Shown here piece by piece: positions 1-64,000 of a stretch of DNA of 64,000 nucleotides. Below the pieces are notes generated by a model. The model saw only the letters and a program-made list of their open reading frames with translations, had not been told where the DNA came from and did no database searches. A program made the position numbers and the translations under genes. Origin of the DNA: Candidatus Harrisonbacteria bacterium RIFCSPLOWO2_01_FULL_44_18. Lineage in GTDB: Bacteria; Patescibacteriota; Minisyncoccia; UBA6257; WO2-44-18. Every line of letters starts with the position of its first letter. Within the stretch, counting starts at the first letter, position 1. The DNA lies in assembly GCA_001817915.1 (NCBI GenBank), contig MHJJ01000014.1, forward strand, positions 3,695-67,694. The letters run 5' to 3'.

Positions 1-185
1 TGGCGTAGAAGGCGCTAATGATGACGAAAGCCGCCAATGACGACTGAAGAATAATTTTGGATTTGCCTTTTGTTATTTTTAATAATATTCGCGGCGCGGG
101 ATTGTCGTCAGGGACTTCTTTTTTTTGTAACTTCAAAAAATTTCCTTTATTCGAAGGGGCTTTGATGTCAACTATGAGCGGCTCG

Positions 186-1337
186 TTATTTTTTGATAAT
201 TTCATTGAATAGTTTTAGAGTTTGGCGCGCCGTGTTCGGCCAATTAAATTTTTGAACATTCCGCAAGCCGGCTTCCTGAAGTCTTTTTTTGAGAGCGGGG
301 TTATCTAAAATTTTTTTAACGGCTTCCGTTAATTCTTCAACCCGCCAGGGGTCTATTAAAATAGCCGATTGACCCAAGATTTCCGGAAGGGAAGCGCGAT
401 CGGCCGCGATTACCGGACAGCCACAGGCCTGAGCTTCAAGCGGCGGGAAGCCGAATCCTTCAAAAAAAGAAGGATAGATAAACACCTCAGCTAAATTATA
501 TAGCAAAACTCGATCTTCGCCGGAAACCGGACCAAAAAGCGCGATATCTTTACCGTAAGACGATTTGCCGATTTCGTTGGCGATGTTTTGATAAAGCCAA
601 CCCGGCCGGCCGGCCAAAATAAGTTTTAAATCTTTGAAACGCGGATTGCTTTTTAGGGCGTTAAAAGCGCGAATGATAGCCGGGATATTTTTTCTCGGTT
701 CCAATGTGCCTAAATATAAAATAAAAGGCGAATCTAGCTTGTGTTTGCCGCGAAAATCTTTTAGGCGCCGATCATCAGCCGACATTTTTTTAAATTGATC
801 ATCAACGCCCGAATAGATGACCGAAATTTTTTCTTCGGGTACGGCCAGCAAGTTTACGAGGTCTGATTTTGTAAATTCGGAAACAGCGATTATTTTTGCC
901 GCTTCCTGGGCTTGCTTTTTGTAATTCTGGAGCCAATGCCAAAATTTTTGTTTTTGGGAAAAGAAATACGGATGGCGCAAAAAAGAAAGATCGTGGAAGG
1001 TAATGACGCGGGGCGTTTCCGTCTTGGCCAATATGTTAAAATGCGGGCTAAAAATTAAATCGGCCTCGATAAAACGATCAAGTTTAGGCCAGGAAAGAAA
1101 GCGGCTTGAAACTTCAAAAATTTTATTCGGAATTTTCCAATCGATAATTTTTAGAGATTGGTAATTGGTAATTGGTAATTGGTAATTTAACGGTTGCTTA
1201 CGTAGGCCGCTGTAAAACAAAAAATAGCGATTAGCCGAATCAACGGCCAAAAGCGTTTTTAATAAATTACGGGCGTATTCTTCAATCCCAGAAAGACCCC
1301 CGCGCGTTAATACCCGCGCGTCAAAGATTATTTTCAT
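186..1337 (-). CDS. glycosyltransferase family 1 (GT4-like)
   Basis: 383-aa ORF. C-terminal EGFGFPPLEAQACGCPVIA motif typical of GT1 glycosyltransferases. Carries an in-frame tandem repeat at 1158-1188. Confidence 0.8.
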   Translation of the reverse strand: MKIIFDARVLTRGGLSGIEEYARNLLKTLLAVDSANRYFLFYSGLRKQPLNYQLPITNYQSLKIIDWKIPNKIFEVSSRFLSWPKLDRFIEADLIFSPHFNILAKTETPRVITFHDLSFLRHPYFFSQKQKFWHWLQNYKKQAQEAAKIIAVSEFTKSDLVNLLAVPEEKISVIYSGVDDQFKKMSADDRRLKDFRGKHKLDSPFILYLGTLEPRKNIPAIIRAFNALKSNPRFKDLKLILAGRPGWLYQNIANEIGKSSYGKDIALFGPVSGEDRVLLYNLAEVFIYPSFFEGFGFPPLEAQACGCPVIAADRASLPEILGQSAILIDPWRVEELTEAVKKILDNPALKKRLQEAGLRNVQKFNWPNTARQTLKLFNEIIKK

Positions 1338-1411
1338 ACAATCAATTTTTACTGTATGCTATATTTAGCGATTTGACAAAATAAGTCAGAGACTTTTCAA
1401 GGAGAAAAAAG

Positions 1412-2218
1412 ATGGTCGTTGACGGACGGGCGATAGCGCGAAAGATAATCAAAAGACTGCGCGCTCAAAAAACTCCGGCTAAAACTTTGGTGGCTTTGAT
1501 AGTTGACGGCGCCAGTTCGGCGGAGAAGTTTCTTGTTCAAAAGGAAAAAATCGCGAAAAAGCTCGGAGTGAATTTCAAAATCTGCCGATTTTCCGCTTTG
1601 ACGGCAACCACAGAATCAATTTTGAAATCACTGCGGGATTATTGCGGATCGGAAAATGTCGGCGGCGTGATCATCGAACGGCCATTGCCCGTTTTCATTG
1701 ACGTCAGAATGCTATTGAAAGAAATTACGCCCGCCAAAAATGTGGAAGCAGTTAATGAATTGGCGTTGCTCGTTGAGCCGGCGACCAAAACTTTTTTTAC
1801 CATTTTGAGCGAAATTAAACGCGATCTTGCCGGGCAAAATATCGCGGCGATTGGGAGAAGCGAAACCGTCGCCCTTCCCATCGGCAGATTTTTGAATAAA
1901 GAGAGAGAAAGATTGAAGTACCAATCCTTTACAATTATTCCGGCCAGGGAACTTTATAAACGCGCCTGGACAGAATGCTTGAAAAGCGCGGATATCGTTG
2001 TCGCGGCCGCCCGCATCCCCAATTTGATTACCGAAGAAAAAATAAAAGAAGGAGTGGTAGTCATCGACTTCGGTAAAAATGTTGATTTTGAAAACTGTAA
2101 AAATAGGGCATCTTTCATCACTCCGCCTCACGGAGGCGTTGGCCCGATTCTCGTAGCGCACGTATTTTCTAACTTCTACGCTCTGAATGGATCAACCCCT
2201 TTTTCTCTAATTTGTTAG
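1412..2218 (+). CDS. folD: bifunctional 5,10-methylene-THF dehydrogenase/cyclohydrolase
   Basis: 268-aa ORF with GRSETVALPIGRFL and C-terminal TPPHGGVGPILVAHVF motifs, FolD-like. SD-like GGAGAAAAAAGATG upstream. Confidence 0.75.
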   Translation: MVVDGRAIARKIIKRLRAQKTPAKTLVALIVDGASSAEKFLVQKEKIAKKLGVNFKICRFSALTATTESILKSLRDYCGSENVGGVIIERPLPVFIDVRMLLKEITPAKNVEAVNELALLVEPATKTFFTILSEIKRDLAGQNIAAIGRSETVALPIGRFLNKERERLKYQSFTIIPARELYKRAWTECLKSADIVVAAARIPNLITEEKIKEGVVVIDFGKNVDFENCKNRASFITPPHGGVGPILVAHVFSNFYALNGSTPFSLIC

Positions 2219-2246
2219 CGCCCCGATTAATCGCCGGGGCGTTTTA
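2217..2246 (+). terminator. rho-independent terminator after folD
   Basis: GC hairpin gcgccccgattaatcgccggggcg followed by TTTT. Confidence 0.6.
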
Positions 2247-2291
2247 TAATTTCTGCCAGAATAACAGCCCATTAGTATTTTATTGATCCCG

Positions 2292-2323
2292 TACTTCTAT
2301 TTCACAATCGGAATATAGAAGTA
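2292..2323. promoter_or_regulatory. 32-bp palindromic motif TACTTCTAT-N-ATAGAAGTA upstream of rplS
   Basis: Inverted repeat tacttctat...tatagaagta. A near-identical copy lies at 54723-54754 upstream of pheS and a related core at 14715-14735 upstream of leuS. Confidence 0.5.
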
Positions 2324-2456
2324 TTAACTTGAACGGTTATACGCCCCCTTGTAGCCAGTTTATTTTTATAGTAGGATATATCTATTGTTATATTGTATGG
2401 TTTGACGCGGCTCACCATAAAATGGCACGAATGGTAATCATCATGCGAAAAATCTT

Positions 2457-2846
2457 ATGATTGATTCTGAAACTAACAAAAAAATAAAGCCGGGCGCCGT
2501 GGTGCGTGTTTGGGAGAAAATACTCGCCGAGGGCGGGTCTTCGCCCGACGCCTCGTCAAAGGCAAGCGCGTCTCGGGAGCGCGCTTCTAGTGGAAAAGAA
2601 AGCGATAAATTCCGCTTTAGCAAGTTTGAAGGCCTTGTTTTGGCAAGAAAGCACGGCAATGAGTCCGGAGCCAGTTTTATTGTTCGCGCCACCGTTGCCG
2701 GCGTGGGCGTTGAAAAAGTTTATCCTATTCATTCGCCAATGATTGAAAAAGCGGAAATTATCAGTTCGCCTAAAAAAGTGCGCCGCGCCAAACTTTATTA
2801 CGTTCGCGGACTTTCTAAAAAAGAAACACGCCAGAAATTGGGATAA
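2457..2846 (+). CDS. rplS: 50S ribosomal protein L19
   Basis: KPGAVVRVWEKI ... GVGVEKVYPIHSPMIEKAEII ... RRAKLYYVRG match L19 conserved blocks. Has a Ser/Ala-rich internal insertion. Confidence 0.8.
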   Translation: MIDSETNKKIKPGAVVRVWEKILAEGGSSPDASSKASASRERASSGKESDKFRFSKFEGLVLARKHGNESGASFIVRATVAGVGVEKVYPIHSPMIEKAEIISSPKKVRRAKLYYVRGLSKKETRQKLG

Positions 2847-2876
2847 TGATTGAAAAACGGGATATTTTTAAATCCT

Positions 2877-2958
2877 GCCCAGGTGGAGGAATCGGCAGAC
2901 TCACTACTTTGAGGTGGTAGCGCCGTAAGGCATGCGGGTTCGAATCCCGCCCTGGGCA
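2877..2958 (+). tRNA. tRNA-Leu (anticodon GAG), type II
   Basis: Cloverleaf with acceptor GCCCAGG/CCTGGGC, anticodon loop TTGAGGT, long variable arm and T-arm GCGGGTTCGAATCCCGC. No encoded CCA. Close to E. coli tRNA-Leu(GAG). Confidence 0.85.
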
Positions 2959-2959
2959 C

Positions 2960-2987
2960 TTGACAAATTCTGTGGATATGCTATAAC
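2960..2987 (+). promoter_or_regulatory. sigma70-like promoter (TTGACA-16-TATAAC)
   Basis: cTTGACAAATTctgtggatatGCTATAAc. The same extended box GCTTGACAAATT...TGCTATAAT recurs at 22190-22217 and 13984-14010. Confidence 0.5.
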
Positions 2988-3079
2988 AGGGTTATACTTG
3001 AGTTGGGCGAGCTTATCGTGAGCTCGCTTGATAGCTCAAGGAATCAGTTCTTTGGCAAGGTTTTTGAGTAGGAGGCGCT

Positions 3080-3427
3080 ATGAGTGCTCTCACGATCGTT
3101 CTGGCGGCCAGCATTGTCATCATGGTTTTCGCGGCGGCCCTGATCTACAAGAGCAGGAAGTCCGGGAATCGCAGCGGCCTCGCGTCGGCGGATCAGCCCG
3201 CGCGTCCTCGCCCGAAGGTTCGGTTCGGCCAGTTCGAGACCGACCAACGGGTGGCCGTGCGTGGCATCGATCTCTTCGGGCGAGTCGAAGATCGCATGAT
3301 CGGCATGGGCAGGATCGTCGGCTTTGCCAATGGTGGCCGGGCGGTTCTTCAGATGGACAACCATCGGCCCGGCGTGTTCGTACGGCGAGTCATGCGCCGC
3401 CTCCGTTCGCTTGAGGTGCCTCGCTAG
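3080..3427 (+). CDS. hypothetical small membrane-anchored protein on GC-rich islet
   Basis: 115-aa ORF with a strong SD (AGGAGG) 6 nt upstream and an N-terminal TM helix. Local GC is about 65 % versus 40-45 % around it. A terminator follows on the same strand. Confidence 0.4.
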   Translation: MSALTIVLAASIVIMVFAAALIYKSRKSGNRSGLASADQPARPRPKVRFGQFETDQRVAVRGIDLFGRVEDRMIGMGRIVGFANGGRAVLQMDNHRPGVFVRRVMRRLRSLEVPR

Positions 3428-3543
3428 TATCTCGGTTCGACGGTAGAAGATCGTGGTTTCCGCTACGGTCGCAGTAACTTCCGTAGCGGACTCCTCGGCC
3501 TTCTGAAAAGGCCGACCACCACTCTCTCGGTTCGTCAGCGGAC

Positions 3544-3584
3544 GGCCGCCCAAGGTAACCCCTTGAGGCGGCCATTTTTTTTTG
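3544..3584 (+). terminator. rho-independent terminator ending the GC-rich islet
   Basis: ggccgcc...ggcggcc hairpin followed by a T9 run. Confidence 0.6.
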
Positions 3585-3603
3585 ATAAAATCATATTACC
3601 GAT

Positions 3604-4119
3604 ATGTATGAATGTTGCACTGAAGCGATAGTTTTAGATAAAGAAGATTTAGGCGAGGCGGACGCCCGAGTTTTTTTATTTACAAAATCGTTAGGTAAAG
3701 TTGTGGCGAAAGTTAAAAGCGCGAAAAAAATAACTTCAAAACTATCTTCGCATTTGGAACCGCTGAATTTAATAACCGTCCGGCTGGTGGAAAAGAACGG
3801 TTTTCAAGTGGTAGATGTTTTATCGAATCGGAAACTCCCGCAATCAGAGCTTCATATTTTAAATATGGTTAATCAGCTAAGCGCCGAGAATCAGCAAGAT
3901 CTTGAACTTTGGTCGGTTTTGACCGGCAGCATTGATTTAAGGCCGGTTGATTTTCAGAAACAAATTTTGAGCGCCTTGGGCTTTGATCCGAAATTCGCGA
4001 GTTGTCAAAATTGCGACAGACCCAGACCAGATTATTTTTCTTTGCTTGATACGAGTTACTTATGCCAAATTTGCGCGTTAAAATCAGGGGTTAGACAAAA
4101 TTGTTTTAAATTAAATTAG
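3604..4119 (+). CDS. recO: DNA repair protein RecO
   Basis: N-terminal OB-fold block (AIVLDKEDLGEADARVFLFTKSLGKVVAKVKSAKK) and C-terminal Cys4 zinc motif CQNC...CQIC, as in RecO. Confidence 0.65.
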   Translation: MYECCTEAIVLDKEDLGEADARVFLFTKSLGKVVAKVKSAKKITSKLSSHLEPLNLITVRLVEKNGFQVVDVLSNRKLPQSELHILNMVNQLSAENQQDLELWSVLTGSIDLRPVDFQKQILSALGFDPKFASCQNCDRPRPDYFSLLDTSYLCQICALKSGVRQNCFKLN

Positions 4120-4121
4120 TT

Positions 4122-5840
4122 ATGCTAACGAAACTTTATTGGATTTTAGCAATTGTTTTAATTTTGCTTATCGGTTTAGCCGGATTTTTTTGGTTTCAAT
4201 CCCGTTCAAATCAAGGCTTGGATTTGCAAATTAACGCTCCCGACGAAGTTTTAATTGGAGTGCCTTTTGATTTGGAAATCAACGTAACCAACGATTCCGG
4301 CGGCATTTTAAAAGACAGCAAACTTTCATTGGCCATTCCCGAAGATGTCGTGTTTGTGGGAAGCGCCGTCGGTAAAACCGTGGAATATAAAACATTGGGC
4401 AATTTGGGCGTCGGCAATTTGACCAAAGAAAGTTTTAAACTGATGGCGTTGGGCGAGGAGAATAGCTTGAGGCAAATCGAAGCCACCCTTAGTTATTTGC
4501 CGACTTCTTTGGGATCGCGATTTGAAATCGTAAAAAAAATTGATTTGGAAGCGGGCCAATTCGGCTTAGTTGTTGATTTAACGGCGCCGGAAAAAGTTTT
4601 CAGCGGCGAAGATTTTGAGATCGCCGCTTCTTATAAAAATGTTTCCGGCATTGATCTTTCGGGCCTTATCCTTAAAATGGAATATCCGCCGACGTTTAAT
4701 TTTATAGAATCTTCCTTGGAGCCGGACGCCGGGAACAATGTTTGGAATTTGGGAGATTTGCGGCGAGGTTCGGAAATGGAATTTAAAATAAAAGGAAACC
4801 TTATCGGCCCGGACGATTCATTTTTTGATTTAAGAGCCAGCCTAGAGGCCAATTTTTTGGGTAAAACCTATGTCATCAGCGGTAAATCGGCCAACGTCTC
4901 TATTTCGCCGTCGCCGCTCTCTTTGCGAATTTTCCTAAACGAGGATCCTGATTATGTTGCCGGGCCGGGCGATGTTTTAAATTATTCTCTGGCCTACGCC
5001 AACAACACCGACGTCGCGCTGCGGGACGTTGTTATTGAAGCGAAATTAATCGGTGAAATGTTTGACCTAAAAACTTTAAATACTAACGGAATTACCCGTT
5101 CCGGTGAAAACGCGCTGGTTTGGAACGCGTCAAATTTGCCCGAGCTGGCAGTTTTACCGGTCGGCGCTTCCGGGACAGTGAATTTTCAGACAAAAGTCGC
5201 GAACAGCTACCCCATAAAAAGATTGAGCGATAAAAATTTTGTTCTAAAAGCGGAAGCTCAAATTGAGTCGCCGACTGTGCCGTATTTTGTGGGAGCGCGG
5301 AAAACAGTCGGTCTGGCAAAGCTGGAAACTAAAGTTGCCGGGCAAATAAAAGTTGATACCAAAGTGTATTTTCGAGACGCGGCTTCAGGAATTTTGAATA
5401 AAGGGCCGATGCCTCTTAAAGCGGGGCAACCGACTCAATTTACCGCGCATTGGTTTATTACTAATTTTGGAACAGACGTCAGCGGCGTGGAAGTCAGAGC
5501 ATTTTTGGAAGGAAATGTTAGAATGATAGCAGATAAAACAAAGAGCAATAGCGGCGCTCTTCCGGTTTATAACGAAAGAACGCAGGAAGTGGTTTGGCTG
5601 ATAGATCGGATTCCGGCTACTAAAGGAGTAATCGGCGACCCCCTTGAGGCGATTTTTCAAATTGAGGCAATGCCTTCCGCTAATTTGGCCGGGACTTATA
5701 TGCCGCTTATAAAAAATAGCTCAATAACCGCCACGGACGATTTTACCGGATTAAAATTAAGCGGTTCGGATTTAGCCGCGACCACCGCGCTGCCGGACGA
5801 TCCGACAGTCGGTCCGCAAGGCGGCATCGTTAAGAATTAG
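4122..5840 (+). CDS. hypothetical membrane-anchored protein with repeated beta-rich (DUF11/CARDB-like) domains
   Basis: 572 aa. N-terminal TM helix, then several repeated about 100-aa modules with conserved N..G positions. No catalytic motif recognised. Confidence 0.55.
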   Translation: MLTKLYWILAIVLILLIGLAGFFWFQSRSNQGLDLQINAPDEVLIGVPFDLEINVTNDSGGILKDSKLSLAIPEDVVFVGSAVGKTVEYKTLGNLGVGNLTKESFKLMALGEENSLRQIEATLSYLPTSLGSRFEIVKKIDLEAGQFGLVVDLTAPEKVFSGEDFEIAASYKNVSGIDLSGLILKMEYPPTFNFIESSLEPDAGNNVWNLGDLRRGSEMEFKIKGNLIGPDDSFFDLRASLEANFLGKTYVISGKSANVSISPSPLSLRIFLNEDPDYVAGPGDVLNYSLAYANNTDVALRDVVIEAKLIGEMFDLKTLNTNGITRSGENALVWNASNLPELAVLPVGASGTVNFQTKVANSYPIKRLSDKNFVLKAEAQIESPTVPYFVGARKTVGLAKLETKVAGQIKVDTKVYFRDAASGILNKGPMPLKAGQPTQFTAHWFITNFGTDVSGVEVRAFLEGNVRMIADKTKSNSGALPVYNERTQEVVWLIDRIPATKGVIGDPLEAIFQIEAMPSANLAGTYMPLIKNSSITATDDFTGLKLSGSDLAATTALPDDPTVGPQGGIVKN

Positions 5841-5971
5841 GATTTTCCGTCAGAGGCGGATTCGCCTTCGGCGGAGGAATACAGAATTTAGGATTTAGGT
5901 ATAGGATTGGATAAATTCTACTTCCCTAAATTCTAAATTCTATATCCTATATTCTATTTTCAAAATCAACT

Positions 5972-7420
5972 ATGGATTTAATGGAAAAAATAGTTAATTT
6001 GTGCAAGCGTCGGGGTTTTATTTTTCCCGGCTCGGAAATTTACGGCGGTCTTGCCAACTCTTGGGATTACGGCCCACTTGGAGTTGAATTAAAAAATAAT
6101 ATCAAAAATGAATGGTGGAAAAGATTTGTGCGTCAGCGGACCGATATTGTCGGCATTGACGCCGCTTTAATGATGAATCCGAAAGTATGGGAAGCAAGCG
6201 GCCATCTCAAAGAATTTTCTGATCCGTTGGTGGAGTGCAAGAGTTGCCATAAGAGATTTAGGGTTGATGAATATGGAGACGAAGGAATGAAGGCGAAAAA
6301 AGAAAACCTTCCTGGTTTTTCTAACAAATCTCACCTTCTTAGTGTTAGAAGCAAAAATGATATTGCTTGTAAAAATTGTGGTTTAAAAGGAACACTTACT
6401 GATTTTCGTATGTTTAATTTAATGTTTAAAACTTTCCTCGGTCCTTCGGAAGACAGCGCCAGCGTCGTATATCTGCGTCCGGAAACGGCGCAGGCGATGT
6501 TTGTGGATTTTAAGCAGGTTTTGGAAACTGTCCGCAAGCGCGTGCCTTTCGGCATAGCTCAAGTCGGCAAAGCGTTTCGCAATGAGATAACGCCCGGCAA
6601 TTTTATTTTCCGTACGCGGGAATTTGAGCAAATGGAAATAGAATATTTTATCCGTCCGCCAGCCGGCGAAGAGTGGAAAAAGTATTTTGATATGTGGCTG
6701 GAAGAGATGAAAAATTGGTTAGTAAATTTAGGTGTTGATTTGAAGAAAATCCATTTTCGGGAAATCCCCGAGGAAGAACGAGCCCATTATTCAAAGCGCA
6801 CCGTGGACATTGACTATGAATTTCCGTTTGGCCAAAGCGAACTTTATGGTTTGGCGTATCGCGGCGATTTTGATTTGAAGAATCATATGGAAAAAAGCGG
6901 TCAGGATTTGCGATATACCGACCCGGATACCGGCGAAAAATTTGTGCCGCATGTTATTGAGCCGACTTGGGGAGTAGATAGATCAGTTTTAGTCGCGATG
7001 CTTGAGGCGTATCGCGAAGAGATAGTCGCGGACTCACGCGGACTGGACGCAGACTCGCGCGGAAAGAGAAGTAATGAGGAAGAAACGCGGGTAGTTATGA
7101 AGTTTCCGAAATGGCTCGCGCCGATAAAAGTCGCGATACTTCCGTTGTCCAAAAAGGAAGAGTTAATAAAAATCGCCAAGCCGCTATACGAACAGTTGGC
7201 TAAAAAATTCGTTTGCGAATATGACGAAACGCAGAGTATCGGCAGACGTTATCGCCGCCAAGACGAAATCGGCACGCCCTATTGCGTTACCGTTGATTTT
7301 GAAACAATAAATGATAAAGCGGTAACTATTCGCGATCGCGATACCATGAAACAGGAAAGAGTCGAGATTTCCGCTCTATCTAAAGTCTTAGAACAATCTA
7401 TTGGTTTCGGGAATCAATAG
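5972..7420 (+). CDS. glyQS: glycine--tRNA ligase (dimeric alpha2 type)
   Basis: N-terminal RRGFIFPGSEIYGGLANSWDYGPLG is diagnostic of class II GlyRS. Contains a 10-mer tandem insert at 7027-7063. Confidence 0.9.
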   Translation: MDLMEKIVNLCKRRGFIFPGSEIYGGLANSWDYGPLGVELKNNIKNEWWKRFVRQRTDIVGIDAALMMNPKVWEASGHLKEFSDPLVECKSCHKRFRVDEYGDEGMKAKKENLPGFSNKSHLLSVRSKNDIACKNCGLKGTLTDFRMFNLMFKTFLGPSEDSASVVYLRPETAQAMFVDFKQVLETVRKRVPFGIAQVGKAFRNEITPGNFIFRTREFEQMEIEYFIRPPAGEEWKKYFDMWLEEMKNWLVNLGVDLKKIHFREIPEEERAHYSKRTVDIDYEFPFGQSELYGLAYRGDFDLKNHMEKSGQDLRYTDPDTGEKFVPHVIEPTWGVDRSVLVAMLEAYREEIVADSRGLDADSRGKRSNEEETRVVMKFPKWLAPIKVAILPLSKKEELIKIAKPLYEQLAKKFVCEYDETQSIGRRYRRQDEIGTPYCVTVDFETINDKAVTIRDRDTMKQERVEISALSKVLEQSIGFGNQ

Positions 7421-7433
7421 ATTAGAATCCAAA

Positions 7434-8717
7434 ATGGCAAATTTTAAAAAAACAATTCTCAAAAATGGGCTTAGGATAGTTTTGGCGCCCCAGGCCGACA
7501 GTTTAACGGTTACGGTTTTAGTTTTGGTTGCCACCGGTTCAAAGTATGAAACCAAAGAGATCAACGGCATTTCTCATTTTTTAGAGCACCTTTGTTTTAA
7601 GGGCACGAAAAAGCGGCCAACGGCATTGGCCATCACTTCCGAACTTGACGGCATTGGCTCCGAGTACAACGCTTTTACCGGCGAAGAATACACCGGTTAT
7701 CACGCCAAAGTTGAAGCTCGGCATACCGATAAAATTCTGGACATCATTTCGGATCTTTACGTGAATCCGATTTTTGATCCGGCGGAAATTGAAAAAGAAA
7801 AAGGCGTTATCATTGAAGAACTTAATATGTATGAAGACCTGCCGATGCGCAAAGTTCAGGAAGTTTTTACAGAATTGCTTTACGGCGATCAGCCAGCCGG
7901 CTGGCCAATCGGCGGCCGCAAAGAAATTATTCAAAAGATCGCCCACGACGACATTATCAAATATCGTTCTCGGCACTATGTCGCTAATTCGACAGCCGTG
8001 ATAGTCAGCGGCGGCTTTTCCGCCAAAGGCGGAGAAAAATTGCTGGTTTCAAAAATCGAAAAATCTTTTAAAAACGTACTTATAGGAAAAAAGGGAACTA
8101 AAATAAAAACTCAAATTAACCAAACTAGGCCGGCTGTTTCAATTCAGTATAAGGAATCGGATCAAGCTCATTTAGTTTTGGGTTGCCACGCGTATGATAT
8201 TTTTGATAGGCGCCGTCATGCCTTGATGCTTTTGGCGGATATTTTAGGCGGCGGGATGAGTTCTCGTTTGTTTCAAAGAGTCAGAGAACAAATGGGCGCG
8301 GCTTATTATGTAAAAGCCGATCCGGAATTGCATACCGATCACGGGTATTTCGCGGTTTCCGCCGGAGTGGATAATCAAAAATTATTGCCGGTTATTAAAG
8401 CAATTTTGGAGGAACTGGCAAAGATCGGCCAAGGTTTAATTTCTGATAAAGAATTAAAACGAGCCAAAGACCATTTAAGCGGGGGATTGATAATCGGTTT
8501 GGAGACATCGGACGCGCTGGCGATGTTTTATGGCGGTCAGGAGATTTTTAAACGTGAGTTGATGACTCCGCGGGAATTGTTGAAAAAGATTGATTCCGTC
8601 GCGAAAAAAGAAGTAGTGGCCGCAGCCAAAGACATTTTCCAAAACTCAAAATTGAATTTGGCGCTTATCGGCCCTCACAAGAATTCTAAAGACATTGAAA
8701 AAATTTTGAGATTTTAA
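7434..8717 (+). CDS. M16 family zinc metallopeptidase (insulinase-like)
   Basis: Inverted zinc motif HFLEHLCFKGT (HxxEH). Start moved to the ATG at 7434 to avoid overlapping glyQS. Confidence 0.8.
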   Translation: MANFKKTILKNGLRIVLAPQADSLTVTVLVLVATGSKYETKEINGISHFLEHLCFKGTKKRPTALAITSELDGIGSEYNAFTGEEYTGYHAKVEARHTDKILDIISDLYVNPIFDPAEIEKEKGVIIEELNMYEDLPMRKVQEVFTELLYGDQPAGWPIGGRKEIIQKIAHDDIIKYRSRHYVANSTAVIVSGGFSAKGGEKLLVSKIEKSFKNVLIGKKGTKIKTQINQTRPAVSIQYKESDQAHLVLGCHAYDIFDRRRHALMLLADILGGGMSSRLFQRVREQMGAAYYVKADPELHTDHGYFAVSAGVDNQKLLPVIKAILEELAKIGQGLISDKELKRAKDHLSGGLIIGLETSDALAMFYGGQEIFKRELMTPRELLKKIDSVAKKEVVAAAKDIFQNSKLNLALIGPHKNSKDIEKILRF

Positions 8718-8822
8718 GCCGTGAAATTCAATTTGACTTATTTGTCGTGGTAAGCTATTCTTTATCGTAACAATTGTCGCCTTTTCGCGGTTCTCTTAAG
8801 TAGAGGACGGTATAAAATAAAA

Positions 8823-9848
8823 ATGGATTTTAAAAATTTCGACATTACTTGGGGAGGCCTTTGGCGGGTCTTTTTTATGGTTCTTTTGGTTTGGGCTTTG
8901 TTTATGGCTCGCGACGTTGTCATAGTTTTATTGCTGGCCATAGTTATTTCTTCCGCCCTTGATCCAATCGTGACATTTTTGCAAAAAAAGAAGATCCCGA
9001 GAATTTTGGGAGCGCTGGCGATTTTTATTTTAGTAATTTTCATTCTGGCGTTAATTTTCTACACCATCATTCCAATCGCCCTTTTTGAATTCAATAATTT
9101 ATTGGGCAGTCTTAGCCAAAGAACGGATTCGGTTTTTGAATTCGTTAAAGCCCCCGAGATTTTAGCTACTATCAATACCAGCCTGGAGAGATTGACCGAT
9201 ATCTTGCTAAGCGGCAGCGCTTCCGTCGTTGATATCGCCAGTAAATTTTTGGGAGGATTGGTTTTGCTGATTTCTGTTTTTGTTCTTTCTTTTTATCTTA
9301 CGGTTGACAAAGACGGCGTAGAAAGATTTCTCATCGCGGTTTTGCCAACGGCCTCCGAGTCCAAATTTTTGGATATTTACGCGCAAACTAAAAAGAAAAT
9401 CGGCGATTGGCTGAAGGGGCAAATATTTTTGAGTCTAACTATGGGCGTCGTGGTATTCGCGGGCTTGAAATTGCTGGGCGTAAAGTACAGTTTAGTTTTG
9501 GCTATCTTGGCCGGCGTTTTAGAACTTATTCCGTACGTCGGCCCTATTTTTAGCGGCACGGTCGCGGTTTTGATCGGTTTGACCGATTCATTTGCTTTAG
9601 GTCTTTATGTTCTTTTATTATTCATTGTTATTCAGCAACTTGAAGGCCATGTTTTAGTGCCGGCGGTTACCCGTTTCACCACCAACCTTAATCCCGTCGT
9701 GGTGTTGGTTAGTTTGATGATCGGCGCGAAAATTTTCGGTTTTGTCGGAGTTATTTTAGCCGTGCCATTGGCAGTAATGGCGCAGGAATTTATTGAGGAG
9801 TTGTCTCAGTCAAAGCAGCGCCGCCGAGACTCAAAACTCATTAGATGA
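8823..9848 (+). CDS. AI-2E family transporter (PerM/YhhT-like)
   Basis: 341 aa, about 8 TM helices, C-terminal AVPLAVMAQEF block typical of the UPF0118/AI-2E family. Confidence 0.65.
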   Translation: MDFKNFDITWGGLWRVFFMVLLVWALFMARDVVIVLLLAIVISSALDPIVTFLQKKKIPRILGALAIFILVIFILALIFYTIIPIALFEFNNLLGSLSQRTDSVFEFVKAPEILATINTSLERLTDILLSGSASVVDIASKFLGGLVLLISVFVLSFYLTVDKDGVERFLIAVLPTASESKFLDIYAQTKKKIGDWLKGQIFLSLTMGVVVFAGLKLLGVKYSLVLAILAGVLELIPYVGPIFSGTVAVLIGLTDSFALGLYVLLLFIVIQQLEGHVLVPAVTRFTTNLNPVVVLVSLMIGAKIFGFVGVILAVPLAVMAQEFIEELSQSKQRRRDSKLIR

Positions 9849-11344
9849 AAAAGTTTTATATTACCACTTCCATTGTTTATGTAAACGCGCCTCCGCATGT
9901 CGGTTTCGCGTTAGAATCCATTCAGGCGGATGTGTTAGCTCGGTATCATCGCCAAAAAGGCGATGAGGTTTTTTTTCTGACCGGCGCGGACGAGCATGGC
10001 GCTAAAATTGCGAGAGCCGCCGAGGCAGTCGGTAAAGATTTTCAGTTATTTGTTGACGAAATTGCCGCGAAAGTTAAAAAACTTAAAGACGTCCTGAATT
10101 TATCCTGGGACGATTTTATAAGGACCACTGATAAAAAACGCCATTGGCCCGGCGCTCAAAAATTATGGCGCGACATGGCCGCGGCCGGAGATCTTTATCG
10201 TAGAAAATATCGCGGCCTATATTGCGTTGGACACGAGGCGTTTGTTACCGAAAAAGATTTAATTGACGGCAAATGCCGAGATCATCAGAAGGAGCCGGAA
10301 GTTATTGAAGAGGAAAACTGGTTTTTTCGGTTATCAAAATATCAAAAGAAAATAGAATCAAGCATCAAGAAAAATAAATTAAGAATAATTCCGGAAGGGC
10401 GAAGAACGGAGGTTTTGTCTTTCATTAAAGAAGGCTTGGAGGATGTCAGCTTTTCTCGGCCGCGAAAAGATTTGTCTTGGGGTATCTCCGTGCCGGATGA
10501 CGAAACTAGCACGATGTATGTTTGGTGCGACGCTTTGGCGAATTATATTTCCGCCATCGGCTATGGCCAACAAAAAAGTTCTCCGCCGAAGGCGGATCCG
10601 CCTCAGGCGGAAAAGTTCACGAAATGGTGGCCTGCCGACATTCATTTAATTGGAAAAGATATTTTAAGATTTCACGCTTTGCTTTGGCCGGCGATGCTTC
10701 TTTCGGCAAAATTGCCGCTTCCTAAAAATATCTTTGTTCATGGGCATTTAACCGTTGATGGGCAAAAAATGTCCAAGAGCGTCGGCAATGTAGTAGATCC
10801 ATTTGAATTAGTCGCGAAGTATGGCATTGATCCGGCGCGCTATTATCTTTTGCGTGAGATTCCCAGCGGAGAAGACGGCGATTTTAGCTATAAAAAGCTT
10901 AAAGAAAGATACAACGGCGATTTAGCTAATGGCCTTGGGAATTTTGCCGCGCGCGTTTTAACTTTGGCGGAGAAATTGGGGGAGATAAAAGTTGATTTAA
11001 AAAGCGATGTTGATAAAGCAGTGGCTAAAAAAATCAAGGCGGTTCAAAAGAAAGTTGATGAAAAAATCACCGAATTCAAACTGCACGAGGCTTTAGCGGA
11101 AATTTGGGATTTGATCGCTTTTGGGGATAAATATGTTAATGAGAAAAAACCGTGGAACGCGTCGCTTAGCGTGAATGAAAAAGCGCGAACCATTTTTAAT
11201 TTAATCGCGATCTTGGATAATGTGGCGGCAATGCTATCGCCGTTTTTGCCGGAAACTTCTAAAAAAATTACCGAGAGCATTCATTGGTTATCAAAAAATA
11301 CTTTGAAAATTAAAAAATCCGCGATGCTTTTTCCGCGGATTTAA
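9845..11344 (+). CDS. metG: methionine--tRNA ligase (short form)
   Basis: HIGH-like PHVGFA and KMSKS (GQKMSKSVGNVVDP) motifs. N-terminal TSIVYVNAPPHVG block. Confidence 0.9.
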   Translation: MKKFYITTSIVYVNAPPHVGFALESIQADVLARYHRQKGDEVFFLTGADEHGAKIARAAEAVGKDFQLFVDEIAAKVKKLKDVLNLSWDDFIRTTDKKRHWPGAQKLWRDMAAAGDLYRRKYRGLYCVGHEAFVTEKDLIDGKCRDHQKEPEVIEEENWFFRLSKYQKKIESSIKKNKLRIIPEGRRTEVLSFIKEGLEDVSFSRPRKDLSWGISVPDDETSTMYVWCDALANYISAIGYGQQKSSPPKADPPQAEKFTKWWPADIHLIGKDILRFHALLWPAMLLSAKLPLPKNIFVHGHLTVDGQKMSKSVGNVVDPFELVAKYGIDPARYYLLREIPSGEDGDFSYKKLKERYNGDLANGLGNFAARVLTLAEKLGEIKVDLKSDVDKAVAKKIKAVQKKVDEKITEFKLHEALAEIWDLIAFGDKYVNEKKPWNASLSVNEKARTIFNLIAILDNVAAMLSPFLPETSKKITESIHWLSKNTLKIKKSAMLFPRI

Positions 11345-11345
11345 T

Positions 11346-11370
11346 CTATTGCTTCCGGGAAGCAATAGAT
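11346..11370. terminator. bidirectional terminator hairpin between convergent metG and the HAD gene
   Basis: ctattgcttccgggaagcaatag perfect hairpin. A second hairpin, aatccgcg...cgcggatt, overlaps the metG 3' end. Confidence 0.45.
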
Positions 11371-11374
11371 GGAA

Positions 11375-12031
11375 TCATTCTTCGCCGTTTTTAATAATTT
11401 CAATCAATTCCTCCAGCGAATCAATGATAAAGTCCGGATTGGCGGACATGATGTGCTGTTTTGAATTATATCCCCACGTGCAGCCGACGGTTACAATGCC
11501 TACTTTTTTAGCCGCCAGCATTCCATCAAAGGTGTCATCGGCATAAAAAGAATTTCCAGCCTCAACTTTGAAAAATTCCAATGTTTCTCTTAGGGCGTTT
11601 TCTTTCGGCCAGGCTCCGCCGCGCACGCGGTCAATCAAAGGCAGTAATTTTAATTCAGTTAATCTGCTATTAAGAATCGCGGGCACTTCAGCGCTTACTA
11701 TCGCGGTCAGTATTCGAAGATTTTTGCATTCTAATAACACTTTTTCCGCCGCATCATTTAGAACTGCCCCCTGCCAATGTTGCAGGAAAAATCGTTTTCT
11801 GATTTCATTTAACTTATCATGCGTGATTTCGGGCGGGATGCCGTATTTTCTGTAAAATTCAATGAAATTAGCGCTGATCTCGTCTCTGTAAGTTTCTTCC
11901 GGAGGCGGCGGTAAACTAAACCTTCTAAAAATTTCAACTGCCGAGTTGTAGCTTAGAGTAAAGCTATCAAACAGCGTCCCGTCCCAATCAAACATCGCCA
12001 ATCGCAAGTCAGTTAGTCGCGGATGAGTCAC
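11375..12031 (-). CDS. HAD-superfamily hydrolase (phosphatase)
   Basis: N-terminal DxDGT motif (MFDWDGTLFDS) and C-terminal ADDTFDGMLAAKKVG block. Confidence 0.8.
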   Translation of the reverse strand: MTHPRLTDLRLAMFDWDGTLFDSFTLSYNSAVEIFRRFSLPPPPEETYRDEISANFIEFYRKYGIPPEITHDKLNEIRKRFFLQHWQGAVLNDAAEKVLLECKNLRILTAIVSAEVPAILNSRLTELKLLPLIDRVRGGAWPKENALRETLEFFKVEAGNSFYADDTFDGMLAAKKVGIVTVGCTWGYNSKQHIMSANPDFIIDSLEELIEIIKNGEE

Positions 12032-12129
12032 CGGTTTTTCTCCTCGCAGTTTTTGAGTTAGTTCTCAAAGAGCTTTAACACATTATCAGTTAATGACTTA
12101 AGCGTCAATTTGCTATATTCTAAAATCTT

Positions 12130-13155
12130 ATGATACTTATTGATTCTCATACCCATATCCAATTTCCGGTTTATGATAATGATCGGGAGGCGGTTATTGA
12201 ACGCGCGAGAAACGCGGGGGTTTACCCCCACACCAAACGAGCATTGGCGTTAGAAGAAAATGATGCTCGTTATGGTGTGGGGGTAAAAATGATTTGCGTC
12301 GGCACTCAAGCATCAACTTCTGAATCGGCAATTAAGCTCGCGGAAAAATATCCAGAGGATGTTTGGGCGACAATCGGCTACCATCCCAATCATGTTGTGC
12401 CAGCGCAACATGCGCAGACTTTGCGGACTGGACGCAGACTTGCGCAGACAAATTGGTATCATGATCAGAAGGAGCAGAAATCGGCAAATCCGCCGCGATT
12501 TAATATTGAAGAACTGCGCAGGCTTGCTCAGCATCCGAAAGTCGTGGCGATCGGGGAGTGCGGTTTGGATTACTACCGACTAGCCGCTAGCGATTTGCCA
12601 CTAGCCACTAGGGTTAAAGAAAAACAGAAAGAAATTTTTTTGCAGCAAGTCGAACTTGCGCAGGAATTAAATAAAGCATTGATGATCCATTGCCGGCCAT
12701 CCAAAGGCACCAACGACGCCTACGAAGATTTGCTGAAGATTTTACAGGAGATTAAATTTTCTCAGAATGTAATTATTCATTTTTATGTTGGTTCTGTTGA
12801 AATGGCACGAAAATTTTTAGATGCCGGATTTTACCCCCACACCAAACGAGCATTATCGGGGGGCGTCAATGGCGCGAATGCTCGTTATGGTGCGGGGGTT
12901 TATTTTACCTTCGGTGGCGTGATTACATTTTCACGCGACTATGACGAAATTATAAAATACATTCCTCTGGATCGAATTCTTCTGGAAACCGACGCGCCCT
13001 ATGTCGCGCCGGAACCGTATCGCGGCCGCCGCAACGAACCGGCATACATCGTGGAAACCGCTAAAAAACTAGCGGAAGTTAAAAATGTAAGCTTTGAAAA
13101 AGTGGCTGAAATAACTACCAAAACTGCTGGACAGATTTTTAAGTTGCCATTATAA
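12130..13155 (+). CDS. tatD: TatD-family metal-dependent DNase with in-frame repeat insertions
   Basis: Begins LIDSHTHI and carries the GECGLDYY and ETDAPY motifs. It is about 80 aa longer than typical TatD because of three in-frame repeat insertions. Confidence 0.8.
   Translation: MILIDSHTHIQFPVYDNDREAVIERARNAGVYPHTKRALALEENDARYGVGVKMICVGTQASTSESAIKLAEKYPEDVWATIGYHPNHVVPAQHAQTLRTGRRLAQTNWYHDQKEQKSANPPRFNIEELRRLAQHPKVVAIGECGLDYYRLAASDLPLATRVKEKQKEIFLQQVELAQELNKALMIHCRPSKGTNDAYEDLLKILQEIKFSQNVIIHFYVGSVEMARKFLDAGFYPHTKRALSGGVNGANARYGAGVYFTFGGVITFSRDYDEIIKYIPLDRILLETDAPYVAPEPYRGRRNEPAYIVETAKKLAEVKNVSFEKVAEITTKTAGQIFKLPL
12221..12287. mobile_element. palindromic miniature element (CCCCACACCAAACGAG family), copy 1, inside tatD in-frame
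   Basis: TIRs tttacccccacaccaaacgagcat / atgctcgttatggtgtgggggtaaa. No stop codon; translated as VYPHTKRALALEENDARYGVGVK. Confidence 0.7.
12829..12906. mobile_element. palindromic miniature element, copy 2, inside tatD in-frame
   Basis: ttttacccccacaccaaacgagcat...atgctcgttatggtgcgggggtttatttt; translated as FYPHTKRALSGGVNGANARYGAGVYF. Confidence 0.7.
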
Positions 13156-13182
13156 TCATAATTGGCTTTTTGAGAGGAGAAT

Positions 13183-13575
13183 ATGCGAAAGTACGCCGCA
13201 TTGTTGATGATGGTATCAGCGTTGGGGTTTGGTATTTTGGCATTGTTATCTTTGGCTGGCATCGCGTTATGCGTCACTAAAGGATTGCCAAGAGAGAGTT
13301 TATGGTTCGCGTTGGCTGCATATTTCCCGATATCCGTAGGCGGATTCTTTGTCGTTTTGTTTTTTATATTTATCCTGGCTATGGAAAGCAATGATAATGT
13401 TCTTTTCGGCGCGGCGATTTTTTTAGGCTCTGTTTTTAGCATGTGCGTGACAGTAATTGCTACTGTCTCTGGCGTCCCGATGTTATTATTACCTGCCGCT
13501 ATTGGATGGGGATACGCCGTTGTAACTGTAATAACAGTCATGATACGGCGAAAACATAAAACAAAAGGGAATTAA
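13183..13575 (+). CDS. hypothetical small membrane protein (4 TM)
   Basis: 130-aa hydrophobic ORF with an SD (GAGAGGAG) upstream. Confidence 0.5.
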   Translation: MRKYAALLMMVSALGFGILALLSLAGIALCVTKGLPRESLWFALAAYFPISVGGFFVVLFFIFILAMESNDNVLFGAAIFLGSVFSMCVTVIATVSGVPMLLLPAAIGWGYAVVTVITVMIRRKHKTKGN

Positions 13576-13792
13576 GCGACGCGCTGCGCTTCATTAAAAG
13601 AGAATTAAAAGAAGCCAAGGGCCGATAAAAATCGGCCTTTTGTTTTACCTTTCAATAATGTAAATTATTGAAAGGTAAAACATTTTTAAAAGATCGTTGA
13701 AAAAAAGCTTGAGATTAATTACTGCGCAACAAATAACACAACAAACAACATCCTTACAAACTTGAGAATGTAAGGATGTTGTGTGGTAAGTG

Positions 13793-13962
13793 CGGTAAGC
13801 TCTGAATTACGAAACTCAGTTTTCCGTCATTGCGAGGAGGCTTTGCGACGCGGCAATCATACGTTGCTATCTGTATAAATGAATAAATAATAAAGTAAGA
13901 TTGCTTCGCGAATCCTCGCAATGACGATAGTTTGATAGTTTCGTAATTCAGAGCGGTAAGCG
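13793..13962. mobile_element. MITE-like element with 17-bp TIRs and 8-bp target-site duplication
   Basis: TIR ctctgaattacgaaact / agtttcgtaattcagag. Direct repeat cggtaagc on both flanks. Inner inverted repeat cgtcattgcgagg/cctcgcaatgacg. Confidence 0.6.
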
Positions 13963-13983
13963 TGTTGTGCCAAAAAATTTGCT

Positions 13984-14010
13984 TGACAAATTTTATAGGT
14001 TTGCTATTAT
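13984..14010 (+). promoter_or_regulatory. sigma70-like promoter (TTGACAAATT...TATTAT)
   Basis: gcTTGACAAATTttataggtttgcTATTAT immediately upstream of the 14062 CDS. Shares the extended box with the 2960 and 22190 promoters. Confidence 0.45.
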
Positions 14011-14061
14011 ATGGGAAGTTCGTTGATTGCTTTTCGAGGGCCATTTTCAGAAGGAGGAGCG

Positions 14062-14652
14062 ATGGAAGCGATGAGTAAGAACCATTGCTGTCTTTGTCAT
14101 AGTAATCCCGCCGAGGGTTTTTGCGTCTGTGATTGCAAGGAGCTGGCGAAGAACGCGCAGGCTGCGCCGGTTGCTTCGCCTGCGAATGCCGTTGCGGTTA
14201 TGCCCGATTTTCGGTTCAGCGTTCTTGAGCAAGCGCTTTTCCCGGTAATTGGTCTTTGGAATATTTTGGTGGGTTTAGTGAGAGGGATTTCCATAGCCTT
14301 GGGGTGTGCGGTAGTTTTGGGTTTGTGTACTTGGGTAATGCCAACTGCCGCGCGTAAGGGTTGTGTCGTTGACCACGCTAGTGCCAGCACGGACTGGAGT
14401 GCCATTTTTTTGGTTGGTTTATTGTTTTATCCGCTCTTTATTGTACTGGTTGTGTTCTTGGTTTTGTCTATTGGCGCGGCAATCGTGAGCGGTGATTGGG
14501 CTGGTTCAACGAAATGGGAGCAAAGCTACGACTATCTATTTAGCTACATTCAGCCCTTTTTAATTCCTCTTGCCGTTACCAACGCCTTGAGTCTCCTCTA
14601 CGAAATCGGCCGCACTAAGAGGAAGTTCGCTCAAGCGCCGATCAAGGTCTAA
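14062..14652 (+). CDS. hypothetical membrane protein with Cys-rich N-terminus
   Basis: Start set at the ATG preceded by the AAGGAGGA SD. N-terminal CCLCHSNP...CVCDC followed by 4 TM helices. Confidence 0.5.
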   Translation: MEAMSKNHCCLCHSNPAEGFCVCDCKELAKNAQAAPVASPANAVAVMPDFRFSVLEQALFPVIGLWNILVGLVRGISIALGCAVVLGLCTWVMPTAARKGCVVDHASASTDWSAIFLVGLLFYPLFIVLVVFLVLSIGAAIVSGDWAGSTKWEQSYDYLFSYIQPFLIPLAVTNALSLLYEIGRTKRKFAQAPIKV

Positions 14653-14671
14653 AGCGCCTAAAGCAAATACA

Positions 14672-14695
14672 CCCCGATGAGATGTCGGGGTTTTT
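14672..14695 (+). terminator. rho-independent terminator
   Basis: ccccgatgagatgtcgggg hairpin followed by TTTTT. Confidence 0.6.
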
Positions 14696-14703
14696 GATTT
14701 CTT

Positions 14704-14811
14704 GATTTCGGGAATCGATAGATACTTCTATCGATTCCCGAAATCGCCAAGTTAATTCAAATCCAAAAAGCCGATTCCCGAAATCACGCCGAACTATTGA
14801 TTTCGGGAATC
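14704..14811. promoter_or_regulatory. cluster of GATTCCCGAAATC palindromes (putative operator/repeat) upstream of leuS
   Basis: Perfect 42-bp palindrome gatttcgggaatcgatagatacttctatcgattcccgaaatc, plus a second pair at 14773-14811 overlapping the candidate -35/-10 (TATAAT at 14821-26) of leuS. The same 13-mer recurs at 37547-37599 upstream of the pilin gene. Confidence 0.5.
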
Positions 14812-14832
14812 ATAAAAGCCTATAATTTCTAT

Positions 14833-17385
14833 ATGCTGAAGTATAATTTTCGTAAAATAGAAAAAAAGTGGCAAGCCGTCTGGAAGCGCAATAAGTATAA
14901 GGTCTGGCGCGCCGCGGATTTTTCTAAAAATCAAAACCCAAAAGCTAAAAGCTATGTATTGGATATGTTTCCCTATCCCTCCGGCGAAGGACTGCATGTC
15001 GGCCATGTTGAGGGTTATACCGCTTCGGATATCTACGCGCGTTTTTTAAGAATGAACGGCCGTAATGTTTTGCATCCGATGGGATGGGACGCCTTTGGTT
15101 TACCTGCGGAAAATTACGCGATTAAGACAAAAACTCATCCCAGCTTGGTGGTAAAAAAGAATGTAAGGCGATTTAAAGCCCAATTAGACAGCTTGGGATT
15201 CAGCTACGATTGGCAAAGAGAAATTAATACCACCGACCCCGGATATTATAAATGGACGCAGTGGATTTTTCTGCAGATGTTCAAAAACGGCCTTGCTTAT
15301 GAAGCAGAGATGCCGGTTAATTGGTGTCCCTCTTGTAAAACCGTATTAGCCAATGAAGAGGTGATTGACGGCCATTGCGAACGTTGTGACAGCCTCGCAG
15401 AAAGAAAAAGTTTGAAACAATGGATTTTAAAAATTACCGATTACGCCGAGCGTCTGCTGAAGGATCTAGACGGGTTGGATTGGCCGGAGCGAGTAAAAGA
15501 AATGCAAAGAAATTGGATTGGCCGGTCAGAGGGGGTGATCATTAAGTTTCAAGTTTCAAGTTTAAAGTTTCCAATCGAAGTTTTTACGACTCGGCCGGAT
15601 ACTTTGGCCGGCGCCACTTATCTGGTTTTAGCGCCGGAACATCCGCTTATCAAAGACTTACAGCGCAAAATTAGGAATCCTAACGAGGTGACGCGTTATG
15701 TTGAGCAGGCGAGCCATAAATCAGAGCGCGAGCGACTGGCGGAAGTAAAAGAGAAAACCGGAGTCGAGCTTAAGGGCATTAAAGCCGTTAATCCTTTGAC
15801 CAACGAACAAATTCCGATTTGGGTCGCTGATTATGTTTTGGTCCATTATGGCACGGGCGCGATTATGGCAGTGCCGGCCCATGATCAAAGAGACTTTGAA
15901 TTTGCTCAGAAATTTGAGTTGCCGATAAAGATTGTTATTTGCCCGAATTATCCGGAACCCGTTTGCCCGATTTTAGAAAAAGCTTATGAAGGCGATGGAT
16001 ATTTGGTTGGTTCGGGCGAATTTGACGGCCTGCCTAATAACGAAGCTAAAAAAACGATTCTTGAATCGTTGATAAAAAAAGACTTGGCGAAAAAGACTGT
16101 TAATTACAAATTGCGGGATTGGGTTTTTTCCCGTCAGCGTTATTGGGGCGAGCCGATACCTTTGGTTTTTTGTAAAAATTGTAAAAAACAAGTGGAGAAT
16201 TTTAAATCTCAAAACCAAAATTATTCTTTTGATAAATTTAGTTTGGGAGAATTGTTAAATCCCGGTTGGACGGTCATTCCTGATTCAGAATTACCGGTCA
16301 AGTTGCCCAATGTTAAAAATTATCAGCCAACCGGCAAGGCCGAGTCGCCTTTGGCTGGCATTGAAAAATGGACCAAGACGAGTTGTCCCAGATGCGGCGG
16401 GTTAGCTACGCGAGAAACTAATACTATGCCGCAATGGGCGGGGTCTAATTGGTATTATTTGCGATATTTAGATCCCAAGAATAAAGAAGAATTAGTTGAT
16501 CACGACAAAGAAAAATACTGGATGGGAGTGGACTTATACATCGGTGGCGTAGAGCACGCGGTGTTGCATTTGTTGTACGCCCGCTTTTGGCATAAGTTTT
16601 TGTATGATATCGGCATAGTTTCCACCAAAGAACCTTTTGGCAAATTAATTAATCAAGGTTTAATTTTGGGGCCGGATGGCCAGAAAATGTCAAAATCGCG
16701 CGGCAATGTGGCAAATCCCGACGAAATAGTTTCTAAATTTGGCGCGGATTCTTTGCGGCTTTATGAAATGTTTATGGGGCCGTTGGAGGAGGCAAAACCG
16801 TGGGATTCCCGCGGGATCGTGGGAATGCACCGTTTTTTACAAAGAACGTGGAAGTTATTCACGAAACCGGGAATTGAAAAAAATCCGCGTAAATCTGCTT
16901 CTACCGACGCAGAATCCGCGTCAATCCGCGTAGCGAAGCTGTTACACAAAACTATCAAGAAAGTTACCGAAGATGTCAAAAATTTCCGGTTTAATACCGC
17001 TATCAGCGCGCTGATGATTTTAGTTAACGAAATGGAAAAGAATCCTCAATTACTAATTACTAATTACCAATTACTAATAAAATTGTTGTTTCCTTTCGCG
17101 CCGCATTTAGCTCAAGAACTTTGGCAAAAACTAGGAAATAAGAGTTTATTGGATTACGAGCCTTGGCCGGTCTGGGATGAAAAATTAATCCAAGAAGAAG
17201 AGTTTGAGTTAATTATTCAAATCAACGGCAAAATGCGGGGTAAAATTATGACTCAAAAGGGAATTGTCGAAGAAGACGCGAAAAAACTTGCATTCAGCCA
17301 AAATGTTATTAAGAAATGGATCGGCGGCAAAAAAATCAAAAAAACTATTTTCGTGAAAGATAGGTTGATAAATTTTATTGTTTGA
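14833..17385 (+). CDS. leuS: leucine--tRNA ligase
   Basis: HVGH motif (PYPSGEGLHVGHVEGY) and KMSKS (QKMSKSRGNV). Start set at the ATG at 14833, directly after a TATAAT, so the mRNA may be leaderless. Carries several in-frame repeats. Confidence 0.9.
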   Translation: MLKYNFRKIEKKWQAVWKRNKYKVWRAADFSKNQNPKAKSYVLDMFPYPSGEGLHVGHVEGYTASDIYARFLRMNGRNVLHPMGWDAFGLPAENYAIKTKTHPSLVVKKNVRRFKAQLDSLGFSYDWQREINTTDPGYYKWTQWIFLQMFKNGLAYEAEMPVNWCPSCKTVLANEEVIDGHCERCDSLAERKSLKQWILKITDYAERLLKDLDGLDWPERVKEMQRNWIGRSEGVIIKFQVSSLKFPIEVFTTRPDTLAGATYLVLAPEHPLIKDLQRKIRNPNEVTRYVEQASHKSERERLAEVKEKTGVELKGIKAVNPLTNEQIPIWVADYVLVHYGTGAIMAVPAHDQRDFEFAQKFELPIKIVICPNYPEPVCPILEKAYEGDGYLVGSGEFDGLPNNEAKKTILESLIKKDLAKKTVNYKLRDWVFSRQRYWGEPIPLVFCKNCKKQVENFKSQNQNYSFDKFSLGELLNPGWTVIPDSELPVKLPNVKNYQPTGKAESPLAGIEKWTKTSCPRCGGLATRETNTMPQWAGSNWYYLRYLDPKNKEELVDHDKEKYWMGVDLYIGGVEHAVLHLLYARFWHKFLYDIGIVSTKEPFGKLINQGLILGPDGQKMSKSRGNVANPDEIVSKFGADSLRLYEMFMGPLEEAKPWDSRGIVGMHRFLQRTWKLFTKPGIEKNPRKSASTDAESASIRVAKLLHKTIKKVTEDVKNFRFNTAISALMILVNEMEKNPQLLITNYQLLIKLLFPFAPHLAQELWQKLGNKSLLDYEPWPVWDEKLIQEEEFELIIQINGKMRGKIMTQKGIVEEDAKKLAFSQNVIKKWIGGKKIKKTIFVKDRLINFIV

Positions 17386-17400
17386 AGATAAGATGAGAGC

Positions 17401-19206
17401 ATGTGCGGAATTGCCGGTTATATAGGCAAAAAAGAGGGGTTGCCGATTGTATTCGGGACTTTGCGGAAATTAGAGTACAGGGGCTACGACTCGGCAGGCG
17501 TAGCTTATTTTGTTAAAAGACGAAAGTCTGGGGTCAAGGGCGTGAAGGTTGTAAAGACTGTTGGGAAATTAGATAATTTAGAGCAAGCTATTTTTGATAA
17601 AAAGTCTTCATTGGCCGCGGCCGCTATCGGACATACGAGATGGGCTACCCATGGGCCTCCCAATGAAATTAACGCTCATCCCCACTGGGACTGCAAAAAA
17701 GAAATTTTTCTCGTTCATAACGGCATCATTGAAAATTATAAAGAATTAAAAGAAGAATTATTAAAAGCGGGGCATCATTTCCGTTCACAAACCGATACTG
17801 AAGTGGCAGTTCATTTGATTGAAGAATATGGTTTTGAGAAAGCTCTTAAGAAAATAGTTGGAGCTTATGCGTTTGCCATAATTTATAGAAAAGAACCAAA
17901 CAAGATTTATTTTGCTCGCCTGGGAAGTCCATTGGTAGTGGGAGTGGGACAGGAAGAGTATTATTTAGCTTCAGATCCAACGGCATTAGCTGGCTTAGTA
18001 AAGCGAGTTATCTATTTAAAGGATGGGCAAAGAGGGGTTTTGAGTCTCGGCGGATTTAAAATCGGTCCGACTAGACCAAAAGTCGAGCCGCTCGATATTG
18101 ATCCGGAACAGGCCAGAAAAGGCGACTTTCCGCATTTTATGCTCAAGGAAATTTTCGAGGGTCCGGAGGTGGTTAGATCGGCTTTGCGCGGCAGGCTTTT
18201 CCCCGAAAGGAATTTAGTGAAACTCGGCGGCCTAGAAAGCGCGGCGGATAAATTAAAAAAGATTAGACGGTTGGAAATTATTTCATGCGGCACCTCTTAT
18301 TATTCGGGCCTAGCCGGCGAACTGCTGTTTGAAGAGCTGTCTGAATTGCCGGCTGAAATACACCTTGCTTCCGAGTATCGATATCGGAAAGATCCAACCC
18401 AAAAGAGAGCCGCCTGTGTATTTATTTCGCAATCCGGCGAAACCGCCGACACTTTAGCGGCCCTAAAAAAAGCCGGCAGTCGCGGATATTTAACATTGGG
18501 GGTAGTAAATGCCGTCGGCTCAAGCATTGCTCGCGCTACCGAGGCCGGCGTGTACAATCATGCCGGACCGGAAATCGGGGTTGCTTCCACCAAAGCTTTT
18601 TTATCGCAACTCAGCGTTTTGGCGCTTATGTCTTTGTTTTTGTCAAAAAATAAGAAAAGCAAAACGGCTAAAGAAGTAATGAGAGAACTTTCCGCGATTC
18701 CCGGTAAAATTAAATTAATTTTGGCGCAAAGCGATAAAATAAAAGAGCTGGCTAAAAAATATTTAAAATATAAAAACTTTCTATACTTGGGAAGAGGATA
18801 TAATTACCCGACAGCGTTGGAAGGCGCGTTGAAAATAAAAGAAATCGCTTATGTTCATGCCGAAGGATACGCCGGCGGCGAAATGAAACACGGCCCCATC
18901 GCGCTGGTAGATAAAAATTTCCCAATCGTTGCCATCGTCACTCAAAATGGCGTTTATGAAAAAATGATTTCTAACCTGGAAGAAATCAAAGCTCGCGGCG
19001 GCCCCATTTTGGCGATCGCCACCGTCGGGGATAAAAACATCGGCAAGCTGGCTGACGATGTTTTTTATGTTCCAAAAACCGTTAGGCAACTTGAGCCGAT
19101 GTTGAATGTCGTGCCGCTGCAGCTTTTCGCTTATTACTTTGGCGCGCTGAAAGGTTATGATGTAGATAAGCCAAGAAATTTAGCAAAAAGTGTTACAGTA
19201 GAATAA
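17401..19206 (+). CDS. glmS: glutamine--fructose-6-phosphate aminotransferase
   Basis: N-terminal MCGIAGY (Cys nucleophile) and two SIS domains. C-terminal end is DVDKPRNLAKSVTVE. Confidence 0.9.
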   Translation: MCGIAGYIGKKEGLPIVFGTLRKLEYRGYDSAGVAYFVKRRKSGVKGVKVVKTVGKLDNLEQAIFDKKSSLAAAAIGHTRWATHGPPNEINAHPHWDCKKEIFLVHNGIIENYKELKEELLKAGHHFRSQTDTEVAVHLIEEYGFEKALKKIVGAYAFAIIYRKEPNKIYFARLGSPLVVGVGQEEYYLASDPTALAGLVKRVIYLKDGQRGVLSLGGFKIGPTRPKVEPLDIDPEQARKGDFPHFMLKEIFEGPEVVRSALRGRLFPERNLVKLGGLESAADKLKKIRRLEIISCGTSYYSGLAGELLFEELSELPAEIHLASEYRYRKDPTQKRAACVFISQSGETADTLAALKKAGSRGYLTLGVVNAVGSSIARATEAGVYNHAGPEIGVASTKAFLSQLSVLALMSLFLSKNKKSKTAKEVMRELSAIPGKIKLILAQSDKIKELAKKYLKYKNFLYLGRGYNYPTALEGALKIKEIAYVHAEGYAGGEMKHGPIALVDKNFPIVAIVTQNGVYEKMISNLEEIKARGGPILAIATVGDKNIGKLADDVFYVPKTVRQLEPMLNVVPLQLFAYYFGALKGYDVDKPRNLAKSVTVE

Positions 19207-19442
19207 AGGGCTTTGTCTGAAATTTCGAGCCGCAAGCGATGAAATTTCAGGAACAAAACCTTTACCCCCTCACTCATTCTAGTAAAGATATGGCAATAGC
19301 GCCCAATCAGAGACGTAAGTCGGCTTCGCCTCTACTGATTCTGAAATACCGCAATCGTTGCTGGAATGAGTGAGGGGGTGCTCGATTTTGTGGCTAAATT
19401 TTCATCGCCACAAACGGGCTCGAAAATTTAGACAAAATCGGC
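19207..19442. repeat. nested inverted-repeat structured element
   Basis: ccccctcactcattc...gaatgagtgagggggt, plus outer arms tcgagccgcaagcgatgaaattt / aaattttcatcgccacaaacgggctcga. Confidence 0.4.
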
Positions 19443-20303
19443 ATGCATAAATTCATCGGTCTAATTTTATTAGTTGTCATAATTGGCTTTGTTTTTTTCG
19501 CGTACAATAAATTGCCGCAGTATTTTGGACGGGATTCTGATAAGAGCGATACGCAAAAGCCGCCGGCTTTTCAGTCAAAGATTAAGCCGGCGCCGGTAAT
19601 TGTCCGTCAGGAAAAAAGCGCCATCTCTGCCGTCGGAACCGTTGTTTCTAATTTAGAAAAAGTGAAAATTTCAGGAATCAGGCCGGCTAGCAGCGGGAGG
19701 AATTACAGCGAAATATCGCTTTCGGCTAATCTTCAAGAAGGAGAAAAAATTAATATTACCGGCTGGCAGATTAAAAGCAATAAAGCATATTTTTTTGTTC
19801 CCAGGGGAGCGGAAATTTATGAACCCGGCGGCTTGTCCGCCCCGAGTGATATTTATTTGCGCCGCGGCGATAAAGCGCGATTATATTCCAACACTAGCCG
19901 AGTGGGTCTCAATTTCAAGTTGAATAAGTGTATTGGTTATTTGGAAACCGCGGGATCGTTTACGCCGTCGCTTCCAAAAAATTGTCCGCGCGCCAATCGT
20001 TCAGAGATTGTCGGTTTTTCCGGCGCTTGCCAGGATTATAGTTTAAGTTTGCGGACTTGCGCGCCGGCTAACGATAATCCGCCGGTTCCTTATAACGATC
20101 AGCCGTGCAGAGATTTCTTAAAAACATTTACTTATCTGGGATGCTTTGAACGATATCAAGATGACGCGGATTTTCTTTCTCGGGAATGGTGGATTTGGCT
20201 GGGCGATTCTTTCGGCAATCAAGCGGATATTTTAGATCCTCGCCACGATCAAGTGCGGCTTTATGATGATAAAGGAAATTTGGTAGACGAGTATACTTAT
20301 TAA
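19443..20303 (+). CDS. hypothetical secreted/membrane-anchored protein
   Basis: 286 aa. N-terminal TM/signal anchor and a Cys-containing C-terminal domain. No recognised motif. Confidence 0.5.
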   Translation: MHKFIGLILLVVIIGFVFFAYNKLPQYFGRDSDKSDTQKPPAFQSKIKPAPVIVRQEKSAISAVGTVVSNLEKVKISGIRPASSGRNYSEISLSANLQEGEKINITGWQIKSNKAYFFVPRGAEIYEPGGLSAPSDIYLRRGDKARLYSNTSRVGLNFKLNKCIGYLETAGSFTPSLPKNCPRANRSEIVGFSGACQDYSLSLRTCAPANDNPPVPYNDQPCRDFLKTFTYLGCFERYQDDADFLSREWWIWLGDSFGNQADILDPRHDQVRLYDDKGNLVDEYTY

Positions 20304-20339
20304 TTTAGTGACATGTTTCATGTGACATGTGCCAGGGTT

Positions 20340-21392
20340 CTATTTTCTCTCGCTTAATATCGCTTTCGCTTCGAATTCTTTGCCTTGTCTCAAGACTTTT
20401 AGTTTTAATACATCGCCGACTTCAAGATTTTCCAGGAAATCCTGAATCGTCTTTTGAGTAGAGATTTTTTCGCCGTTGCATTCCAGAACAATATCTTTTT
20501 CTTTTATGCCTGATTTATCCGCCGGACTATTGTGGATAATGGCGGATGAATGAGGGCCGTGGCTGATAACCAAAGCGCCATAGCCAACCGGCAGATTTAA
20601 TTTTTCCTTAAGATCTTCATCAATGGTAATATAGCGAAGACCAAGAAGCGGCCGGCGGATTCGCCCATGTTCCTTTAGGTCATGAAGGTCTCTTTTTACG
20701 GTATTGATCGGAATAGCAAAGCCGAGATTTTGAGCGCCGAAGACGATAGCCGCGTTGATGCCGATTGCTTCGCCGTCCAGATTAACTAACGGACCGCCGG
20801 AATTCCCCGGATTGATGGCCGCGTCGGTTTGGATCAAGCCGCGCAATTCCTGAAGCGGCTGTTTTGGGCCGATTGCCGCTTGGATTGATCGGGAGAGTCC
20901 GGAAATGATGCCGGCTGAAACTGTATTTTTAAAAAGACCAAGGGCGTTGCCGATAGCCAAAACGGTTTCGCCTAACTCCACCTTCGAAGAATCGCCTAAT
21001 TTAACTATTGGAAGTTTATTGGCCGGCGGATTGATTTTGATGATTGCTACGTCATCGATTGGGTCGCGCGCCAGAATTTGCGCCTTATATTTTTTGTCGT
21101 CATTGGTGATTACGGCATACTCCGCCTCGCCGTCCGAGATGACATGTTTGTTAGTAACAATAATTCCATTGGCATCAACAATAAATCCCGAGCCGCCGCC
21201 GATTTTGACCATCCCGCGCGCGTCAATCATTTCCTCGGGAATTTGAAGATGAGGATCGCCGGAAGGAAATAGCGGCAACAATTCCGGAGGTATTTCTTTT
21301 TCTATCGCCTCAAGACTTTTTGAAATTACAATCGAAACTACCGACGGCATCACTTTTTTAATTGTTTTAGTAAGAGGGGATTTTTCAGCCAT
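20340..21392 (-). CDS. htrA: HtrA/DegP-family serine protease with PDZ domain
   Basis: Trypsin-like blocks GSGFIVDANGIIVTNKHV and GNSGGPLVN, with a C-terminal PDZ domain. Confidence 0.85.
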   Translation of the reverse strand: MAEKSPLTKTIKKVMPSVVSIVISKSLEAIEKEIPPELLPLFPSGDPHLQIPEEMIDARGMVKIGGGSGFIVDANGIIVTNKHVISDGEAEYAVITNDDKKYKAQILARDPIDDVAIIKINPPANKLPIVKLGDSSKVELGETVLAIGNALGLFKNTVSAGIISGLSRSIQAAIGPKQPLQELRGLIQTDAAINPGNSGGPLVNLDGEAIGINAAIVFGAQNLGFAIPINTVKRDLHDLKEHGRIRRPLLGLRYITIDEDLKEKLNLPVGYGALVISHGPHSSAIIHNSPADKSGIKEKDIVLECNGEKISTQKTIQDFLENLEVGDVLKLKVLRQGKEFEAKAILSERK

Positions 21393-21424
21393 GTAATAAA
21401 TTATACCATTTCTATATAAAAATT

Positions 21425-21667
21425 TGGACCTAGCCAGAATCCCCTGCCTGCCGGCAGGCAGGGAACTGGCGTTTCCTCATTGTCCCGACAGCAAAGGTGG
21501 ACCCAAGGAGATTCGAACTCCTGACCTCCACATTGCAAATGTGGCGCTCTAGCCAACTGAGCTATGGGCCCACCTTTACTGTCGTGGATCCTCGACTTCA
21601 TTTTATTATATTTTTTAAAAAAGTGCGTCGGGACAAATGAGGTGTTCTGCCACTGAACTATAGGCCC
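21425..21667 (-). tRNA. interrupted tRNA-Ala(UGC)-like gene with 151-nt insert that contains the intact tRNA-Ala
   Basis: 5' exon 21634-21667: GGGCCTA TA GTTC AGTGGCA GAAC A CCTCA TTTG. 3' exon 21425-21482: CAA TGAGG AAAC GCCAG TTC[22-nt palindrome]GATT CTGGC TAGGTCC A. The acceptor stem pairs with G3:U70. The anticodon loop reads TTTGCAA once the insert is removed. The insert is bounded by 7-bp inverted repeats TCCCGAC/GTCGGGA. Confidence 0.45.
21498..21571 (-). tRNA. tRNA-Ala (anticodon UGC)
   Basis: GGGCCCATAGCTCAGTTGGCTAGAGCGCCACATTTGCAATGTGGAGGTCAGGAGTTCGAATCTCCTTGGGTCCA. G3:U70 Ala identity pair, anticodon loop TTTGCAA. No encoded CCA. Confidence 0.85.
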
Positions 21668-21890
21668 GCCCACTTGATTTATATTATTCGATTGTTTGGA
21701 TTTTCGCCAGACTTTGTTTGCCAATAAAATCTAACGGTTCAACGCGTTGAACCATTAGAGTTTTTTGATTCCTCAACATAATATTTATATTTCTAAACTA
21801 GTTATGCGCGGCATAAAGGAACCGGCGTCAAATACTTCGGGCTTCGGCGAGGCGAAGCTTGCTTACGCTAAAGCTTTGACGAAGCGAATG

Positions 21891-21977
21891 CGGAGACGGG
21901 AGGATTCGAACCTCCGATGCCCTTTCGGGCATACCGCATTTCGAGTGCGGCCCATTCAACCACTCTGGCACGTCTCC
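21891..21977 (-). tRNA. tRNA-Ser (anticodon CGA), type II
   Basis: GGAGACG...CCGCA CTCGAAA TGCGG..., long variable arm TATGCCCGAAAGGGCATC, T-arm GGAGGTTCGAATCCTCC, acceptor 3' strand CGTCTCC, discriminator G. Confidence 0.85.
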
Positions 21978-21979
21978 AA

Positions 21980-22159
21980 TGCCCTCGGGAAGAATCGAAC
22001 CTCCATCCGCGCGTTAGGAGTGCGCTGTTCCCCGCCTGCCATCGCTTGTGCCCCCAGAAAGAATCGAACTCTCATCTTTCCCTTAGGACGGGATTGCTCG
22101 GTCCATTGAGCTATGGGGGCTCAGGCCATGGCGGGCAGTATCCATTGAACTACGAGGGC
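21980..22159 (-). tRNA. interrupted tRNA-Arg(CCU)-like gene with 108-nt insert in the D-loop containing the intact tRNA-Arg
   Basis: 5' exon 22139-22159: GCCCTCG TA GTTC AATGGATA. 3' exon 21980-22030: GAAC A GCGCA CTCCTAA CGCGC GGAT GGAGG TTCGATT CTTCC CGAGGGC A. Acceptor and D stems are perfectly complementary across the insert. The insert is flanked by CCCGCC/GGCGGG. Confidence 0.45.
22049..22120 (-). tRNA. tRNA-Arg (anticodon CCU)
   Basis: GCCCCCA TA GCTC AATGGACC GAGC A ATCCC GTCCTAA GGGAA AGAT GAGAG TTCGATT CTTTC TGGGGGC A. Confidence 0.75.
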
Positions 22160-22167
22160 ACGCAATT

Positions 22168-22196
22168 ATTATATTCGATCTTCGGCAACTTGACAA
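22168..22196 (-). promoter_or_regulatory. promoter of the minus-strand tRNA operon (TTGTCA-17-TATAAT)
   Basis: Minus strand reads TTGTCAAGTTGCCGAAGATCGAATATAAT, 8 nt upstream of the first tRNA-like 5' end at 22159. Confidence 0.5.
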
Positions 22197-22217
22197 ATTA
22201 TGTAGACCTGCTATAAT
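22190..22217 (+). promoter_or_regulatory. divergent promoter (TTGACA-16-TATAAT) for the 22259 gene
   Basis: TTGACAAATTatgtagacctgcTATAAT. Its -35 hexamer overlaps the -35 of the opposing tRNA promoter. Confidence 0.5.
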
Positions 22218-22258
22218 TTGGTTAAAGTGCGATAGTTCCCCGAAGGGGGATTTTTTTT

Positions 22259-22720
22259 ATGAATAAGAACATAGGCATCATATTCATTTTCGCCTTGACT
22301 CTGCCGACAACTTTCGCGGGGCAGCTTTATATTGTCGCCCCAGTCTTTGGTGAAGAAACTAACATTTTGGACATTCTTAGCAATCAAATAGCCGTTAGTT
22401 CTCTTTCGGGCGACATGCCGTTTTTTAATAATTCGGCGAGGATGAACGTTGTTGTCACCGGTTATTCTTCCACTCATGATCAAACAGACAGCACCCCGTT
22501 TATTACTGCTTCAGGGAAGCGGGTGCGGGACGGAATTATCGCCGCTAATTTTTTGAAGTTTGGCGCTCGGATTCAGATTCCGGAAATCTTCGGCGACAAG
22601 ATTTTTGTTGTTGAAGATCGGATGGCTCGCCGGTTTTCTGATCGGGTTGATATTTGGTTTCCGGACAGGGCGACGGCTTTAAAATTCGGGAAAAAAGAAG
22701 TGGAGATTGTTATACTCTAA
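22259..22720 (+). CDS. 3D-domain (MltA/YabE-like) cell-wall-associated protein
   Basis: Signal peptide, then TGYSSTHDQTDSTPFITASGKRVRDGIIAANFLKFGARIQIPE...IFVVEDRMARRFSDRVDIWF, typical of the 3D domain. Confidence 0.6.
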   Translation: MNKNIGIIFIFALTLPTTFAGQLYIVAPVFGEETNILDILSNQIAVSSLSGDMPFFNNSARMNVVVTGYSSTHDQTDSTPFITASGKRVRDGIIAANFLKFGARIQIPEIFGDKIFVVEDRMARRFSDRVDIWFPDRATALKFGKKEVEIVIL

Positions 22721-22772
22721 ATCAGAACCCATTAAAAATTCCTCCTAGGGGAGGAATTTAGAAATGGAGGAA

Positions 22773-23402
22773 TTAGAAATGGAAGGCGGCACCGGTTAAC
22801 AAGAAGAATAAGCCATTTATGGCAAAAGAAATAATCGGACTTAAAAACGGCAAAAGGATTATGACAATCAGCAGGCCGAACATGCCAAGACGGTCAAAGT
22901 TTTGTTGCTGGTGAGGCGAAAGGTTTAAAATTGTCCCCAATAGCTTGGATCCGTCCAAAGGGGGAATGGGTATCAAATTAAACAGGCCGAGGATTAAATT
23001 AATAAAGACCATTAAAGCTAGCAGGGATGTTGCAAGTTCGCCGACGGAAAATAAGAGTAAAAGTCGTAAAATCAATCCGAAGACAATTGCCAAAAGGAAA
23101 TTAGTAGCCACTCCGGCAAATGATACCCAGAACATTCCTTTGCGATAACTGAAAAATCTGCTCGGGTCTATTGGCACCGGTTTTGCTCCGCCGAGAATAA
23201 AAGGCGAGCCCATCAGTATTAGCGCGGCAGGAAGCAAAAGCGACATTAAAGGGTCAATGTGAGGAATCGGATTAAGCGTAAGCCGCCCGGCCAACTTTGC
23301 GGTAGGATCGCCAAATTTCAGCGCCATCCAGCCGTGAGCTATTTCATGTAGAATTGCCGAAAATATGAGGATTGCCAAGACCGTAATCCACCAGACCAGC
23401 AT
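22773..23402 (-). CDS. M50 site-2 protease family protein
   Basis: HEIAHG zinc motif and LNLIPIPPLDG motif. Start set at the ATG at 23402, preceded by AGGAGGTG contributed by the adjacent MITE TIR. Confidence 0.8.
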   Translation of the reverse strand: MLVWWITVLAILIFSAILHEIAHGWMALKFGDPTAKLAGRLTLNPIPHIDPLMSLLLPAALILMGSPFILGGAKPVPIDPSRFFSYRKGMFWVSFAGVATNFLLAIVFGLILRLLLLFSVGELATSLLALMVFINLILGLFNLIPIPPLDGSKLLGTILNLSPHQQQNFDRLGMFGLLIVIILLPFLSPIISFAINGLFFLLTGAAFHF

Positions 23403-23405
23403 GAG

Positions 23406-23630
23406 CCACCTCCTTTCATATAAATCTCTGTCTGACTTCCGATGTCCCCAATATTGATAATTTTCCGAAGGGCAATCGGCTGGAAGCCGATCGGACATCG
23501 GAAGTCTCAATATTAGGACATCCGATATCCGTCCCGATGTTCATCGGGATCGCCTGCGGCGAGAATATAATATTTGGGATATCGGATGTCTGCCAGCAGC
23601 GCGACCGAGAGCTTATATGAAAGGAGGTGG
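23406..23630. mobile_element. MITE-like element with 17-18-bp TIRs (CCACCTCCTTTCATATAA)
   Basis: ccacctcctttcatataa...ttatatgaaaggaggtgg, with internal inverted repeats gacttccgatgtcc/ggacatcggaagtc. Confidence 0.55.
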
Positions 23631-23761
23631 CCGCGCCTCCTCAATTTTCAATGAACCGCAATGTAAGTTAAATTATTGTATAGAATGGTTTCGATGTCAA
23701 AATCAGATAGGTTGTCGCGATTATTGCATATCAGACTTGGATTTATTAAATTATATATTAC

Positions 23762-23835
23762 GGGCCTATAGTGAAGCGGTATCACGGATCCATGGCATGG
23801 ATCAAGTCGGGGTTCGACTCCCCGTAGGTCCACCA
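23762..23835 (+). tRNA. tRNA-Ala (anticodon GGC) with encoded CCA
   Basis: GGGCCTA TA GTGA AGCGGTA TCAC G GATCC ATGGCAT GGATC AAGT CGGGG TTCGACT CCCCG TAGGTCC A CCA. G3:U70 present. Confidence 0.8.
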
Positions 23836-23919
23836 GACAGGAAATTGCAAGCGAGGCGACTGCCCCTGTTTTAGGCAGGCACATTTGGCGGGTTTTTATA
23901 TACTAGAGAAACGGGCGCG

Positions 23920-23948
23920 TTGACTACGCGTCACGGCTTCATATATTA
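23920..23948 (+). promoter_or_regulatory. sigma70-like promoter (TTGACT-17-TATATT) for the GNAT gene
   Basis: TTGACTacgcgtcacggcttcatATATATTAT, with a GGGGGT SD before the ATG at 23982. Confidence 0.45.
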
Positions 23949-23981
23949 TATTTCTGTACGTTGAAAGGGGGTAAGCCGGCT

Positions 23982-24464
23982 ATGATCAAAGTCGCGCTTT
24001 TTAATGAAATTTCCCATGAATTAGGCAATACTCTTCTTGTGGATGTCACAAGCAGGATCGTTGAAAGGATTAATAATCTTTTGAGGCAGTTGTCAGTCAA
24101 CGCTCCATATTGGACTATCGGATGTTTCGCGGAGTTTTTGCGGCAGTCCAATAATCATTTAGTTGTTGCTATTGATGGCAAAATTATTGCTGGTATGGGA
24201 ACGGTTATTTTGAGCTATTCTTTAATGGGCCGTCACGCGAGGATCGAGGATGTGATTGTAGATAAACCATATCTCGGTAAGGGTTTGGGTCGAAAAATTG
24301 TCGAGGAATTAATCAGAATCGCCAACAAGGAAGGAGCAAGATGGATTGATTTAACCAGCAATTCTTCGCGAGTCGGGGCACTGAAGCTTTATAGAAGCTT
24401 GGGATTTAAGGATGTGGCGACAAATTGTTTGCGGCTGGCTTTGGGAGAGCAGGATTCGAGCTAG
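23982..24464 (+). CDS. GNAT-family N-acetyltransferase (C-terminus supplied by a MITE)
   Basis: Acetyl-CoA-binding motif KGLGRKIVEELIRIA. The last 7 codons and the stop codon lie inside the TIR of the 24444 element. Confidence 0.7.
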   Translation: MIKVALFNEISHELGNTLLVDVTSRIVERINNLLRQLSVNAPYWTIGCFAEFLRQSNNHLVVAIDGKIIAGMGTVILSYSLMGRHARIEDVIVDKPYLGKGLGRKIVEELIRIANKEGARWIDLTSNSSRVGALKLYRSLGFKDVATNCLRLALGEQDSS

Positions 24465-24713
24465 CATCAATTTAGTGAGCCAATTCCCGCCCATCTTCTT
24501 TGTTACTCGTCGCTTATGTGCCTATTGGCACACTACGCTCCTCGCGCCTTGAATCTGGACAGGAATTGGCTCACCCGAAGGGAAGAGAGAATTTGAGCCA
24601 AGTTCGAGGAACGACGAGGAGGTTGTGCTGGTAAGCACATCGACGAGGAGTGACAAAGAAATTGGCTCAAATTCTCTCTTCTAAATTTGACGCCAGTTCG
24701 AATCCTGCTCTCC
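24444..24713. mobile_element. MITE-like element with about 33-bp TIRs whose ends resemble a tRNA T-arm/acceptor (GTTCGAATCCTGCTCTCC)
   Basis: ggagagcaggattcgagctagcatcaatttag ... ctaaatttgacgccagttcgaatcctgctctcc. A short copy of about 70 bp lies at 48682-48752. Confidence 0.6.
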
Positions 24714-24759
24714 TAGAGAAATAACCGCGGTTTCAAAAAATTCCCTCGAATGAGGGAAT

Positions 24760-25464
24760 TTAAATTGGATTTTGAATAATGTCGGGGATCATTGATGGAA
24801 CCAGTCCCAAGCGGTTACGCGCGGAACGGGGATCGCAAAACATGATCATAATCTTGTTTGTTCTGAAATGAACGTATGCTTGATATTGAGATAGATCGCC
24901 GTCGCCATTATCGGCGCACCAAATCGCCTGTTCATTAAAAATAAGTTTTTTTCTAAGCAAGCGGCGGATCAGCCAAGTGTAGACGTAGACTACGGCCCTT
25001 TCCCGAATTTGCGTTTCTCCAGTGAAGCGTTCTTCTTGATCGAAAAAACTTTTCCGCAAACTGCCGCTTAGAATCGCCTTTCTTAGCAAATACCACTTGA
25101 GTTCGCAGGTCTCGCGCTTCACGAAATCCATTTTTGTAATATCTGCCGCCTCTTCGCTTAAAATCGAGTTTTTCGCCTGGACAAATTTTACCCCCGGAAT
25201 TTTACCGCATAGAAATATAATCCTATTTATTGTGAGCGGGCGATTGGCGCCGTCTTGAGTTAGGCCCGGGAAGAGCACATAGTCGTCTTTACATTCTATG
25301 AGTTTAGCCGGAGAAAAGGGGATGACATCCAGACGCGTTTTTTCTGGAATAGATAATTTTGTTTTCCAAATCTCGCAGACTTCCATATAATCCATAAAAT
25401 TGTTTCCCATTATTTTTCGAGCGCCCCAGCGGGAGGTTCCATCATCTGTCATTTCGCGCCTCAT
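24760..25464 (-). CDS. hypothetical protein (orphan, in tRNA/MITE hotspot)
   Basis: 234-aa ORF with no recognisable motif. AT-rich upstream region. Confidence 0.5.
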   Translation of the reverse strand: MRREMTDDGTSRWGARKIMGNNFMDYMEVCEIWKTKLSIPEKTRLDVIPFSPAKLIECKDDYVLFPGLTQDGANRPLTINRIIFLCGKIPGVKFVQAKNSILSEEAADITKMDFVKRETCELKWYLLRKAILSGSLRKSFFDQEERFTGETQIRERAVVYVYTWLIRRLLRKKLIFNEQAIWCADNGDGDLSQYQAYVHFRTNKIMIMFCDPRSARNRLGLVPSMIPDIIQNPI

Positions 25465-25559
25465 TGAATTTTTTGATGAACTGCTTAAACTATAAAGATT
25501 AGTGAAAAATTAGTCAATTAGGGGTAAAATATTTTTAAATTGCCCTAAGAAATAAATTT

Positions 25560-25592
25560 GGAAGCGTTGCAGAGTGGACGAATGCACCATTT
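25560..25592 (+). pseudogene. tRNA-Ser 5' fragment (acceptor + D arm duplicate)
   Basis: GGAAGCGTTGCAGAGTGGACGAATGCACC aligns to the first about 30 nt of the adjacent tRNA-Ser. No matching 3' half was found. Confidence 0.4.
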
Positions 25593-25607
25593 GGCTCTAT
25601 TCAAAGC

Positions 25608-25694
25608 GGAGGGTTGGCAGAGTGGTCTAACGCGCCGCACTTGAAATGCGGTTTCCCGGAAACGGGATCACAGGTTCGAATCCTGTACCCTCCG
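25608..25694 (+). tRNA. tRNA-Ser (anticodon UGA), type II
   Basis: Acceptor GGAGGGT/ACCCTCC, anticodon arm CCGCA CTTGAAA TGCGG, long variable arm, T-arm ACAGGTTCGAATCCTGT. Flanked by 12-bp inverted repeats tctattcaaagc/gctttgaataga. Confidence 0.85.
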
Positions 25695-25768
25695 CTTTGA
25701 ATAGAAACTTGTCCTCCGAAGGAGGATCCGCCTCCGGTGGAAAATGCGGTATCGCAACCAAAAAGAAA

Positions 25769-25790
25769 AACTCCGCGTTGCGGAGTTTTT
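25769..25790 (+). terminator. rho-independent terminator
   Basis: ctccgcgttgcggag hairpin followed by TTTTT. Confidence 0.55.
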
Positions 25791-26400
25791 ATAATGAGGG
25801 TTTTCCGGGCAATTCATGGCATTTGTAACAACGGACTTCGTAAGTTTCTTTGCCGCCGACCCGGATCAAAGGAGCATGGTAAGCCGCCGGTTTTCCTCTG
25901 ATTAGCCGTTGTGGTAATCTTGCCGGTTTTTTACAGCGGCCGCAGTGGGCGGCATCGCGCCTATCAATGCCGTCAGCCAAGGCCATCAAAAGAGGAGTTG
26001 AACCAAAGGGTTCGCCACGAAAATCCAGATCAAGGCCGGCCGCGATGACATCGTATCCCGCGGCGCAAATTTCACTTACCACCAGGTGTAAATTCGATGC
26101 CGCTGAAAAAAATTGAACTTCGTCCATGGCCGCCACATTAAAATGGCGCGTTCGTCCTAAAATTCGCAGCATTTTTTCCGGCTTATCAGTCTCAATTTCA
26201 TGAGCCGCCATTTTATTGCCATCGGCGCTTTCGATAAAACCTCGTTGACTGCGGGTGTCAATGCTGGGCTTAAACACAATCACTTTTCGCCCGCCATATT
26301 CCCTAAGCCGTTTAATTCGGCGAATAAGCTCATCGGTTTTTCCCGAAAACATTGTGCCGGTGATCACTGTCAACTTTCCTCTTGTGATTTTTTTGTTCAT
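25789..26400 (-). CDS. tdk: thymidine kinase
   Basis: P-loop GTMFSGKTDELIRR and C-terminal zinc ribbon CxxC...CxxC. Start set at the ATG at 26400 with a GAGGGGAG SD. The upstream extension of the long ORF lies in a MITE. Confidence 0.8.
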   Translation of the reverse strand: MNKKITRGKLTVITGTMFSGKTDELIRRIKRLREYGGRKVIVFKPSIDTRSQRGFIESADGNKMAAHEIETDKPEKMLRILGRTRHFNVAAMDEVQFFSAASNLHLVVSEICAAGYDVIAAGLDLDFRGEPFGSTPLLMALADGIDRRDAAHCGRCKKPARLPQRLIRGKPAAYHAPLIRVGGKETYEVRCYKCHELPGKPSL

Positions 26401-26440
26401 CGTCTCCCCTCGGAATTTTTCTATCAAGCAGCTGATGTCC

Positions 26441-26706
26441 AGAACCCATCTCAATAATAATCCCCAAACGCGTTCTTGGCTAGGGCCTGTCTGAGTGCGA
26501 GGCTTTCCGACGCAGGCGTACCTGAAAGGTACGTCGAGGAGGAATAACGAAGCAATCGGACAGGATAGCCAGAACCCGAAGGGATATGGCTCTTTTTGTC
26601 CATCGCGGCGTTGTCTCCTTTTCATCGTATTCTTTGAGTACGACTTCGTCGTCGCGCCTTGCGCTGAATGAAAAGAGTTCACATCGCGTTAGGAATTATT
26701 ATTGAG
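26441..26706. mobile_element. MITE-like element with 21-bp TIRs (AGAACCCATCTCAATAATAAT)
   Basis: agaacccatctcaataataat...attattattgagatgggttct. The interior is rich in hairpins (gcgtacctgaaaggtacgtc). Confidence 0.55.
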
Positions 26707-26754
26707 ATGGGTTCTCGTATATAATAAAGGTAAAATAATACGCAATTTTAATAA

Positions 26755-29373
26755 ATGATTACCAAAGAAACTTTGCGAAAATCTTTTTGGGCTTTGCCGG
26801 TTCACGAGGCGCTTGACGCGCTTGAAACTACTGCCAGCGGGTTGATGCGGGATGAAGCAGAAGAGCGTCTTAGGGTTTTCGGGAAAAACGTTTTAGCCAA
26901 AAGGATAAGAATAACTAAATTAAAAATTCTTGTCAGGCAGTTCGGAAGCCCGCTGATTTTTCTTTTGTTAATTGCCGGCGGCGTTACTTTGTTTTTGAAG
27001 GATTTTAAGGATGCCGGATTTATTCTTGCCGCCGCTTTAATAAACGCGATTTTGGGATTTTATCAAGAAAGCAAAGCCGAGACGGCGTTGGCGCATTTAA
27101 GAACTTACATCAGAGAACGCAATCGCGTATTTAGAGATAATCACGAGATAGAAGTTGATTCCAGCGAATTAGCGCCGGGAGACGTCATCCATTTATCTCA
27201 AGGGGATCGGATACCCGCGGACTGCCGATTAATTTATGTCAACGATTTTGCCGTTGATCAAGCGATTTTAACCGGCGAATCCCTGCCGGTTTCTAAAGAT
27301 ATCAAGCCCGCCAGTTTTCAGGCAGTCCTCGCGGATCAGAATTCAATGGTCTTTAGCGGCACGGTGGCGGTACAGGGGTTTGCCAATGCCGTTGTTTCCG
27401 CTACCGGCAAATACACCGAATTGGGGAAAATCGCCGCTCTAGTCGCGAGGCCGGAAAAGGAACGCACTCCTCTTCGCGAGGCAATAAATAAATTCAGTAT
27501 TAAGGCCAGCATTATTTTGATCGGATTAACGGCCCTGATTTTTTCGCTCGGCGTTTTGACGGGAAGTTCATTGCTGGATATGTTTTTGATTTCGGTGGCG
27601 ATCGTAGTTTCGGCGATACCGGAAGGATTGCCAATCGCGATGACCGTCATTTTGGCGGTAGGCGTGCAAAGATTGGCGTGGAAAAAAGGAATTGTCCGCA
27701 AATTGCTCGCGGCGGAAACAATGGGCAGCACCTCGGTAATTTTGACTGATAAGACCGGCACCTTGACTGAAGCCAAGATGGAACTTTCGGAAATAAAAGT
27801 TTATAAGGAGGACCGCGCGGAAGAGCGGAAAGAAACGATATTAAAACTCGCCATCCTTAATAGCGACGTGGTGATAGAAAATCCCGGCGATTCGCCTTTT
27901 GACTGGGAAATTATTGGCCGGCCGCTGGAGGTGGCGATTGTCAGATCGGCGGCCAAATTTGATATTTTGGCGCCGGATGTTCGTAAGAAAATGAAAGCCG
28001 TCGATTATCTTCCATTTAGTTCCGTAAATAAATTTTCGGCAAACGTTATTCAGCAAGGTTCGAAATATTTACTTAGCGTGTTCGGCGCGCCGGAAATTTT
28101 ATTAAAATTTTCTAATTTGCCCGATAATTCGCGCCGCCAAATTCATAGAGATGTCGACAAGGTCGCCTATGGCGGCGCGAGAGTTTTAGCAGTCGCGACA
28201 AAAGAATTATCGGGCATTGAAGGAGTTTCGCTTCGCCAGAAAGAAATTTTTAAAGATTTGGATTTTTTGGGAACAATGTCTTTTAGGGACCCGATTCGCA
28301 AAGAAGTCAGAGACGCGGTTAATCGGGTCGCTCAAGCCGGTGTCCGCACTTTAATTGTCACGGGAGATCATCGCGGCACCGCGGAGTTTGTAGCTAAAGA
28401 AGTCGGCATTTCTATTGATGGCGATAGTGTCATTGACGGCGCTGAACTTGACGCGCTGAACGATGAAGATCTTAAAAATAGACTTCCGAATTTAAGGATT
28501 GTTTCGCGGGTAAGTCCGGAAGGAAAATTGAGGATAGTTAAAGCGCTTCAGGGGATAGGGGAGATTGTGGCAATGACCGGCGACGGCGTGAATGACGCCC
28601 CAAGTTTAAAGGAAGCTGATATCGGCGTTAGCATGGGTTCGGGCACCGATGTTGCTAAAGATGTATCGGATTTAGTTTTGCTTGACGATAATTTTGAAAC
28701 CATCGTGGAAGCCGTGGCTGAGGGCCGAAGGATTATACAAAATATCAGAAAAGTAATCGTTTATCTGCTTTCAAATGCTTTGGACGGATTGATTTTAATT
28801 GGCGGGTCCTTGCTTATCGGCTTGAGCTTGCCGTTGAACGCGCTGCAGATTCTTTGGGTTAATTTTTTTACCGATAGTTTTCCGGCAATCGCCTTGGCTT
28901 TTGAAAAAAAGATTGACCATTGGGTTGATCGTCCCGCGCCAATCCATAAAGGATTGCTTGACTCGGAAATGAGATTTTTGATTCAAGTGATCGGAGCGCT
29001 CACGAGTGTTTTGCTTTTGGTTTTATACGTTGGCTTGCTTTATTTGGGTATTGAAGAAAAATTGGTTCACACTTTTATCTTTGCCGCCTTTGGGACATAC
29101 AGTTTGTTTTTGGTTTTCGCGGTTCGAAGTTTGAGACGGAGTATTTTCACTTATAATCCTTTTTCAAACCCCGCGCTTTTGGGAAGCGTGATTTTAGGAT
29201 TGGGATTAATGGCGATCGCGATTTACGTTCCTTTTCTCCAAAAATTATTCGGCACCATGCCCTTGCCGTTAAACTGGCTCTGGGGCATCGTGGGTTTGGG
29301 AATTTTGAATGTCTTCGCGATTGAGTTTGGAAAGTGGGTTTTTAGAAAAAAACAACTAACAACTAACAACTAA
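26755..29373 (+). CDS. cation-transporting P-type ATPase (P2-type, Ca2+/Mg2+-like)
   Basis: DKTGTLT phosphorylation motif, TGDGVNDAPSLK, TGES and about 10 TM helices. The C-terminus and stop codon run into a heptamer tandem repeat. Confidence 0.9.
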   Translation: MITKETLRKSFWALPVHEALDALETTASGLMRDEAEERLRVFGKNVLAKRIRITKLKILVRQFGSPLIFLLLIAGGVTLFLKDFKDAGFILAAALINAILGFYQESKAETALAHLRTYIRERNRVFRDNHEIEVDSSELAPGDVIHLSQGDRIPADCRLIYVNDFAVDQAILTGESLPVSKDIKPASFQAVLADQNSMVFSGTVAVQGFANAVVSATGKYTELGKIAALVARPEKERTPLREAINKFSIKASIILIGLTALIFSLGVLTGSSLLDMFLISVAIVVSAIPEGLPIAMTVILAVGVQRLAWKKGIVRKLLAAETMGSTSVILTDKTGTLTEAKMELSEIKVYKEDRAEERKETILKLAILNSDVVIENPGDSPFDWEIIGRPLEVAIVRSAAKFDILAPDVRKKMKAVDYLPFSSVNKFSANVIQQGSKYLLSVFGAPEILLKFSNLPDNSRRQIHRDVDKVAYGGARVLAVATKELSGIEGVSLRQKEIFKDLDFLGTMSFRDPIRKEVRDAVNRVAQAGVRTLIVTGDHRGTAEFVAKEVGISIDGDSVIDGAELDALNDEDLKNRLPNLRIVSRVSPEGKLRIVKALQGIGEIVAMTGDGVNDAPSLKEADIGVSMGSGTDVAKDVSDLVLLDDNFETIVEAVAEGRRIIQNIRKVIVYLLSNALDGLILIGGSLLIGLSLPLNALQILWVNFFTDSFPAIALAFEKKIDHWVDRPAPIHKGLLDSEMRFLIQVIGALTSVLLLVLYVGLLYLGIEEKLVHTFIFAAFGTYSLFLVFAVRSLRRSIFTYNPFSNPALLGSVILGLGLMAIAIYVPFLQKLFGTMPLPLNWLWGIVGLGILNVFAIEFGKWVFRKKQLTTNN

Positions 29374-29457
29374 CAACTAACAACTAACAACTAACAACTA
29401 ACAACTAACAACTAACAACTAACAACTAACAACTAACAACTAACAACTAACAACTAA
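29351..29457. repeat. tandem heptamer (CAACTAA) x about 15
   Basis: aacaactaacaactaac... perfect copies covering the ATPase stop codon and the 3' end of convergent comF. Confidence 0.9.
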
Positions 29458-30167
29458 ACCTTGGCTATTACCAGTCCGATGACTCTTGCCGCGCCGGCTT
29501 TTCGTAAAATTTTTACTGCTTCGTTCATAGTACTGCCGGAAGTAAATACGTCATCGATCGGGATTATCTTTTTGCCCTTAATCAACTCCGGATTTTTTAC
29601 CGCGAAGCATCCGGCAATGTTCTCTTGCCTTTTTTCTAATCCTTTTATTTCCGGCTGGGGCTTAGTATTTTTTATTCTGATTAAATTGCCGGTCATCAAT
29701 TTCACGCCAAGGGTTTTGCTGATTTCTTCGGCAATGGCTTCAGATTGATTAAACCCGCGCCCCCTTTCTCGAGAAGGATGAAGCGGGATCGGGATAATCA
29801 AACTTGCGGGACTTATTGGCCTTATAGGCCCTATGTAGGCCAGCAGGATTTTCGCCAGCGGTTTGGCGGCGCATTTTTGTTTTTTGTACTTGAGCCGCCA
29901 AATCAGTTTTTTTACTTTTTCATCGTCATAGGACGTTGCCGCGCCCAATAAGTAGGAGTCTTTTTTGTGGCAGACTTTTTTATTGTCGGCTAATCTTGCC
30001 CGACAGATCGAGCAATACAACGCGGTATTTATAGGAATAGAATTAAAACAAGAAGCGCAGATATATTCTTCCTTTTCGGTTTTTTGAAGAGCTTTTTCGC
30101 AAATCAAACAAATCGGCGGGGAGAGAATATCCAAAACAGCGCCTTTTAATCTTATTAAGTAATTCAT
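29454..30167 (-). CDS. comF: ComF-family competence protein (double zinc ribbon + phosphoribosyltransferase domain)
   Basis: N-terminal PPICLICEKAL...CASCF zinc ribbon, and a C-terminal PRTase motif KKIIPIDDVFTSGSTM. Confidence 0.75.
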   Translation of the reverse strand: MNYLIRLKGAVLDILSPPICLICEKALQKTEKEEYICASCFNSIPINTALYCSICRARLADNKKVCHKKDSYLLGAATSYDDEKVKKLIWRLKYKKQKCAAKPLAKILLAYIGPIRPISPASLIIPIPLHPSRERGRGFNQSEAIAEEISKTLGVKLMTGNLIRIKNTKPQPEIKGLEKRQENIAGCFAVKNPELIKGKKIIPIDDVFTSGSTMNEAVKILRKAGAARVIGLVIAKV

Positions 30168-30390
30168 AAGACCTCTTGCTTAATAATTTTTCGTTACGAA
30201 ATGGATAAATTTGAGGCGAAACAAAGCGAAAATTTCGAGGCATATACAAGAGTATCTGTCGAGAAATTTTCGCAAAGTTGTAGCCCAAATTTATACATTG
30301 CAGTAGAAAAGGTTATTACGCAAGAGGTCTATATTCTGGTATACTAAAGCTAGATTGTCGTTAAGGCAAATTCACTGAACTAAGAACTAA

Positions 30391-31470
30391 ATGGCTTTCG
30401 ATTTTTTTAAATCTTTACTCGGCGCCCAAAATTATTTGGCGGTTGATATCGGCACTACTTCGATAAAGGTTTTAGAATTTTCAAAAAAATCCAACGGCCG
30501 GCCGGCTCTTCGCAATTACGGATTTTTGGAAACCTACGGCTATCTGGAAAGATTTAATGAAGCCCTTCAAACCAGTAGTTTGAAAATGCTTGATGTGGAG
30601 GCGGCGAAGTATTTAAAAATAGTTTTGGATCGCGCCGGAATCAAGTCGCGGTCGGCGGTCGCGTCCATACCCGCCTTTATGGCCTTTACCACTTTAATCG
30701 AACTGCCAATGATGAGCGAAGCTGAAACTTCGCAGACAATGGATTTTCAGGCAAAACAGTATATTCCCATCCCGGTAAAAGCGGCCGCGATTGATTGGAT
30801 AAAGATAGGCGAACGCGAGGACGAAGAGGGGCGAAAGAGACAGCAAGTTTTTTTGATTTCCGTTCCAAAGGAACAAATTGAAAAATATCAAAAGATTTTC
30901 CGGCTAGCCGGTTTGAAATTAGCCGCTTTGGAAATCGAGGGTTTGAGTCTTGCTCGAGCGCTTAGCCGAGGCATTAAAGAGCCGGTTTTGATTGTTGATA
31001 TCGGCGCTCGTTCAACCAGCCTGACCGTCGGAGTAGACGGGCTTTTGAGATTCGCCGGTCAAACCGATTTTGCCGGCGGCTCCTTGACTCAAGCAGTGGC
31101 TTCGGGTTTGGGCATCGCCGCCCGACGAGCTGAAGAATTGAAGTGGCGGAAGGGCTTAATCGCCACCGGCGGCGAGCAAGAGTTATCCACACTGATGCTA
31201 CCGTTTTTAGATGTTATAATTAATGAGGCGAAAAGAGTCAAGCAGAATTACGAAACCAGTTATCAGAATAAGATAGCCGCGGTTATTTTGGCGGGAGGCG
31301 GGGCAAATTTGTTGGGTATAGAGAAATATTTTGGTCAACAGATAGAACTGCCGGCATCTTTAGCCGCTCCCTTCAAAGAGATTGACTATCCGCCGGAGAT
31401 TGCCTCGTTAATCAAAGATTTGGGACCGGCATTTTCAGCCGCGATAGGACTAGGGATGAAAGGGCTATAA
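30391..31470 (+). CDS. pilM: type IV pilus assembly ATPase-like protein PilM
   Basis: Actin-like fold signature LAVDIGTTSIKVLEF. Position at the head of the pilus operon. Confidence 0.85.
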   Translation: MAFDFFKSLLGAQNYLAVDIGTTSIKVLEFSKKSNGRPALRNYGFLETYGYLERFNEALQTSSLKMLDVEAAKYLKIVLDRAGIKSRSAVASIPAFMAFTTLIELPMMSEAETSQTMDFQAKQYIPIPVKAAAIDWIKIGEREDEEGRKRQQVFLISVPKEQIEKYQKIFRLAGLKLAALEIEGLSLARALSRGIKEPVLIVDIGARSTSLTVGVDGLLRFAGQTDFAGGSLTQAVASGLGIAARRAEELKWRKGLIATGGEQELSTLMLPFLDVIINEAKRVKQNYETSYQNKIAAVILAGGGANLLGIEKYFGQQIELPASLAAPFKEIDYPPEIASLIKDLGPAFSAAIGLGMKGL

Positions 31471-31612
31471 CGAAGTAATCGCGAACAACGCGAATCTATG
31501 CAAAATAATGCTAATAATTTATTCGCGTTATTTCGAATCAGATTAGCATTATTCGCGATTACTCCGATTCGTGTTATTTTGAAACAAATTAGCATTATTC
31601 GCGATTACTCCG
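31471..31612 (+). repeat. 145-bp structured intercistronic element, copy 1 (pilM stop to pilN start)
   Basis: cgaagtaatcgcgaacaacgcgaa...aatgctaataatttattcgcgttatttcgaatcagattagcattattcgcgattactccgATG, with several internal inverted repeats. Near-identical copies lie at 34958-35108 and 36183-36331. Confidence 0.85.
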
Positions 31613-32146
31613 ATGAATCAAAATCTTGTTGATAAATTTGAAACGGAAAGATTGCCGACCGGGTGGCCATGGCGGTTATTTTTGTTCAGTTTTTTGCTTT
31701 TCGCGGCGACGGTCGTCAGTTATTTTGGTTTGTCATTGGGCTATAAGCCGTTTTTAAACAGGCAAATTGCCGGAAAGGAAGCGGAAGTTAATCAATTGGC
31801 GGCGGCCGTTCCCGAAGCCGAGCAGGAAAATTTTATTAGATTTTATTCTCAATTGGCGAATTTGGAGAAAGTCTTAAACAACCATGTTGTTTCTTCCGCC
31901 CTCTTTCCATTTTTAGAAAGAAATACCAACGTCCAGATATATTACAATATCTTGGATTTCAGCGCTTCGGAGAAGAGATTGACTTTGGATGGCGTTGCTC
32001 AAAACTACGATATTTTAGCGCAGCAGCTCGAGGCTTTCACTCAAGCTAAAGAGGTTGAGCGGTTTTTAATCAATGAATCGCAATTAAGCGAAGGAAAAAT
32101 AAGATTTCGGGTATCGCTATTTTTAGCGCCGCAAGTATTGAGATAA
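31613..32146 (+). CDS. pilN: type IV pilus assembly protein PilN-like
   Basis: Single N-terminal TM, then a coiled-coil periplasmic domain. Position after pilM. Confidence 0.6.
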   Translation: MNQNLVDKFETERLPTGWPWRLFLFSFLLFAATVVSYFGLSLGYKPFLNRQIAGKEAEVNQLAAAVPEAEQENFIRFYSQLANLEKVLNNHVVSSALFPFLERNTNVQIYYNILDFSASEKRLTLDGVAQNYDILAQQLEAFTQAKEVERFLINESQLSEGKIRFRVSLFLAPQVLR

Positions 32147-32147
32147 A

Positions 32148-32717
32148 ATGAAGGCTTCAACTAAAAGAATTTTCAGTTTGTTGGGAATCGCCGCTTTGTT
32201 GGTGGCGACATTGGCGGTTTACGCGAGTTTAATCAGGCCTGAATATGAAATTGTGGCCCAGCTTCGCGGCGTTCTTTCGGCAAAGACCAAATTGCTTGAA
32301 GAACAGGGGCGGGTAATCGCTCAAGTTCAGGATTTGATCGCGCAGTATCAAGGCGCGGCTCAGCTTCAGGAAACTATTTCTCTGGCATTGCCAACGGATG
32401 AAGCAACGGCCTCTATTTTCCAGCAAGTTAACGCCATTGCCAGAGCGAACGGCCAGTCCACTCAGGCTTTTGGTTTAACGGCTTTGGCCATTAAGCCGGC
32501 GTCCAGCGACGCGCCCGGATCCAAAGGATTGGGGACGCTGCGGCTGAACTTCCGCCTTTTGGGTAATTACGGAGGATTTAAGGGATTCTTAAAAGCTCTT
32601 GAGACCAATGTCCGAGTTATGGATTTAGCCGGTTTGAAAATGGAACAGGCCGGTCGCCCCAATCAAGATTTATATTTTTATAATTTAGTGGTCGATACAT
32701 ACTATCAATCACATTAG
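32148..32717 (+). CDS. pilO: type IV pilus assembly protein PilO-like
   Basis: N-terminal TM plus coiled coil. Gene order pilM-N-O. Confidence 0.55.
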   Translation: MKASTKRIFSLLGIAALLVATLAVYASLIRPEYEIVAQLRGVLSAKTKLLEEQGRVIAQVQDLIAQYQGAAQLQETISLALPTDEATASIFQQVNAIARANGQSTQAFGLTALAIKPASSDAPGSKGLGTLRLNFRLLGNYGGFKGFLKALETNVRVMDLAGLKMEQAGRPNQDLYFYNLVVDTYYQSH

Positions 32718-32832
32718 TCTGTTATCGCGAGGCATTTATGCCGAGCTAGTTACCAGTTACCAATTACTTCGTGGAATCGCCGTGTAATCAGTAACTTGCT
32801 CAACATAAAGGTTTCGCGACACAGTTCAAAGT

Positions 32833-33123
32833 ATGGCCATACTTGTCAGCGAGCAAAAAAAACCGATTAACTGGTTCGCCATAATTTTTGTGGTGATTTT
32901 AATCGCGCTAGTCGCGGGCGGCGCCTACTATTTGTTTTTTGCTCCGACGCCGGGTATTGAAATAATCGTGCCTCCATCGCTTCAATCCGTTACTAAAATT
33001 TCCCAGGTTGAATTCGACCCGGCCGCCGTAGTTAACAGCCGGGCATTCAAAGTTTTGCGTTCTTATACCGGCTTGCCAAGTGTCGGAACGTTGGGAAGAG
33101 GTAATCCGTTTATTGGTTTTTAA
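32833..33123 (+). CDS. hypothetical small membrane protein in pilus operon
   Basis: 96 aa with a single TM (FAIIFVVILIALVAGGAYYLFF). Confidence 0.4.
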   Translation: MAILVSEQKKPINWFAIIFVVILIALVAGGAYYLFFAPTPGIEIIVPPSLQSVTKISQVEFDPAAVVNSRAFKVLRSYTGLPSVGTLGRGNPFIGF

Positions 33124-33223
33124 TAATTGTATAGACCGATGCTAAAAATGCGAAATAAATGCGAATTATGCGAAGTATAAAGTTTTTTCGCAACATTCGC
33201 ATCATCAATTTCGCATCGGTAAC

Positions 33224-34957
33224 ATGAAAGATCAAGACCTCTTAAAATCTTTAATCGAAGCCGGTTTTTTAACTTCCGATCAGGAAGATAAGATTTCCAA
33301 AGAATCAGCCGTTCTTCATAAAAGCGCCGAAGATATTATTTACGGCCGGCATTTGGTTGATGAAGCCGAGGTGGCGAAAATAAAAAGCCGGCTGTTGGGC
33401 GTTCCTTATAAAAAAGTTGATGTTGATGAGCTAGGCGACGAGCTTTTGGGTTTAATCCCGGAAGAAACCGCCCGGACTTATAAAGTTTTTCCGATTTCTC
33501 GGACAAAAGATTTGCTGGTGGTAGGGATGCTTCATCCGGACGATCCGAAGGCCCAAGAAGCCCTTCGTTTTATCGCTAAACAATCGCGCGTCAGTCTCGG
33601 GATTTATTTGGTGACGCCCTCCGACGTGGAATTAGTTTCGCGAAAATACGCTCCTTATAAAAGCGAGGTTCAGGCCGCGCTGCAGTCTTTAAATATAAAA
33701 CCCGGCCAAGGCGTTTCTTCTTTTCAGAGAGTGATAAAACTGGAAGAAGCGGCCGCCGCCGCCGAAGAGGCGCCGGTTATTAGAATTGTAGCTTCGACTC
33801 TGCGCGAAGCGGTTAACGCCAACGCTTCCGACATTCACATTGAGCCGCAGCGCGCTCGGTTAAGAATCAGATTTCGGCTCGATGGCGATCTGCAGGAGGT
33901 TTCTTCTTTGCCCATAGAACTTCATCAGCCCATAATTTCCCGAATTAAAATTTTATCCAGTTTGAAAATTGATGAAACGCGCGTTCCTCAAGACGGGCGT
34001 TTTAGGACTGTTATTTATGACCGCGAGATAGATTTTCGCGTTTCCACTTTTCCGACGCCGGCCGGCGAAAAAGCGGCTCTGCGGGTTCTTGACCCGACTA
34101 TCGGTTTGCGAAGTCTTGATGATTTGGGTTTGATCGGAAGAAATTTAGACATCGCTAAGGAAGCAATTGAAAAACCTTACGGCATGGTCTTGATTACCGG
34201 TCCGACCGGATCCGGCAAAACAACAACGCTTTACGCTTTGATGCAGGTTCTTAATAAAGAAAGCGTCAATGTCGTGAGCCTTGAAGACCCGGTGGAATAT
34301 ACGATTGACGGCGTCAATCAATCGCAGGTTCGTCCGGAGATCGGCTATGATTTTGCCTCGGGCCTGCGCCAGATTTTGCGCCAAGATCCGGACATTATGA
34401 TGGTCGGCGAGATTCGCGACAGCGAAACCGCCGCTTTGGCGATTCACGCGGCTCTGACGGGGCACATCGTGCTTTCAACTTTGCATACCAATAATGCCGT
34501 CGCCGTTATTCCGCGCTTAACAGATATGAAAGTCGAGCCGTTTTTATTGCCGAGTTCTTTAAATTTAATGATATCTCAACGTTTGGTTTCTCGGCTTTGC
34601 CAGCGCTGTAAAAAAGCCGAGGATCCCTCGCCGAAAATTCTGGAAGAAATTAAAAAAGAAATTGAGAAACTTCCGGCCGTTGTCAGGGTCAAGTACCGGG
34701 AACCGTATAAAATTCATCATTCGCCGGGATGCAAGTTCTGCAATAACAAGGGGTTTGTCGGCCGAATAGCCCTGTTTGAAGTTCTTCAGATGACTCCGGA
34801 ATTGGCGGAGATAATAGCCGCCGGGATCAATGAGGCAAAAATTTTAGCCGAAGCCAAGCGGCAAGGGATGATTAGTTTGCGCCAGGACGGCGTGGTAAAA
34901 GCGCTAGACGGTTTGGTGAGCGTGGAAGAAGTATTAAGAGAAACAGAAGAACTGTGA
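33224..34957 (+). CDS. pilB: type IV pilus assembly ATPase PilB (GspE family)
   Basis: Walker A GPTGSGKTTTLYA, Asp box, His box and a tetracysteine motif (CQRC...CKFC). Confidence 0.9.
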   Translation: MKDQDLLKSLIEAGFLTSDQEDKISKESAVLHKSAEDIIYGRHLVDEAEVAKIKSRLLGVPYKKVDVDELGDELLGLIPEETARTYKVFPISRTKDLLVVGMLHPDDPKAQEALRFIAKQSRVSLGIYLVTPSDVELVSRKYAPYKSEVQAALQSLNIKPGQGVSSFQRVIKLEEAAAAAEEAPVIRIVASTLREAVNANASDIHIEPQRARLRIRFRLDGDLQEVSSLPIELHQPIISRIKILSSLKIDETRVPQDGRFRTVIYDREIDFRVSTFPTPAGEKAALRVLDPTIGLRSLDDLGLIGRNLDIAKEAIEKPYGMVLITGPTGSGKTTTLYALMQVLNKESVNVVSLEDPVEYTIDGVNQSQVRPEIGYDFASGLRQILRQDPDIMMVGEIRDSETAALAIHAALTGHIVLSTLHTNNAVAVIPRLTDMKVEPFLLPSSLNLMISQRLVSRLCQRCKKAEDPSPKILEEIKKEIEKLPAVVRVKYREPYKIHHSPGCKFCNNKGFVGRIALFEVLQMTPELAEIIAAGINEAKILAEAKRQGMISLRQDGVVKALDGLVSVEEVLRETEEL

Positions 34958-35108
34958 TATAATTAACGAAGTAATCGCGAACAACGCGAACCTATGCAAA
35001 ATAATGCTAATAATTTATTCGCGTTATTTCGAATCAAATTAGCATTATTCACGATTACTCCGATTCGTGTTATTTTGAAACAAATTAGCATTATTCGCGA
35101 TTACTCCG
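34958..35108 (+). repeat. 145-bp structured intercistronic element, copy 2 (pilB stop to pilT start)
   Basis: About 95 % identical to copy 1. Confidence 0.85.
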
Positions 35109-36182
35109 ATGGACGATTACAAACAAAAACTAGATGAATTACTGTTGACTACGGCGAAACAGAACGCTTCGGATCTTCATTTGGCCGTCGGTCGCCGTCC
35201 GACTTTAAGGATTGACGGCGCTTTAGTGCCTTTGCAAAAAGAGACGATATTAACTCCCGAGTCAGCCGAGGGTTTGATCAGCGCCTTTTTAACGCCGGAG
35301 CAAAAGGAAGAATTTCTAAAAAATAAGGAGCACGATCTTTCCTATTCTTTTGAAGACAAAGCCCGGTTTCGCGTCAATGTTTTTTATCAGCGGGGATTTA
35401 TGGCCGCCGCTTTGCGCTTGATACCGGCTCAAATAAGGACAGTCGAAGAACTTAATTTGCCGCCAGTCTTGCACGATTTTACCCGTCTTTCTCAAGGTTT
35501 TGTTTTACTTGTCGGTCCGGCCGGCCACGGCAAATCTACAACGATGGCCGCGCTGGCGGATGAAATCAATCATCAGCGCACCGCTCATATCATTAGCATT
35601 GAAGATCCCATTGAGTATTTATTTTCTCAAGATCGGAGCATTATTTCTCAAAGAGAGGTGAGAAATGATACGCCGGATTTTCACAAAGCGCTCCGTTCTG
35701 TTTTAAGACAAGACCCGGATGTGGTGATAATCGGCGAAATGCGCGACCCGGAGTCAATCTCAACGGCGCTGACGGCCGCCGAAACCGGCCACTTGGTTTT
35801 TTCAACGCTTCATACCAATTCCGCCTCCCAAACGATAGATAGAATTATTGATAGTTTTCCGCCCGCCCAACAGAGCCAGATTACATCTCAATTATCCGCC
35901 ACATTAGTCGGCATTGTTTCTCAACGTTTAATTCCGCGGGTTGACGGCGGCCGTATGCCGGCTTGCGAAGTAATGCTCGTTAATTCGGCGATCAGAAATT
36001 TGATCCGCGAGAGAAAGGCGTATCAAATTGATTTGGTGATTGAAACCAGCATGCAGGAAGGAATGTTAACTCTTAACCGTTCTTTAATCGGTTTGGTGAA
36101 AAAGAGGCAGATTTCAATTGAAAACGCGGAGCTTTATTCATTGAACCCGAGCGAGTTGAGGATATTATTGGAGAGAACATAA
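35109..36182 (+). CDS. pilT: twitching motility ATPase PilT
   Basis: Walker A GPAGHGKSTTMAA; PilT-type retraction ATPase blocks. Confidence 0.9.
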   Translation: MDDYKQKLDELLLTTAKQNASDLHLAVGRRPTLRIDGALVPLQKETILTPESAEGLISAFLTPEQKEEFLKNKEHDLSYSFEDKARFRVNVFYQRGFMAAALRLIPAQIRTVEELNLPPVLHDFTRLSQGFVLLVGPAGHGKSTTMAALADEINHQRTAHIISIEDPIEYLFSQDRSIISQREVRNDTPDFHKALRSVLRQDPDVVIIGEMRDPESISTALTAAETGHLVFSTLHTNSASQTIDRIIDSFPPAQQSQITSQLSATLVGIVSQRLIPRVDGGRMPACEVMLVNSAIRNLIRERKAYQIDLVIETSMQEGMLTLNRSLIGLVKKRQISIENAELYSLNPSELRILLERT

Positions 36183-36331
36183 CGAAGTAATCGCGAACAA
36201 CGCGAACCTATGCAAAATAATGCGAATACTGTTAACGGAGCAATCGCTAATAATGCGAATTTTGGCAAAATAATGCTAATAATTTATTCGCGTTATTTTG
36301 AATCAGATTAGCATTATTAGCGATTACTTCG
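36183..36331 (+). repeat. structured intercistronic element, copy 3 (variant; pilT stop to pilC start)
   Basis: Same 5' block taacgaagtaatcgcgaacaacgcgaacctatgcaaaataatgc and same 3' block aatgctaataatttattcgcgttattttgaatcagattagcattatt. The central segment is diverged. Confidence 0.8.
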
Positions 36332-37540
36332 ATGAAATATAGATACAGCGCCAGAACTAAAGTTGGGGATTTGCAGGTGGGATTTGTCGAGGCCGTTAAT
36401 CGCGACGCCGCGGCCAATATTTTAATTAGCCACGATCTTTTTGTTTTGAGTTTGGAATCGGCGGAGGCGTCAAGGTGGTTTGGCTGGATTTTGGGTTTTT
36501 TCCGACGAGTAAAAAAGATTGACCTGATGATTTTTACCCGCCAATTCGCCACCATGCTTGAAGCAAAAATTCCCTTAGGCGATTCCCTGAAAAGTCTTTA
36601 CGCTCAAACTAAGAATGTCGCTTTGAAAGAAACAATTTTTGAAATTTCTTCGGATATTGACGCCGGCCTTTCGCTTTCTCAATCTTTAAGCCGCCACGCC
36701 AATATCTTTTCGGAATTTTACATTAATTTGGTGCAGGCTTCGGAAGTGACCGGCCGCATTGAAGAGGCGGTTGGTTTTTTGGCAGACTATCTAGACAAGG
36801 AAATCTCTTTATTGGGACGCGTCCGCAGCGCCCTTATCTATCCGGTTTTTGTTATCGGCTTATTCATAGTCGTGGTTGGCGTTATGGTCGGCACGGTCTT
36901 CCCTCAGCTTTTGCCGATTTTTGAGGAGTCGGCGGCGGAGCTGCCTTTAATCACCAGCCTGCTTTTAAATTCCGGAAATTTCATCGCTGATTGGTGGTTG
37001 GCGATTCTGGTTATTCTGGCAATTCTTATCACTGTTTTGGTTGATTATTTCCGCACCGAAGAGGGCAGAATTATTCAGGATCAGTTGCTTATTAACACAC
37101 CGGTTGTGGGAGGCTTATTTAGAAAAATGTATGTCGCGAGATTCGCGGAGGCGGTCAGCGTTTTAATAAAAGGAGGAATTCCGATTGCTCAAGCAATGGA
37201 AATAAGCAGTCATACTGTTGGAAGTTTTGTTTATCGCGAGGCATTGCATGAGGTGGCGGAAGCTATCCGCGGGGGCGAGTTGCTGTCGCAAGCCTTGTCG
37301 CGCGACACGAATTATTTTCCGCCGATCGTCAGCCAAATGGTGGCGGTAGGCGAACGCACCGGCAAGCTGGACGAGATGTTTGGACGCGTAGCCAAATTTT
37401 ATACGCGCGAGGTTGATGCCACAGTGGGTAATTTAGTAGAATTAGTTCAGCCGACTCTTATGGTGGTTATCGGCTTAGGAGTGGGATTGCTTTTTGCGGC
37501 TGTATTGTTACCGATTTACAATTTGGCAGCAACATTTTAG
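36332..37540 (+). CDS. pilC: type IV pilus platform protein PilC (GspF family)
   Basis: Two GspF repeats and 3 TM segments; C-terminal end LLPIYNLAATF. Confidence 0.9.
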   Translation: MKYRYSARTKVGDLQVGFVEAVNRDAAANILISHDLFVLSLESAEASRWFGWILGFFRRVKKIDLMIFTRQFATMLEAKIPLGDSLKSLYAQTKNVALKETIFEISSDIDAGLSLSQSLSRHANIFSEFYINLVQASEVTGRIEEAVGFLADYLDKEISLLGRVRSALIYPVFVIGLFIVVVGVMVGTVFPQLLPIFEESAAELPLITSLLLNSGNFIADWWLAILVILAILITVLVDYFRTEEGRIIQDQLLINTPVVGGLFRKMYVARFAEAVSVLIKGGIPIAQAMEISSHTVGSFVYREALHEVAEAIRGGELLSQALSRDTNYFPPIVSQMVAVGERTGKLDEMFGRVAKFYTREVDATVGNLVELVQPTLMVVIGLGVGLLFAAVLLPIYNLAATF

Positions 37541-37546
37541 GATTTC

Positions 37547-37599
37547 GATTCCCGAAACCGATAGTGGATTTCGGGAATCCAGCGGATTCCCGAAATCCC
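37547..37599. promoter_or_regulatory. GATTCCCGAAATC palindrome cluster upstream of major pilin gene
   Basis: gattcccgaaaccgatagtggatttcgggaatc and ggattcccgaaatcc. Same motif family as at 14704-14811. Confidence 0.5.
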
Positions 37600-37640
37600 A
37601 AATTTAGGACTTATTATTGAAATATGCTATACTTAAATAT

Positions 37641-38111
37641 ATGAAAAAGGGTTTTACTTTAATTGAAGTTTTAATCGTTGTTTCCATCATTGGACTTTTG
37701 GCTTCGGTGATTTTGGTCGGCTTAGGCGGCTTTCGAGCGCGCGGCCGAGACGCTCGCCGAGTGGCGGATTTAAGACAAGCCCAGAATGGTTTGGAACTTT
37801 ATTACACTAAATTTGGCGTTTACCCTGATTCAACTACTTGGCAGACATTGGGCGGCGCCTTAATTAGCGCGGGAATCGGAGTTAATGCCGTTCCTAACGA
37901 TCCTACTGCCAACTGGAATTATGGGTATTGCCGCTTCAATACCGACAGTTATGTGGTGGCGGCTTATTCGGAAGACATCGGCAATCCAAATTTGAAGCAA
38001 TATCCGCAAGCCACGACTTTTCCTTGCGATCCCGTTCTTTCCGGAACTCCGGGAAATCCCAGCTGCAGCAAAGAAGGCACAGTCACCAATAAATTTTGCT
38101 TAATATTTTAA
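37641..38111 (+). CDS. pilA: type IV pilin (major pilin, PilA-like)
   Basis: Prepilin leader MKKG|FTLIEVLIVVSIIGLLASV, with a C-terminal Cys pair (CDP...PSC). Confidence 0.8.
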   Translation: MKKGFTLIEVLIVVSIIGLLASVILVGLGGFRARGRDARRVADLRQAQNGLELYYTKFGVYPDSTTWQTLGGALISAGIGVNAVPNDPTANWNYGYCRFNTDSYVVAAYSEDIGNPNLKQYPQATTFPCDPVLSGTPGNPSCSKEGTVTNKFCLIF

Positions 38112-39010
38112 TAATTCAATCCGTTTTGCCATCTGTTTTTTTATTTGTTTTTGGCCTTGGCATCGGTAGTTTTTTGAATGTTGTGGTTTTGCGTTACCAA
38201 GTTAACCAGCGGCTTTTTGATTTTAAAATCATTGGCGGCCGCTCTTACTGCCCGTTTTGTCAAAAAAAATTATCTTGGTATGAGTTAATCCCGCTGGCGA
38301 GTTTTTTGATTCAAAAAGGCCGCTGCCGGAGTTGCGGTCAGAAGATCTCTTGGCAATATCCGCTGGTTGAATTAGCAACCGGTTTGGCTTTCGCGTTTAT
38401 TCCAAATTATCTATACAAATTCTACGGCGTAGCAACAACGCTTTTAGCCAATCAAACAATAGCTTGGTATTATCTCTTGTTGGTAATCTGGATTTTAGCG
38501 GCCTTGGCTTTAATTTTGCTTTCGGTAATTGATTTCCGGCTTTCGATAATTCCCGATCAGATAAATTTATTCTTGGGTCTTTTGGGAATCGCGTCCATTT
38601 TTATAAAAGATCTTTTTGATAAATTCGGCCTGTTGGAAGGGTCGTTTCTAAAAAATTACGCTTTATTTTTCGGATTACGGGATAATATCTGGCTCAATCA
38701 TTTGTTTGCCGCGTTTTTGGCGGCGGCGATTTTTGGCGCGATAATTTTTTTGAGCCGCGGACGAGGAATGGGGATGGGGGATTTAAAATTAGGAACGGCG
38801 CTTGGCTTGTTGTTGGGCTGGCCGGATATTTTATTGGCGTTGATTCTGGCGTTTGTTATCGGCGGAATTTTTGGCGCGGCTCTGATTTTGACTCGCAAAA
38901 AAACTATGAAAAGCAGTATTCCATTCGGCCCATTTATAGTTGCGGGCGTTTTTTTGGCAATCTTTTTCGGCCATCAAATTCTGGAATGGTACCTACATTT
39001 ATTGAATTGA
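38096..39010 (+). CDS. pilD: prepilin peptidase (A24 family)
   Basis: N-terminal CPFC...CRSC zinc motif and polytopic membrane domains with conserved Asp residues. Confidence 0.85.
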   Translation: MLNILIIQSVLPSVFLFVFGLGIGSFLNVVVLRYQVNQRLFDFKIIGGRSYCPFCQKKLSWYELIPLASFLIQKGRCRSCGQKISWQYPLVELATGLAFAFIPNYLYKFYGVATTLLANQTIAWYYLLLVIWILAALALILLSVIDFRLSIIPDQINLFLGLLGIASIFIKDLFDKFGLLEGSFLKNYALFFGLRDNIWLNHLFAAFLAAAIFGAIIFLSRGRGMGMGDLKLGTALGLLLGWPDILLALILAFVIGGIFGAALILTRKKTMKSSIPFGPFIVAGVFLAIFFGHQILEWYLHLLN

Positions 39011-39057
39011 TTTTGGGTTTGATTTTTGATGATTGAATGCGGGGTGTTTATTTCTGT

Positions 39058-39143
39058 TCACTACTATCTCATAAGATAGTGATAAGATAGCGATGCTTAG
39101 AGTATTTGTTTATGCTTACCACTATCTCGCGAGATAGTGGTGG
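39058..39143. promoter_or_regulatory. pair of palindromic operators (CACTATCTC...GAGATAGTG)
   Basis: actatctcataagatagt inverted repeat and the perfect 20-bp palindrome cactatctcgcgagatagtg. Confidence 0.5.
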
Positions 39144-39330
39144 GTGTGAAATACCATGATTTCACGTAATGGTCATATACGATTACCGCGAAAAATCCAC
39201 AGCCAACATTAGGTAAATTCGGTTTCGGCTATGACTGCGATGTCAAATCTTGTCGACAAAATCGCCAAGAGCAATATGGTTCCGAGCGACCCCGCGCAAT
39301 AATAGGCGGCGATGCGGAATCTAACGCCAA

Positions 39331-39362
39331 TCAAGCGCTTGTGGAAACACAAGCGCTTTTTA
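39331..39362 (+). terminator. rho-independent terminator ahead of minor pilin gene
   Basis: aagcgcttgtggaaacacaagcgctt hairpin followed by TTTT. Confidence 0.55.
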
Positions 39363-39399
39363 TTTGTTTAGTCGCGTGAATTCAGTTAAAATTATAGTA

Positions 39400-39915
39400 A
39401 TGTCTCAAAAAACTTCCGCAGGCTTCACAATTCTTGAAATGCTGGTGATTGTCAGCGTGATGGCTTTGCTTTCGGCGATGCTTTTGGTTTATAACCGCTC
39501 CGGCGAAAAACAGATTTCTTTATTTAAAGAACAAGCCAAAGTGATAAGCGTGATTTTGCGAAGCAAAGCTCTTGCGATTCAGACATTTCAGCAAGCAACG
39601 CCGGGCTGCGGATACGGCGTTCATTTTGAAGCCGGAAAGTATTGGATTTTCCGCGATCTGCCCGATCCGACAACCGGATGCAGCGGCAGTGACAGAAAAT
39701 ATTCCGGTTCGGCCGAGAATTTTGAAGTATTTACGCTGGAGTCCGGACTTTATTTTTCCGAACTGACGCTTTCCGATATTCTTTTTGTGCCGCCAGACCC
39801 GCGAGTATTTTTAAATCCGGATCAAGCCGAAGCAACTATAACCCTTTCCACATCAGATAACGCTTCCCAAGTGAATATAAAAATCAATGACGCCGGACAA
39901 GTTACAACGCAATAA
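39400..39915 (+). CDS. type IV pilin-like protein (minor pilin)
   Basis: Leader MSQKTSAG|FTILEMLVIVSV prepilin cleavage/methylation motif. Confidence 0.65.
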   Translation: MSQKTSAGFTILEMLVIVSVMALLSAMLLVYNRSGEKQISLFKEQAKVISVILRSKALAIQTFQQATPGCGYGVHFEAGKYWIFRDLPDPTTGCSGSDRKYSGSAENFEVFTLESGLYFSELTLSDILFVPPDPRVFLNPDQAEATITLSTSDNASQVNIKINDAGQVTTQ

Positions 39916-40387
39916 CGGCCAGGTGATGGTTGAGGCGATGTTGGCGATTACCATCGCGGTTATCGGGCTTTTGGGGATTTTTTCTTTGGTGTCCAGATCG
40001 TTGAGTCTCAACAGGGTAGTGTTAGACAGATACATCGGAACTTATTTGGCGGCGGAAGGAATTGAAATCGTGAAAAATATGATTGACGCCAATGTTATTC
40101 AGGCCAAGCCCTGGAATGTTGATCTCGCGTCCGGCAGTTACGAAGTTGATTATAATGATTCAACATTACAGCCGGGCAGCAATCGATTTATTTCGCACGA
40201 TTCGGCTAGCGGTTTTTATAGCTATGATTCCGGCGAGCCAACCCGCTTTAAGCGGTCTGTGACCATTGAATATCCGGGCGCGGGCGCGGGCGAGAAAATG
40301 AAAGTTAATTCAGTCGTCAAATGGACCACTCGCGGCGGCGGCAATTTCGAAGTTAATCTTGAAGATCATTTTTTTAACTGGCGATAG
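39887..40387 (+). CDS. type IV pilin-like protein (minor pilin, PilV-like)
   Basis: Leader MTPDKLQRNNG|QVMVEAMLAITIAV, with Glu at +5. Confidence 0.6.
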   Translation: MTPDKLQRNNGQVMVEAMLAITIAVIGLLGIFSLVSRSLSLNRVVLDRYIGTYLAAEGIEIVKNMIDANVIQAKPWNVDLASGSYEVDYNDSTLQPGSNRFISHDSASGFYSYDSGEPTRFKRSVTIEYPGAGAGEKMKVNSVVKWTTRGGGNFEVNLEDHFFNWR

Positions 40388-40444
40388 TATAAGCAGAAAT
40401 ACGCGGATTTATGCAAAAATTAGAAGCGGATACACGCAGAAAAT

Positions 40445-40945
40445 ATGGCAACTAAAAGAAGCGGTTTTACGGTGGTTGAGCTACTCGTGGCAATGACGGT
40501 GTTTGCCGTTGTCATTACGATTGCCACCGGCAGTTTTATTCGGGCTTTAAGAACCCAGCAAGGAACGGCGGCTTTAATCGCGGTTAATGACAATGCCAAT
40601 TTGACTTTAGAACAAATGGCCCGAGAAATTAGAACCGGGCAGAATTTTACTTCGCCAAATCCGCAGCAGCTTGATTTTACCAGCGCCTTAGCGCATCAAA
40701 TTACCTACCGACTGGATTTGATCAATCAAGCGATTGAACGGACAGACAACGGCGTAGCGCGTCCGATTACCGCCAGCAATGTCAAAGTTAAAAAACTATC
40801 TTTTGTTTTGATCGGCGATCAACTTACCGATGGCCGGCCGCCGCGAGTGACGATTACGCTCACGGTCGGAACTGACGCGCGCAATCTTCAAGATGTTACT
40901 GCCACGCTTCAAACAACCGTTAGTTCCAGAATACTCGATGGATAA
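40445..40945 (+). CDS. type IV pilin-like protein (minor pilin)
   Basis: MATKRSG|FTVVELLVAMTVFAVV prepilin motif. Confidence 0.65.
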   Translation: MATKRSGFTVVELLVAMTVFAVVITIATGSFIRALRTQQGTAALIAVNDNANLTLEQMAREIRTGQNFTSPNPQQLDFTSALAHQITYRLDLINQAIERTDNGVARPITASNVKVKKLSFVLIGDQLTDGRPPRVTITLTVGTDARNLQDVTATLQTTVSSRILDG

Positions 40946-40972
40946 ATCGAATGTGTTATAATAAAAATAACG

Positions 40973-43489
40973 ATGGATAAATGGCTTAAATTATTATCTA
41001 TAGTTTTAATTATTGCCGTTTCGGTTTATTTGATTTCGGCTAAAACCGCGCAAGCGGCTTCTTTCCTGCAAATCATTGCCGGAGTATTCGCGGTTGTTTT
41101 TTCCGTGGCTCTTATCGCGCTTACCGGCGGCCTTGGGGCCGCGGCGGTATGCACTGTTACTTGTGGCGTTGTCGGAGGTTTCGCGTCCGGCGCGGTAGGC
41201 ACCGGCATTGTTGGCGCGGTTAACGCCGGCGCTATCGCTTGCGCCACCGGTTTGATTTGTTCAAGCGGAACAGCCGGGCCGGTCGCGGTTTATGCGCCGC
41301 AAACCGACGAAACCTGCGCTTATCAAGTTAATGTTGCTTTTTATAATACCGATCCTAAACTGCCGGATGATGAATCAGCTCAAGTGGCCATTTACCGTAT
41401 AGATGGGATAAGCACGGAAACATATATTCATGAGTATCATAAAGTTGCTTGGTTGTTAGGCGCTCCGGAAAAAACAGGACCGGGTTTATACAGCTATAGA
41501 TGGGGTGATGGATATTATTCTTACGCCGAATCCGGCCAACTTGGGCTTAATGCCGTAAGCGATTTTTACGGATCTCTTGGCAAAGACTATTACGATCATC
41601 CATGGACTTATAGTCCTTCAGCCAGCCCTCTGGCTATAGTCCCTTATAATAATATCTGTGACGATCAAGGAATGTGCCGATTTATAGACGCCAATCCTCC
41701 GTCCAATCAGTACGTGATTTATATGGCGAAATTGATGAGGAATTATACTCAAGGTGTCGTTAAGGAGTCGGGCGGATTAAAATTTTATAATCCGGATTCG
41801 TCTCTTGCAGATGCAATCGCGGCTGTGCCCGCTAACGCTCAACATAAGACCGCCACCTCTGAAGTTTTTTCCAAGCCGAGCGGTGTTGGAGGAGGGCCTG
41901 GATTTGGAGGAGCAGGGCAGCAGCCGATGCTTCTTTATAAACTATCAGACCCAGCCGGCAAAATAACAAGTAAATTCTTATCGGCAAAACCCGGGGAGCA
42001 AGCGACATTAACAACCGTAACTTATGACAGCGACGATCGTCCGACAAATGTAAATCTCGGCTCGGCGCTTTACTTTTTCGCGATTAAGGGGACGCCTGAT
42101 CCGACATTGTGCGCCATTACGATTACGGGGACGCCGCCTACGACGCCAACCTCCGCGCCGTTTTCCGTTGATTGTTCGGTTTCGCCTTCCAGCGCGGTTG
42201 TTAATCAAAATGTAAATTGGTCAGCTTCGGCTTCCGGAGGAAGCGCTCCTTATGCTTATTCATGGTCAGGCACGGATGGACTTTCCAGTAATTATTCTTC
42301 ATTTAATGTTTCTTATGCCGGTGAAGGCAGTAAAACCGCTTCCGTTACTGCTAATTCGTCAGATGGACAAACGGCGACAGCGAATTGCGGCAGTGTGGCG
42401 ATAGTCCCGGCGCTTTCGGCGAGTTGTTCGGTTTCTCCGACAACGGCAGTGGTTAATCAGTCGGTAACTTGGGACGCGACCGCGTCCGGCGGCGCCGGGT
42501 CTTATGTTTATAGTTGGTCAGGCACCGACGGATTAACCGGCAATAATTCTTTGGTTACGACATCGTATTCAACCTCCGGATTAAAAACCGGAAGCGTGAC
42601 CGTGGGTTCTGGCGGGCAAACCGTAACTGTTAATTGCGCCGGCGGGCCGGGAGGCGGAGTACAGGTGTTTCCGGCGCAGTTGATTGTGGCGCCGCCATCG
42701 GCCACTGTGGATATCAATGAAACGTTACAATTTAACGCGATATACGAACTGGGATCATTTGATTCTCAAGTGGTGACTGCGTCGGCGAATTGGTCTTCAG
42801 ATAATTCGGGCATCGCGGCAGTCAATAATTCCGGTCAAAGGGGCTTAGCTACTGGCGTTTCCGGCGGTTCGGCAAACATCACCGCGAATTATACCGACGC
42901 TTTTGGCAATACTTTTTCAGCCGCTTCCAACATTACCGTGCCTCCCGCGCCTACGGTCAACGTAACTCCGGTGCCTACGGGAGGAGGCGGAGCCGGCGGG
43001 GGAGCAGGCGAATATTGCGGTTCGGTAACGCTTTCTATTGATGTTTCAAATGCGGCTACTTATGACATTCTCCGAAACGGCGTACAAATCGCGTCTGATC
43101 TTTCTCCGTCGCAAACATCTTATACTGATACCAATGTCGCGTTGCACTCCAGTTATCAATATCAAGTCATTGCCGAAAGACCGACAGTTTCCACCGTTTC
43201 CGCGCCGGTTAACGTGTATACCAATTGCCTTCCTCAATGTAGTTTCAGCGCCCAGCCGGCCAGTATTGTAAAATTTGACGATACGGATCTTATTTGGGAT
43301 TGTCAGTACGCGAGCGCTTGTTCGATTTCGCCGACAGTAGGGCCGGTTTCTCCGACCAGCGGCACCAGTAAAGTTTTTCCGGAGAGCGCGATAACTTATA
43401 CGCTGTCCTGCAGCAATGCTGACGGCGCGCGAAATTGGCCAGCCACGGTTAATGTCACCGAACCGGCGATTATTGAAGTAATCCCATAG
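40973..43489 (+). CDS. large secreted Gly/Ala-rich protein with tandem Ig-like (PKD/Big_2-like) domains, candidate pilus-associated adhesin
   Basis: 838 aa. Signal peptide (AQA|AS), then a Gly/Ala/Cys-rich hydrophobic segment. Two about 90-aa repeats (CSVSP..AVVNQ.V.W.A.ASGG...Y.YSWSGTDGL), a Big_2-like module and Cys-containing C-terminal domains. Confidence 0.7.
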   Translation: MDKWLKLLSIVLIIAVSVYLISAKTAQAASFLQIIAGVFAVVFSVALIALTGGLGAAAVCTVTCGVVGGFASGAVGTGIVGAVNAGAIACATGLICSSGTAGPVAVYAPQTDETCAYQVNVAFYNTDPKLPDDESAQVAIYRIDGISTETYIHEYHKVAWLLGAPEKTGPGLYSYRWGDGYYSYAESGQLGLNAVSDFYGSLGKDYYDHPWTYSPSASPLAIVPYNNICDDQGMCRFIDANPPSNQYVIYMAKLMRNYTQGVVKESGGLKFYNPDSSLADAIAAVPANAQHKTATSEVFSKPSGVGGGPGFGGAGQQPMLLYKLSDPAGKITSKFLSAKPGEQATLTTVTYDSDDRPTNVNLGSALYFFAIKGTPDPTLCAITITGTPPTTPTSAPFSVDCSVSPSSAVVNQNVNWSASASGGSAPYAYSWSGTDGLSSNYSSFNVSYAGEGSKTASVTANSSDGQTATANCGSVAIVPALSASCSVSPTTAVVNQSVTWDATASGGAGSYVYSWSGTDGLTGNNSLVTTSYSTSGLKTGSVTVGSGGQTVTVNCAGGPGGGVQVFPAQLIVAPPSATVDINETLQFNAIYELGSFDSQVVTASANWSSDNSGIAAVNNSGQRGLATGVSGGSANITANYTDAFGNTFSAASNITVPPAPTVNVTPVPTGGGGAGGGAGEYCGSVTLSIDVSNAATYDILRNGVQIASDLSPSQTSYTDTNVALHSSYQYQVIAERPTVSTVSAPVNVYTNCLPQCSFSAQPASIVKFDDTDLIWDCQYASACSISPTVGPVSPTSGTSKVFPESAITYTLSCSNADGARNWPATVNVTEPAIIEVIP

Positions 43490-43543
43490 GCGGAAGCGCG
43501 CTATTCGGATGCATAAGGTCGAAAAAATGTTATAATTTTAATT

Positions 43544-43843
43544 ATGGAAGATAAATTTCAGCTTTATAGAAAATGGTTTTGGGTCGGGATTGCTGTCGGG
43601 GCCTTGAATATGCTGTTGGGGATAATATACGGGATAGCCGTTTGGACGGAGCCGCCCGGGCATCGCAAGGAAGGAGTAATAATTATTTTTTGGTCAGTTC
43701 TGGCGTTTCTATTCCTGTATTATGTTGTCGGTCCTTGGTTGGCTGAATTGGGAGTTTTGCCGAATTTAGTTCTTGTCCCGGAACAAGTCGGTCAGCAACC
43801 CGGAGTCGTGCCGACATTGCCTACTTTGCCAGCCGCGCAATAG
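43544..43843 (+). CDS. hypothetical small membrane protein (2 TM)
   Basis: 99-aa hydrophobic ORF. Confidence 0.4.
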   Translation: MEDKFQLYRKWFWVGIAVGALNMLLGIIYGIAVWTEPPGHRKEGVIIIFWSVLAFLFLYYVVGPWLAELGVLPNLVLVPEQVGQQPGVVPTLPTLPAAQ

Positions 43844-43847
43844 AGTT

Positions 43848-44225
43848 ATGAATAGGGGGCAAGTTATGTTAATGACGGTGCTGGTTTTGAGCGGCACTAT
43901 TTTAGTAGCCACCACAATCGCGGGGCTTCTAATGCTTTATCAAATCAGGCAATCGGTTAATGTCAGCCAATCGGCGCAGGCGATTTTTGCCGCCGATGCC
44001 GGTTTGGAATGGGAATTGTACCGACATTACAGGGATCCCGTCTATCAGAGGCCCAGCTTGACTAACGGAGCTGATTTTACAACGACTTTAATTCCTGACG
44101 GCATTCCTTCATTAGCCAATGTTTCGGTAAAATCTGTCGGAAAGGCGGGCGCGACTGGTCAAACAGCCAGAGCTTTTCAGCTTTTATTTTCGGCATTTCC
44201 GGCTACTACGCCGCCGACGCCTTAG
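43848..44225 (+). CDS. pilin-like/PilX-like hypothetical protein
   Basis: MNRGQVMLMTVLVLSGTILVATTIAG is a pilin-type N-terminal helix, but it lacks Glu at +5. The start was chosen to avoid overlap with the upstream ORF. Confidence 0.45.
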   Translation: MNRGQVMLMTVLVLSGTILVATTIAGLLMLYQIRQSVNVSQSAQAIFAADAGLEWELYRHYRDPVYQRPSLTNGADFTTTLIPDGIPSLANVSVKSVGKAGATGQTARAFQLLFSAFPATTPPTP

Positions 44226-44261
44226 TCGCCGAGCTATCGCATTATCTAGATTCATAATTTT

Positions 44262-44440
44262 CCGTTCTCACCAGATATTTTTCTCTTGCCCTCGCGACCT
44301 GCTTCGCGCGTTTAACGCCGCTATTTCCGGCCCTCCCGACGCGTATCGGGAGAAGGACGTTTCGCTCCCGAAAATAGCGGCTACGCGCTCGCGGTATCCC
44401 GCTCGGGTCGCGTTCAGAAAATCTGGTGGGAACTAACCAC
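44262..44440. ncRNA. candidate structured RNA (rod-like nested helices, GC-rich)
   Basis: Perfectly nested complementary arms: caccagatattttctc/gaaaatctggtg, cgcgacc/ggtcgcg, gccgctattt/aaatagcggc, ctcccg/cgggag and ggag...ctcc. Strand not determined. Confidence 0.35.
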
Positions 44441-44467
44441 TCCACGTTTTATCCATAAACCTGCTAA

Positions 44468-46531
<2,064 letters not shown>

Positions 46532-46581
46532 TTACAACCGGGTATATTTATTTAGTTCATTGAAATCTTTTAGGAGCTACC

Positions 46582-46932
46582 GTGCGCATTGTAGGTCTAG
46601 GCAGACGGGCTTTGTTTCTTATCCCTTCAGTAAAAGTTTATAATCCGAAACATTCTAAGACTCGTCAAAGTATTGCCAAGACAATTCATAATTTCTTATT
46701 GGCGACATTCGGGGGTTATACTTGCGCCTCCGGAAATATTTACGGCTATTATAGTTCAGAGGCCGCGGAGTATGACGAATTGCGGGAGTTTCGAGTAGGA
46801 TTTAAAGAAGACGAAAAGAAAACAAAAGTTCCGCTTCTTCAAGAGTTTCTTGCAAAAATTTGTGAAGATATTGGCGAAGAGTGTATTTATTTGGAGTGCG
46901 GCGAAGACGCGATGTTGGTTTATCCGAGGTGA
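46582..46932 (+). CDS. hypothetical protein
   Basis: 116 aa; GTG start 4 nt after AGGAG. No motif recognised. Confidence 0.45.
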   Translation: MRIVGLGRRALFLIPSVKVYNPKHSKTRQSIAKTIHNFLLATFGGYTCASGNIYGYYSSEAAEYDELREFRVGFKEDEKKTKVPLLQEFLAKICEDIGEECIYLECGEDAMLVYPR

Positions 46933-46934
46933 CT

Positions 46935-47378
46935 ATGGCTTTCTTGATTCAGTTTCAGCGTCGGGCGATTGAAAGCTTGAAATCGCATCTTTTTCGGCCG
47001 CGGCACGCGATTGAAGATATTCATCACTTGCGGTCAGTTATTTCGGGCAATTTCACCTGTGACGGAGTATCGCTTGACATACTGGGCGTGAGCAAGGGAG
47101 TCGGTACCTGCTCGGATATTCACGGAATGGATGTTTTGGTTTTGGGATGGAGTAAAAGTCATAGATGCCGCGCGGCCAACGAGATATCGCTTGAGAAGAT
47201 CAAGCGTTGCGCTTACGCGGTTCTATTGCGCCAAGCAACCGAAGAGGAAGCGAAAAGCCAGCATTTTGCTCCCGATGTCGCTGTTTTATGCGTTGAATTA
47301 TTGAGAATAACAGATATCGCGTCCGACTATACCAATTTTCAATCAACCGGCCTTTACGCTTGCTATGCCGCGATATAG
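46935..47378 (+). CDS. hypothetical protein
   Basis: 147 aa. Start set at the ATG 2 nt after the upstream stop (GTGACTATGG). Tightly coupled to the 46582 gene. Confidence 0.45.
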   Translation: MAFLIQFQRRAIESLKSHLFRPRHAIEDIHHLRSVISGNFTCDGVSLDILGVSKGVGTCSDIHGMDVLVLGWSKSHRCRAANEISLEKIKRCAYAVLLRQATEEEAKSQHFAPDVAVLCVELLRITDIASDYTNFQSTGLYACYAAI

Positions 47379-47386
47379 TTTTTGCT

Positions 47387-47447
47387 AAACCCCCACACCA
47401 AATGAGTTTCAAGATTCTATAAAAACTCGTTATGGTGTGGGGGTAAA
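47387..47447. mobile_element. palindromic miniature element (CCCCACACCAAA family), copy 3, intergenic
   Basis: aaacccccacaccaaatgag...ctcgttatggtgtgggggtaaa, followed by a terminator-like hairpin cccgccttcgagcggg. Confidence 0.7.
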
Positions 47448-47509
47448 CCCGCCTTCGAGCGGGTTTTATTATTATTGACTAGTATCGCGGCTGGGAGTAT
47501 TTTTAAGAC

Positions 47510-48664
47510 ATGTTTATCACTTCGGAATCAGTTACCGAAGGCCATCCCGACAAGATGGCCGATCAGATTTCCGATGCCATTTTAGACGAAGTTTTAAGGC
47601 GCGACCCTTATGGCCGCGTGGCTGTTGAAACTCTTCTTACTAAAAATTTAGCGGTTATTGCCGGCGAGGTGACCACGCGCCATCGTTTTGACGCTGAAAA
47701 AATCGCGCGCAAAGTTATCAAAGAAATTGGCTATATCGATTCTGCCTATGGTTTTGATTCCAAGACTTCAAAAGTCCAAGTATTTTTAAATCAGCAATCG
47801 CCGGATATTGCTCAAGGAGTAAGTCAATATCGCGAGGAAAAACCGGAAAGCGTGGGCGCCGGCGATCAGGGCATTATGTATGGCTATGCCACGAATGAGA
47901 CGCCGGCTCTAATGCCGCTGCCGATTTTTTTAGCCCATAATTTAACTCGCCGTTTAGCCGAGGTTAGAAAAAAGGGAATTTTGAAATATTTAAGGCCAGA
48001 TGGTAAGGCGCAGGTAACAATTGAATATCAAAACGGCCGGCCCCGGCGAGCGCATACGATCTTGATCTCAACTCAGCACGCGCCGGAAGTGAAGCACGAG
48101 CAGATTAAAAAAGATGTTATCAATAAAGTAGTGGGCGCGGTTTTGTCAAAGAAATTAGTTGATAAAAATACGCGATTTTTGGTTAATCCGACCGGCCGTT
48201 TCGTAATCGGCGGGCCGGAAGGGGACACCGGTCTTACGGGGCGAAAAATAATCGTTGATACTTATGGTGGAGTTGCTTCTCATGGCGGCGGCGCTTTTTC
48301 CGGCAAGGATCCGACAAAAGTTGATCGCTCCGCCGCTTACGCCGCGCGATGGGTGGCTAAAAATATCATTGCCGCCGGTTTAGCCGATAAAGTCCAAACG
48401 CAAGTGGCTTATGCCATTGGCATTCCAGAGCCGTTGGCGGTGAATATTGATACTTTTGGCACGGGTAAAATACCAGACGAGAAATTGTCCGGAGTTGTCG
48501 CCGAAGTTTTTGATTTGCGCCCCGGAATGATTATTAAAAACCTGCGGCTCCGCCGGCCAATTTATCGCCAAGTGGCCGCTTATGGACATTTTGGAAGAAT
48601 TGATCTTGATTTACCCTGGGAAAAAACCGATAAAGTAGGGGAGCTGAAAAGACGGTTAAAGTAG
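47510..48664 (+). CDS. metK: S-adenosylmethionine synthetase
   Basis: [20 protein letters not shown] and [22 protein letters not shown] motifs. Confidence 0.9.
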
Positions 48665-48681
48665 CGTCAATCCCGCGCCTA

Positions 48682-48752
48682 GGAGAGCAGGATTCGAACT
48701 AGCGTCAAATTTAGAAGAGAGAATTTGAGCCAAGTTCGAATCCTGCTCTCCT
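48682..48752. mobile_element. short copy of the tRNA-end-like MITE (GGAGAGCAGGATTCGAAC TIRs)
   Basis: ggagagcaggattcgaactagcgtcaaatttagaagagagaatttgagccaagttcgaatcctgctctcc. Confidence 0.6.
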
Positions 48753-48756
48753 ATTA

Positions 48757-48786
48757 TCCGCCTAAATGGCGGATTTTTGTTTTTGA
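48757..48786 (+). terminator. rho-independent terminator after metK
   Basis: ccgcctaaatggcgg hairpin followed by ATTTTTGTTTTT. Confidence 0.55.
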
Positions 48787-48810
48787 ATAAACAAGTTATA
48801 ATTAAACTTA

Positions 48811-49110
48811 ATGGCTGAAATTAACAAAAAATCCTTGGAGCATTTGGCCGATTTGGCGCGGTTGGAGCTTTCCGGAAAAGAAAGCGAGAGTTTTTTAGTT
48901 GATCTGCAAAAAATTCTTGATCATTTTAATGAATTGCAAGAACTAAACACCGAAGAGGTTCAGCCGATGACTGGAGGGACAATGTCTAAAAATGTTATGC
49001 GCGAAGACGAAATTTTTAAAGAAGACCATTACACTGATGCCGGAAAGTTGGCCGAGCAATTTCCTGAACGCCAAGACGGGTTTTTGAAAATACCCCCGGT
49101 GTTTGAATAA
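48811..49110 (+). CDS. gatC: Asp-tRNA(Asn)/Glu-tRNA(Gln) amidotransferase subunit C
   Basis: 99 aa; LEHLADLARLELS...LQKILDHFNELQELNTEEVQPM is typical of GatC. Confidence 0.8.
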   Translation: MAEINKKSLEHLADLARLELSGKESESFLVDLQKILDHFNELQELNTEEVQPMTGGTMSKNVMREDEIFKEDHYTDAGKLAEQFPERQDGFLKIPPVFE

Positions 49111-49190
49111 ACTCCACCAATATGACTAATCAAGCACCAATATGCCAATATGCGAATTCGTATATTCGCGCTATATTCGTATATTAGTGA
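49111..49190. repeat. about 80-bp leader repeat (ACTCCACCAATAT...TCGTATATTCGCGCTATATTCG), copy 1 upstream of gatA
   Basis: About 85 % identical to 63821-63890, upstream of nusG. Both end a few nt before the start codon. Confidence 0.8.
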
Positions 49191-49196
49191 AGTTTT

Positions 49197-50672
49197 ATGC
49201 ACTTACACGATTTAACAATCAAAAAGTTCCACGAAGGTTTACTAAAAAAAGATTTTTCCGCGCTGGAAATAACGAAGGAATTTTTTGATTACATTGAAGT
49301 TAAGGATAAAGAAATTGGGGCTTATCTTTCCTTGGCCAAAGACGAAGCATTTTTGCGGGCCGAAAAAGCAGATTTAAAAATTGCCAAAGACGAACCGATG
49401 GACGCGCTGAGCGGGGTGCCGCTCGCGATCAAAGACAATATTTTGATTGATGGCCAGCCGGCTACTGCCGCATCTAAAATTTTGGAAAATTATAAGGCGG
49501 TTTATGACGCAACGGTAATTAAGAAATTAAAAGCCGTTGGAGCGGTTTTCCTTGGCAAAACTAATATGGACGAGTTTGCCATGGGTTCTTCGACAGAAAA
49601 TTCCGGATTTAAATTAACTAAGAATCCTTATGATTTGGAACGAGTTCCGGGAGGGTCTTCCGGCGGTTCGGCAGCCGCGGTTGCCGCCCATATGGCAGTG
49701 GCCGCCTTTGGTTCTGATACCGGCGGTTCAATTCGACAGCCAGCCAGTTTCTGCGGTGTTGTCGGATTAAAGCCGACTTATGGAGCGGTTTCTCGACATG
49801 GATTGATCGCGATGGCTTCAAGCTTGGATCAGATCGGCCCTTTTACGAAAACCGTTGAAGACGCGGCGATTTTATTTAAAACTATTGCCGGAAAAGATCA
49901 GTTTGATTCTACCAGCGTTGAAACAAATTATAATGATGAATTATTAAATCCAAAGCTTGAAGATGTTAAAAAACTGACCGTCGGTCTGCCGGAAGAATAT
50001 TTTATAAGCGGCGTTGAGCCAGGCGTCATTAAAGCAGTTGAATCGGCAATCAATCAATTCAAAAGTTTGGGGATTAATTTTAAAAAAATCAGTTTGCCGC
50101 ACACCAAATACGCCTTATCTTGCTACTATATCATTATGCCCGCGGAAGTTAGCGCCAATTTAGCTCGTTTTGATGGTATAAGATATTCCAAAATCCAAAA
50201 TCCAAAATCCAAAATCCAAAACTTGCTGGAATTGTATAAAAGACAGCGCAGCGAAGGATTCGGGCCGGAAGTGAAGCGAAGAATTATTCTGGGAACTTTT
50301 GTTTTATCATCCGGATATTACGATGCTTACTATGCCAAAGCGCAGAAGGCGCGCGCGCTGATCAAAAAAGATTTTGATGAAGCATTCAAAGAAGTAGATG
50401 TTATTCTTACTCCGGTCGCGCCAACGCCGGCATTCAAATTCGGAGAAAAAACCAGCGACCCATTGGCGATGTACCTTTCTGACATATTTACCATTCCAGT
50501 CAATCTTGCTGGCTTACCCGCTATTTCGATACCAGTGAAACAAGCGACAAGCGACATGTCGCGCGTCACAAGTCATAAGCCACTGCCTATCGGTTTTCAA
50601 TTGATTGGCAAACATTGGCGAGAGGCCGATATTTTGGGGATGGGGATGTTTTATGAAAGATTACAAATTTAA
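49197..50672 (+). CDS. gatA: Glu-tRNA(Gln)/Asp-tRNA(Asn) amidotransferase subunit A
   Basis: Amidase signature GGSSGGSAAAVAA, Ser-cisSer-Lys triad context. In-frame TCCAAAA tandem repeat at 50187-50221. Confidence 0.9.
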   Translation: MHLHDLTIKKFHEGLLKKDFSALEITKEFFDYIEVKDKEIGAYLSLAKDEAFLRAEKADLKIAKDEPMDALSGVPLAIKDNILIDGQPATAASKILENYKAVYDATVIKKLKAVGAVFLGKTNMDEFAMGSSTENSGFKLTKNPYDLERVPGGSSGGSAAAVAAHMAVAAFGSDTGGSIRQPASFCGVVGLKPTYGAVSRHGLIAMASSLDQIGPFTKTVEDAAILFKTIAGKDQFDSTSVETNYNDELLNPKLEDVKKLTVGLPEEYFISGVEPGVIKAVESAINQFKSLGINFKKISLPHTKYALSCYYIIMPAEVSANLARFDGIRYSKIQNPKSKIQNLLELYKRQRSEGFGPEVKRRIILGTFVLSSGYYDAYYAKAQKARALIKKDFDEAFKEVDVILTPVAPTPAFKFGEKTSDPLAMYLSDIFTIPVNLAGLPAISIPVKQATSDMSRVTSHKPLPIGFQLIGKHWREADILGMGMFYERLQI

Positions 50673-50688
50673 TTAAATTTGTAAAAAT

Positions 50689-51219
50689 ATGACAAACAAA
50701 GTTATTCAATTTTCAATTCAAGCCAGCGGGATTATTGGGAATTTTTTAGATGAAAATCTTCTCTGGCTGCGGATCGTTTCGTTTATTATTTCCGGCCTGC
50801 TTTTGTGGGGAATTATTTATTGTATTTTAGGCAGCAGTTATCTTAAAACTAAAACCGATCAGTGGATGGATTTTTTGGGAGTGGGAGACGTAGGCCGCCG
50901 CAGGCAGTTGCGCGGATGGAGACAAATTAAAAAGCGATTGAAAACCGACGAAATGACAAATTGGAAATTAGCGATAGCAGAAGCGGATAAAATTCTAGAC
51001 GAGATTTTTAAAATGAGCGGTCTGCGCGGGGAAACGACGGAAGATCGTTTTAAGCAAGTCGCGCCAACCCAACTTTCTAACATTGAAGAGATTATGCAAG
51101 CTCATAAATTGCGCGATCGGGTTATGCGCGAGCCGGATTTTGTTATTAGTCAGGAGGAAGCTGGAGCCGCCATTGCTATTTATCAAAAAGCTTTCAAGAA
51201 ACTTGGTTTGCTTGACTAA
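50689..51219 (+). CDS. hypothetical membrane protein
   Basis: 176 aa, one hydrophobic segment, no motif. Sits where gatB would be expected. Confidence 0.5.
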   Translation: MTNKVIQFSIQASGIIGNFLDENLLWLRIVSFIISGLLLWGIIYCILGSSYLKTKTDQWMDFLGVGDVGRRRQLRGWRQIKKRLKTDEMTNWKLAIAEADKILDEIFKMSGLRGETTEDRFKQVAPTQLSNIEEIMQAHKLRDRVMREPDFVISQEEAGAAIAIYQKAFKKLGLLD

Positions 51220-51296
51220 TATATAATAATTCCGCTAAAATTTCTAAAGTTCCTTAGTTCCTTGCGTCAAAGATTTATATAAAGGGAGGTGGCAGG

Positions 51297-51557
51297 ATGG
51301 CCGAGGACAGACCAGTGAATGTTGGTGTTACTATTATGGTTTTTTGTCAATTTAAGGGAAAACTTGCTCGCGCCTTTGTGTCCGAGGAAACGCATACGAG
51401 ATTAAGAAAGATAATTAATTATGGCCGGTTTGACGGCCGGAAAGAATGGAGTTTGGTAGGGATTTTGCGAAGGGCATTTACGTTATATGGCATTTCTGAA
51501 AACGCGATCAAAAAATATCTTGATGAGCTTGAAAGGAAGATAAGAGACGATAAATGA
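51297..51557 (+). CDS. hypothetical small protein
   Basis: 86 aa; strong SD (AGGGAGGTGG). A terminator (caccctaacgggtg + T-run) follows at 51589-51612. Confidence 0.5.
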   Translation: MAEDRPVNVGVTIMVFCQFKGKLARAFVSEETHTRLRKIINYGRFDGRKEWSLVGILRRAFTLYGISENAIKKYLDELERKIRDDK

Positions 51558-51623
51558 GCGATGAACAGGGCCCAGCCGTAATTTCAAAACACCCTAACGG
51601 GTGCTTTTTGTTTCAGCAGTCTG

Positions 51624-51698
51624 CGCGGGCGGCCGGATTTGAACCGGTGACCTTCCGCGTGACAGGCGGACGCTCTAACCAGACTGAGCTACGCCCGC
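51624..51698 (-). tRNA. tRNA-Asp (anticodon GUC)
   Basis: GCGGGCG TA GCTC AGTCTGGTTA GAGC G TCCGC CTGTCAC GCGGA AGGTC ACCGG TTCAAAT CCGGC CGCCCGC G. The flanks extend the acceptor helix by 4 bp (CTGC/GCAG). Confidence 0.85.
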
Positions 51699-51728
51699 GC
51701 AGATTGCTGGAATACCTTTGTTAATATA

Positions 51729-53078
51729 CTATTTTTTAATTTGTTTTACAATTTTTTTGAATTTTCTTCCGCGATCTTTATAATCTTTGAACATGTCAAA
51801 ACTGGCGGCGCCGGGAGAAAAGACGATAGTAACTGGCAATCGGTAATCGGCAATTAGAGACTTCGCAGTTTTATATGCAATTTTAATAGCAGATTCTAAA
51901 TTGCCGCCTTTTCTAATTACTATTTTCTGGTTACTAATTACTGAGGCTATTTTATTTTTATTTTCGCCAAAAAGCATAACAGCTTTGACATTGCAGGCTT
52001 TTTTAATGGCATCGGCAAGAGGTTTATAATTGAGATTTTTATCTTTTCCGCCGGCAATCAAAATGGTTAATTGGTTTGTTGATTGGCTGGTTATTTGGTT
52101 ATTAGAAAAGGAAAGAACGGCGGCGGCGGAAGTTTGCGGATTGGTGCTCGCGGAATCATTGTAAAAATCTATTCTAGAATTCATTCCAACGTTCTTAAGA
52201 ACGTTGGAATGAATTTTTATACCGCGGACGAATTCCAGCCGATGCTCTATTCCTTTAAATTCCGCGATTGTTTTATCAATGATATGGTCGGGACAGTCCA
52301 GATTTTGGGCGATTGCTTTTGCCATCGCGGCGTTTTTTTGATTATGATCGCCCGGGATTTGCAGACCGGGTAGGCCAATGTTTTCCGGAGAAACGGGGAT
52401 TTTTCGAGCAGGCGATTGATCGGCAATCCATTTTGAAAACTTGTTATCAGAGGAATAAAATATCTTATCTTGTTTTGAATTCTGAAAACGGCCGATGTTA
52501 GCTTTGGCATTAATATATTCTTTGAAATTTTTGTGACTATCTAGGTGATCGGGGAAAATATCTAAAATCGCCGCCAATCGCGGAGATTTCGCGAGGTCTT
52601 GGAGTTGAAAACTAGAGAGTTCCAGAATAACCATTGTTCGAGAATCAATTTTTGGCAATATTTCCAGCGCCGACTTGCCGATATTTCCAGCCAAGGCCGC
52701 CTTAAATCCGGAGTTTTTGAGAATTTGATAAAGCAATGTGGCAGTTGTGCCCTTCCCCTTGGTGCCCGTTATTCCGATGACGATTTGTCCGTGATGTCCG
52801 TGTTCAGTCCGCGTGGTTCCGTGAAGTTGTTCAAAGAACAACTTAGTGGCGCTGGAGAAACGAATCCCTTTTTTGATGGCGCGCTGAATCTGCGGTAAAT
52901 TGTACGGCACTCCCGGCGAGCGAAAAACAACATCAAACTTGTCGAGATTTTTTAAATAATTTTTGTCCCGTTTTTGATCCAGAATTTCAATTTTTGCTCC
53001 GCCATAAATCGGCGAGCGTTTCAAGAATTTGAGCGTTGATTTTCCTTCTATTCCAAAGCCCAGAATCGCGATCTTCAT
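51729..53078 (-). CDS. murD: UDP-N-acetylmuramoylalanine--D-glutamate ligase
   Basis: N-terminal Rossmann MKIAILGFGIEG and Mur-ligase P-loop GITGTKGKGTT. Contains an in-frame 30-bp palindrome at 52183-52213. Confidence 0.85.
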   Translation of the reverse strand: MKIAILGFGIEGKSTLKFLKRSPIYGGAKIEILDQKRDKNYLKNLDKFDVVFRSPGVPYNLPQIQRAIKKGIRFSSATKLFFEQLHGTTRTEHGHHGQIVIGITGTKGKGTTATLLYQILKNSGFKAALAGNIGKSALEILPKIDSRTMVILELSSFQLQDLAKSPRLAAILDIFPDHLDSHKNFKEYINAKANIGRFQNSKQDKIFYSSDNKFSKWIADQSPARKIPVSPENIGLPGLQIPGDHNQKNAAMAKAIAQNLDCPDHIIDKTIAEFKGIEHRLEFVRGIKIHSNVLKNVGMNSRIDFYNDSASTNPQTSAAAVLSFSNNQITSQSTNQLTILIAGGKDKNLNYKPLADAIKKACNVKAVMLFGENKNKIASVISNQKIVIRKGGNLESAIKIAYKTAKSLIADYRLPVTIVFSPGAASFDMFKDYKDRGRKFKKIVKQIKK

Positions 53079-53131
53079 ATTTACACAATATACAAAAAAC
53101 TCGCCCGTGGCGAGTTAGAGATAGCTAGAAT

Positions 53132-53566
53132 CTAGATAATTCTTTTTACTAAAACCACCGGATGTTTTGTTCCGGGAACGGGTTTTATTTCTACGCCTCT
53201 TTTGCTTGAACAATGAGTCATGTGCCTGTTTCCGATATATATTGCCACGTGGCCAATCAGCAATTCCCGATTGTCTAGAATAACTGTCCGAGGTCTGTGT
53301 CCTTTGAAAAACAATAAATCGCCGATTTCCCAAAGTTCGGGATTGCCAACCGCGACTTCTTTTCCGCAAAGTGCCTGAAGATTGGAACTGCGCGCCAGAT
53401 TGATTCCGAATTTTCCAAATATATATTTTACGAACAAGGAGCAATCGAAATAATTTGGCGTATCCTCGTTTTTCGCGCCGTATTTATAAGGCCTACCTAA
53501 CAGCTTAACTGATTCCAGGATTATTTTTTTCTGGATATTTCGTTTCGGCTTTTCGCTGGGCGTCAC
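53132..53566 (-). CDS. NlpC/P60 (C40) family peptidase
   Basis: YFDCSLFVKYIF (catalytic Cys) and HVAIYIGNRHMTHCS (His). 144 aa. Confidence 0.7.
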   Translation of the reverse strand: MTPSEKPKRNIQKKIILESVKLLGRPYKYGAKNEDTPNYFDCSLFVKYIFGKFGINLARSSNLQALCGKEVAVGNPELWEIGDLLFFKGHRPRTVILDNRELLIGHVAIYIGNRHMTHCSSKRGVEIKPVPGTKHPVVLVKRII

Positions 53567-53606
53567 CGGTGCCTCTTTAAAGGGCTAATTATCATTTTAT
53601 CGAGAC

Positions 53607-53636
53607 CCCATAAGGCTTGTCAATCGCAAGGATAGT
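53607..53636 (+). promoter_or_regulatory. sigma70 promoter (TTGTCA-17-TATAAT) driving tRNA-fMet
   Basis: TTGTCAatcgcaaggatagtttgaTATAAT, ending 4 nt before the tRNA 5' end. Confidence 0.55.
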
Positions 53637-53639
53637 TTG

Positions 53640-53711
53640 ATATAATATTCTCGCGGGGTAGAGAAGTAGTATCTCGCAAGGCCCATAACCTTGAGATCGT
53701 TGGTGCAATTC
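53640..53711 (+). tRNA. initiator tRNA-fMet (anticodon CAU) with non-canonical D and T loops
   Basis: CGCGGGG TA GAGA AGTAGTA TCTC G CAAGG CCCATAA CCTTG AGATC GTTGG TGCAATT CCAAC CCCCGCA A. The acceptor stem is identical to E. coli tRNA-fMet, including the C1:A72 mismatch. The D-loop lacks GG and the T-loop is TGCAATT rather than TTCRAAT. Confidence 0.65.
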
Positions 53712-53742
53712 CAACCCCCGCAACAAAATTTTTACTTTAATT

Positions 53743-53805
53743 GCCGGCGTAGCTCAGCGGCACCCCGCACTAAAACAAGTTTAGTACGGGGCAAGGAGCG
53801 AGCCA
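53743..53805 (+). pseudogene. tRNA 5' fragment (acceptor + D arm) with hairpin insertion
   Basis: GCCGGCG TA GCTC AGCGGCA, then the hairpin CCCCGCACTAAAACAAGTTTAGTACGGGG, then GAGC. No anticodon arm, T arm or acceptor 3' strand follows. Confidence 0.4.
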
Positions 53806-53809
53806 AGAT

Positions 53810-53884
53810 GGCTGGGTAGCTCAGTGGTAGAGCAGGCGTTTCATAAGCGCCAGGTCGCGAGTTCGATCCTCGCCCCAGCCACCA
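53810..53884 (+). tRNA. tRNA with CAU anticodon, elongator Met or lysidine-type Ile2, CCA encoded
   Basis: GGCTGGG TA GCTC AGTGGTA GAGC A GGCGT TTCATAA GCGCC AGGTC GCGAG TTCGATC CTCGC CCCAGCC A CCA. G1:C72 is paired, so it is not an initiator. The AGAGCAGGCG...GGTCGC blocks resemble E. coli tRNA-Ile2. Confidence 0.75.
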
Positions 53885-53966
53885 AAATTTGTGATGCCCC
53901 CTTGTTTTATTGCTGTCAGTCTACTAATCTAAGTCCGTACTTTGAAAAGTCATTTTTGGAGGGAAC

Positions 53967-54317
53967 GTGGCGGAGCAATTGGTGTGGGTAGGATTTACGG
54001 CCATCCTTTTTCTTGTCGGACTTTGTGTATTGGGCGCCATTTTGTCAATTGAGAAAAAGTCAAAGCGATACGCATCTTTGGCCGCCCTTTATTTTTTTGT
54101 TTGCGGTATGGTATGCGTTTTCGCGGGATTAGTAACTGCGATGCCCTGGTTTAAATTTTTTATGATGTTGGCGGCCGGGTGTAATCTTATTTGGGGGATA
54201 GAATATGTGCGGCAATATCATAAGGAAAGTAAAAAGGCTTCGCTACCATGTCCCGAGGAAAACCGCGAAAAGCAAAAGACGAATCAGGGCGCGGAGCATT
54301 TTGATAGATACGCGTAA
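53967..54317 (+). CDS. hypothetical membrane protein
   Basis: 116 aa, 3 TM; GTG start 3 nt after GGAGGGAAC. Confidence 0.45.
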   Translation: MAEQLVWVGFTAILFLVGLCVLGAILSIEKKSKRYASLAALYFFVCGMVCVFAGLVTAMPWFKFFMMLAAGCNLIWGIEYVRQYHKESKKASLPCPEENREKQKTNQGAEHFDRYA

Positions 54318-54626
54318 GCTTGGAAAGGAGGTGGGATCATAACAGCCACGACTGCTATGGCCGTTTCAGTTGCAGTGATTCTCGTTATATCTATCGCGGC
54401 AACCTTACTTTTCAGACATAGTCGCAGATTACACCTTTTTTGCGGTGTTCGGGATTTGATGTTTGCCGGTTTGTCTTTTCTGTCATTCGCGATTCATAAT
54501 TTTCACTGGCTTTGGTCTTGGGTCCCTTTATATTTTTTTTGATATCAGGCTTACTGCAGTTGCGTAAAGGAATGGAATCTCCACCAGTATGCGCAGTATG
54601 CAAAGAGTGCACCGACGGTAAAATTA

Positions 54627-54652
54627 ATCCCCCTAATTAGGGGGATTTTATA
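54627..54652 (+). terminator. rho-independent terminator
   Basis: aatccccctaattagggggatt hairpin followed by TTAT. Confidence 0.5.
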
Positions 54653-54722
54653 ATTTTGGAAAATGACTTCGGTGTTTATTCCAATGTTCTTAAGAACTTG
54701 AGAATAACCTTTAATTTCTATA

Positions 54723-54754
54723 TACTTCTATTTCACAATCGAGACATAGAAGTA
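54723..54754. promoter_or_regulatory. TACTTCTAT-N-ATAGAAGTA palindrome upstream of pheS (second copy)
   Basis: tacttctatttcacaatcgagacatagaagta; compare 2292-2323. Confidence 0.5.
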
Positions 54755-54831
54755 CAGCTTATAATATAAAGAAAAATAATTTATCATCAGAAGAATTCGT
54801 ATTTTCCTCCAAAAATGTTAAAATAATAAGC

Positions 54832-55977
54832 ATGGATATTCAAGATTTACGACATTCTTTTCATCACGAGATCAAAGGCGTTAAAGACGCAAAAACCCTT
54901 GAGGGGTTTAGAATAAAGTATTTAGGGCGCAAAGACGGCGAGCTTACTAAAATTTTGCGTTCACTGAAAGATTTGCCGTTGGCAAAAAAGAGAAAAATTG
55001 GTCCTGCCGCCAATAATTTGCGAAAGGAAATCGAAGTCGCTTTAGAAGCAAAACTTAAGGAGCTACAAACTACAAACTACAAACTACAAACTAGAATTGA
55101 TGTTACTATGCCCGGCAAAAAGATTCCGGTCGGGCATCTTCACCCGCTGACTTTGATGGAAAATAGAATTCGGGAAATTTTCCGCGGTTTGAATTTTTCC
55201 GTTGTTGAAGGCCCGGAGATAGAAACCGAACATTATAATTTTGACGCTTTAAATATTCCGGCTAATCATCCAGCTAGGGATATGTGGGACACCTTTTGGT
55301 TAAAACTTTCTGCCAACGGCGGAAAGTTCGCCCAACCAGATTTGCGAAGCAAATCTGGTTTAGGGCTAAAAACGCAGACTAACGCAGAAAAAATTCCGCG
55401 TGAGTCCGCGTCAAGTCCGCGTGTGTCTGCGCTGTTAAGAACTCACACCAGTCCGATGCAGATTCGTTATATGGAAACGCATCGGCCGCCGTTTCAGATA
55501 ATTGTGCCCGGACGAGTATTTCGTTATGAGGCTACTGACGCTTCCCACGAAATCAATTTTCATCAAGTTGAGGGTTTGATGGTCGGAGAAAATATCAATC
55601 TGGCTAATTTTAAATATATTATTGAGGAATTTTTCCGCCAGCTTTTCGGCGCCGGCACGCATATCCGTTTTCGCCCAAGTTATTTTCCGTTTGTCGAACC
55701 CGGTTTGGAAATAGACATTCTCCTTGACAGGAGCGCAGAAGAACGCGGACTATACGCAGACCAACGTGGAAAAAGTCTGCGTGAATCCGCGTGGTTGGAG
55801 GTGATGGGCGCGGGAATGGTGCATCCCAATGTTTTTCGAGCCGTTGGTTATGATTCCAGAAAGGTCCAGGGTTTTGCTTTCGGTTTGGGCATAGAAAGGC
55901 TGGCGATGATTAAATATAAGATCCCCGATATACGATTGTTCTACTCGGGAGACCTGCGTTTCATTAACCAGTTTTGA
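54832..55977 (+). CDS. pheS: phenylalanine--tRNA ligase alpha subunit
   Basis: Class II motifs RPSYFPFVEPG and GAGMVHPNV. Contains in-frame repeats at 55063-55094, 55394-55434 and 55743-55794. Confidence 0.9.
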   Translation: MDIQDLRHSFHHEIKGVKDAKTLEGFRIKYLGRKDGELTKILRSLKDLPLAKKRKIGPAANNLRKEIEVALEAKLKELQTTNYKLQTRIDVTMPGKKIPVGHLHPLTLMENRIREIFRGLNFSVVEGPEIETEHYNFDALNIPANHPARDMWDTFWLKLSANGGKFAQPDLRSKSGLGLKTQTNAEKIPRESASSPRVSALLRTHTSPMQIRYMETHRPPFQIIVPGRVFRYEATDASHEINFHQVEGLMVGENINLANFKYIIEEFFRQLFGAGTHIRFRPSYFPFVEPGLEIDILLDRSAEERGLYADQRGKSLRESAWLEVMGAGMVHPNVFRAVGYDSRKVQGFAFGLGIERLAMIKYKIPDIRLFYSGDLRFINQF

Positions 55978-56084
55978 TGAATGCCACGATGAATTATGAG
56001 GCACGAATTATGAATTATGCAGCATGAATTTTAGCCGAAGGCCATCCTTGATTCATAATTCCTAATTCATAATTCAACAAAACA

Positions 56085-58055
56085 ATGAAATTTTCCTACA
56101 CATTATTAAAAAAACTGGCGCCCGTTATAAAAAGCTCCGAGCAACTGATGGAAGCCTTAGCTTTTCATGCTTTTGAAGTTGAAAAAGTTGATGGCGATGT
56201 TATAGACATCGTCATTCCTGCTAATCGTTATTCTGATGCCGCCTCGCATTATGGGATGGCCGTGGTAGTGTCGGCAATTTTAGGCAAAAAAACGCCAGAA
56301 TTAAAACTGCCGGCGCTAAAGTCTAAAGCGCAAAGTTTAAACTTCAAAGTTGGCATTGATTCCAAAAAGCTTTGTCCGCGTTACAGCGGACTTTATGCCG
56401 AGATTAACAAGATTGGTAAATCTCCCGAGTGGATGCAAAAAATTTTAATTTCCTGCGGTTTGCGTCCAATTAACAACATCGTTGACGTGATGAATTATGT
56501 GATGCTGGAAATAGGACAACCATTACACGCTTTCGATTTTGACGAAATAGAAAGCGTGAAATCCAAAATCCAAAATCCAAAATCCAAAAATATTGTCGTT
56601 AGATTAGCAAAAGAAGGCGAAAAAATTGAAACAATTGATGGTGGCAAATATGACCTCGATGTAAATGATTTAGTAATAGCGGATGAAAAAGGGGCATTAG
56701 CGATTGCCGGGGTAAAAGGCGGAAAGCGCGCCGAGGTTTCTTTAAAAACTAAACGTATTATTGTTGAGGCGGCGAATTTCGATTCGGTTAGCGTTTACAA
56801 AACTTCTCGGCGGCTCAATTTATTCACTGATGCTTCGGCGCGCTTTTCTCATGGACTAGCACCCGTGTTAGTTGAAAAGGGGATTAAGAGAGCGGCTCAG
56901 CTTTTGAAAGAAGTTTGCGGCGCCAGATTGGGCGATTGGCTCGATGTGAACTATGTGAAGCCGAGTAAAACGATTATCAAGTTTGACGTGGAAAGATTTA
57001 ATAAGTTGACCGGACTTAGTTTAAGCGAAAAAGCGTGTTTGGAATATCTTAAAAAATTAGGATTTCAAGCAAGGGGCAAATTTATTGAGCCGCCGGCTGA
57101 ACGGACCGACATTTTGATTTTCGAGGATTTAGCCGAGGAAATTGTTAATCTTTATGGGTATGACCGGTTGCTTTCGGTTGTCCCGCGCGCGCTCTTGAGC
57201 CCTTCTGGAGCGGAAGATCAAATAGTTCTTAAAGATAAAATCAGAAGCATTCTAACCGGCTTTGGCTTGAGTGAAGTTTATAATTATTCTTTCATCGGAG
57301 AGCCTGATCCGAATCTACAAAATAAATTTTCATTGGTGGAGCTGGTAAATCCAATTGCCGATGATAAGAAATACCTGCGGCCCAGTTTATTTCCTCACTT
57401 GACTAGAAATATCGAAGAGAATTTTCGGTTTTACGATGAAGTAAGGATTTTTGAAATCGGTCGCGTTTTTGCGAAGGCAAGCGGCAAGAACGGTATAGCA
57501 AGCGGCATTAATGAGCAATTGAGTTTGGGGATCGCATTGGGGCTTAAAAAAGGCGCGCCATTTTTGGAGTTGAAAGGAATTGTTGAACAAATGCTCGGAC
57601 AAGCGGGCTTAGTTGATTATTTTACAAAAGAAGACGGCGAAGGTCGTTTACGGCTTGAATCCGATCATCGCACGCTCGGGTATTTAATTGCCAAAGACAA
57701 TAAAGCCCTTGCGGAAATTAATCTTGATGAATTGCTTCAATTGGTGGTCGGCGAAAAAGAATATAGGCCATTGCCGAAATATCCATCGGCGACGCGCGAT
57801 CTTTCATTTATGGTTGACGCTGAAGCGAGAGTAGCCGCGATTCAAAATATTATTGAAAATACCAGCCATTTACTCGATGACGCCGACTTATTGGATTGGT
57901 ACGAAGACCCGAAACTTGGCCCGAATAGAAAAAGTCTTACTTTTCGATTAGTTTTCCAAGCCGAAGATCGAACTTTAACCGATGAGGAAGTCGATCAAGA
58001 GTTAGGCAAAATTGTAGCCAGTTTGAAGGAGAAGTTTGATGTAGAATTAAGATAA
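56085..58055 (+). CDS. pheT: phenylalanine--tRNA ligase beta subunit (short form)
   Basis: B3/4 and B5 domain blocks and a C-terminal FDSA-like domain. Follows pheS. In-frame AAATCCA repeat at 56559-56590. Confidence 0.85.
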   Translation: MKFSYTLLKKLAPVIKSSEQLMEALAFHAFEVEKVDGDVIDIVIPANRYSDAASHYGMAVVVSAILGKKTPELKLPALKSKAQSLNFKVGIDSKKLCPRYSGLYAEINKIGKSPEWMQKILISCGLRPINNIVDVMNYVMLEIGQPLHAFDFDEIESVKSKIQNPKSKNIVVRLAKEGEKIETIDGGKYDLDVNDLVIADEKGALAIAGVKGGKRAEVSLKTKRIIVEAANFDSVSVYKTSRRLNLFTDASARFSHGLAPVLVEKGIKRAAQLLKEVCGARLGDWLDVNYVKPSKTIIKFDVERFNKLTGLSLSEKACLEYLKKLGFQARGKFIEPPAERTDILIFEDLAEEIVNLYGYDRLLSVVPRALLSPSGAEDQIVLKDKIRSILTGFGLSEVYNYSFIGEPDPNLQNKFSLVELVNPIADDKKYLRPSLFPHLTRNIEENFRFYDEVRIFEIGRVFAKASGKNGIASGINEQLSLGIALGLKKGAPFLELKGIVEQMLGQAGLVDYFTKEDGEGRLRLESDHRTLGYLIAKDNKALAEINLDELLQLVVGEKEYRPLPKYPSATRDLSFMVDAEARVAAIQNIIENTSHLLDDADLLDWYEDPKLGPNRKSLTFRLVFQAEDRTLTDEEVDQELGKIVASLKEKFDVELR

Positions 58056-59104
58056 TGAAAACATTACGACTAGTTTTACTTCTGGTGTCAGTTGGCATAC
58101 TGGCTTTGGCTGGGGGAGTGTTCGCGCGGTATGGCTATGAAAAGGTTTCGGTGGCGCGCGCGCAAAAGATAGTTCAAAAATCAACCGAGCGTTTGTCGGA
58201 AATTAAGTCTTTTGAATACTCGGCTAAAGCAAAAATTGAGCAAGCTGGGCCCCCGCTTCCTGGGACTTCGGCAGTAATCGCGATAGACGGCGTTTCGGAT
58301 TTTAGTAGCGCGCAGAATCCAAAAAGCCGTTCTCTCTTGACTGTAATGCCCGAAAGTTTTCAGACGACCCTTTTGCCAAAAGACGCAGTTATAAGTTTAG
58401 AAACTAGACATTTGGGGAAAATTTATTATTTGAGACTAGCAATATCACCAGAGCTACTTCCCTTCTTACCACTCCAACTTCCCAAAGATTGGATTAAAAT
58501 TGATTTCGAAGAAGCGCGAAAATCACTTTTACCAAGTTTACCGGGCGTCCCGAAGGGCGCGGAGCAGGTGCGATTGTCCGAAGAGCAAAAAGCTAAACTT
58601 AAAGAGATTATTATCAAAGCCAAGCTTTTAAAGATAACGGCGGTTTTGCCCGGCGAAAAATTGGACGACATAGACACCTACCGCTATGGATTTGTAATAG
58701 ACAAAAACGCCCTTATAGATTTTGCCTGGCAGTTAATAGCATTACAGTTAGAGCTTATGCAGCAAATACAACCAGATCAGCCGGTTGATAAAGAAGCCCT
58801 GGGAAAAGCCAATGCCGATTTTAGAAAAAAGCTGGAAGAGCAGTTAGCGCTAATTGTAATGCCTAAAGGTGAAATATGGATAAGCAAAGCTGATCTTTTG
58901 CCCCGCAAAATATCTTTAGTTTGGGAGCCGACATTTCTTGGACAGACTACACCGACCGGTAAACTGGGCATAGAATTTATCTTTAAAAGTTTTAACCAAC
59001 CCGTAGAAGTACAAATTCCTTTTCCGACGAAATCACTTGAAGAAGTTATGGGGGCGCTTTTTGGCGATTTCTTTGGAGGTATTCCAGCCCCATTAGTAAA
59101 ATAG
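58055..59104 (+). CDS. hypothetical secreted/anchored protein
   Basis: 349 aa with an N-terminal signal anchor. Start overlaps the pheT stop. Confidence 0.5.
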   Translation: MKTLRLVLLLVSVGILALAGGVFARYGYEKVSVARAQKIVQKSTERLSEIKSFEYSAKAKIEQAGPPLPGTSAVIAIDGVSDFSSAQNPKSRSLLTVMPESFQTTLLPKDAVISLETRHLGKIYYLRLAISPELLPFLPLQLPKDWIKIDFEEARKSLLPSLPGVPKGAEQVRLSEEQKAKLKEIIIKAKLLKITAVLPGEKLDDIDTYRYGFVIDKNALIDFAWQLIALQLELMQQIQPDQPVDKEALGKANADFRKKLEEQLALIVMPKGEIWISKADLLPRKISLVWEPTFLGQTTPTGKLGIEFIFKSFNQPVEVQIPFPTKSLEEVMGALFGDFFGGIPAPLVK

Positions 59105-59215
59105 TCCATAGTTTGTAAACTAATTTTGACATAGAATTGCGACAGAGAGTTGTCGTTTCCCAATATCCTTGAGTTGTCATCGAGTTGCCATCTCCCAATA
59201 TCCTTGAGTTGTCAT

Positions 59216-59293
59216 CTCCCGTTATGCGCGCTATAGCGCGCATAACGGGAGATTTTAAGTAAATTAATTTAGCCGCCAATTCTGGCGGCTTTT
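59216..59293. terminator. two tandem hairpin terminators between convergent genes
   Basis: cccgttatgcgcgctatagcgcgcataacggg followed by ATTTT, and gccgccaattctggcggc followed by TTTT. Confidence 0.55.
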
Positions 59294-59303
59294 GCGTTAA
59301 TCA

Positions 59304-59549
59304 TCATTCGCGTTCATCATCGGATTTTTCTTGTTCTTCGGGATCAATTCCAATTAGTTCAAACTTCCTTTTTTCAAGCTTTTCCAGCGCCTCAATCAAC
59401 GGCATATCCATTTGTAAAAATCCTTTTTCAATGTGCCCTGCGCAGATTTTAAGAAATCTATCAATCCATAAGGCTTCATGGAGGGCGTCTACCGCTTTTT
59501 CTTCTTCTTGCTTAAAAAATTCATCCGCTTCGCGATCTATGTTGCCCAT
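59304..59549 (-). CDS. hypothetical acidic small protein
   Basis: 81 aa; strong SD (AGGAGGTGGCAG) 1 nt from the ATG. Confidence 0.55.
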   Translation of the reverse strand: MGNIDREADEFFKQEEEKAVDALHEALWIDRFLKICAGHIEKGFLQMDMPLIEALEKLEKRKFELIGIDPEEQEKSDDERE

Positions 59550-59688
59550 CTGCCACCTCCTTTCTATACCTATAGTCTAGTTTAATCCATTATAACTCAT
59601 AAAATCAAACGGAATTAAAATCTTGCATTATTGCGTTAATTATGTAAAATTATCACAGTTCTTTACAACCACAATTTAGAGGTCAACG

Positions 59689-59949
59689 ATGCATTTCAAA
59701 ACCGCGTGTCTGCTGGCAGTCGGCCTTATGGACGTTGTTACTTTTAGCTGGGCGATACATATTCATAGAACCGAACTCCATTCTTTCAAAGAAGATTTGT
59801 TATTCGGCGCCGCCGCGTTTTTTGCCCTGTTATTTTTCGCGATTATGTCCAGCCATAGATGTTGTAGGTCAAGGTGGAGGTCAAGCAAGAATACAGAGAA
59901 TACAATCGGCCGCGACGAGTTTTGCCGCGTGGAGAGTAAATATGGCTAA
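59689..59949 (+). CDS. hypothetical small membrane protein
   Basis: 86 aa, 2 TM, SD AGAGG. Its stop overlaps the next start (ATGGCTAA). Confidence 0.4.
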   Translation: MHFKTACLLAVGLMDVVTFSWAIHIHRTELHSFKEDLLFGAAAFFALLFFAIMSSHRCCRSRWRSSKNTENTIGRDEFCRVESKYG

Positions 59950-60232
59950 GAGATCAGGTGGTCAAAGGCTTTGTTTGCGTTGCGGCAAAGCAAAAGTCGC
60001 TTCTTGCAGAATTACTCGTGACCTCTGTTTGGAAATTGAATTGATTTTAAGGCGAGATCCTCAGTTGCCGCAGAGAGTCAAGAGATCATTGAACGAGATA
60101 GATAAAAGATTTTATTGGACTCTTAAAAATGGTGTTTTATACCCCTCCGAGAAGCTGGCAAAAAGAGGCGAAAAACCTCACAAATTGCTTAGCGGCGGCC
60201 GCGCTTCCAAGAAAAGATCGCCAAAACACTAG
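59943..60232 (+). CDS. hypothetical basic small protein with CxxC...C motif
   Basis: 96 aa (MAKRSGGQRLCLRCGKAKVASC...), SD GGAGAG. Translationally coupled to the upstream ORF. Confidence 0.45.
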
Positions 60233-60319
60233 CCAGCCAAATCAGGTTGGTTTTTTATTTGTTTTTGACGATGAAATTTGCTATAATTAAATAGTCTTAA
60301 AAGAGGTCTATTTATTAAA

Positions 60320-63300
60320 ATGGCTAAAACAAAAGCAAAAAAAGCGAGTAAAAATGAGGAGAAACAGCCTTCTTATACTGCCAAAGACATTTATGTTTTG
60401 GAAGGATTGGAGCCGGTTCGAAAGCGGCCGGGGATGTATATTGGCACAACTGATGTTGCTGGCCTACACCACCTAATTTATGAAGTCGTTGATAATTCAA
60501 TTGACGAGGCGATGGCCGGATACGCGAAAAATATTCAAGTTGAGTTTTTGCCGGGCAATCGGATAGCGGTAACCGATGATGGCCGCGGCATTCCGGTAGA
60601 GATTCATAAACAAACCAAAAAATCCGCGCTTGAAACCGTGATGACAACTTTGCATGCCGGAGGGAAATTTGGCGGCGAATCTTATAAAGTCTCCGGCGGC
60701 TTGCATGGCGTCGGCGTTTCGGTAGTTTGCGCCCTCTCAAAGTGGATGAAAGCGGAGGTTTGCCGCGATAAAGGACTTTATGTTCAAGAATATGAGCGCG
60801 GTAAACCGCAATATAAAGTTAAAAAAATAGCAAAGTGCGATAGTACCGGCACTAAAGTAACTTTTGAGCCGGATCCGGAAATTTTTAAAACGATTGAATT
60901 CGACCGCAAGCGCGTCTTGGATCATTTGCGCCAGCAAGCTTTTCTTACTAAAGGCGCAAGAATCGAAGTCATCGATATTCGCGAAAAAACGCCTTTTTAC
61001 CACGCCTTCTATTTTGACGGCGGACTTTTATCATTTATCAAATTTCTTAACCGCAGCGAAAAACCGCTGCAAGAGACGCCTTTTTACATTAATAAAACCT
61101 CGGAGGGCGTGGAGGTTGAGGCGGTTTTTACTTATAATAACGAATTGGAAATTCAGGAATTGAGCTTTGCCAATAATATTTATACTCCTGATGGCGGGAT
61201 GCATTTGACCGGTTTTCGTTCGGCCTTAACCCGCACTTTAAATGATTATGCTCGCGGCAACGATTATGTTAAAAAAGATGAAGATAATTTGACTGGTGAT
61301 GATGTGAGGGAGGGTCTTGTTGCCATTGTTTCGGTGAAAATTCGCGAGCCGCAATTTGAAGGCCAGACTAAGGCAAGGTTAGGAAATTCTGAAGCCAGGA
61401 CGGCGGTTGAGGGCGTTATCGGTGAAGCGCTTAAGGAATTTTTGGAAAGAAATTCTGTCGATGCCAGGCGTATCATGGAAAAATGCCTGTTGGCCGCTAA
61501 GGCCAGGAAAGCGGCTAAAGCGGCGAAAGAAACCGTGCTACGCAAGGGGATTTTAGAAGGATTAACTCTGCCCGGAAAATTAGCCGATTGTAGTTCAAGA
61601 AACCCCGAAGAATCGGAGTTGTTTATCGTGGAAGGAGATAGCGCCGGTGGGTGTTTTTTCGGTGAAACAAAAGTAGCTTTATTAGATGGAAGGAATATCT
61701 CGTTTAAAGATTTAGTTGAGGAAGAAAAAAAAGGAAAGAAAAATTTTTGTTATACCATAAAAAAAGATGGCCATATTGGCGTTGCTCCTATTTTAAATCC
61801 AAGAATAACCAGGCAGAATGCTAAAGTGGCTAAGGTTATTTTGGATAATGGTCAAGAAATTATATGTACGCCAGGTCATAAGTTTATGCTTAGAGATGGC
61901 ACTTTTAGAGAGGCCAAAGATTTAAATTGCAGAGATTCTTTAATGCCTTTATATCGAAAAAAATCGGAGATTGGAGGGCGAATAACAATTGATGGGTATG
62001 AAATGGTCTACAATCCTAAAGAAAATTTTTGGAGGTTTACTCATGTTTTATCAGATGGGCTTAATTTAGAAAATAAAACGTATTTTGAAACTAATGGACC
62101 ACAAAGGCACCATAAAGATTTTAATAAATTAAATAATAATCCGAATAATATTACCCGACTATCCAAAGAAGATCATTTTAGAATCCATCAAGAAATTGCC
62201 CTGACCGTATTGAGAAGCCCAGAGGTTTTAGAAAAATTAAGGAAAATAAGGCAATCCCCCGAATATAGAAATAGGATAAGCAAAAAAATGCGCGAGCCCA
62301 GAATGAGAGCCATACTTAGCGAAAGAGCCAAAAAACAATGGGAAAACGAGAATTATAAAAAATTTATGGCTCAGAAGTTTTTAGGATTTTATAAAAATAA
62401 TGAGGAATACAGAAATAAAAATAAAAAATTACTGTACAAAAGCCAGATGGAGTATTGGAACAACGAAGACAACAGAAAGAAACAAGCCGAAAGGGTTAGA
62501 AATTATTTCCATAAAAATTTAGTCATAAGGTCTTGGCTTTCTCAAATCGCGAAACAGCAGTGGGATGATTCAGCTCTAATAAAATGGAGGGCGAACAAAA
62601 CCAAAGAACAATGGACTCAAGCATTTAGAATTAAAAGGAGCATGGCTTATAGCAAGACATATAAAGAGAAGGCCCTGAAATTGCTAAAAGAACTTTTTGA
62701 TGGAAATGGGAAAATTGAAAAAGGAGAATATACACGGGAAAGACTTATTAGAAAAGACAAATCTATCCTTAGATATGAAACCATTTGTGAAAGATTTTTT
62801 GATAGTGATGAAAATAAATTGAAAGAAGCCGTAATAAATTACAATCATAAAATTAAAGCAGTGATTCCATTAGAAGAAAAGATGGACGTATACGATATAG
62901 AGGTTCCCAATACTCACAATTTTGCTCTTGCTTCTGGAGTTTTTGTTCATAATAGTAGTAAGCAAGGACGTGACCGGCGAACTCAAGCAATTCTTCCGCT
63001 TAAGGGCAAGATTTTGAATGTGGAAAAATCAAGGATTGATAAAATGCTTTTGAACAAAGAGATTAAAGCGTTAGTGGTTGCCATAGGAACGGCGATAGCC
63101 GAGTCGTTCGATATCAATAAATTGCGCTACCATAAAGTGATTTTAATGACTGACGCCGATGTTGACGGATCGCATATCCGGACTTTGCTTTTGACTCTTT
63201 TTTATCGCTACTTTCCCCAAATTATTGACGAAGGCCATCTTTACATCGCCCAACCCCCGCTTTATCGCGTTCAAAAAGGCAAAGAAATAAGCTATATTTA

Positions 63301-63553
63301 CAGAGAAGAAGAAAGAGAAAAATTACCGAAAGAGGGGATTAATTTACAGCGCTATAAAGGTCTTGGCGAAATGAATCCGGAACAGCTTTGGGAAACGACC
63401 ATGGATCCGGCCAAAAGAGCATTGAGGATAGTGAAGGTGGATGATGTCGAAGAGGCTGATAGAATGTTTGATGTTTTGATGGGTGAAGACGTTGAGCCGA
63501 GGAAAAATTTTATACAAGCCCACGCTCTTTCAGTTAAAAACTTCGATATATAA
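60320..63553 (+). CDS. gyrB: DNA gyrase subunit B containing an intein
   Basis: Exteins total 643 aa with GyrB ATPase and Toprim blocks (HAGGKFGG, EGDSAGG|S.KQGRDR, MTDADVDGSHI). A 434-aa insertion sits between GG and S. Confidence 0.9.
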   Translation: MAKTKAKKASKNEEKQPSYTAKDIYVLEGLEPVRKRPGMYIGTTDVAGLHHLIYEVVDNSIDEAMAGYAKNIQVEFLPGNRIAVTDDGRGIPVEIHKQTKKSALETVMTTLHAGGKFGGESYKVSGGLHGVGVSVVCALSKWMKAEVCRDKGLYVQEYERGKPQYKVKKIAKCDSTGTKVTFEPDPEIFKTIEFDRKRVLDHLRQQAFLTKGARIEVIDIREKTPFYHAFYFDGGLLSFIKFLNRSEKPLQETPFYINKTSEGVEVEAVFTYNNELEIQELSFANNIYTPDGGMHLTGFRSALTRTLNDYARGNDYVKKDEDNLTGDDVREGLVAIVSVKIREPQFEGQTKARLGNSEARTAVEGVIGEALKEFLERNSVDARRIMEKCLLAAKARKAAKAAKETVLRKGILEGLTLPGKLADCSSRNPEESELFIVEGDSAGGCFFGETKVALLDGRNISFKDLVEEEKKGKKNFCYTIKKDGHIGVAPILNPRITRQNAKVAKVILDNGQEIICTPGHKFMLRDGTFREAKDLNCRDSLMPLYRKKSEIGGRITIDGYEMVYNPKENFWRFTHVLSDGLNLENKTYFETNGPQRHHKDFNKLNNNPNNITRLSKEDHFRIHQEIALTVLRSPEVLEKLRKIRQSPEYRNRISKKMREPRMRAILSERAKKQWENENYKKFMAQKFLGFYKNNEEYRNKNKKLLYKSQMEYWNNEDNRKKQAERVRNYFHKNLVIRSWLSQIAKQQWDDSALIKWRANKTKEQWTQAFRIKRSMAYSKTYKEKALKLLKELFDGNGKIEKGEYTRERLIRKDKSILRYETICERFFDSDENKLKEAVINYNHKIKAVIPLEEKMDVYDIEVPNTHNFALASGVFVHNSSKQGRDRRTQAILPLKGKILNVEKSRIDKMLLNKEIKALVVAIGTAIAESFDINKLRYHKVILMTDADVDGSHIRTLLLTLFYRYFPQIIDEGHLYIAQPPLYRVQKGKEISYIYREEEREKLPKEGINLQRYKGLGEMNPEQLWETTMDPAKRALRIVKVDDVEEADRMFDVLMGEDVEPRKNFIQAHALSVKNFDI
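61652..62953 (+). mobile_element. GyrB intein with HNH-type homing endonuclease domain
   Basis: Begins Cys (CFFGETKVALLDG, block A), block B ICTPGHKF, and ends VFVHN with S as the +1 residue. Central HH...N...N...H motif (RHHKDFNKLNNNPNNITRLSKEDHFRIH). Composition is AT-richer than the exteins. Confidence 0.8.
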
Positions 63554-63630
63554 GAACGGAGAGGTTAGATGCGACAGATGGGGGTTGGGGGTTGACAATT
63601 CATCAAAAATTTACTAAAATATAAAATAAT

Positions 63631-63816
63631 ATGTTAGCTAAATTTCAGGCGTTCCTACAAGAATCGAAACAAGAATTTAAGAGAATCAACTGGCCGGATT
63701 TTCAGGAAACCAGGCGTTTAACTTTAATCGTTATAGGGTTGTCGCTCGGGGTAGCAATTTTTCTGGGCTTGCTGGATTTTATATTCAGCAGTTTATTGCA
63801 GAAATTGATTTTATAA
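63631..63816 (+). CDS. secE: preprotein translocase subunit SecE
   Basis: 61 aa with a single C-terminal TM (LTLIVIGLSLGVAIFLGLLDFIF). Immediately upstream of nusG. Confidence 0.7.
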   Translation: MLAKFQAFLQESKQEFKRINWPDFQETRRLTLIVIGLSLGVAIFLGLLDFIFSSLLQKLIL

Positions 63817-63820
63817 CTCC

Positions 63821-63890
63821 ACCAATATACTAATCAAGCACCAATATACAAATTCGTATATTCGCGCTATATTCGCCATATTGGCGAAGT
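63821..63890. repeat. about 80-bp leader repeat, copy 2 (upstream of nusG)
   Basis: actccaccaatatactaatcaagcaccaatatacaaattcgtatattcgcgctatattcgccatattgg. Confidence 0.8.
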
Positions 63891-63894
63891 AACA

Positions 63895-64000
63895 TGAAGA
63901 CTGAAGAAAAAAAATTAACTAGACATTGGTATGCCATTCATACTTATTCCGGATATGAAGACGCAGTGTCTCGTTATTTAAAACAAAGGGTTGAGTCGTT
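63895..64000 (+). CDS. nusG: transcription antiterminator NusG (5' partial)
   Basis: MKTEEKKLTRHWYAIHTYSGYEDAV matches the NusG NGN-domain start. Runs off the window. Confidence 0.7.

What the first reader, a model, noticed from the sequence alone, without database searches (positions are those of the whole stretch)
13793..13962. MITE with a clean 8-bp target-site duplication
17-bp TIRs (CTCTGAATTACGAAACT) are flanked on both sides by the direct repeat CGGTAAGC. This is the signature of a recent transposase-mediated insertion, yet no transposase is present in the window.

At least three other TIR elements lie in this window: 23406-23630, 26441-26706 and the tatD family. This implies several non-autonomous element families active in a very small genome.
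Basis: seen in the sequence. Interest (0 to 1): 0.5.

Follow-up and report, generated by a model that had tools for sequence, protein, structure and literature searches.

The report
MITE of an IS982-like transposon
This is a real 154-bp miniature transposon left between two genes of a tiny groundwater bacterium (Candidatus Harrisonbacteria); the enzyme that moves it is an undescribed IS982-like transposase, found with identical ends in about 1-kb elements in many related ultra-small bacteria. That makes it an ordinary kind of element from a previously uncatalogued family.

Summary
Window 13800-13953 is a 154-bp element with perfect 17-nt terminal inverted repeats (CTCTGAATTACGAAACT). It is flanked by direct repeats of CGGTAAG.

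It is a non-coding MITE. The same ends bound at least 19 distinct elements of about 1.0 kb in genome and metagenome contigs labelled mostly as candidate-phyla-radiation (CPR) bacteria. Each carries an intact 267-277-aa DDE transposase whose best family match is IS982, at 25-29% identity and below NCBI's cutoff. The same ends also bound about 70 MITEs of 40-320 bp with unrelated interiors.

Of 84 elements with usable flanks, 29 have perfect 7-8-bp duplications, against 0.6 expected by chance. The target consensus is the palindrome CTTNAAG.

A 93.6%-identical copy with a different duplication, and a full-length element, occur in the same Rifle aquifer sample. A diverged relative has the same terminator and promoter only about 18 nt apart, without the insert.

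There is no transposase in the window, no Rfam match, and no evidence of a regulatory effect.

Verdict: a genuine MITE and a new member of a known kind. Interest is modest.

The parts
13793..13799 (.). Left target-site duplication, CGGTAAG
   Evidence: It fits the family pattern C-N5-G.
13800..13953 (.). MITE body, 154 bp. Non-coding, and folds as one long imperfect hairpin.
   Evidence: It is 93.6% identical to L075 1808-1963, which sits at a different site with the duplication CATAATG.
13800..13816 (+). Left terminal inverted repeat, CTCTGAATTACGAAACT. Inferred transposase binding and cleavage site.
   Evidence: The same sequence bounds the 1-kb IS982-like elements.
13825..13838 (+). Left arm of the inner 14-nt perfect inverted repeat, CGTCATTGCGAGGA. 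It is part of a GTCATTGCGAGGA...GCGACG...GCAATC hairpin module.
   Evidence: I4. The same module occurs singly outside TIR-bounded elements in L033, L035 and L136.
13913..13926 (-). Right arm of the inner inverted repeat (second copy of the core module, inverted)
13937..13953 (-). Right terminal inverted repeat
13954..13960 (.). Right target-site duplication, CGGTAAG
13617..13640 (+). Context: intrinsic-terminator-like hairpin after the upstream ORF (13183-13575). It is conserved in relative L061.
13983..14010 (+). Context: promoter-like site, TTGACA-16-TATTAT, for the downstream 196-aa gene (14062-14652). It begins 22 nt after the right duplication. The promoter and 5'UTR are conserved in L061.

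Best explanation
[quoted passage not shown] Its 17-nt ends are the recognition ends of an IS982-like DDE transposase that is encoded elsewhere, on about 1.0-kb insertion sequences carrying the identical ends.

Inferred mechanism. The transposase, supplied in trans, bound the two TIRs. It joined the element's 3' ends to target DNA cut with a 7-nt stagger at a C-N5-G site; here the site is CGGTAAG, a weak match to the family optimum CTTNAAG. Gap repair then duplicated the 7 bp.

Cargo. The interior is not derived from the transposase gene. It consists of two inverted copies of a short GC-rich hairpin module that also occurs on its own in other CPR genomes.

Location. The insertion sits in a harmless spacer between a terminator and the next gene's promoter. 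It is fixed in the sampled Candidatus Harrisonbacteria population.

What is shown: the anatomy, the family, the duplications, the target consensus, the matching autonomous elements, and the absence of the insert at the corresponding spacer of a relative.

What is inferred: trans-mobilisation by that transposase, the 7-nt staggered cut, and the neutrality of the insertion.
For: Anatomy.

Shared TIR. The exact 18-mer scan hit 43 loci in species-representative genomes, nearly all labelled CPR/Patescibacteria. Thirteen contigs came from one Magasanikiibacteriota MAG, and in most of them the TIR lies about 100 nt from a contig end, which is the signature of a multi-copy repeat.

Size classes. There are 89 unique TIR-bounded elements, with size modes at 150-199 bp and about 1000 bp.

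Duplications. Perfect duplications of 7 bp or more occur in 29 of 84 elements, against 0.59 in flank-shuffled pairings. Of these, 23 are 7 bp and 6 are 8 bp. The target logo is C-T-T-N-A-A-G. Three full-length elements have perfect duplications: L065 CACGTAG, L105 CTCGGCAG and L115 CTTGTTG.

Transposase.
- All 19 full-length elements have intact 267-277-aa ORFs with conserved YTDaTD, DAGY and IEFDFRxLK motifs.
- Pfam DDE_Tnp_1_3 scores 87-91 bits against a gathering score of 27.
- The best NCBIfam match is the IS982 family, E = 1e-29 to 3e-31, covering nearly the whole model.
- The listed best tblastn hits in plasmids are 25-29% identical over about 90% of the length. Ten of the 15 are annotated 'IS982 family transposase' and the other five have no listed feature.
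- The catalytic D, D and E align with annotated IS982 transposases.

Other copies. A copy of the same subfamily lies at another site in the same Rifle sample (L075, 93.6% identical, duplication CATAATG). A full-length element is also present in that sample (L100). Contig L007 leaves the window sequence exactly at the right TIR end and carries the subfamily-consensus G, which indicates a second copy.

Relative. L061 lacks the insert between the conserved terminator and promoter.

Amplification within one genome. Three copies more than 98% identical lie at three sites in one Saccharibacteria MAG (L021, L028, L032).
Against: - No exact empty site (a single CGGTAAG in a near-identical strain) was found. 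All 17 contigs carrying the flanking genes contain the element.
- L061 is a distant relative (46% aa identity at the downstream gene). It lacks the whole 325-340-nt block, not just the MITE.
- It is unknown whether the Harrisonbacteria genome itself encodes the transposase. The GTDB scan did not return this genome.
- The MITE interior shows no similarity to the IS interior, so descent from that IS is not shown. Only the ends are shared.
- The transposase scores below NCBIfam's IS982 cutoff (100-109 bits against 130).
- The ends do not start with the family's typical 5'-AC.
- No transposition experiment exists.
Confidence: 0.9

Rival explanations
1. The true ends are the 18-nt GCTCTG...CAGAGC and the duplication is only 5 bp (GGTAA). 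The insertion would be into a C|N5|G target, so the constant G and C belong to the element rather than to the target.
For: Both readings give the same final sequence. G precedes CTCTG in 83 of 89 elements and C follows CAGAG in 83 of 89, including elements with no recognisable duplication. The IS982 inverted-repeat consensus has C at position 2 and T at position 9 (PMC7335449), which matches only if the G is position 1.
Against: Two elements have T instead of C next to the right end, and the same T begins the left repeat (L125 TCATTTAG, L115 TATAAAG). This is expected if that base is duplicated target. Under the 5-bp reading each case is a 1-in-4 coincidence. The search pattern also forced the G at one end of every hit.
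Confidence: 0.2
2. The element is a conserved structured non-coding RNA or regulatory hairpin of this locus, and the flanking repeat is coincidental.
For: The predicted hairpin is very stable on both strands, z = -9 to -10. It lies 22 nt upstream of a promoter.
Against: - No Rfam family matches, even at E <= 1.
- It is absent from the corresponding spacer in L061, although the terminator, promoter and 5'UTR are conserved there.
- The same ends bound dozens of unrelated interiors at unrelated loci, each with its own duplication.
- There is no T-tract that would make it a terminator.
Confidence: 0.03
3. It is a REP/BIME-like palindromic element spread by a RAYT-type (HUH) transposase or by recombination, not by a DDE transposase.
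For: The core module GTCATTGCGAGGA...GCAATC is a short GC-rich hairpin. It also occurs singly in other genomes, as REPs do.
Against: HUH-mobilised elements make no target duplications and have no long TIRs (established knowledge). Here the TIRs are identical to those of a DDE-encoding IS, and 7-8-bp duplications are the rule. The core module is better seen as cargo.
Confidence: 0.04
4. It is an ancient, dead relic that is no longer mobilisable because no cognate transposase is left in this lineage.
For: The element is fixed in every contig recovered. Only one copy lies in 64 kb. It differs from the subfamily consensus at 2 or more positions. The target CGGTAAG is off-consensus.
Against: The TIRs and the duplication are both perfect. 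Intact full-length elements and a 93.6% copy co-occur in the same sample. The L007 junction points to a second copy whose flank carries a hairpin family typical of this genome.
Confidence: 0.25

Closest known systems
IS982-family insertion sequences (ISfinder family; review PMC7335449)
   Same: The parental elements are about 1.0 kb (991-1069 bp; family mean 996 bp). They have a single ORF and a DDE transposase matching Pfam DDE_Tnp_1_3. The whole protein aligns with annotated IS982 transposases, with the catalytic D, D and E conserved. The IRs are 17-18 bp and the direct repeats 7-8 bp (family range 2-10, commonly 6-9).
   Different: - Identity to annotated members is only 25-29%; the review delimits its seven clusters at 35%.
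- The score is below NCBIfam's IS982 cutoff.
- The protein is shorter, 267 aa against about 290, lacking the N- and C-terminal tails.
- The ends read (G)CTCTGAATT, not the typical 5'-AC(N)6T(N)5TT.
- The target is strongly palindromic, CTTNAAG.
- The hosts are mostly labelled CPR/Patescibacteria, which are absent from the review's list of 12 host groups.
ISCca4-derived MITE of the Cardinium endosymbiont cOegib (PMC9769881)
   Same: A short, non-coding element bounded by the inverted repeats of an IS982-family element. It is multi-copy in a small, host-dependent bacterial genome and is presumed to be mobilised in trans by intact parental copies.
   Different: The Cardinium MITE is about 240 bp and retains short sequence stretches traceable to its parent IS. 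The element here is 154 bp and shares only the TIRs with the IS. Its interior is a captured hairpin module, and many unrelated interiors use the same ends.
Classical bacterial MITEs (Correia elements of Neisseria, RUP of S. pneumoniae, Nezha of cyanobacteria, MITEAba12 of Acinetobacter, PMC6382973)
   Same: Size of 100-300 bp, TIRs, target duplications, a hairpin-forming interior and intergenic location.
   Different: Different parental transposase families, TIR sequences and duplication lengths (from my own knowledge: TA for Correia, 9 bp for MITEAba12).

Membership tests
MITE (non-autonomous TIR element) | Small size (tens to a few hundred bp) with terminal inverted repeats | tested here: met
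   154 bp with 17/17-nt perfect TIRs.
MITE (non-autonomous TIR element) | Target-site duplication directly abutting both ends | tested here: met
   CGGTAAG on both sides. At family level, 29 of 84 are perfect against 0.6 by chance.
MITE (non-autonomous TIR element) | No transposase coding capacity | tested here: met
   No ORF is contained in the 154 bp. The only ORF crossing it (13754-14044, minus strand, 96 aa) has no Pfam hit. tblastn with the transposases finds nothing in the window.
MITE (non-autonomous TIR element) | TIRs shared with an autonomous element that encodes a transposase | tested here: met
   Nineteen full-length elements of about 1 kb carry the identical TIR and intact ORFs.
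MITE (non-autonomous TIR element) | Multiple copies at different sites in the same genome | tested here: inconclusive
   There is one copy in the 64-kb window. A 93.6% copy lies at another site in the same sample (L075), and the L007 junction implies a second copy, but assignment to the same genome is not proven. Multi-copy status within single genomes is shown for other subfamilies: three sites in one Saccharibacteria MAG.
MITE (non-autonomous TIR element) | Empty (uninterrupted) allele of the insertion site | tested here: inconclusive
   No polymorphism in 17 contigs. A distant relative, L061, lacks the whole block between the conserved terminator and promoter.
IS982 family (for the parental IS) | Element of about 0.85-1.3 kb with a single transposase ORF | tested here: met
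   991-1069 bp, each with one 267-277-aa ORF. Family ranges are from PMC7335449.
IS982 family (for the parental IS) | DDE transposase homologous to family members | tested here: met
   PF13612 at 87-91 bits against GA 27. The annotated features under the best plasmid tblastn hits are IS982 family transposases. D106, D183 and E230 are invariant in the alignment with three annotated members.
IS982 family (for the parental IS) | Score above NCBIfam NF033520 (IS982 equivalog) cutoff of 130 bits | tested here: not met
   100.6 and 109 bits. It is the best-scoring family by far, but below the cutoff.
IS982 family (for the parental IS) | IR ends 5'-AC(N)6T(N)5TT | tested here: not met
   The ends are (G)CTCTGAATTACGAAACT. 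If the G is counted as position 1, only C2 and T9 fit (consensus from PMC7335449).
IS982 family (for the parental IS) | Direct repeats of 2-10 bp | tested here: met
   7 bp in 23 elements and 8 bp in 6.
Known structured RNA family (Rfam 15) | Covariance-model match | tested here: not met
   No hit on 13793-13962 at gathering score or at E <= 1.

The most novel reading that the evidence does not exclude
One IS982-like transposase clade with an almost invariant 17/18-nt end and a CTTNAAG target may be the common mobiliser of many unrelated hairpin cargoes. It would operate across most CPR/Patescibacteria lineages: Harrison-, Magasanikii-, Staskawicz-, Uhr-, Lipton-, Peri- and Saccharibacteria, and possibly contigs binned as DPANN archaea. 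That would imply frequent horizontal exchange of mobile DNA among ultra-small episymbionts. It would also offer a native, host-matched transposon system for genetics in CPR bacteria, which are otherwise hard to manipulate.
Probability: 0.3. Interest if true: 0.55.

Novelty: new member of a known kind. Interest (0 to 1): 0.33.

Why it matters
The element itself is an ordinary MITE with no sign of affecting its neighbours.

What is mildly useful is what it leads to. The parental IS982-like clade gave 891 protein clusters at E <= 1e-10. None of the 120 clusters listed carries a family name in the public sources searched; a few are called only 'Transposase DDE domain', 'transposase' or 'hypothetical protein'. 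No paper in the held library gives its end sequence, and none of the listed results of a search combining IS982 with CPR terms mentions IS982.

The clade appears to be a major repeat family in CPR genomes. Those genomes are about 1 Mb and are usually described as streamlined.

Practical consequences:
- It explains assembly breaks in CPR MAGs, where the TIR sits about 100 nt from many contig ends.
- It explains spurious ORF calls across hairpin repeats.
- It provides defined ends, a target motif and intact transposase genes that could be tried as a genetic tool.

Tried and rejected
- An exact empty site was looked for by fetching every contig that encodes the two flanking proteins. All 17 carry the element.
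- The homologue search for the 196-aa neighbour gave only one diverged relative.
- The upstream ORF of that relative is not homologous to the window's 130-aa ORF, so only the terminator and promoter could be compared.
- Rfam gave nothing on the element at gathering score or at E <= 1.
- The viral-contig scan for the TIR gave 0 hits, so there is no evidence of phage carriage.
- Full-text literature searches for the TIR and core sequences returned only unrelated primer matches.
- Blast of the MITE interior against all full-length elements found no similarity beyond the TIR, so a simple internal-deletion origin is rejected.
- An IS66-type reading (ends starting GTAAG) was considered and rejected, because GTAAGC is not inverted at the right end.
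- An outward-facing promoter in the right end was looked for by eye and with the scan. None is convincing.
- Cluster look-ups of the transposases gave no organism or family names.
- The TIR of the 26441 element was not found in any fetched locus.

Full report
**Observation.**
Window 13800-13816 (CTCTGAATTACGAAACT) and 13937-13953 form a perfect 17-nt inverted repeat. It is 18 nt if G13799 and C13954 are counted. The octamer CGGTAAGC lies at 13793-13800 and 13954-13961. The last C of the left copy is also the first base of the left repeat arm, so the non-overlapping duplication is the 7-mer CGGTAAG.

The TIR pair never arose in 100 shuffles. No perfect 17-mer inverted repeat arose in 30 simulated windows. 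The 154 bp fold into one long hairpin on either strand, z = -9 to -10. The fold includes an inner perfect 14-nt repeat, CGTCATTGCGAGGA, at 13825-13838 and 13913-13926.

**Setting.**
The element lies in the 486-nt spacer between a hypothetical 130-aa ORF (13183-13575) and a hypothetical 196-aa gene (14062-14652). Nearby genes are metG, a HAD hydrolase, tatD and leuS. Reading 5' to 3', the spacer contains:
- a terminator-like hairpin (13617-13640);
- two further perfect or near-perfect hairpins (13641-13682 and 13742-13785);
- the element;
- 22 nt after the right duplication, a TTGACA-16-TATTAT promoter (13983-14010) and a GGAGG ribosome-binding site.

Exact look-ups of LeuRS and MetRS name the organism as a Candidatus Harrisonbacteria MAG, a CPR/Parcubacteria lineage. 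The contig and sample names point to the Rifle aquifer metagenomes.

**Population.**
Seventeen contigs from about a dozen assemblies encode the flanking proteins. All contain the element, with 0-1 mismatch over the region compared. Contig L007 follows the window up to the last base of the right TIR and then continues into unrelated sequence (AGAGC|TACAGGG...). It carries the subfamily-consensus G where the window has T.

The new flank of L007 contains a GATTTCGGGAATC hairpin. That hairpin family is over-represented in the window: 11 matches against 0.24 expected. The simplest reading is an assembly cross-over into a second copy in the same or a very close genome. Its flank, CTACAGG, again fits C-N5-G.

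**Relatives of the element.**
An exact scan for GCTCTGAATTACGAAACT in one genome per GTDB species returned 43 loci. Nearly all are labelled CPR: Magasanikiibacteriota, Saccharibacteria, Staskawicz-, Uhr-, Lipton- and Peribacteria, and Parcubacteria. In one Magasanikiibacteriota MAG, 13 contigs carry the TIR, in most of them about 100 nt from a contig end. That is the mark of a multi-copy repeat that breaks assemblies.

About 17 chance 18-mer matches are expected in a collection of that size (my arithmetic). Isolated single hits, such as the one in Nanohalalkaliarchaeum, therefore carry no weight.

Many are from the very Rifle sample that holds the window's contig (Ga0209541).

After pairing ends (up to 3 mismatches allowed) and removing duplicates, there are 89 unique TIR-bounded elements. 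Their size modes are 150-199 bp and about 1000 bp.

**The missing transposase.**
All 19 unique full-length elements (991-1069 bp) carry one intact ORF of 267-277 aa.
- Pfam: DDE_Tnp_1_3, 87-91 bits against a gathering score of 27.
- NCBIfam: the best match by a wide margin is the IS982 family, E = 1e-29 to 3e-31 over nearly the whole model. The score of 100-109 bits is below the 130-bit cutoff.
- tblastn against plasmids: the listed best hits are 25-29% identical over about 90% of the length. Ten of the 15 listed are annotated 'IS982 family transposase' and five have no listed feature.
- Alignment with three annotated members: the two aspartates and the glutamate (YTDxTD, DxGY, IE) are invariant, as are a lysine 7 residues after the glutamate and an RS pair.

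The IS982 review (PMC7335449) gives a mean length of 996 bp, about 290 aa, IRs of 11-32 bp, direct repeats of 2-10 bp and ends reading 5'-AC(N)6T(N)5TT. The CPR elements fit the size, ORF and repeat criteria, but not the end sequence. They fall below the 35% identity the review uses to delimit clusters. I therefore call them an IS982-like clade, not a certified member.

A database search with the copy from the Rifle sample (L100) found 891 protein clusters at E <= 1e-10. Most sit on contigs of about 1 kb. None of the 120 listed has a family name.

Upstream of the gene, the full-length elements share a TGnTAyAAT-like promoter and a conserved hairpin, AACAAACAGCACC...GGTGCTGTTTGTT.

**Duplications and target.**
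Among 84 elements with usable flanks, 29 have perfect duplications of 7 bp or more (23 of 7 bp, 6 of 8 bp), and 13 more are one mismatch away. Random re-pairing of flanks gives 0.59. Three full-length elements have perfect duplications (L065, L105, L115), so the autonomous and miniature forms insert in the same way.

The 7-mers give the palindromic consensus C-T-T-N-A-A-G. The window's CGGTAAG keeps C....AAG.

The G before and the C after the element are nearly constant. A 5-bp duplication with 18-nt ends would therefore give the same sequence as a 7-bp duplication with 17-nt ends. Two elements in which a T replaces that C on both sides (L125, L115) favour the 7-8-bp reading, but do not settle it.

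**Cargo.**
MITEs with these ends have at least five unrelated interiors. The window's subfamily includes:
- L075, 154 bp, 93.6% identical, duplication CATAATG, from the same Rifle sample;
- L097, 78% identical, with an extra 21-nt palindrome;
- partial matches in L173, L126 and L128.

The interior shows no similarity to the interior of the full-length elements. Its core, GTCATTGCGAGGAG..GCGACG..GCAATC, also occurs singly, outside any TIR pair, in L033, L035 and L136. The MITE therefore looks like two inverted copies of an independent short hairpin module captured between IS ends, rather than a deletion derivative.

**Approximate empty site.**
The only diverged homologue of the 196-aa protein (46% identity) lies on L061 and is again followed by leuS. 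There the same terminator (GCCGATAAAAATCGGC) is followed after about 18 nt by the same promoter and a strikingly conserved 5'UTR.

The window has 342 nt between these landmarks. The hairpins and the MITE are therefore lineage-specific additions, not conserved parts of the locus. This is not a base-exact empty site.

**Rivals.**
- A conserved structured RNA is excluded by the variable interiors, the site-specific duplications, the absence from L061 and the lack of any Rfam match.
- A REP/RAYT-type mechanism does not produce duplications or long TIRs.
- The element could be a stranded relic in this genome. The window has no transposase and I could not examine the rest of the genome.
- I found no outward promoter and no terminator tail, so I infer the insertion is neutral.

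**Verdict.**
The element is a MITE of an undescribed IS982-like family that is common in CPR bacteria. IS982-derived MITEs are already known, for example in Cardinium (PMC9769881). None of the listed results of a search of the held library combining IS982 with CPR terms mentions IS982, and none of the papers returned by the sequence search holds the end sequence. It is a new member of a known kind, of modest interest.

Noticed in passing
window 13983-14061 vs L061 278-358: The promoter and 5'UTR of the hypothetical 196-aa gene are about 81% identical at DNA level with a relative whose protein is only 46% identical (TTGACAAATT..TTTGCTATTATATG..GGTTCGTTGATTG.TTTTCGAGG). This suggests a conserved leader or regulatory site.
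   Followed up: partly
window 25596-25705 and 51611-51712: tRNA-Ser (25608-25695) and tRNA-Asp (51623-51698) each sit inside a 19-21-nt perfect or near-perfect inverted repeat. The repeat extends the acceptor stem by about 12 bp into both flanks.
   Followed up: no
window 14704-14745, 14773-14811, 37547-37597 (also L007 1472-1503): A small palindromic repeat family built on GATTTCGGGAATC gives 11 matches in the window against 0.24 expected. Two copies lie just upstream of leuS.
   Followed up: partly
window 23405-23631: A perfect 19-nt inverted repeat, GCCACCTCCTTTCATATAA, whose arms contain RBS-like GGAGGTGGC next to divergent gene starts. There are two internal 14-nt hairpins. It may reflect duplicated 5' leaders rather than a MITE, and no obvious duplication was seen.
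   Followed up: partly
window 26441-26715: A 27-nt (93%) inverted repeat bounds 275 bp. The interior contains a GCGAGGCTTTCCGACGCAGG...CGAAGCAATC motif resembling the MITE core module. Its TIR was not found in any other fetched locus.
   Followed up: partly
window 12130-13155 (tatD): The TatD ORF is 341 aa against a 253-position Pfam model. It contains repeated TTTACCCCCACACCA units in both orientations (12221, 12273, 12829), which suggests in-frame palindromic insertions of the RPE kind.
   Followed up: no
window 24439-24718 and 48680-48753: Inverted repeats of a tRNA 3'-half-like sequence (TAGGAGAGCAGGATTCGAAC...). These may be tRNA-derived repeats or attachment-site remnants.
   Followed up: no
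window 31471-31612, 34967-35108, 36183-36331: A further inverted-repeat family, CGAAGTAATCGCGAACAACGCGAA, is present at three or more sites.
   Followed up: no
window 13641-13682 and 13742-13785: Two more hairpins, one with a perfect 19-bp stem and one with a near-perfect 17-bp stem, lie between the terminator and the MITE. Both are absent from relative L061, and the first is followed by a T-run, like a second terminator.
   Followed up: partly
L030, L051, L056 (contigs CAZEDL01...), L059, L037: Paired-TIR MITEs occur on 105-167-kb contigs deposited as 'uncultured Gammaproteobacteria'. A full-length element lies on a 1.7-kb contig binned as Woesearchaeota. These are either mis-labelled or mis-binned, or the family reaches beyond CPR.
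   Followed up: no
L046, L059, L065, L100 and others, first ~100 nt after IRL: The full-length IS982-like elements share a conserved 5' leader hairpin (AACAAACAGCACC-loop-GGTGCTGTTTGTT) between a TGnTAyAAT-like promoter and the transposase start codon. It may act as a translational control element.
   Followed up: no

What the first reader, a model, noticed from the sequence alone, without database searches (positions are those of the whole stretch)
21425..21667. Intact tRNA-Ala(UGC) nested inside a second, split tRNA-Ala(UGC)-like gene
On the minus strand, a 34-nt segment at 21634-21667 (GGGCCTA TA GTTC AGTGGCA GAAC A CCTCA TTTG) has exactly the acceptor 5' strand, D arm and anticodon 5' strand of a tRNA. 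A 58-nt segment at 21425-21482 supplies the matching parts:
- CAA completes the anticodon loop as TTTGCAA.
- TGAGG pairs with CCTCA.
- A T arm GCCAG/CTGGC follows.
- The acceptor 3' strand TAGGTCC pairs with GGGCCTA, including the Ala identity pair G3:U70, with discriminator A.

Between the two halves lies a 151-nt insert bounded by 7-bp inverted repeats TCCCGAC/GTCGGGA. The insert carries a fully canonical 74-nt tRNA-Ala(UGC) at 21498-21571. The outer T-loop also contains a 22-nt perfect palindrome (ccctgcctgccggcaggcaggg) placed between TTC and GATT.

The inverted-repeat helix sits next to the anticodon stem, so the precursor could be processed like a BHB-type intron, which is not expected in Bacteria. 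Alternatively the outer gene is the footprint of a tRNA-targeting mobile element that carries its own replacement tRNA. I am not aware of either arrangement being described.
Basis: seen in the sequence. Interest (0 to 1): 0.9.

Follow-up and report, generated by a model that had tools for sequence, protein, structure and literature searches.

The report
Native tRNA-Ala gene split by replacement tRNA
In this groundwater Patescibacteria (Candidatus Harrisonbacteria) genome the lineage's own tRNA-Ala(UGC) gene has been split in its anticodon loop by a 151-base insert carrying a second complete tRNA-Ala(UGC), and also holds a widespread 20-base palindrome in its T loop; it looks like a scar of mobile-element-type tRNA gene replacement, not a spliced gene.

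Summary
With the 151-nt insert and a net 21-nt T-loop insert removed, the two outer segments give a 71-nt tRNA-Ala(UGC). It is 69/71 identical to uninterrupted tRNA-Ala(UGC) genes at the syntenic position in related Parcubacteria, so empty sites exist. The inner gene is a canonical tRNA-Ala(UGC) of a different sequence type (55/74 identical to the outer).

The BHB-intron reading fails. The junctions flank a 4x3 internal loop closed by the inverted repeat. No group I core is detectable, and the junction bases break the group I rule.

Two other genomes carry decayed versions of the same arrangement. One has lost 5 nt at the 3' junction; the other keeps only the 3' half. The T-loop palindrome CCTGCCTGCCGGCAGGCAGG recurs verbatim elsewhere. 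In eight Patescibacteria-type loci it sits in the D loop of a partial 5' tRNA copy that is followed by a small GIY-YIG nuclease gene and, in six of them, an intact or intron-bearing tRNA; one locus ends at the contig edge and one looks dead. It also occurs at 45 sites in viral contigs, against 0 for two control palindromes.

Best reading: a displaced native gene plus a rescue copy, an ORF-less product of homing-type tRNA-gene turnover. I found no description of this arrangement. Interest is moderate to high. The mechanism is inferred, not shown.

The parts
21634..21667 (-). Outer gene, 5' part (positions 1-35 of the native tRNA-Ala(UGC): acceptor 5' strand, D arm, anticodon-stem 5' strand, UUUG)
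   Evidence: Read. It is 34/34 identical to uninterrupted tRNA-Ala(UGC) genes in L013, L014, L015, L016, L018 and L019.
21483..21633 (-). 151-nt insert at tRNA position 35/36
   Evidence: No Rfam family other than the inner tRNA matches it, even at E<=10. No other copy exists in the window.
21627..21633 (-). Left inverted-repeat arm, TCCCGAC
   Evidence: It pairs with GTCGGGA at 21483-21489 in the minimum-free-energy fold. L011 has a 13-bp repeat with the same TCCC...GGGA termini at the same site.
21605..21610 (-). TATAAT, a promoter-like -10 element inside the AT-rich left part of the insert, 33 nt upstream of the inner tRNA
   Evidence: Seen directly in the sequence. The consensus scan does not call it because there is no -35 element. 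Its function is inferred only.
21572..21585 (-). Leader strand CGACAGTAAAGGTG, which pairs with the trailer and extends the inner acceptor stem
   Evidence: BLAST self-match and fold (-62.4 kcal/mol, z = -7.6).
21498..21571 (-). Inner, intact tRNA-Ala(UGC) with G3:U70. Presumed to be the working gene.
   Evidence: ARAGORN. Rfam RF00005 at 72.1 bits. It is 65/74 identical to the L025 tRNA-Ala and only 55/74 identical to its own outer gene.
21483..21497 (-). Trailer CCTTTGCTGTCGGGA, including the right inverted-repeat arm GTCGGGA (21483-21489)
   Evidence: It resembles the L025 trailer CCAAAGCTATCG, which precedes CAATGA... (manual comparison of the sequences read).
21425..21482 (-). Outer gene, 3' part (positions 36-73: CAA, anticodon-stem 3' strand, variable loop AAAC, T arm, acceptor 3' strand, discriminator A)
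   Evidence: After removal of 21 nt it differs from L013 at only two variable-loop bases.
21443..21462 (.). 20-bp palindrome 'P', CCTGCCTGCCGGCAGGCAGG, in the outer T loop (net insert 21 nt; perfect palindrome 21442-21463)
   Evidence: Unique in the window. Identical copies occur in L013, L025, L027, L028 and L032 (L026 carries a one-mismatch variant) and at 45 sites in 35 viral-contig stretches. Two control palindromes gave 0 hits.
21730..21759 (-). Terminator-like hairpin between tRNA-Ser(CGA) and outer exon 1. No consensus promoter lies between it and exon 1.
   Evidence: In L013 and L019, tRNA-Ser(CGA) abuts tRNA-Ala(UGC) with no spacer.
21890..22120 (-). Upstream tRNA-Arg(CCU) and tRNA-Ser(CGA), whose presence defines the synteny with the empty-site loci
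   Evidence: A promoter-like site lies at 22196-22168.

Best explanation
The outer sequence is this lineage's original tRNA-Ala(UGC) gene, still at its ancestral chromosomal position. It has been inactivated by two insertions.

1. At position 35/36 of the anticodon loop there is a 151-nt segment. It consists of a complete tRNA-Ala(UGC) of a different sequence type, flanked by an inverted repeat that extends its acceptor stem. An AT-rich piece with a TATAAT box was added later.
2. In the T loop there is one copy of a widely dispersed 20-bp palindrome (P).

The inner tRNA is the working gene and rescues the loss of the outer one. It is released from its transcript by ordinary RNase P and 3'-end processing. 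The outer halves are not spliced; they persist as leader and trailer or as silent DNA, and they decay with time.

What is shown:
- the orthology of the outer gene and the empty sites in relatives;
- the absence of BHB and group I features;
- the decay series in other genomes;
- the recurrence of P.

What is inferred: the arrangement was created, and possibly spread, by a homing-type process. In that process a nuclease-associated cassette invades a tRNA gene at the anticodon loop and brings or regenerates an intact tRNA, much as splicing makes an intron harmless. The window copy is an ORF-less derivative. The basis is that related Patescibacteria loci show a partial tRNA copy tagged by P, followed by a GIY-YIG nuclease gene and then an intact tRNA.
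For: Organism. The window matches Candidatus Harrisonbacteria: the HtrA protein is 100% identical to an NCBI protein of that name.

Orthology and empty sites.
- L013, L017 and L019 carry tRNA-Arg(CCU), tRNA-Ser(CGA) and then an uninterrupted tRNA-Ala(UGC). L013 and L019 also share the neighbours M50 peptidase, acetyltransferase and the 234-aa protein, and L019 the cation ATPase.
- The window exons minus 21 nt are 69/71 identical to the L013 gene, which scores 72.9 bits.

Not an intron.
- There is no Rfam intron hit even at E<=10.
- The 5' exon ends in G and the insert ends in A. Group I introns of Patescibacteria tRNAs have U and G at these positions (PMC13011429).
- The fold shows an internal loop plus a helix, not a BHB.

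Same arrangement elsewhere, decayed.
- L011 (a Wolfebacteria genome assembled from a metagenome) has exon 1, a 13-bp repeat with TCCC...GGGA termini, an inner tRNA-Ala(UGC) and a diverged P in the T loop. It lacks CAATG at the 3' junction.
- L025 has a type-B tRNA-Ala 65/74 identical to the window inner gene, a similar trailer and an outer 3' half with a decayed P. It has no exon 1.

Expression context. A terminator-like hairpin lies upstream of exon 1 with no consensus promoter after it. A TATAAT box lies inside the insert.

Nuclease link.
- In L025, a 5' fragment of tRNA-Thr with P in its D loop is followed by a 79-aa GIY-YIG ORF (Pfam E = 1e-11) and an intact tRNA-Thr.
- The same layout occurs for Asn and Phe in L027/28, L029-31 and L068, and with an intron-bearing tRNA-Asn in L026 and L064. 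L069 runs off the contig end inside the ORF, and L032 looks dead.
- In L027 the partial copy is 38/38 identical to the 5' half of the downstream tRNA.
- L013 and L019 are 100% identical for 1096 nt and then differ exactly at the tRNA-Arg locus. L019 has a LAGLIDADG-like ORF there; L013 has an inverted tRNA plus a P-bearing remnant.
Against: - The window insert has no nuclease or recombinase gene, and none was found beside the tRNAs of the window that were checked. Mobility of this particular insert is unproven.
- The outer gene is suspiciously pristine. Every stem pair and every universally conserved base is intact, and there are only two changes, both in the variable loop. This requires a recent event, gene conversion or selection.
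- The window and L011 outer genes differ by compensated changes: 4:69 is C:G versus U:A, and T-stem pair 51:63 is C:G versus G:C. These match two different functional alleles. This is awkward for a single ancient origin.
- The 3' half is retained in all three genomes, and L025 also has a P-tagged 3' fragment of tRNA-Ile. This could mean that the piece has a use.
- What P does, and how it arrives, is unknown. In the GIY-YIG loci P sits in the D loop of a 5' copy, whereas here it sits in the T loop of a 3' part.
- Only three tRNA-Ala examples were recovered. The metagenome scan demonstrably missed a contig known to contain the locus.
Confidence: 0.6

Rival explanations
1. The outer gene is alive. 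The precursor is processed so that both inserts are removed (or the halves are joined after RNase P and 3'-end processing release the inner tRNA). One locus would then yield two tRNA-Ala(UGC) species. This would be a bacterial counterpart of archaeal intron-containing or split tRNAs.
For: - In the window all outer stems, G3:U70 and the universally conserved bases are intact.
- The precursor folds into a nested cloverleaf, with the inverted repeat continuing the anticodon stem (z = -8.7).
- Differences between the window and L011 outer genes are compensated at 4:69 and 51:63.
- 35/36 is a site where self-splicing introns do sit in Patescibacteria tRNAs.
Against: - There is no BHB geometry.
- There is no group I or group II core, and the junction bases are wrong for group I.
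- To my knowledge (not searched here), no bacterial enzyme is known to remove a T-loop hairpin or to join such halves.
- L011 lacks 5 nt of the anticodon stem and loop, and L025 lacks exon 1 entirely.
- P is a generic dispersed palindrome found mostly outside tRNAs.
- A terminator-like hairpin with no promoter after it lies upstream of exon 1.
- ARAGORN rejects the outer gene while the hairpin is present.
Confidence: 0.05
2. The outer halves are no longer a tRNA gene but have been co-opted. Together with the inverted repeat they form a long leader-trailer duplex that insulates the inner pre-tRNA and helps its folding or processing. Alternatively, the P-bearing 3' half acts as a 3' stabiliser or terminator.
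For: - Leader-trailer helices directly extend the inner acceptor stem in the window (z = -7.6) and in L011 (z = -6.5), with different sequences.
- In L011 the inner tRNA has no promoter of its own, so it must be transcribed through exon 1.
- The P-tagged 3' half is kept in three genomes, and a similar piece follows tRNA-Ile in L025.
Against: - The helix is not supported in L025 (z = -0.97).
- Uninterrupted relatives do without any such scaffold.
- The P hairpin is not followed directly by a U tract.
- The decay seen in L011 and L025 argues against constraint on most of the outer sequence.
Confidence: 0.2
3. The locus is the remnant of integrase-mediated integration of one or two genomic islands or prophages into the tRNA gene, with crossovers in the anticodon loop and the T loop. 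Nearly all of each element was later deleted.
For: - From established knowledge, the anticodon loop and the T loop are the classical crossover sublocations for tyrosine integrases in tRNA genes.
- Intact tRNAs followed by 3' fragments, as seen for Ile and Ala in L025, resemble attL/attR pairs.
Against: - No integrase is present in the neighbourhood.
- Integration regenerates a chimeric tRNA from the host 5' part plus an element-borne 3' part. Here a complete foreign-type tRNA, including its own 5' half, is inserted, and the host 5' half is left over.
- The insert is bounded by inverted repeats, not direct repeats.
- The T-loop insert is a dispersed 20-bp palindrome, not an att scar.
Confidence: 0.07

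Closest known systems
Free-standing homing endonucleases and 'intronless homing' (phage T4 SegF; SegB in the T4 tRNA gene cluster)
   Same: A nuclease gene sits beside or inside conserved genes, including tRNA clusters, and spreads together with flanking markers. Related loci here place GIY-YIG or LAGLIDADG-like ORFs directly against tRNA genes, and close strains differ exactly at those sites. That SegB and SegF behave this way is from my own knowledge and from the titles and abstracts listed.
   Different: The window insert has no nuclease gene. The insert lies inside a tRNA gene and carries a whole replacement tRNA. No cleavage has been shown. A conserved palindrome tags the displaced piece.
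Group I introns at position 35/36 of Patescibacteria tRNAs (Nakagawa et al. 2026, PMC13011429)
   Same: The phylum is the same, and so is the otherwise unusual insertion position 35/36 in the anticodon loop. L026 and L064 appear to carry such introns (assigned by eye; no Rfam hit) next to the GIY-YIG cassette.
   Different: There is no ribozyme core. The insert is 151 nt, of which 74 are a tRNA. The 5' exon ends in G, not U, and the insert ends in A, not G. The cargo is a tRNA.
Archaeal BHB introns and Nanoarchaeum split tRNAs
   Same: A tRNA is interrupted near the anticodon, and complementary sequences bring the two halves together. An extra insert sits at a non-canonical position (the T loop), as in Thermoproteales multi-intron tRNAs (own knowledge; PMC4090602 was listed).
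   Different: The organism is a bacterium. There is no bulge-helix-bulge. Homologues in other genomes are truncated. No splicing endonuclease has been shown.
Integrative elements that target tRNA genes and restore the 3' end
   Same: An essential tRNA gene is used as a landing site and its function is preserved by sequence that the element brings. Leftover partial tRNA copies remain.
   Different: A whole tRNA rather than a 3' end is supplied. Inverted repeats, not direct repeats, bound the insert. There is no integrase, and the insert is only 151 nt.
'Fractured genes' (Dassa et al. 2009, PMC2677866)
   Same: An essential gene is broken by insertion of a homing-endonuclease gene, with a built-in way to restore function.
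   Different: There, function is restored by split inteins at the protein level. Here it is restored by a second gene copy at the DNA level.
Small mobile GC-rich palindromes (yeast mitochondrial GC clusters, Rickettsia palindromic elements, REP)
   Same: P is a short GC-rich palindrome found in many unrelated contexts. It is sometimes multi-copy or in tandem, and it can sit inside RNA genes.
   Different: P is only 20 bp and is conserved to the base across very different genomes (GC 0.38-0.68). No associated transposase was found. Membership of any named family was not tested beyond a literature string search that found nothing.

Membership tests
BHB (protein-spliced) tRNA intron | Two 3-nt bulges separated by a 4-bp helix, with the splice sites inside the bulges | tested here: not met
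   The junctions flank a 4x3 internal loop (UUUG/CAA) closed by the 7-bp repeat. The MFE fold even pairs most of that loop.
BHB (protein-spliced) tRNA intron | A splicing endonuclease (EndA) and a ligase encoded by the organism | not testable with these tools
   Only a 64-kb window is available, so the genome-wide gene content is unknown.
Group I intron in tRNA | A ribozyme core detectable with RF00028 | tested here: not met
   No hit at the gathering threshold or at E<=10. RF00028 misses some divergent Patescibacteria introns, but only 77 nt of non-tRNA sequence is available here.
Group I intron in tRNA | U as the last base of the 5' exon and G as the last base of the intron | tested here: not met
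   The exon ends ...TTTG and the insert ends ...GGGA. No boundary shift gives a 7-nt anticodon loop.
Group I intron in tRNA | Insertion in the anticodon loop (35/36 in Patescibacteria) | tested here: met
   The insert lies between G35 and C36 (PMC13011429).
Functional tRNA gene (outer) | Cloverleaf with conserved bases and Ala identity (G3:U70) | tested here: met
   This holds only after both inserts are removed in silico. ARAGORN then calls tRNA-Ala(tgc). The sequence is 69/71 identical to a 72.9-bit tRNA.
Functional tRNA gene (outer) | Contiguous, or interrupted only by an insert with a known removal mechanism | tested here: not met
   Homologues are truncated in L011 and L025.
Homing-endonuclease cassette (free-standing HEG / intronless homing) | A nuclease gene within or next to the insert | tested here: not met
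   There is none in the 151-nt insert or beside the window tRNAs that were checked. The feature is met only in related loci: GIY-YIG in L025-L032, L064, L068 and L069, and LAGLIDADG-like in L019 and L023.
Homing-endonuclease cassette (free-standing HEG / intronless homing) | Insert-free alleles at the same site in relatives | tested here: met
   L013, L017 and L019 are syntenic and uninterrupted. Six further contigs carry the uninterrupted gene.
Homing-endonuclease cassette (free-standing HEG / intronless homing) | The nuclease cuts the insert-free allele near the insertion site | not testable with these tools
   This needs biochemistry.
Integrase-type island in a tRNA gene | A tyrosine or serine recombinase, and a direct repeat of the tRNA 3' part at both ends | tested here: not met
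   No recombinase domain occurs among the neighbours. The insert is bounded by inverted repeats, and the inner gene is only 55/74 identical to the outer gene.
Dispersed palindrome P | The same 20-mer recurs in unrelated contexts far above chance | tested here: met
   35 viral-contig stretches with 45 exact sites, against 0 and 0 for two composition-matched palindromes. It also occurs in L013, L025, L027, L028, L032, L064 and L068 (L026 and L069 carry one-mismatch variants).

The most novel reading that the evidence does not exclude
The nested locus is a living two-in-one gene. The long precursor releases the inner tRNA-Ala, and both the 151-nt insert and the T-loop hairpin are removed at the RNA level by machinery not yet known in Bacteria. 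The P hairpins in the D, T and variable loops would then be a new kind of small bacterial tRNA intron.

A less radical novel reading is more probable, at about 0.35. P, a nuclease gene and a rescue tRNA together form a previously undescribed family of tRNA-gene-invading selfish cassettes in Patescibacteria, with P as an active, site-specific component.
Probability: 0.04. Interest if true: 0.95.

Novelty: new variant of a known kind. Interest (0 to 1): 0.6.

Why it matters
- It shows how an essential single-copy tRNA gene in a very small genome can be invaded and replaced without loss of function. The invading DNA brings a whole working copy, which plays the role that splicing plays for introns.
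- It exposes tRNA loci of Patescibacteria as hot spots of nuclease-associated turnover, marked by one conserved 20-bp palindrome that is also common in phage contigs. I found neither pattern described in the literature searched here.
- Practically, such loci confuse tRNA annotation. Half-genes, hairpin-bearing copies and hidden duplicates are easily missed. They could also serve as markers for recent DNA exchange among these uncultivated bacteria.
- If the outer gene turned out to be processed, it would overturn the view that Bacteria lack protein-dependent tRNA splicing.

Tried and rejected
- Upstream synteny of HtrA in four relatives (L021-L024) is not conserved, so that route gave no orthologous tRNA locus.
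- The metagenome scan with a pattern that excluded uninterrupted genes found nothing. The plain 22-mer found only uninterrupted genes, and it missed contig L006, which is known to hold the locus. Absence in that collection is therefore weak evidence.
- Viral-contig scans for the exon 1/insert junction and for the T arm plus palindrome found nothing.
- A profile made from the pseudo-ORF across the inner tRNA and exon 2 found no candidates in the word-indexed protein search. The exhaustive representative search with the 107-aa pseudo-ORF did work and yielded P0140 and hence L025.
- There is no second copy of the insert or of the Ser-Ala spacer in the window, and no hidden T-arm-bearing tRNA fragments.
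- Small ORFs next to other window tRNAs are not nucleases.
- I looked for a protein family shared by the neighbours of P in viral contigs and found none. A GIY-YIG gene is adjacent to P in only one viral contig, L064.
- Removing P in silico restores a detectable tRNA only in L057, which ARAGORN calls tRNA-Met even with P present. P is therefore not tRNA-specific.
- I considered a leader-trailer covariation argument between the window and L025 (AAAGG/CCTTT versus CTTTGG/CCAAAG). I dropped it because the L025 fold does not support the helix.
- I considered the L023 region upstream of its LAGLIDADG ORF as a tRNA-Leu remnant and rejected it, because only 3 bp can pair.
- A literature search for the palindrome string, and for GIY-YIG with Patescibacteria and tRNA, found nothing relevant.
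Full report
**1. The observation**

On the minus strand the sequence reads as follows.
- 21667-21634: GGGCCTA TA GTTC AGTGGCA GAAC A CCTCA TTTG.
- 21633-21483: a 151-nt insert.
- 21482-21425: CAA TGAGG AAAC GCCAG TTC[...]GATT CTGGC TAGGTCC A.

The insert starts with TCCCGAC and ends with GTCGGGA. It contains a canonical tRNA-Ala(UGC) at 21571-21498, called by ARAGORN and scoring 72.1 bits against Rfam tRNA.

The 22-nt perfect palindrome (21442-21463) shares its first C with the TTC of the T loop. The net T-loop insertion is therefore 21 nt, and removing it leaves the canonical TTCGATT.

ARAGORN accepts the joined exons as tRNA-Ala(tgc) only after the palindrome is removed. The whole 243-nt stretch folds into a nested cloverleaf far more stable than shuffled controls (z = -8.7).

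The locus is base-identical in 9 of 10 contigs from multiple samples and assemblies; the tenth has one mismatch in 381 nt. It is not an assembly artefact. The organism is a Candidatus Harrisonbacteria from Rifle groundwater.

**2. What the outer gene is**

A scan of species-representative genomes with a 25-mer from exon 1 found two loci. A metagenome scan with a 22-mer found eight more.

Nine of these ten loci are uninterrupted tRNA-Ala(UGC) genes.
- Exon 1 is 34/34 identical to six of them.
- The window's joined exons minus 21 nt (71 nt) are 69/71 identical to the gene in L013, which scores 72.9 bits. Both differences are in the variable loop.
- L013, L017 and L019 have the same local gene order as the window: tRNA-Arg(CCU), tRNA-Ser(CGA), then tRNA-Ala(UGC), with tRNA-Ala(GGC) and tRNA-Ser(UGA) nearby. 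L013 and L019 also share the M50 peptidase, an acetyltransferase and the 234-aa protein, and L019 the cation ATPase.

The outer sequence is therefore the lineage's own tRNA-Ala(UGC) gene at its ancestral position. The inner tRNA is of a different sequence type, only 55/74 identical to the outer gene.

**3. It is not an intron of a known kind**

*BHB intron.* The two junctions face each other across a 4x3 internal loop (UUUG/CAA) that is closed at once by the inverted repeat. A BHB would need two 3-nt bulges staggered by four base pairs.

*Group I intron.*
- Position 35/36 is exactly where group I introns sit in Patescibacteria tRNA-Asn and tRNA-Asp (PMC13011429).
- But no intron family matches, even at E<=10.
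- Only 77 nt of the insert is not tRNA.
- The 5' exon ends in G rather than U, and the insert ends in A rather than G.

*Expression context.*
- Upstream of exon 1 there is a terminator-like hairpin (21759-21730), and no consensus promoter follows it.
- The insert has a TATAAT box 33 nt upstream of the inner tRNA. Its function is inferred only.

**4. The same arrangement elsewhere, in decay**

*L011 (a Wolfebacteria genome assembled from a metagenome).*
- Exon 1 is 33/34 identical to the window's.
- The insert is at the same position, with a 13-bp inverted repeat that starts TCCC and ends GGGA.
- The inner tRNA-Ala(UGC) abuts the repeat.
- The 3' half carries a diverged copy of the same T-loop palindrome.
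- That 3' half lacks CAATG (positions 36-40), so no excision could yield a tRNA.

*L025.* I translated the 107-aa ORF that happens to run across the window locus and searched 1.8 billion representative proteins. One hit, P0140, is a called ORF whose N-terminus is the translation of an inner-tRNA 3' half plus exon 2. Its contig is L025.
- It holds a tRNA-Ala(UGC) 65/74 identical to the window's inner gene.
- It holds a trailer resembling the window's (compared by eye).
- It holds an outer-type 3' half that starts at CAA and carries a decayed palindrome.
- It has no exon 1.

The series runs from pristine (window), through junction-damaged (L011), to half-lost (L025). This is what a displaced, non-functional gene would show.

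**5. The T-loop palindrome is a dispersed element**

The 20-mer CCTGCCTGCCGGCAGGCAGG (P) occurs once in the window. It recurs verbatim in other contexts.
- In L025 it sits in the D loop of a 5' fragment of tRNA-Thr.
- In L013 it sits inside a scrambled remnant of tRNA-Arg, next to an intact tRNA-Arg.
- A scan of viral contigs found 35 stretches with 45 exact sites. Two composition-matched control palindromes gave none.
- The viral contexts are mostly intergenic and have very different base composition. They share no neighbouring protein family.
- P is sometimes multi-copy or in tandem.
- In L057 it sits in the variable loop of an otherwise intact tRNA-Met.

P is therefore not part of a tRNA structure. 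It is a separate small element whose means of spread is unknown. A literature string search found nothing.

**6. A recurrent nuclease-linked architecture**

In L025 the P-tagged 5' fragment of tRNA-Thr ends in the anticodon loop. It is followed by a 79-aa GIY-YIG ORF (Pfam E = 1e-11) and then an intact tRNA-Thr(UGU).

Homologues of that protein (66 proteins; those named by a source are mostly from Patescibacteria) were looked up in six further places. All show the same start of the layout: a 5' half of a tRNA with P, or a one-mismatch variant, exactly between D-loop GGTA and D-stem GAGC, a TATAAT-like box, and the GIY-YIG ORF. In most, a tRNA of the same kind follows.
- tRNA-Asn in L027/28 and L029-31. 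In L029-31, P has a second palindrome nested inside it.
- tRNA-Asn in L026. The downstream tRNA-Asn there carries what looks like an ORF-less group I intron at 35/36 (judged by eye; Rfam found none).
- tRNA-Phe in L068, with two tandem copies of P.
- An Asn-like 5' half in L069, where the locus ends inside the ORF, so no downstream tRNA can be seen.
- A locus that looks dead in L032.
- The viral contig L064 shows the same layout, with an apparently intron-bearing tRNA-Asn.

In L027 the partial copy is 38/38 identical to the 5' half of the downstream tRNA.

Two further observations point the same way.
- L013 and L019 are 100% identical for 1096 nt and then differ exactly at the tRNA-Arg locus. 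L019 has a LAGLIDADG-like ORF abutting the tRNA. L013 has an inverted tRNA plus the P-bearing remnant.
- L023 has a LAGLIDADG ORF between the L19 gene and tRNA-Leu, where the window has none.

tRNA loci in these bacteria are evidently sites of nuclease-associated turnover, and P marks the displaced piece.

**7. The most likely mechanism**

*Shown.*
- The native gene is split at 35/36 by DNA that carries a full replacement gene.
- Relatives have the empty site.
- No known intron features are present.
- Other copies decay.
- The T-loop insert is a dispersed palindrome.

*Inferred.* The arrangement arose by a homing-type or similar invasion in which the incoming DNA must bring a working tRNA, because it destroys an essential one. 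The window copy has no nuclease gene, so it is a passive or degenerate product.

The inner tRNA is presumably cut out of its transcript by RNase P and 3'-end processing. A 14-bp leader-trailer helix extends its acceptor stem. The original repeat was probably 17 bp (TCCCGACAGTAAAGGTG / CACCTTTGCTGTCGGGA), later split by the AT-rich piece, which is flanked by a CGAC direct repeat.

I put 0.6 on 'relic native gene plus rescue copy, not spliced'. Within that, I put about 0.35 on the specific nuclease-driven origin.

**8. What does not fit**

- The window's outer gene is almost too well preserved.
- The window and L011 outer genes differ by compensated changes that match two different functional alleles. 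This suggests either independent invasions that each also acquired P at the same T-loop position, or recombination with resident genes.
- The P-tagged 3' half persists in all three genomes, and a similar tRNA-Ile fragment follows the intact tRNA-Ile in L025.

These points keep two rivals alive: a co-opted scaffold (0.2) and, remotely, a living spliced gene (0.05). An integrase scar is unlikely (0.07).

**9. Novelty**

The closest known systems are:
- free-standing homing endonucleases and intronless homing, including SegB in the T4 tRNA cluster;
- group I introns at 35/36 in Patescibacteria;
- integrative elements that restore tRNA 3' ends;
- HEG-'fractured' genes rescued by split inteins.

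In the literature searches run here I found no description of the following:
- a complete tRNA gene nested in the anticodon loop of its orthologous predecessor;
- the layout of P-tagged half-tRNA, GIY-YIG gene and intact tRNA.

I rate the finding a new variant of a known kind, namely selfish-element disruption with built-in rescue. Interest is 0.6.

Noticed in passing
window 21443-21462; L033-L067 (viral contigs): The 20-bp palindrome CCTGCCTGCCGGCAGGCAGG occurs at 45 exact sites in 35 IMG/VR stretches of very different GC content (0.38-0.68). Two composition-matched control palindromes gave 0 hits. It is often flanked by short direct repeats of the local sequence (for example cacagaga[P]cacagaga). 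Its nature and means of spread are unknown.
   Followed up: partly
L025 620-1049; L026 1434-2080; L027 1443-1829; L029 1413-1809; L032 1-560; L064 494-900; L068 1100-1507; L069 1136-1455: A recurrent layout: a 5' half of a tRNA (Thr, Asn or Phe) with the palindrome exactly between D-loop GGTA and D-stem GAGC, then a TATAAT-like box and an approximately 80-aa GIY-YIG ORF. An intact or intron-bearing tRNA of the same kind follows in six of the eight loci; L069 ends at the contig edge and L032 looks dead. I found no description of this in the literature searched.
   Followed up: partly
L013 3496-3800 versus L019 3675-4455: Two contigs are 100% identical for 1096 nt and then differ exactly at the tRNA-Arg(CCU) locus. 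L019 has a LAGLIDADG-like ORF abutting the tRNA. L013 has the tRNA inverted, plus a scrambled 3' remnant carrying two different GC-rich palindromes.
   Followed up: partly
L023 1231-1974 versus window 2457-2959: A 219-aa LAGLIDADG_3-like ORF sits between the ribosomal protein L19 gene and tRNA-Leu(GAG) in a related Harrisonbacteria genome. The window has L19 directly followed by the tRNA.
   Followed up: no
L025 3905-3950: A 3' fragment of tRNA-Ile(GAU) lies 44 nt downstream of the intact tRNA-Ile in the 16S-linked tRNA pair. It carries a different GC-rich palindrome (TCCGCCGGCTGGCGGA) at the same T-loop position. A near-identical palindrome occurs in L013 at 3521-3536.
   Followed up: no
L026 1737-2080; L064 about 826 onward: tRNA-Asn(GUU) genes appear to carry group I-type introns at 35/36. 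Neither ARAGORN nor Rfam at gathering threshold detected them. This is consistent with the annotation problem described in PMC13011429.
   Followed up: no
L057 2240-2335; L034 8570-8660: A phage-contig tRNA-Met(CAU) carries the palindrome in its variable loop and is otherwise intact. A related contig has the same insertion plus a deletion in the T arm.
   Followed up: no
L066 3916-4142: A tandem array of at least ten 21-nt units (CCATGCCTACCGGCAGGCAGG, a variant of the palindrome) lies at the end of a viral contig.
   Followed up: no
L013 4109-4270; L019 4774-4935: tRNA-Ser(CGA), with an encoded CCA, abuts tRNA-Ala(UGC) with no spacer. The window has 222 nt between them, including a terminator-like hairpin at 21730-21759.
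   Followed up: no
Metagenome-contig collection: The scan did not return contig Ga0209541_10097634 (L006), which contains the query 22-mer exactly. Negative results from that collection are therefore not reliable evidence of absence.
   Followed up: no

What the first reader, a model, noticed from the sequence alone, without database searches (positions are those of the whole stretch)
21980..22159. Second nested-tRNA locus: tRNA-Arg(CCU) inside a D-loop insert of another tRNA-Arg(CCU)-like gene
Minus strand 22139-22159 reads GCCCTCG TA GTTC AATGGATA (acceptor 5' strand, U8/A9, D-stem 5' strand, D-loop). 108 nt downstream, 21980-22030 reads GAAC A GCGCA CTCCTAA CGCGC GGAT GGAGG TTCGATT CTTCC CGAGGGC A. 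That is the complementary D-stem 3' strand, a complete anticodon arm with anticodon CCU, a T arm, and an acceptor 3' strand perfectly complementary to GCCCTCG.

The insert consists of 18-nt flanks that pair (CCCGCC/GGCGGG) and a complete 72-nt tRNA-Arg(CCU) at 22049-22120. This is the same architecture as the Ala locus, about 400 bp away in one minus-strand tRNA operon (promoter at 22168-22196, with tRNA-Ser(CGA) in between). That argues for a systematic mechanism: a tRNA-carrying insertion element, or a split/permuted pre-tRNA processing pathway.

In both loci the outer and inner genes share the anticodon but differ in sequence, so simple tandem duplication is unlikely.
Basis: seen in the sequence. 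Interest (0 to 1): 0.9.

Follow-up and report, generated by a model that had tools for sequence, protein, structure and literature searches.

The report
Mobile tRNA cassette nested inside tRNA
A bacterial tRNA-Arg gene is split exactly in its D-loop by a 108-base hairpin-ended insert carrying a second complete tRNA-Arg; the same insert occurs in seven other lineages but not in close relatives, so it looks like a previously undescribed mobile element.

Summary
On the minus strand, 22159-22139 plus 22030-21980 join into a 72-nt tRNA-Arg(CCU). The 108 nt between them hold a second complete tRNA-Arg(CCU) at 22120-22049.

It is not chance, an assembly artefact or a private oddity. Seven other Patescibacteria contigs have the same architecture at the same position. 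Their 10-nt insert ends are invariant (CCTGCCCGCC...GGCAGGCGGG), while both tRNAs vary with compensatory changes.

Two sister comparisons show the same gene uninterrupted: window vs L128, and L116 vs L132. In the second pair, 71 of 72 nt match the joined outer gene. The outer gene is therefore the resident tRNA, and the insert is a precisely bounded, site-specific cassette that comes and goes.

Related nestings of the same anticodon occur for Ala(UGC) and Ser(UGA) in this window, Ser(CGA) in L128 and Arg(CCG) in L102. Several of their outer genes are decayed.

Best reading (about 55%): a non-coding mobile cassette whose tRNA cargo replaces the gene it interrupts. The cargo is released by ordinary tRNA end-processing, and the outer halves are a relic.

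Main rival (about 25%): a new enzyme-spliced bacterial tRNA intron.

It is not a group I intron, a bulge-helix-bulge (BHB) intron, or a split or permuted tRNA. I found nothing like it in Rfam or the searchable literature.

The parts
22168..22196 (-). Sigma-70-like promoter of the operon (TTGTCA, 17-nt spacer, TATAAT). It ends 8 nt before outer exon 1.
   Evidence: Consensus scan, 11 of 12 matches. The same promoter precedes the uninterrupted ortholog in L128.
22139..22159 (-). Outer (resident) tRNA-Arg(CCU), 5' piece: acceptor 5' strand, U8/A9, D-stem 5' strand and D loop (nt 1-21).
   Evidence: Positions 1-15 are identical to the uninterrupted tRNA-Arg of L128.
22031..22138 (-). 108-nt cassette inserted between nt 21 and 22 of the outer gene. 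It has no target duplication or deletion.
   Evidence: Same-position inserts of 107-110 nt occur in L097, L100, L102, L104, L113, L115, L116 and L127. Empty sites occur in L128 and L132.
22130..22138 (-). 5' terminal motif CTGCCCGCC. The family consensus is CCTGCCCGCC; the first C is missing here.
   Evidence: Invariant in 8 of 8 loci apart from this 1-nt deletion (alignment A3).
22121..22129 (-). 5' linker ATGGCCTGA, which pairs imperfectly with the 3' linker.
   Evidence: Variable among loci, with weak covariation.
22049..22120 (-). Inner (cargo) tRNA-Arg(CCU), 72 nt, complete and uninterrupted.
   Evidence: ARAGORN. Rfam RF00005 55.2 bits. Across the 8 inner genes, 95.8% of stem cells are paired and 11 of 21 pairs covary.
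22041..22048 (-). 3' linker CAAGCGAT.
22031..22040 (-). 3' terminal motif GGCAGGCGGG. With the 5' motif it forms a 10-bp basal helix carrying a fixed U.G and a fixed C.A.
   Evidence: Invariant in 8 of 8 loci. Pair 24:128 is UG in 8 of 8; pair 28:124 is non-standard in 8 of 8, and reads as C.A from the invariant motifs.
21980..22030 (-). Outer tRNA-Arg(CCU), 3' piece: D-stem 3' strand, anticodon arm (CCU), variable loop, T arm, acceptor 3' strand and A73.
   Evidence: Weak stand-alone Rfam tRNA hit of 16.1 bits. Positions 59-72 are identical to the L128 gene.
21890..21977 (-). tRNA-Ser(CGA), uninterrupted here and next in the operon. Its ortholog in L128 is the one that is interrupted.
21730..21759 (-). 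Terminator-like hairpin plus T run that closes the Arg-Ser unit.
21425..21667 (-). Related locus. The resident tRNA-Ala(UGC) lies in three pieces (21667-21634, 21482-21463, 21441-21425). A 151-nt insert in the anticodon loop carries tRNA-Ala(UGC) at 21571-21496. A 21-nt palindromic insert sits in the T loop (21462-21442).
   Evidence: The joined pieces give a 71-nt tRNA-Ala(tgc) with G3:U70. The acceptor 5' strand GGGCCTA equals that of L128's uninterrupted Ala(UGC).
25560..25759 (+). Related, older locus. tRNA-Ser(UGA) at 25608-25695 has an 11-bp leader/trailer helix. It lies between decayed remains of a resident Ser(UGA) gene (25560-25584 and about 25743-25752).
   Evidence: 20 of 25 identity to the 5' part of L005's Ser(UGA), above all 300 shuffles. 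The 3' remnant AAATGCGGTA is weaker (4 of 300 shuffles as high).

Best explanation
The locus is the resident tRNA-Arg(CCU) gene of a Candidatus Harrisonbacteria (Patescibacteria) genome. It is split exactly between nucleotide 21 (last D-loop base) and 22 (first base of the 3' D-stem strand) by a 108-bp non-coding cassette that carries its own complete tRNA-Arg(CCU).

SHOWN:
- The cassette belongs to a family of 107-110 bp. Each member has invariant 10-nt ends CCTGCCCGCC / GGCAGGCGGG, variable 7-9-nt linkers and a tRNA-Arg(CCU) cargo.
- The family sits at the same position of otherwise divergent tRNA-Arg(CCU) genes in at least seven other lineages.
- Close relatives of two occupied genomes have the same gene uninterrupted, with no duplication or loss at the site.
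- The outer gene is the ortholog of the uninterrupted gene.

INFERRED:
- The cassette is a site-specific mobile insertion moved by an enzyme encoded elsewhere and not yet identified.
- The whole 180 nt is transcribed from the resident promoter.
- The ends and linkers pair into a roughly 18-bp leader-trailer helix under the inner acceptor stem.
- The inner tRNA is cut out by ordinary tRNA end-processing: RNase P and RNase Z or exonucleases, possibly after RNase III opens the helix. It then serves as the cell's tRNA-Arg(CCU).
- The two outer pieces are an inactivated gene that the cargo replaces and that decays with time.
- Carrying a tRNA of the same anticodon is what makes the insertion harmless, and so lets it persist and spread.
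For: Presence and absence with exact boundaries:
- L132's uninterrupted tRNA-Arg matches L116's joined outer gene at 71 of 72 nt. Their neighbouring protein is 87% identical.
- L128 shares the window's promoter and M50/orf153 synteny; its orf153 is 79% identical. It has an uninterrupted Arg that matches the window's outer gene at 60 of 72 nt, with an identical acceptor. It matches the inner gene at only 54 of 72.
- L137 is also uninterrupted at the syntenic site.

A family under selection on its ends:
- Eight loci share invariant termini while linkers and both tRNAs vary.
- The search pattern did not include the termini.

The element's history differs from the host's:
- Window and L116 inner genes are 0.81 identical, but their outer genes only 0.50.
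- The inner Ser of L128 resembles the resident Ser of L137 and L116, not the outer Ser.

Outer genes can be dead:
- L128's outer Ser lacks 7 nt (G24-C30).
- The window's Ser(UGA) outer gene has lost its variable and T arms.
- In L113, layer 3 has lost its 3' piece. L127 has a decayed outer gene and decayed cargo next to an intact gene.
- Outer genes collect further hairpin inserts: the Ala T loop and L115 layer 3.

Other points:
- Every interrupted gene seen has an intact copy with the same anticodon inside it or beside it.
- Re-invasion of cargo produces three-layer nests in L113 and L115.
- A hairpin with the same ends and linkers but no cargo exists elsewhere (L142/L149).
Against: - No transposase, integrase or homing endonuclease was found in the 49 window ORFs scanned.
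- There is no target-site duplication, and only one copy sits in 64 kb, unlike typical MITEs or REPs.
- How a 108-bp element finds the gene of its own anticodon is unexplained.
- The outer genes of the eight Arg loci are as well paired as the inner ones (95.2% vs 95.8% of stem cells). Part of that is ascertainment, because the search pattern required an intact D arm and anticodon loop.
- L116's outer gene shows no decay relative to L132.
- The window's outer gene differs from L128's at 12 positions yet keeps its stems.
- Inserts lie at loop or loop-edge positions. That would also fit a requirement that the outer RNA stays usable.
- The invariant ends could be an RNA-level recognition site rather than a DNA-level one.
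Confidence: 0.55

Rival explanations
1. The insert is a new class of bacterial tRNA intervening sequence removed at the RNA level by proteins. An endonuclease would recognise the conserved 10-bp basal helix, with its fixed U.G and C.A, and cut flush at both junctions. A ligase would then join the exons. RNase P and RNase Z would free the inner tRNA from the excised intron, so one precursor yields two tRNA-Arg(CCU). The element would be mobile in the way other introns are.
For: - The exons are preserved to the base. The joined outer gene is a perfect tRNA and matches an uninterrupted gene at 71 of 72 nt.
- Outer stems, including the acceptor stem formed across the insert, covary in 14 of 21 pairs with 95.2% of cells paired.
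- Several inserts in one gene still leave intact exons: Ala, L115 layer 3 and L102 Arg(CCG).
- Inserts sit in or at the edge of loops.
- The termini are conserved in sequence, not only in pairing.
Against: - The junctions are not a bulge-helix-bulge. Both lie flush at the base of one continuous helix.
- No ribozyme or intron family matches, and 108 nt with 72 nt taken up by a tRNA leaves no room for a group I core.
- No RtcB-like or EndA-like gene lies in the window, though the window is only part of the genome (64 kb of a contig of at least 93 kb).
- If splicing worked, the cargo would be unnecessary, yet every such insert carries or once carried a tRNA of the same anticodon.
- Some outer genes cannot be rejoined into a tRNA, for example L128's Ser with its 7-nt loss.
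- Covariation among outer genes may predate independent insertions.
Confidence: 0.25
2. The outer gene works as a two-piece (fragmented) tRNA without ligation. After the inner tRNA is cut out, the 5' 21-mer and the 3' 51-mer stay together through the acceptor stem, the D stem and what remains of the flank helix. This would resemble fragmented rRNAs whose intervening sequences are removed by RNase III.
For: - Only known bacterial enzymes are needed.
- The break lies at the D-loop/D-stem boundary, so the anticodon, T arm and acceptor stay intact.
- The exon 1-exon 2 acceptor pairing covaries in 6 of 7 pairs.
Against: - This cannot apply to the sister loci, where the break is inside the anticodon loop: Ala 35/36, Arg(CCG) 36/37 and L115 layer 3 at 32/33.
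- It also cannot apply to inserts in the T loop.
- To my knowledge no natural two-piece bacterial tRNA is known.
- The objection that the cargo is always present applies here too.
Confidence: 0.07
3. The nesting is an old, vertically inherited local rearrangement or duplication of tRNA-Arg(CCU), kept similar by gene conversion. On this reading it is not a mobile element, and relatives without it lost it.
For: - Inner and outer anticodon stems within a locus are more alike (0.72) than between loci (0.55).
- In L104 they are identical and in L113 nearly so. This shows exchange between the two copies.
Against: - Loss would have to be exact to the base, twice (L128, L132), without flanking direct repeats.
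- The inner and outer trees disagree.
- The same ends occur in distant lineages, and without cargo in unrelated contigs.
- Three-layer nests point to repeated insertion.
Confidence: 0.05
4. The pattern is chance complementarity or an assembly chimera.
For: None found.
Against: - Independent assemblies are identical, apart from one with a single-base difference.
- 0 of 3000 shuffles were called tRNA.
- Eight lineages share the architecture.
- Uninterrupted orthologs exist.
Confidence: 0.01

Closest known systems
Group I introns in bacterial tRNA genes, including those described in Patescibacteria (PMC13011429)
   Same: Both interrupt a bacterial tRNA gene precisely and show presence/absence between relatives. 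Both are frequent in the same phylum.
   Different: Group I introns are at least about 200 nt of self-splicing ribozyme and lie almost always in the anticodon loop. Here there are 108 nt, 72 of them a tRNA, in the D loop, with no Rfam intron hit. [quoted passage not shown]
Archaeal bulge-helix-bulge tRNA introns at non-canonical positions, and split, tri-split or permuted tRNAs (PMC3218864, PMC4033280, listed but not read; the details below are from my own knowledge)
   Same: Both involve inserts at D-loop, T-loop and anticodon-loop positions, several inserts per gene, and complementary flanks that bring the two halves together. From my own knowledge, such introns also appear to transpose between tRNA genes.
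   Different: There is no bulge-helix-bulge here. Both junctions are flush at the base of one helix. The organism is a bacterium: bacterial-type LeuRS, NAD-dependent DNA ligase and sigma-70-like promoters. The gene is collinear, and the insert holds a complete tRNA.
Integrative elements (phages, ICEs) that integrate into tRNA genes and carry a copy of the displaced tRNA segment (own knowledge)
   Same: The logic is the same: the element lands in a tRNA gene and brings the sequence needed to keep that tRNA available.
   Different: Those elements are kilobases long and encode an integrase. They duplicate only the 3' part of the tRNA as att repeats and leave one restored gene. Here the element is 108 bp and non-coding, carries a whole tRNA, and leaves both halves of the target around it.
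REP/REPIN elements and MITEs such as Correia or Rickettsia palindromic elements (own knowledge)
   Same: All are short, non-coding, hairpin-forming elements with inverted ends, mobilised in trans. They can sit inside genes, and their transcripts form RNase III-type helices.
   Different: Those families have tens to hundreds of copies per genome, usually carry no cargo and do not target a cognate gene. Many make target duplications. Here there is one copy per 64 kb, a tRNA cargo, a single target site and no duplication.
Intervening sequences of bacterial 23S/16S rRNA removed by RNase III without ligation (own knowledge)
   Same: In both, an extended helix replaces a loop of a structured RNA, and it varies between close relatives.
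   Different: Those sequences sit in rRNA and carry no gene. Function of the fragmented product is shown there but not here.
Archaeal tRNA-Trp intron that encodes a box C/D guide RNA (own knowledge)
   Same: A functional small RNA lies inside a tRNA intervening sequence.
   Different: That case is archaeal, spliced through a bulge-helix-bulge, and its cargo is a guide RNA rather than a second copy of the host tRNA.

Membership tests
Group I intron in a tRNA gene | Conserved P1-P9 ribozyme core, usually at least 200 nt, detectable with Rfam RF00028 | tested here: not met
   The insert is 108 nt, of which 72 nt are a tRNA. Rfam scans at gathering and E<=5 thresholds give only tRNA hits.
Group I intron in a tRNA gene | Insertion in the anticodon loop | tested here: not met
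   The insertion lies between nt 21 and 22, at the D-loop/D-stem boundary.
Bulge-helix-bulge (archaeal or eukaryal) tRNA intron | Splice sites in two 3-nt bulges separated by a 4-bp helix, with the start of the intron pairing to the start of the 3' exon | tested here: not met
   Both junctions lie flush at the base of a continuous 10-bp helix formed by the two intron ends. The 3' exon starts with GAAC, which pairs with the D-stem strand GTTC.
Bulge-helix-bulge (archaeal or eukaryal) tRNA intron | Host encodes a splicing endonuclease (EndA) and an RtcB-type ligase | tested here: inconclusive
   Neither appears among the 49 ORFs of the 64-kb window. The rest of the genome could not be searched.
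Split or permuted tRNA gene | Halves encoded at separate loci, or the 3' half placed upstream of the 5' half | tested here: not met
   The halves are collinear, 108 nt apart, behind one promoter.
MITE / non-autonomous DNA transposon | Terminal inverted repeats | tested here: met
   CCTGCCCGCC compared with the reverse complement of GGCAGGCGGG matches at 8 of 10 positions. Both ends are invariant in 8 loci.
MITE / non-autonomous DNA transposon | Target-site duplication | tested here: not met
   Comparing empty and occupied sites (L132 vs L116) shows no duplicated or lost base.
MITE / non-autonomous DNA transposon | Many dispersed copies per genome | tested here: not met
   The 64-kb window holds one full cassette and one 20-nt palindrome of similar sequence.
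MITE / non-autonomous DNA transposon | Presence/absence polymorphism between close relatives | tested here: met
   Window vs L128; L116 vs L132 and L137.
MITE / non-autonomous DNA transposon | A cognate transposase that acts in trans | not testable with these tools
   None is present in the window or the fetched flanks. Whole genomes were not available.
tRNA-targeting integrative element | Integrase gene plus direct repeats of the tRNA 3' segment (att sites) flanking kilobases of DNA | tested here: not met
   The insert is 108 bp, has no ORF and carries no direct repeat of the target.
RNase III-excised intervening sequence | Extended double-stranded helix emerging from a loop of the host RNA | tested here: met
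   An imperfect helix of about 18 bp stacks on the 7-bp inner acceptor stem. It is predicted independently by RNAfold (z = -4.1) and RNAalifold.
RNase III-excised intervening sequence | Removal from the mature RNA without religation, with the fragments remaining functional | not testable with these tools
   This requires RNA data.

The most novel reading that the evidence does not exclude
Patescibacteria possess an enzyme-catalysed, non-ribozyme tRNA splicing pathway. It would recognise a conserved 10-bp helix (CCUGCCCGCC/GGCAGGCGGG, with a fixed U.G and a fixed C.A), cut at both junctions and join the exons. The excised intron would then be matured into a second tRNA. That would be a third kind of tRNA intron, the first protein-dependent one in Bacteria, yielding two tRNAs from one nested gene.
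Probability: 0.2. Interest if true: 0.95.

Novelty: categorically new. Interest (0 to 1): 0.86.

Why it matters
If the main reading holds, this is a new kind of selfish DNA. It is a roughly 108-bp non-coding element that invades a tRNA gene and buys tolerance by carrying a replacement tRNA of the same anticodon. It spreads across deeply divergent lineages of the Candidate Phyla Radiation and stacks into three-layer nests.

- It would explain why tRNA genes in these genomes turn over so fast.
- It would expose a class of tRNA genes and relics that annotation tools miss.
- It raises a sharp question: how does so small an element find its cognate gene?

If the rival holds, Bacteria have a protein-dependent tRNA splicing system. 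That bears directly on the long-standing debate about the origin of tRNA introns and split tRNAs.

Either way the question is directly testable with tRNA sequencing or a simple heterologous expression experiment.

Tried and rejected
1. **Synteny through the downstream protease gene.** I scanned genome contigs and made four contig look-ups. Relatives at 77% identity or less do not keep the tRNA operon next to the protease, so this gave only distant uninterrupted tRNA-Arg genes (L001, L005). The upstream orf153 worked instead.

2. **A repeat family in the window.** I searched for CTGCCGGCAGG and CCKGCCTGCC. Only the Ala T-loop palindrome matched. My K code wrongly excluded the Arg termini.

3. 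**Bulge-helix-bulge reading of the junctions.** Rejected by inspection and by the predicted and consensus structures.

4. **Ribozyme or known RNA family.** Nothing beyond tRNA, apart from weak sub-threshold matches (several to the reverse complement of tRNAs).

5. **Defining the junction with ARAGORN.** It tolerates shifts of about 3 nt either way, so it is uninformative. The empty sites define the junction instead.

6. **Co-conversion.** The 12 differences between the window's outer gene and L128's Arg all lie in positions 16-58 (P = 0.0014). This cannot be polarised, because L128's Arg is 97% identical to that of the distant L137 and may itself have been replaced. L116 vs L132 shows no co-conversion.

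7. **Inner tRNAs as target-resistant variants.** None of the 8 inner genes has the exact 18-nt D arm of the invaded genes. However, L113 layer 3 was invaded with a variant D arm, so I keep this only as a hint.

8. **Phage vectors.** Two scans of viral contigs found no tRNA-bearing cassette. Hits were mostly chance matches in GC-rich DNA, plus the cargo-less hairpins in L142/L149.

9. **Splicing or mobility genes.** A Pfam scan of 49 window ORFs found none.

10. **Literature.** Six full-text searches found no description of a nested tRNA or of a non-group-I/II tRNA intervening sequence in bacteria.
Full report
**What is in the window.**

Reading the minus strand from 22196, the order is as follows.
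- A sigma-70-like promoter, TTGTCA-17-TATAAT, at 22196-22168.
- Eight bases later, GCCCTCG TA GTTC AATGGATA at 22159-22139.
- A 108-nt insert at 22138-22031.
- GAAC A GCGCA CUCCUAA CGCGC GGAU GGAGG UUCGAUU CUUCC CGAGGGC A at 22030-21980.
- tRNA-Ser(CGA) at 21977-21890, then a terminator-like hairpin at 21759-21730.

The two outer pieces join into a 72-nt RNA that ARAGORN calls tRNA-Arg(cct), with every stem paired except A31.C39.

The insert is built as CTGCCCGCC + ATGGCCTGA + a complete tRNA-Arg(CCU) + CAAGCGAT + GGCAGGCGGG. The inner tRNA lies at 22120-22049 and scores 55.2 bits against Rfam tRNA.

- Chance is excluded. None of 3000 shuffled flank pairs was called a tRNA. Of 18,230 equally spaced joins across the window, only this locus was.
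- Assembly error is excluded. Independent ENA and JGI assemblies carry the same 866-nt intergenic region with at most one difference. Shorter contigs, including a Logan one, match it over the part they cover.

**Which organism.**

The flanking protease and a small ORF are 100% identical to proteins named by NCBI as Candidatus Harrisonbacteria RIFCSPHIGHO2_01_FULL. Gene content is bacterial: bacterial-type LeuRS, NAD-dependent DNA ligase, type IV pilus genes and GyrB.

**The architecture is a family.**

I ran one metagenome scan for an Arg-type D arm followed 92-122 nt later by GAAC-N7-TCCTAA. It returned 35 loci.

Seven of them (L097, L100, L102, L104, L113, L115, L116) have exactly the window's design.
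- Outer exon 1 ends in AATGGATA and exon 2 starts with GAAC.
- The insert is 107-109 nt and runs CCTGCCCGCC + 7-9 nt + tRNA-Arg(CCU) + 8 nt + GGCAGGCGGG.
- ARAGORN calls tRNA-Arg(cct) for both the joined outer gene and the inner gene in all eight loci.

An eighth locus (L127) has the same ends, but both its cargo and its outer gene are decayed.

In the 181-column alignment the two 10-nt ends are invariant. The only exception is a 1-nt deletion in the window. The linkers and both tRNAs vary.

The ends were not part of the search pattern, so their constancy is not an artefact of how the loci were found.

They pair into a 10-bp helix with a fixed U.G at position 3 and a fixed C.A at position 7. 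The linkers extend it imperfectly to about 18 bp, directly under the inner acceptor stem. RNAfold (z = -4.1) and RNAalifold each predict a cloverleaf within a cloverleaf.

**Both tRNAs look like real tRNAs.**

| Set | Stem cells paired | Pairs with changes on both sides |
|---|---|---|
| 8 outer genes | 95.2% | 14 of 21 |
| 8 inner genes | 95.8% | 11 of 21 |

In the outer genes, 6 of the 7 acceptor pairs covary, and each of those pairs is formed across the insert.

One caveat applies. The search pattern fixed the outer D arm, GAAC and TCCTAA. Intact outer genes were therefore favoured, and their anticodon could not vary.

**The decisive comparisons: empty sites.**

*Window vs L128.* L128 is the closest relative I could find. 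Its orf153 is 79% identical, and it shares the M50-orf153 synteny and the promoter.
- At the same place it has an uninterrupted tRNA-Arg(CCU).
- That gene matches the window's outer gene at 60 of 72 positions, with an identical acceptor stem. It matches the inner gene at only 54 of 72.

*L116 vs L132.* L116 is Wolfebacteria-like. Its neighbour protein is 87% identical to that of L132.
- L132 has an uninterrupted tRNA-Arg(CCU) that matches L116's joined outer gene at 71 of 72 nt.
- The same 3-nt spacer and a tRNA-Ser(CGA) follow in both.

L137, whose neighbour protein is 71% identical, is also uninterrupted.

Three conclusions follow.
- The outer gene is the resident gene.
- The insert lies exactly between nt 21 and 22, with no duplicated or lost base.
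- Occupancy changes between close relatives.

Exact loss twice, without flanking direct repeats, is less likely than gain. I therefore read the insert as a site-specific mobile cassette.

Its history is not the host's. Window and L116 inner tRNAs are 0.81 identical, and their 5' linkers are identical. Their outer genes are only 0.50 identical.

**The phenomenon is broader than this family.**

In every case below, a tRNA sits with a paired leader and trailer inside a gene of the same anticodon.

| Locus | Nesting | State of the outer gene |
|---|---|---|
| Window 21667-21425 | Ala(UGC), insert in the anticodon loop at 35/36 | Joined pieces give a perfect tRNA-Ala with G3:U70; a further 21-nt palindromic insert sits in the T loop |
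| Window 25560-25759 | Ser(UGA) with an 11-bp leader/trailer helix | Decayed remains; the 5' relic is 20 of 25 identical to L005's Ser(UGA) |
| L128 | A foreign-type Ser(CGA) inside the ortholog of the window's intact Ser(CGA) | 7 nt missing |
| L102 | Arg(CCG) in the anticodon loop, ends in flipped orientation | Also carries a cargo-less hairpin at 21/22 |
| L113, L115 | Three nested layers of tRNA-Arg(CCU) | Outermost layer is the most damaged |

A cargo-less hairpin with the same ends and linkers occurs in IMG/VR contigs L142 and L149.

**How it most likely works.**

*Shown:*
- the anatomy of the locus;
- the family and its invariant ends;
- the empty sites in relatives;
- that the outer gene is the resident gene;
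- that some outer genes are decayed.

*Inferred:*
- The cassette is moved by an enzyme encoded elsewhere.
- It is transcribed from the host promoter.
- The leader-trailer helix and the inner cloverleaf are processed by RNase P and RNase Z or exonucleases, possibly after RNase III cleavage.
- The inner tRNA is the working tRNA-Arg(CCU).
- The outer halves are a relic.

Four observations argue for this reading over splicing.
- Cargo of the same anticodon is always present. A spliced intron would not need it.
- Some outer genes cannot be rejoined into a tRNA (L128's Ser).
- There is a gradient of decay. The Arg insertion in the window is recent and its outer gene is intact. The Ala outer gene is intact but has been hit again. 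The Ser(UGA) outer gene is decayed.
- Further hairpins accumulate in outer genes.

Four observations count against it.
- The Arg outer genes are in perfect condition.
- Inserts lie at loop or loop-edge positions.
- The ends are conserved in sequence, which could serve RNA recognition.
- I found no mobility gene, no target duplication, and no explanation for cognate targeting.

I put 0.55 on the replacement-cassette reading. I put 0.25 on a new protein-dependent tRNA intron, 0.07 on a functional two-piece tRNA and 0.05 on an old non-mobile rearrangement.

**Comparison with what is known.**

The locus fails the defining tests for each family I considered.
- Group I introns: wrong size, wrong position, no Rfam hit.
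- Bulge-helix-bulge introns: the junctions are flush at one helix.
- Split or permuted tRNAs: the gene is collinear.
- tRNA-targeting integrative elements: no integrase and no att repeats.
- Typical MITEs or REPs: no target duplication and only a single copy.

It works most like an integrative element that restores its tRNA target, shrunk to 108 bp. Structurally it resembles a REPIN-like hairpin with a tRNA at its tip.

The one paper on tRNA introns in this phylum reports only group I introns there, and elsewhere in bacteria a few group II. It states that only group I and II have been reported in bacteria (PMC13011429). Five further full-text searches found no nested tRNA.

I therefore rate it as lying outside the known kinds. 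One reservation applies: if a known transposase family turns out to move it, it would become a new variant of that kind.

Noticed in passing
window 21425-21667 (-): tRNA-Ala(UGC) is nested in the anticodon loop (35/36) of the resident tRNA-Ala(UGC). The flanks are unrelated to the Arg cassette (TCCCGAC...GTCGGGA). A 46-nt AT-rich stretch containing TATAAT sits inside the 5' flank. The three joined outer pieces form a perfect 71-nt tRNA-Ala with G3:U70.
   Followed up: partly
window 21442-21462 (-): A 21-nt GC-rich palindromic insert (CCTGCCTGCCGGCAGGCAGG+G) lies in the T loop (56/57) of the outer Ala gene. L127 has a near-identical insert at the same T-loop position of a tRNA-Arg. Both the D-loop and T-loop inserts of this type lie next to GTTC/GAAC.
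   Followed up: partly
window 25560-25759 (+): This looks like a third, older nested locus. tRNA-Ser(UGA) at 25608-25695 has an 11-bp leader/trailer helix (CTATTCAAAGC/GCTTTGAATAG). It sits between decayed remains of a resident Ser(UGA) gene; the 5' relic is 20 of 25 identical to L005's gene.
   Followed up: partly
window 51614-51709 (-): tRNA-Asp(GUC) is not nested, but it has an 11-bp leader/trailer helix (CAGCAATCTGC/GCAGACTGCTG) directly extending its acceptor stem. The nested cargo tRNAs have the same feature, which is unusual for bacterial pre-tRNAs.
   Followed up: no
window 60320-63553 (+): The GyrB gene is 1077 aa long with a Pfam Intein_splicing match at residues 454-878. This is an intein, another selfish element in the same genome.
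   Followed up: no
L128 1-520 (minus strand): In the closest relative the roles are swapped: Arg(CCU) and Ala(UGC) are uninterrupted but tRNA-Ser(CGA) is interrupted. Its cassette (flanks CCCCGCACAAAGC/GCTTTGTGCGGGG) carries a Ser(CGA) that resembles the resident Ser of L137 and L116. Seven nucleotides of the outer gene are missing. L001's normal Ser(CGA) has very similar leader and trailer sequences.
   Followed up: partly
L102 500-740 (+): tRNA-Arg(CCG) is nested at 36/37 of an Arg(CCG)-like outer gene. The CCTGCC-type ends are in flipped orientation (CCCGCCTGCC...GACGGGCAGG). The same outer gene has a cargo-less hairpin (CCCGCCCGC...GCGGGCGGG) at D-loop position 21/22.
   Followed up: partly
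L115 6720-7190 (+); L113 257-500 (-): These are three-layer nests of tRNA-Arg(CCU). In L115 the outermost layer has two extra D-arm hairpins and an anticodon-loop insert that holds the other two layers. In L113 the outermost layer has mutated ends and has lost its 3' piece.
   Followed up: partly
L096, L098, L107, L108, L093/L119, L121; also L094, L122, L095/L123, L101/L110, L124: Two other kinds of disrupted tRNA-Arg loci turned up. In one, a second copy carries 15-40-nt single or double hairpins after TAGTT in the D arm. In the other, a 5' fragment of the tRNA plus an insert is followed by a complete copy. An intact copy is adjacent in the loci examined, though the search pattern favoured two adjacent copies.
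   Followed up: no
L142 1575-1761 and L149 (IMG/VR contigs): Two tandem units of about 85 nt each contain a hairpin. The first, CCTGCCCGCC-AGTGCC/AGGCGAT-GGCAGGCGGG, has the ends and linkers of the Arg cassette without a tRNA; the second is a variant (CCTGCCCGC...GGCAGGCGGG). The contig has only weak phage-protein matches.
   Followed up: partly
L011 4116-4135; L098 2910-2929: The 20-nt palindrome CCTGCCTGCCGGCAGGCAGG also occurs outside tRNA genes in other Patescibacteria-like contigs. In L011 it lies among similar GC-rich hairpins.
   Followed up: no
L128 367-438 (-) vs L137 3562-3634 (-): The uninterrupted tRNA-Arg(CCU) genes of L128 (Harrisonbacteria-like) and L137 (Wolfebacteria-like) are 97% identical although the hosts are distant. 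In contrast, the neighbouring Ser(CGA) genes of the close pair L116 and L132 differ substantially. This suggests frequent exchange or replacement of tRNA genes between these lineages.
   Followed up: no
window 22168-22217: Two strong promoter-like sites overlap back to back: 22190-22217 (+), 12 of 12 matches, facing orf153; and 22196-22168 (-), 11 of 12, facing the tRNA operon.
   Followed up: no
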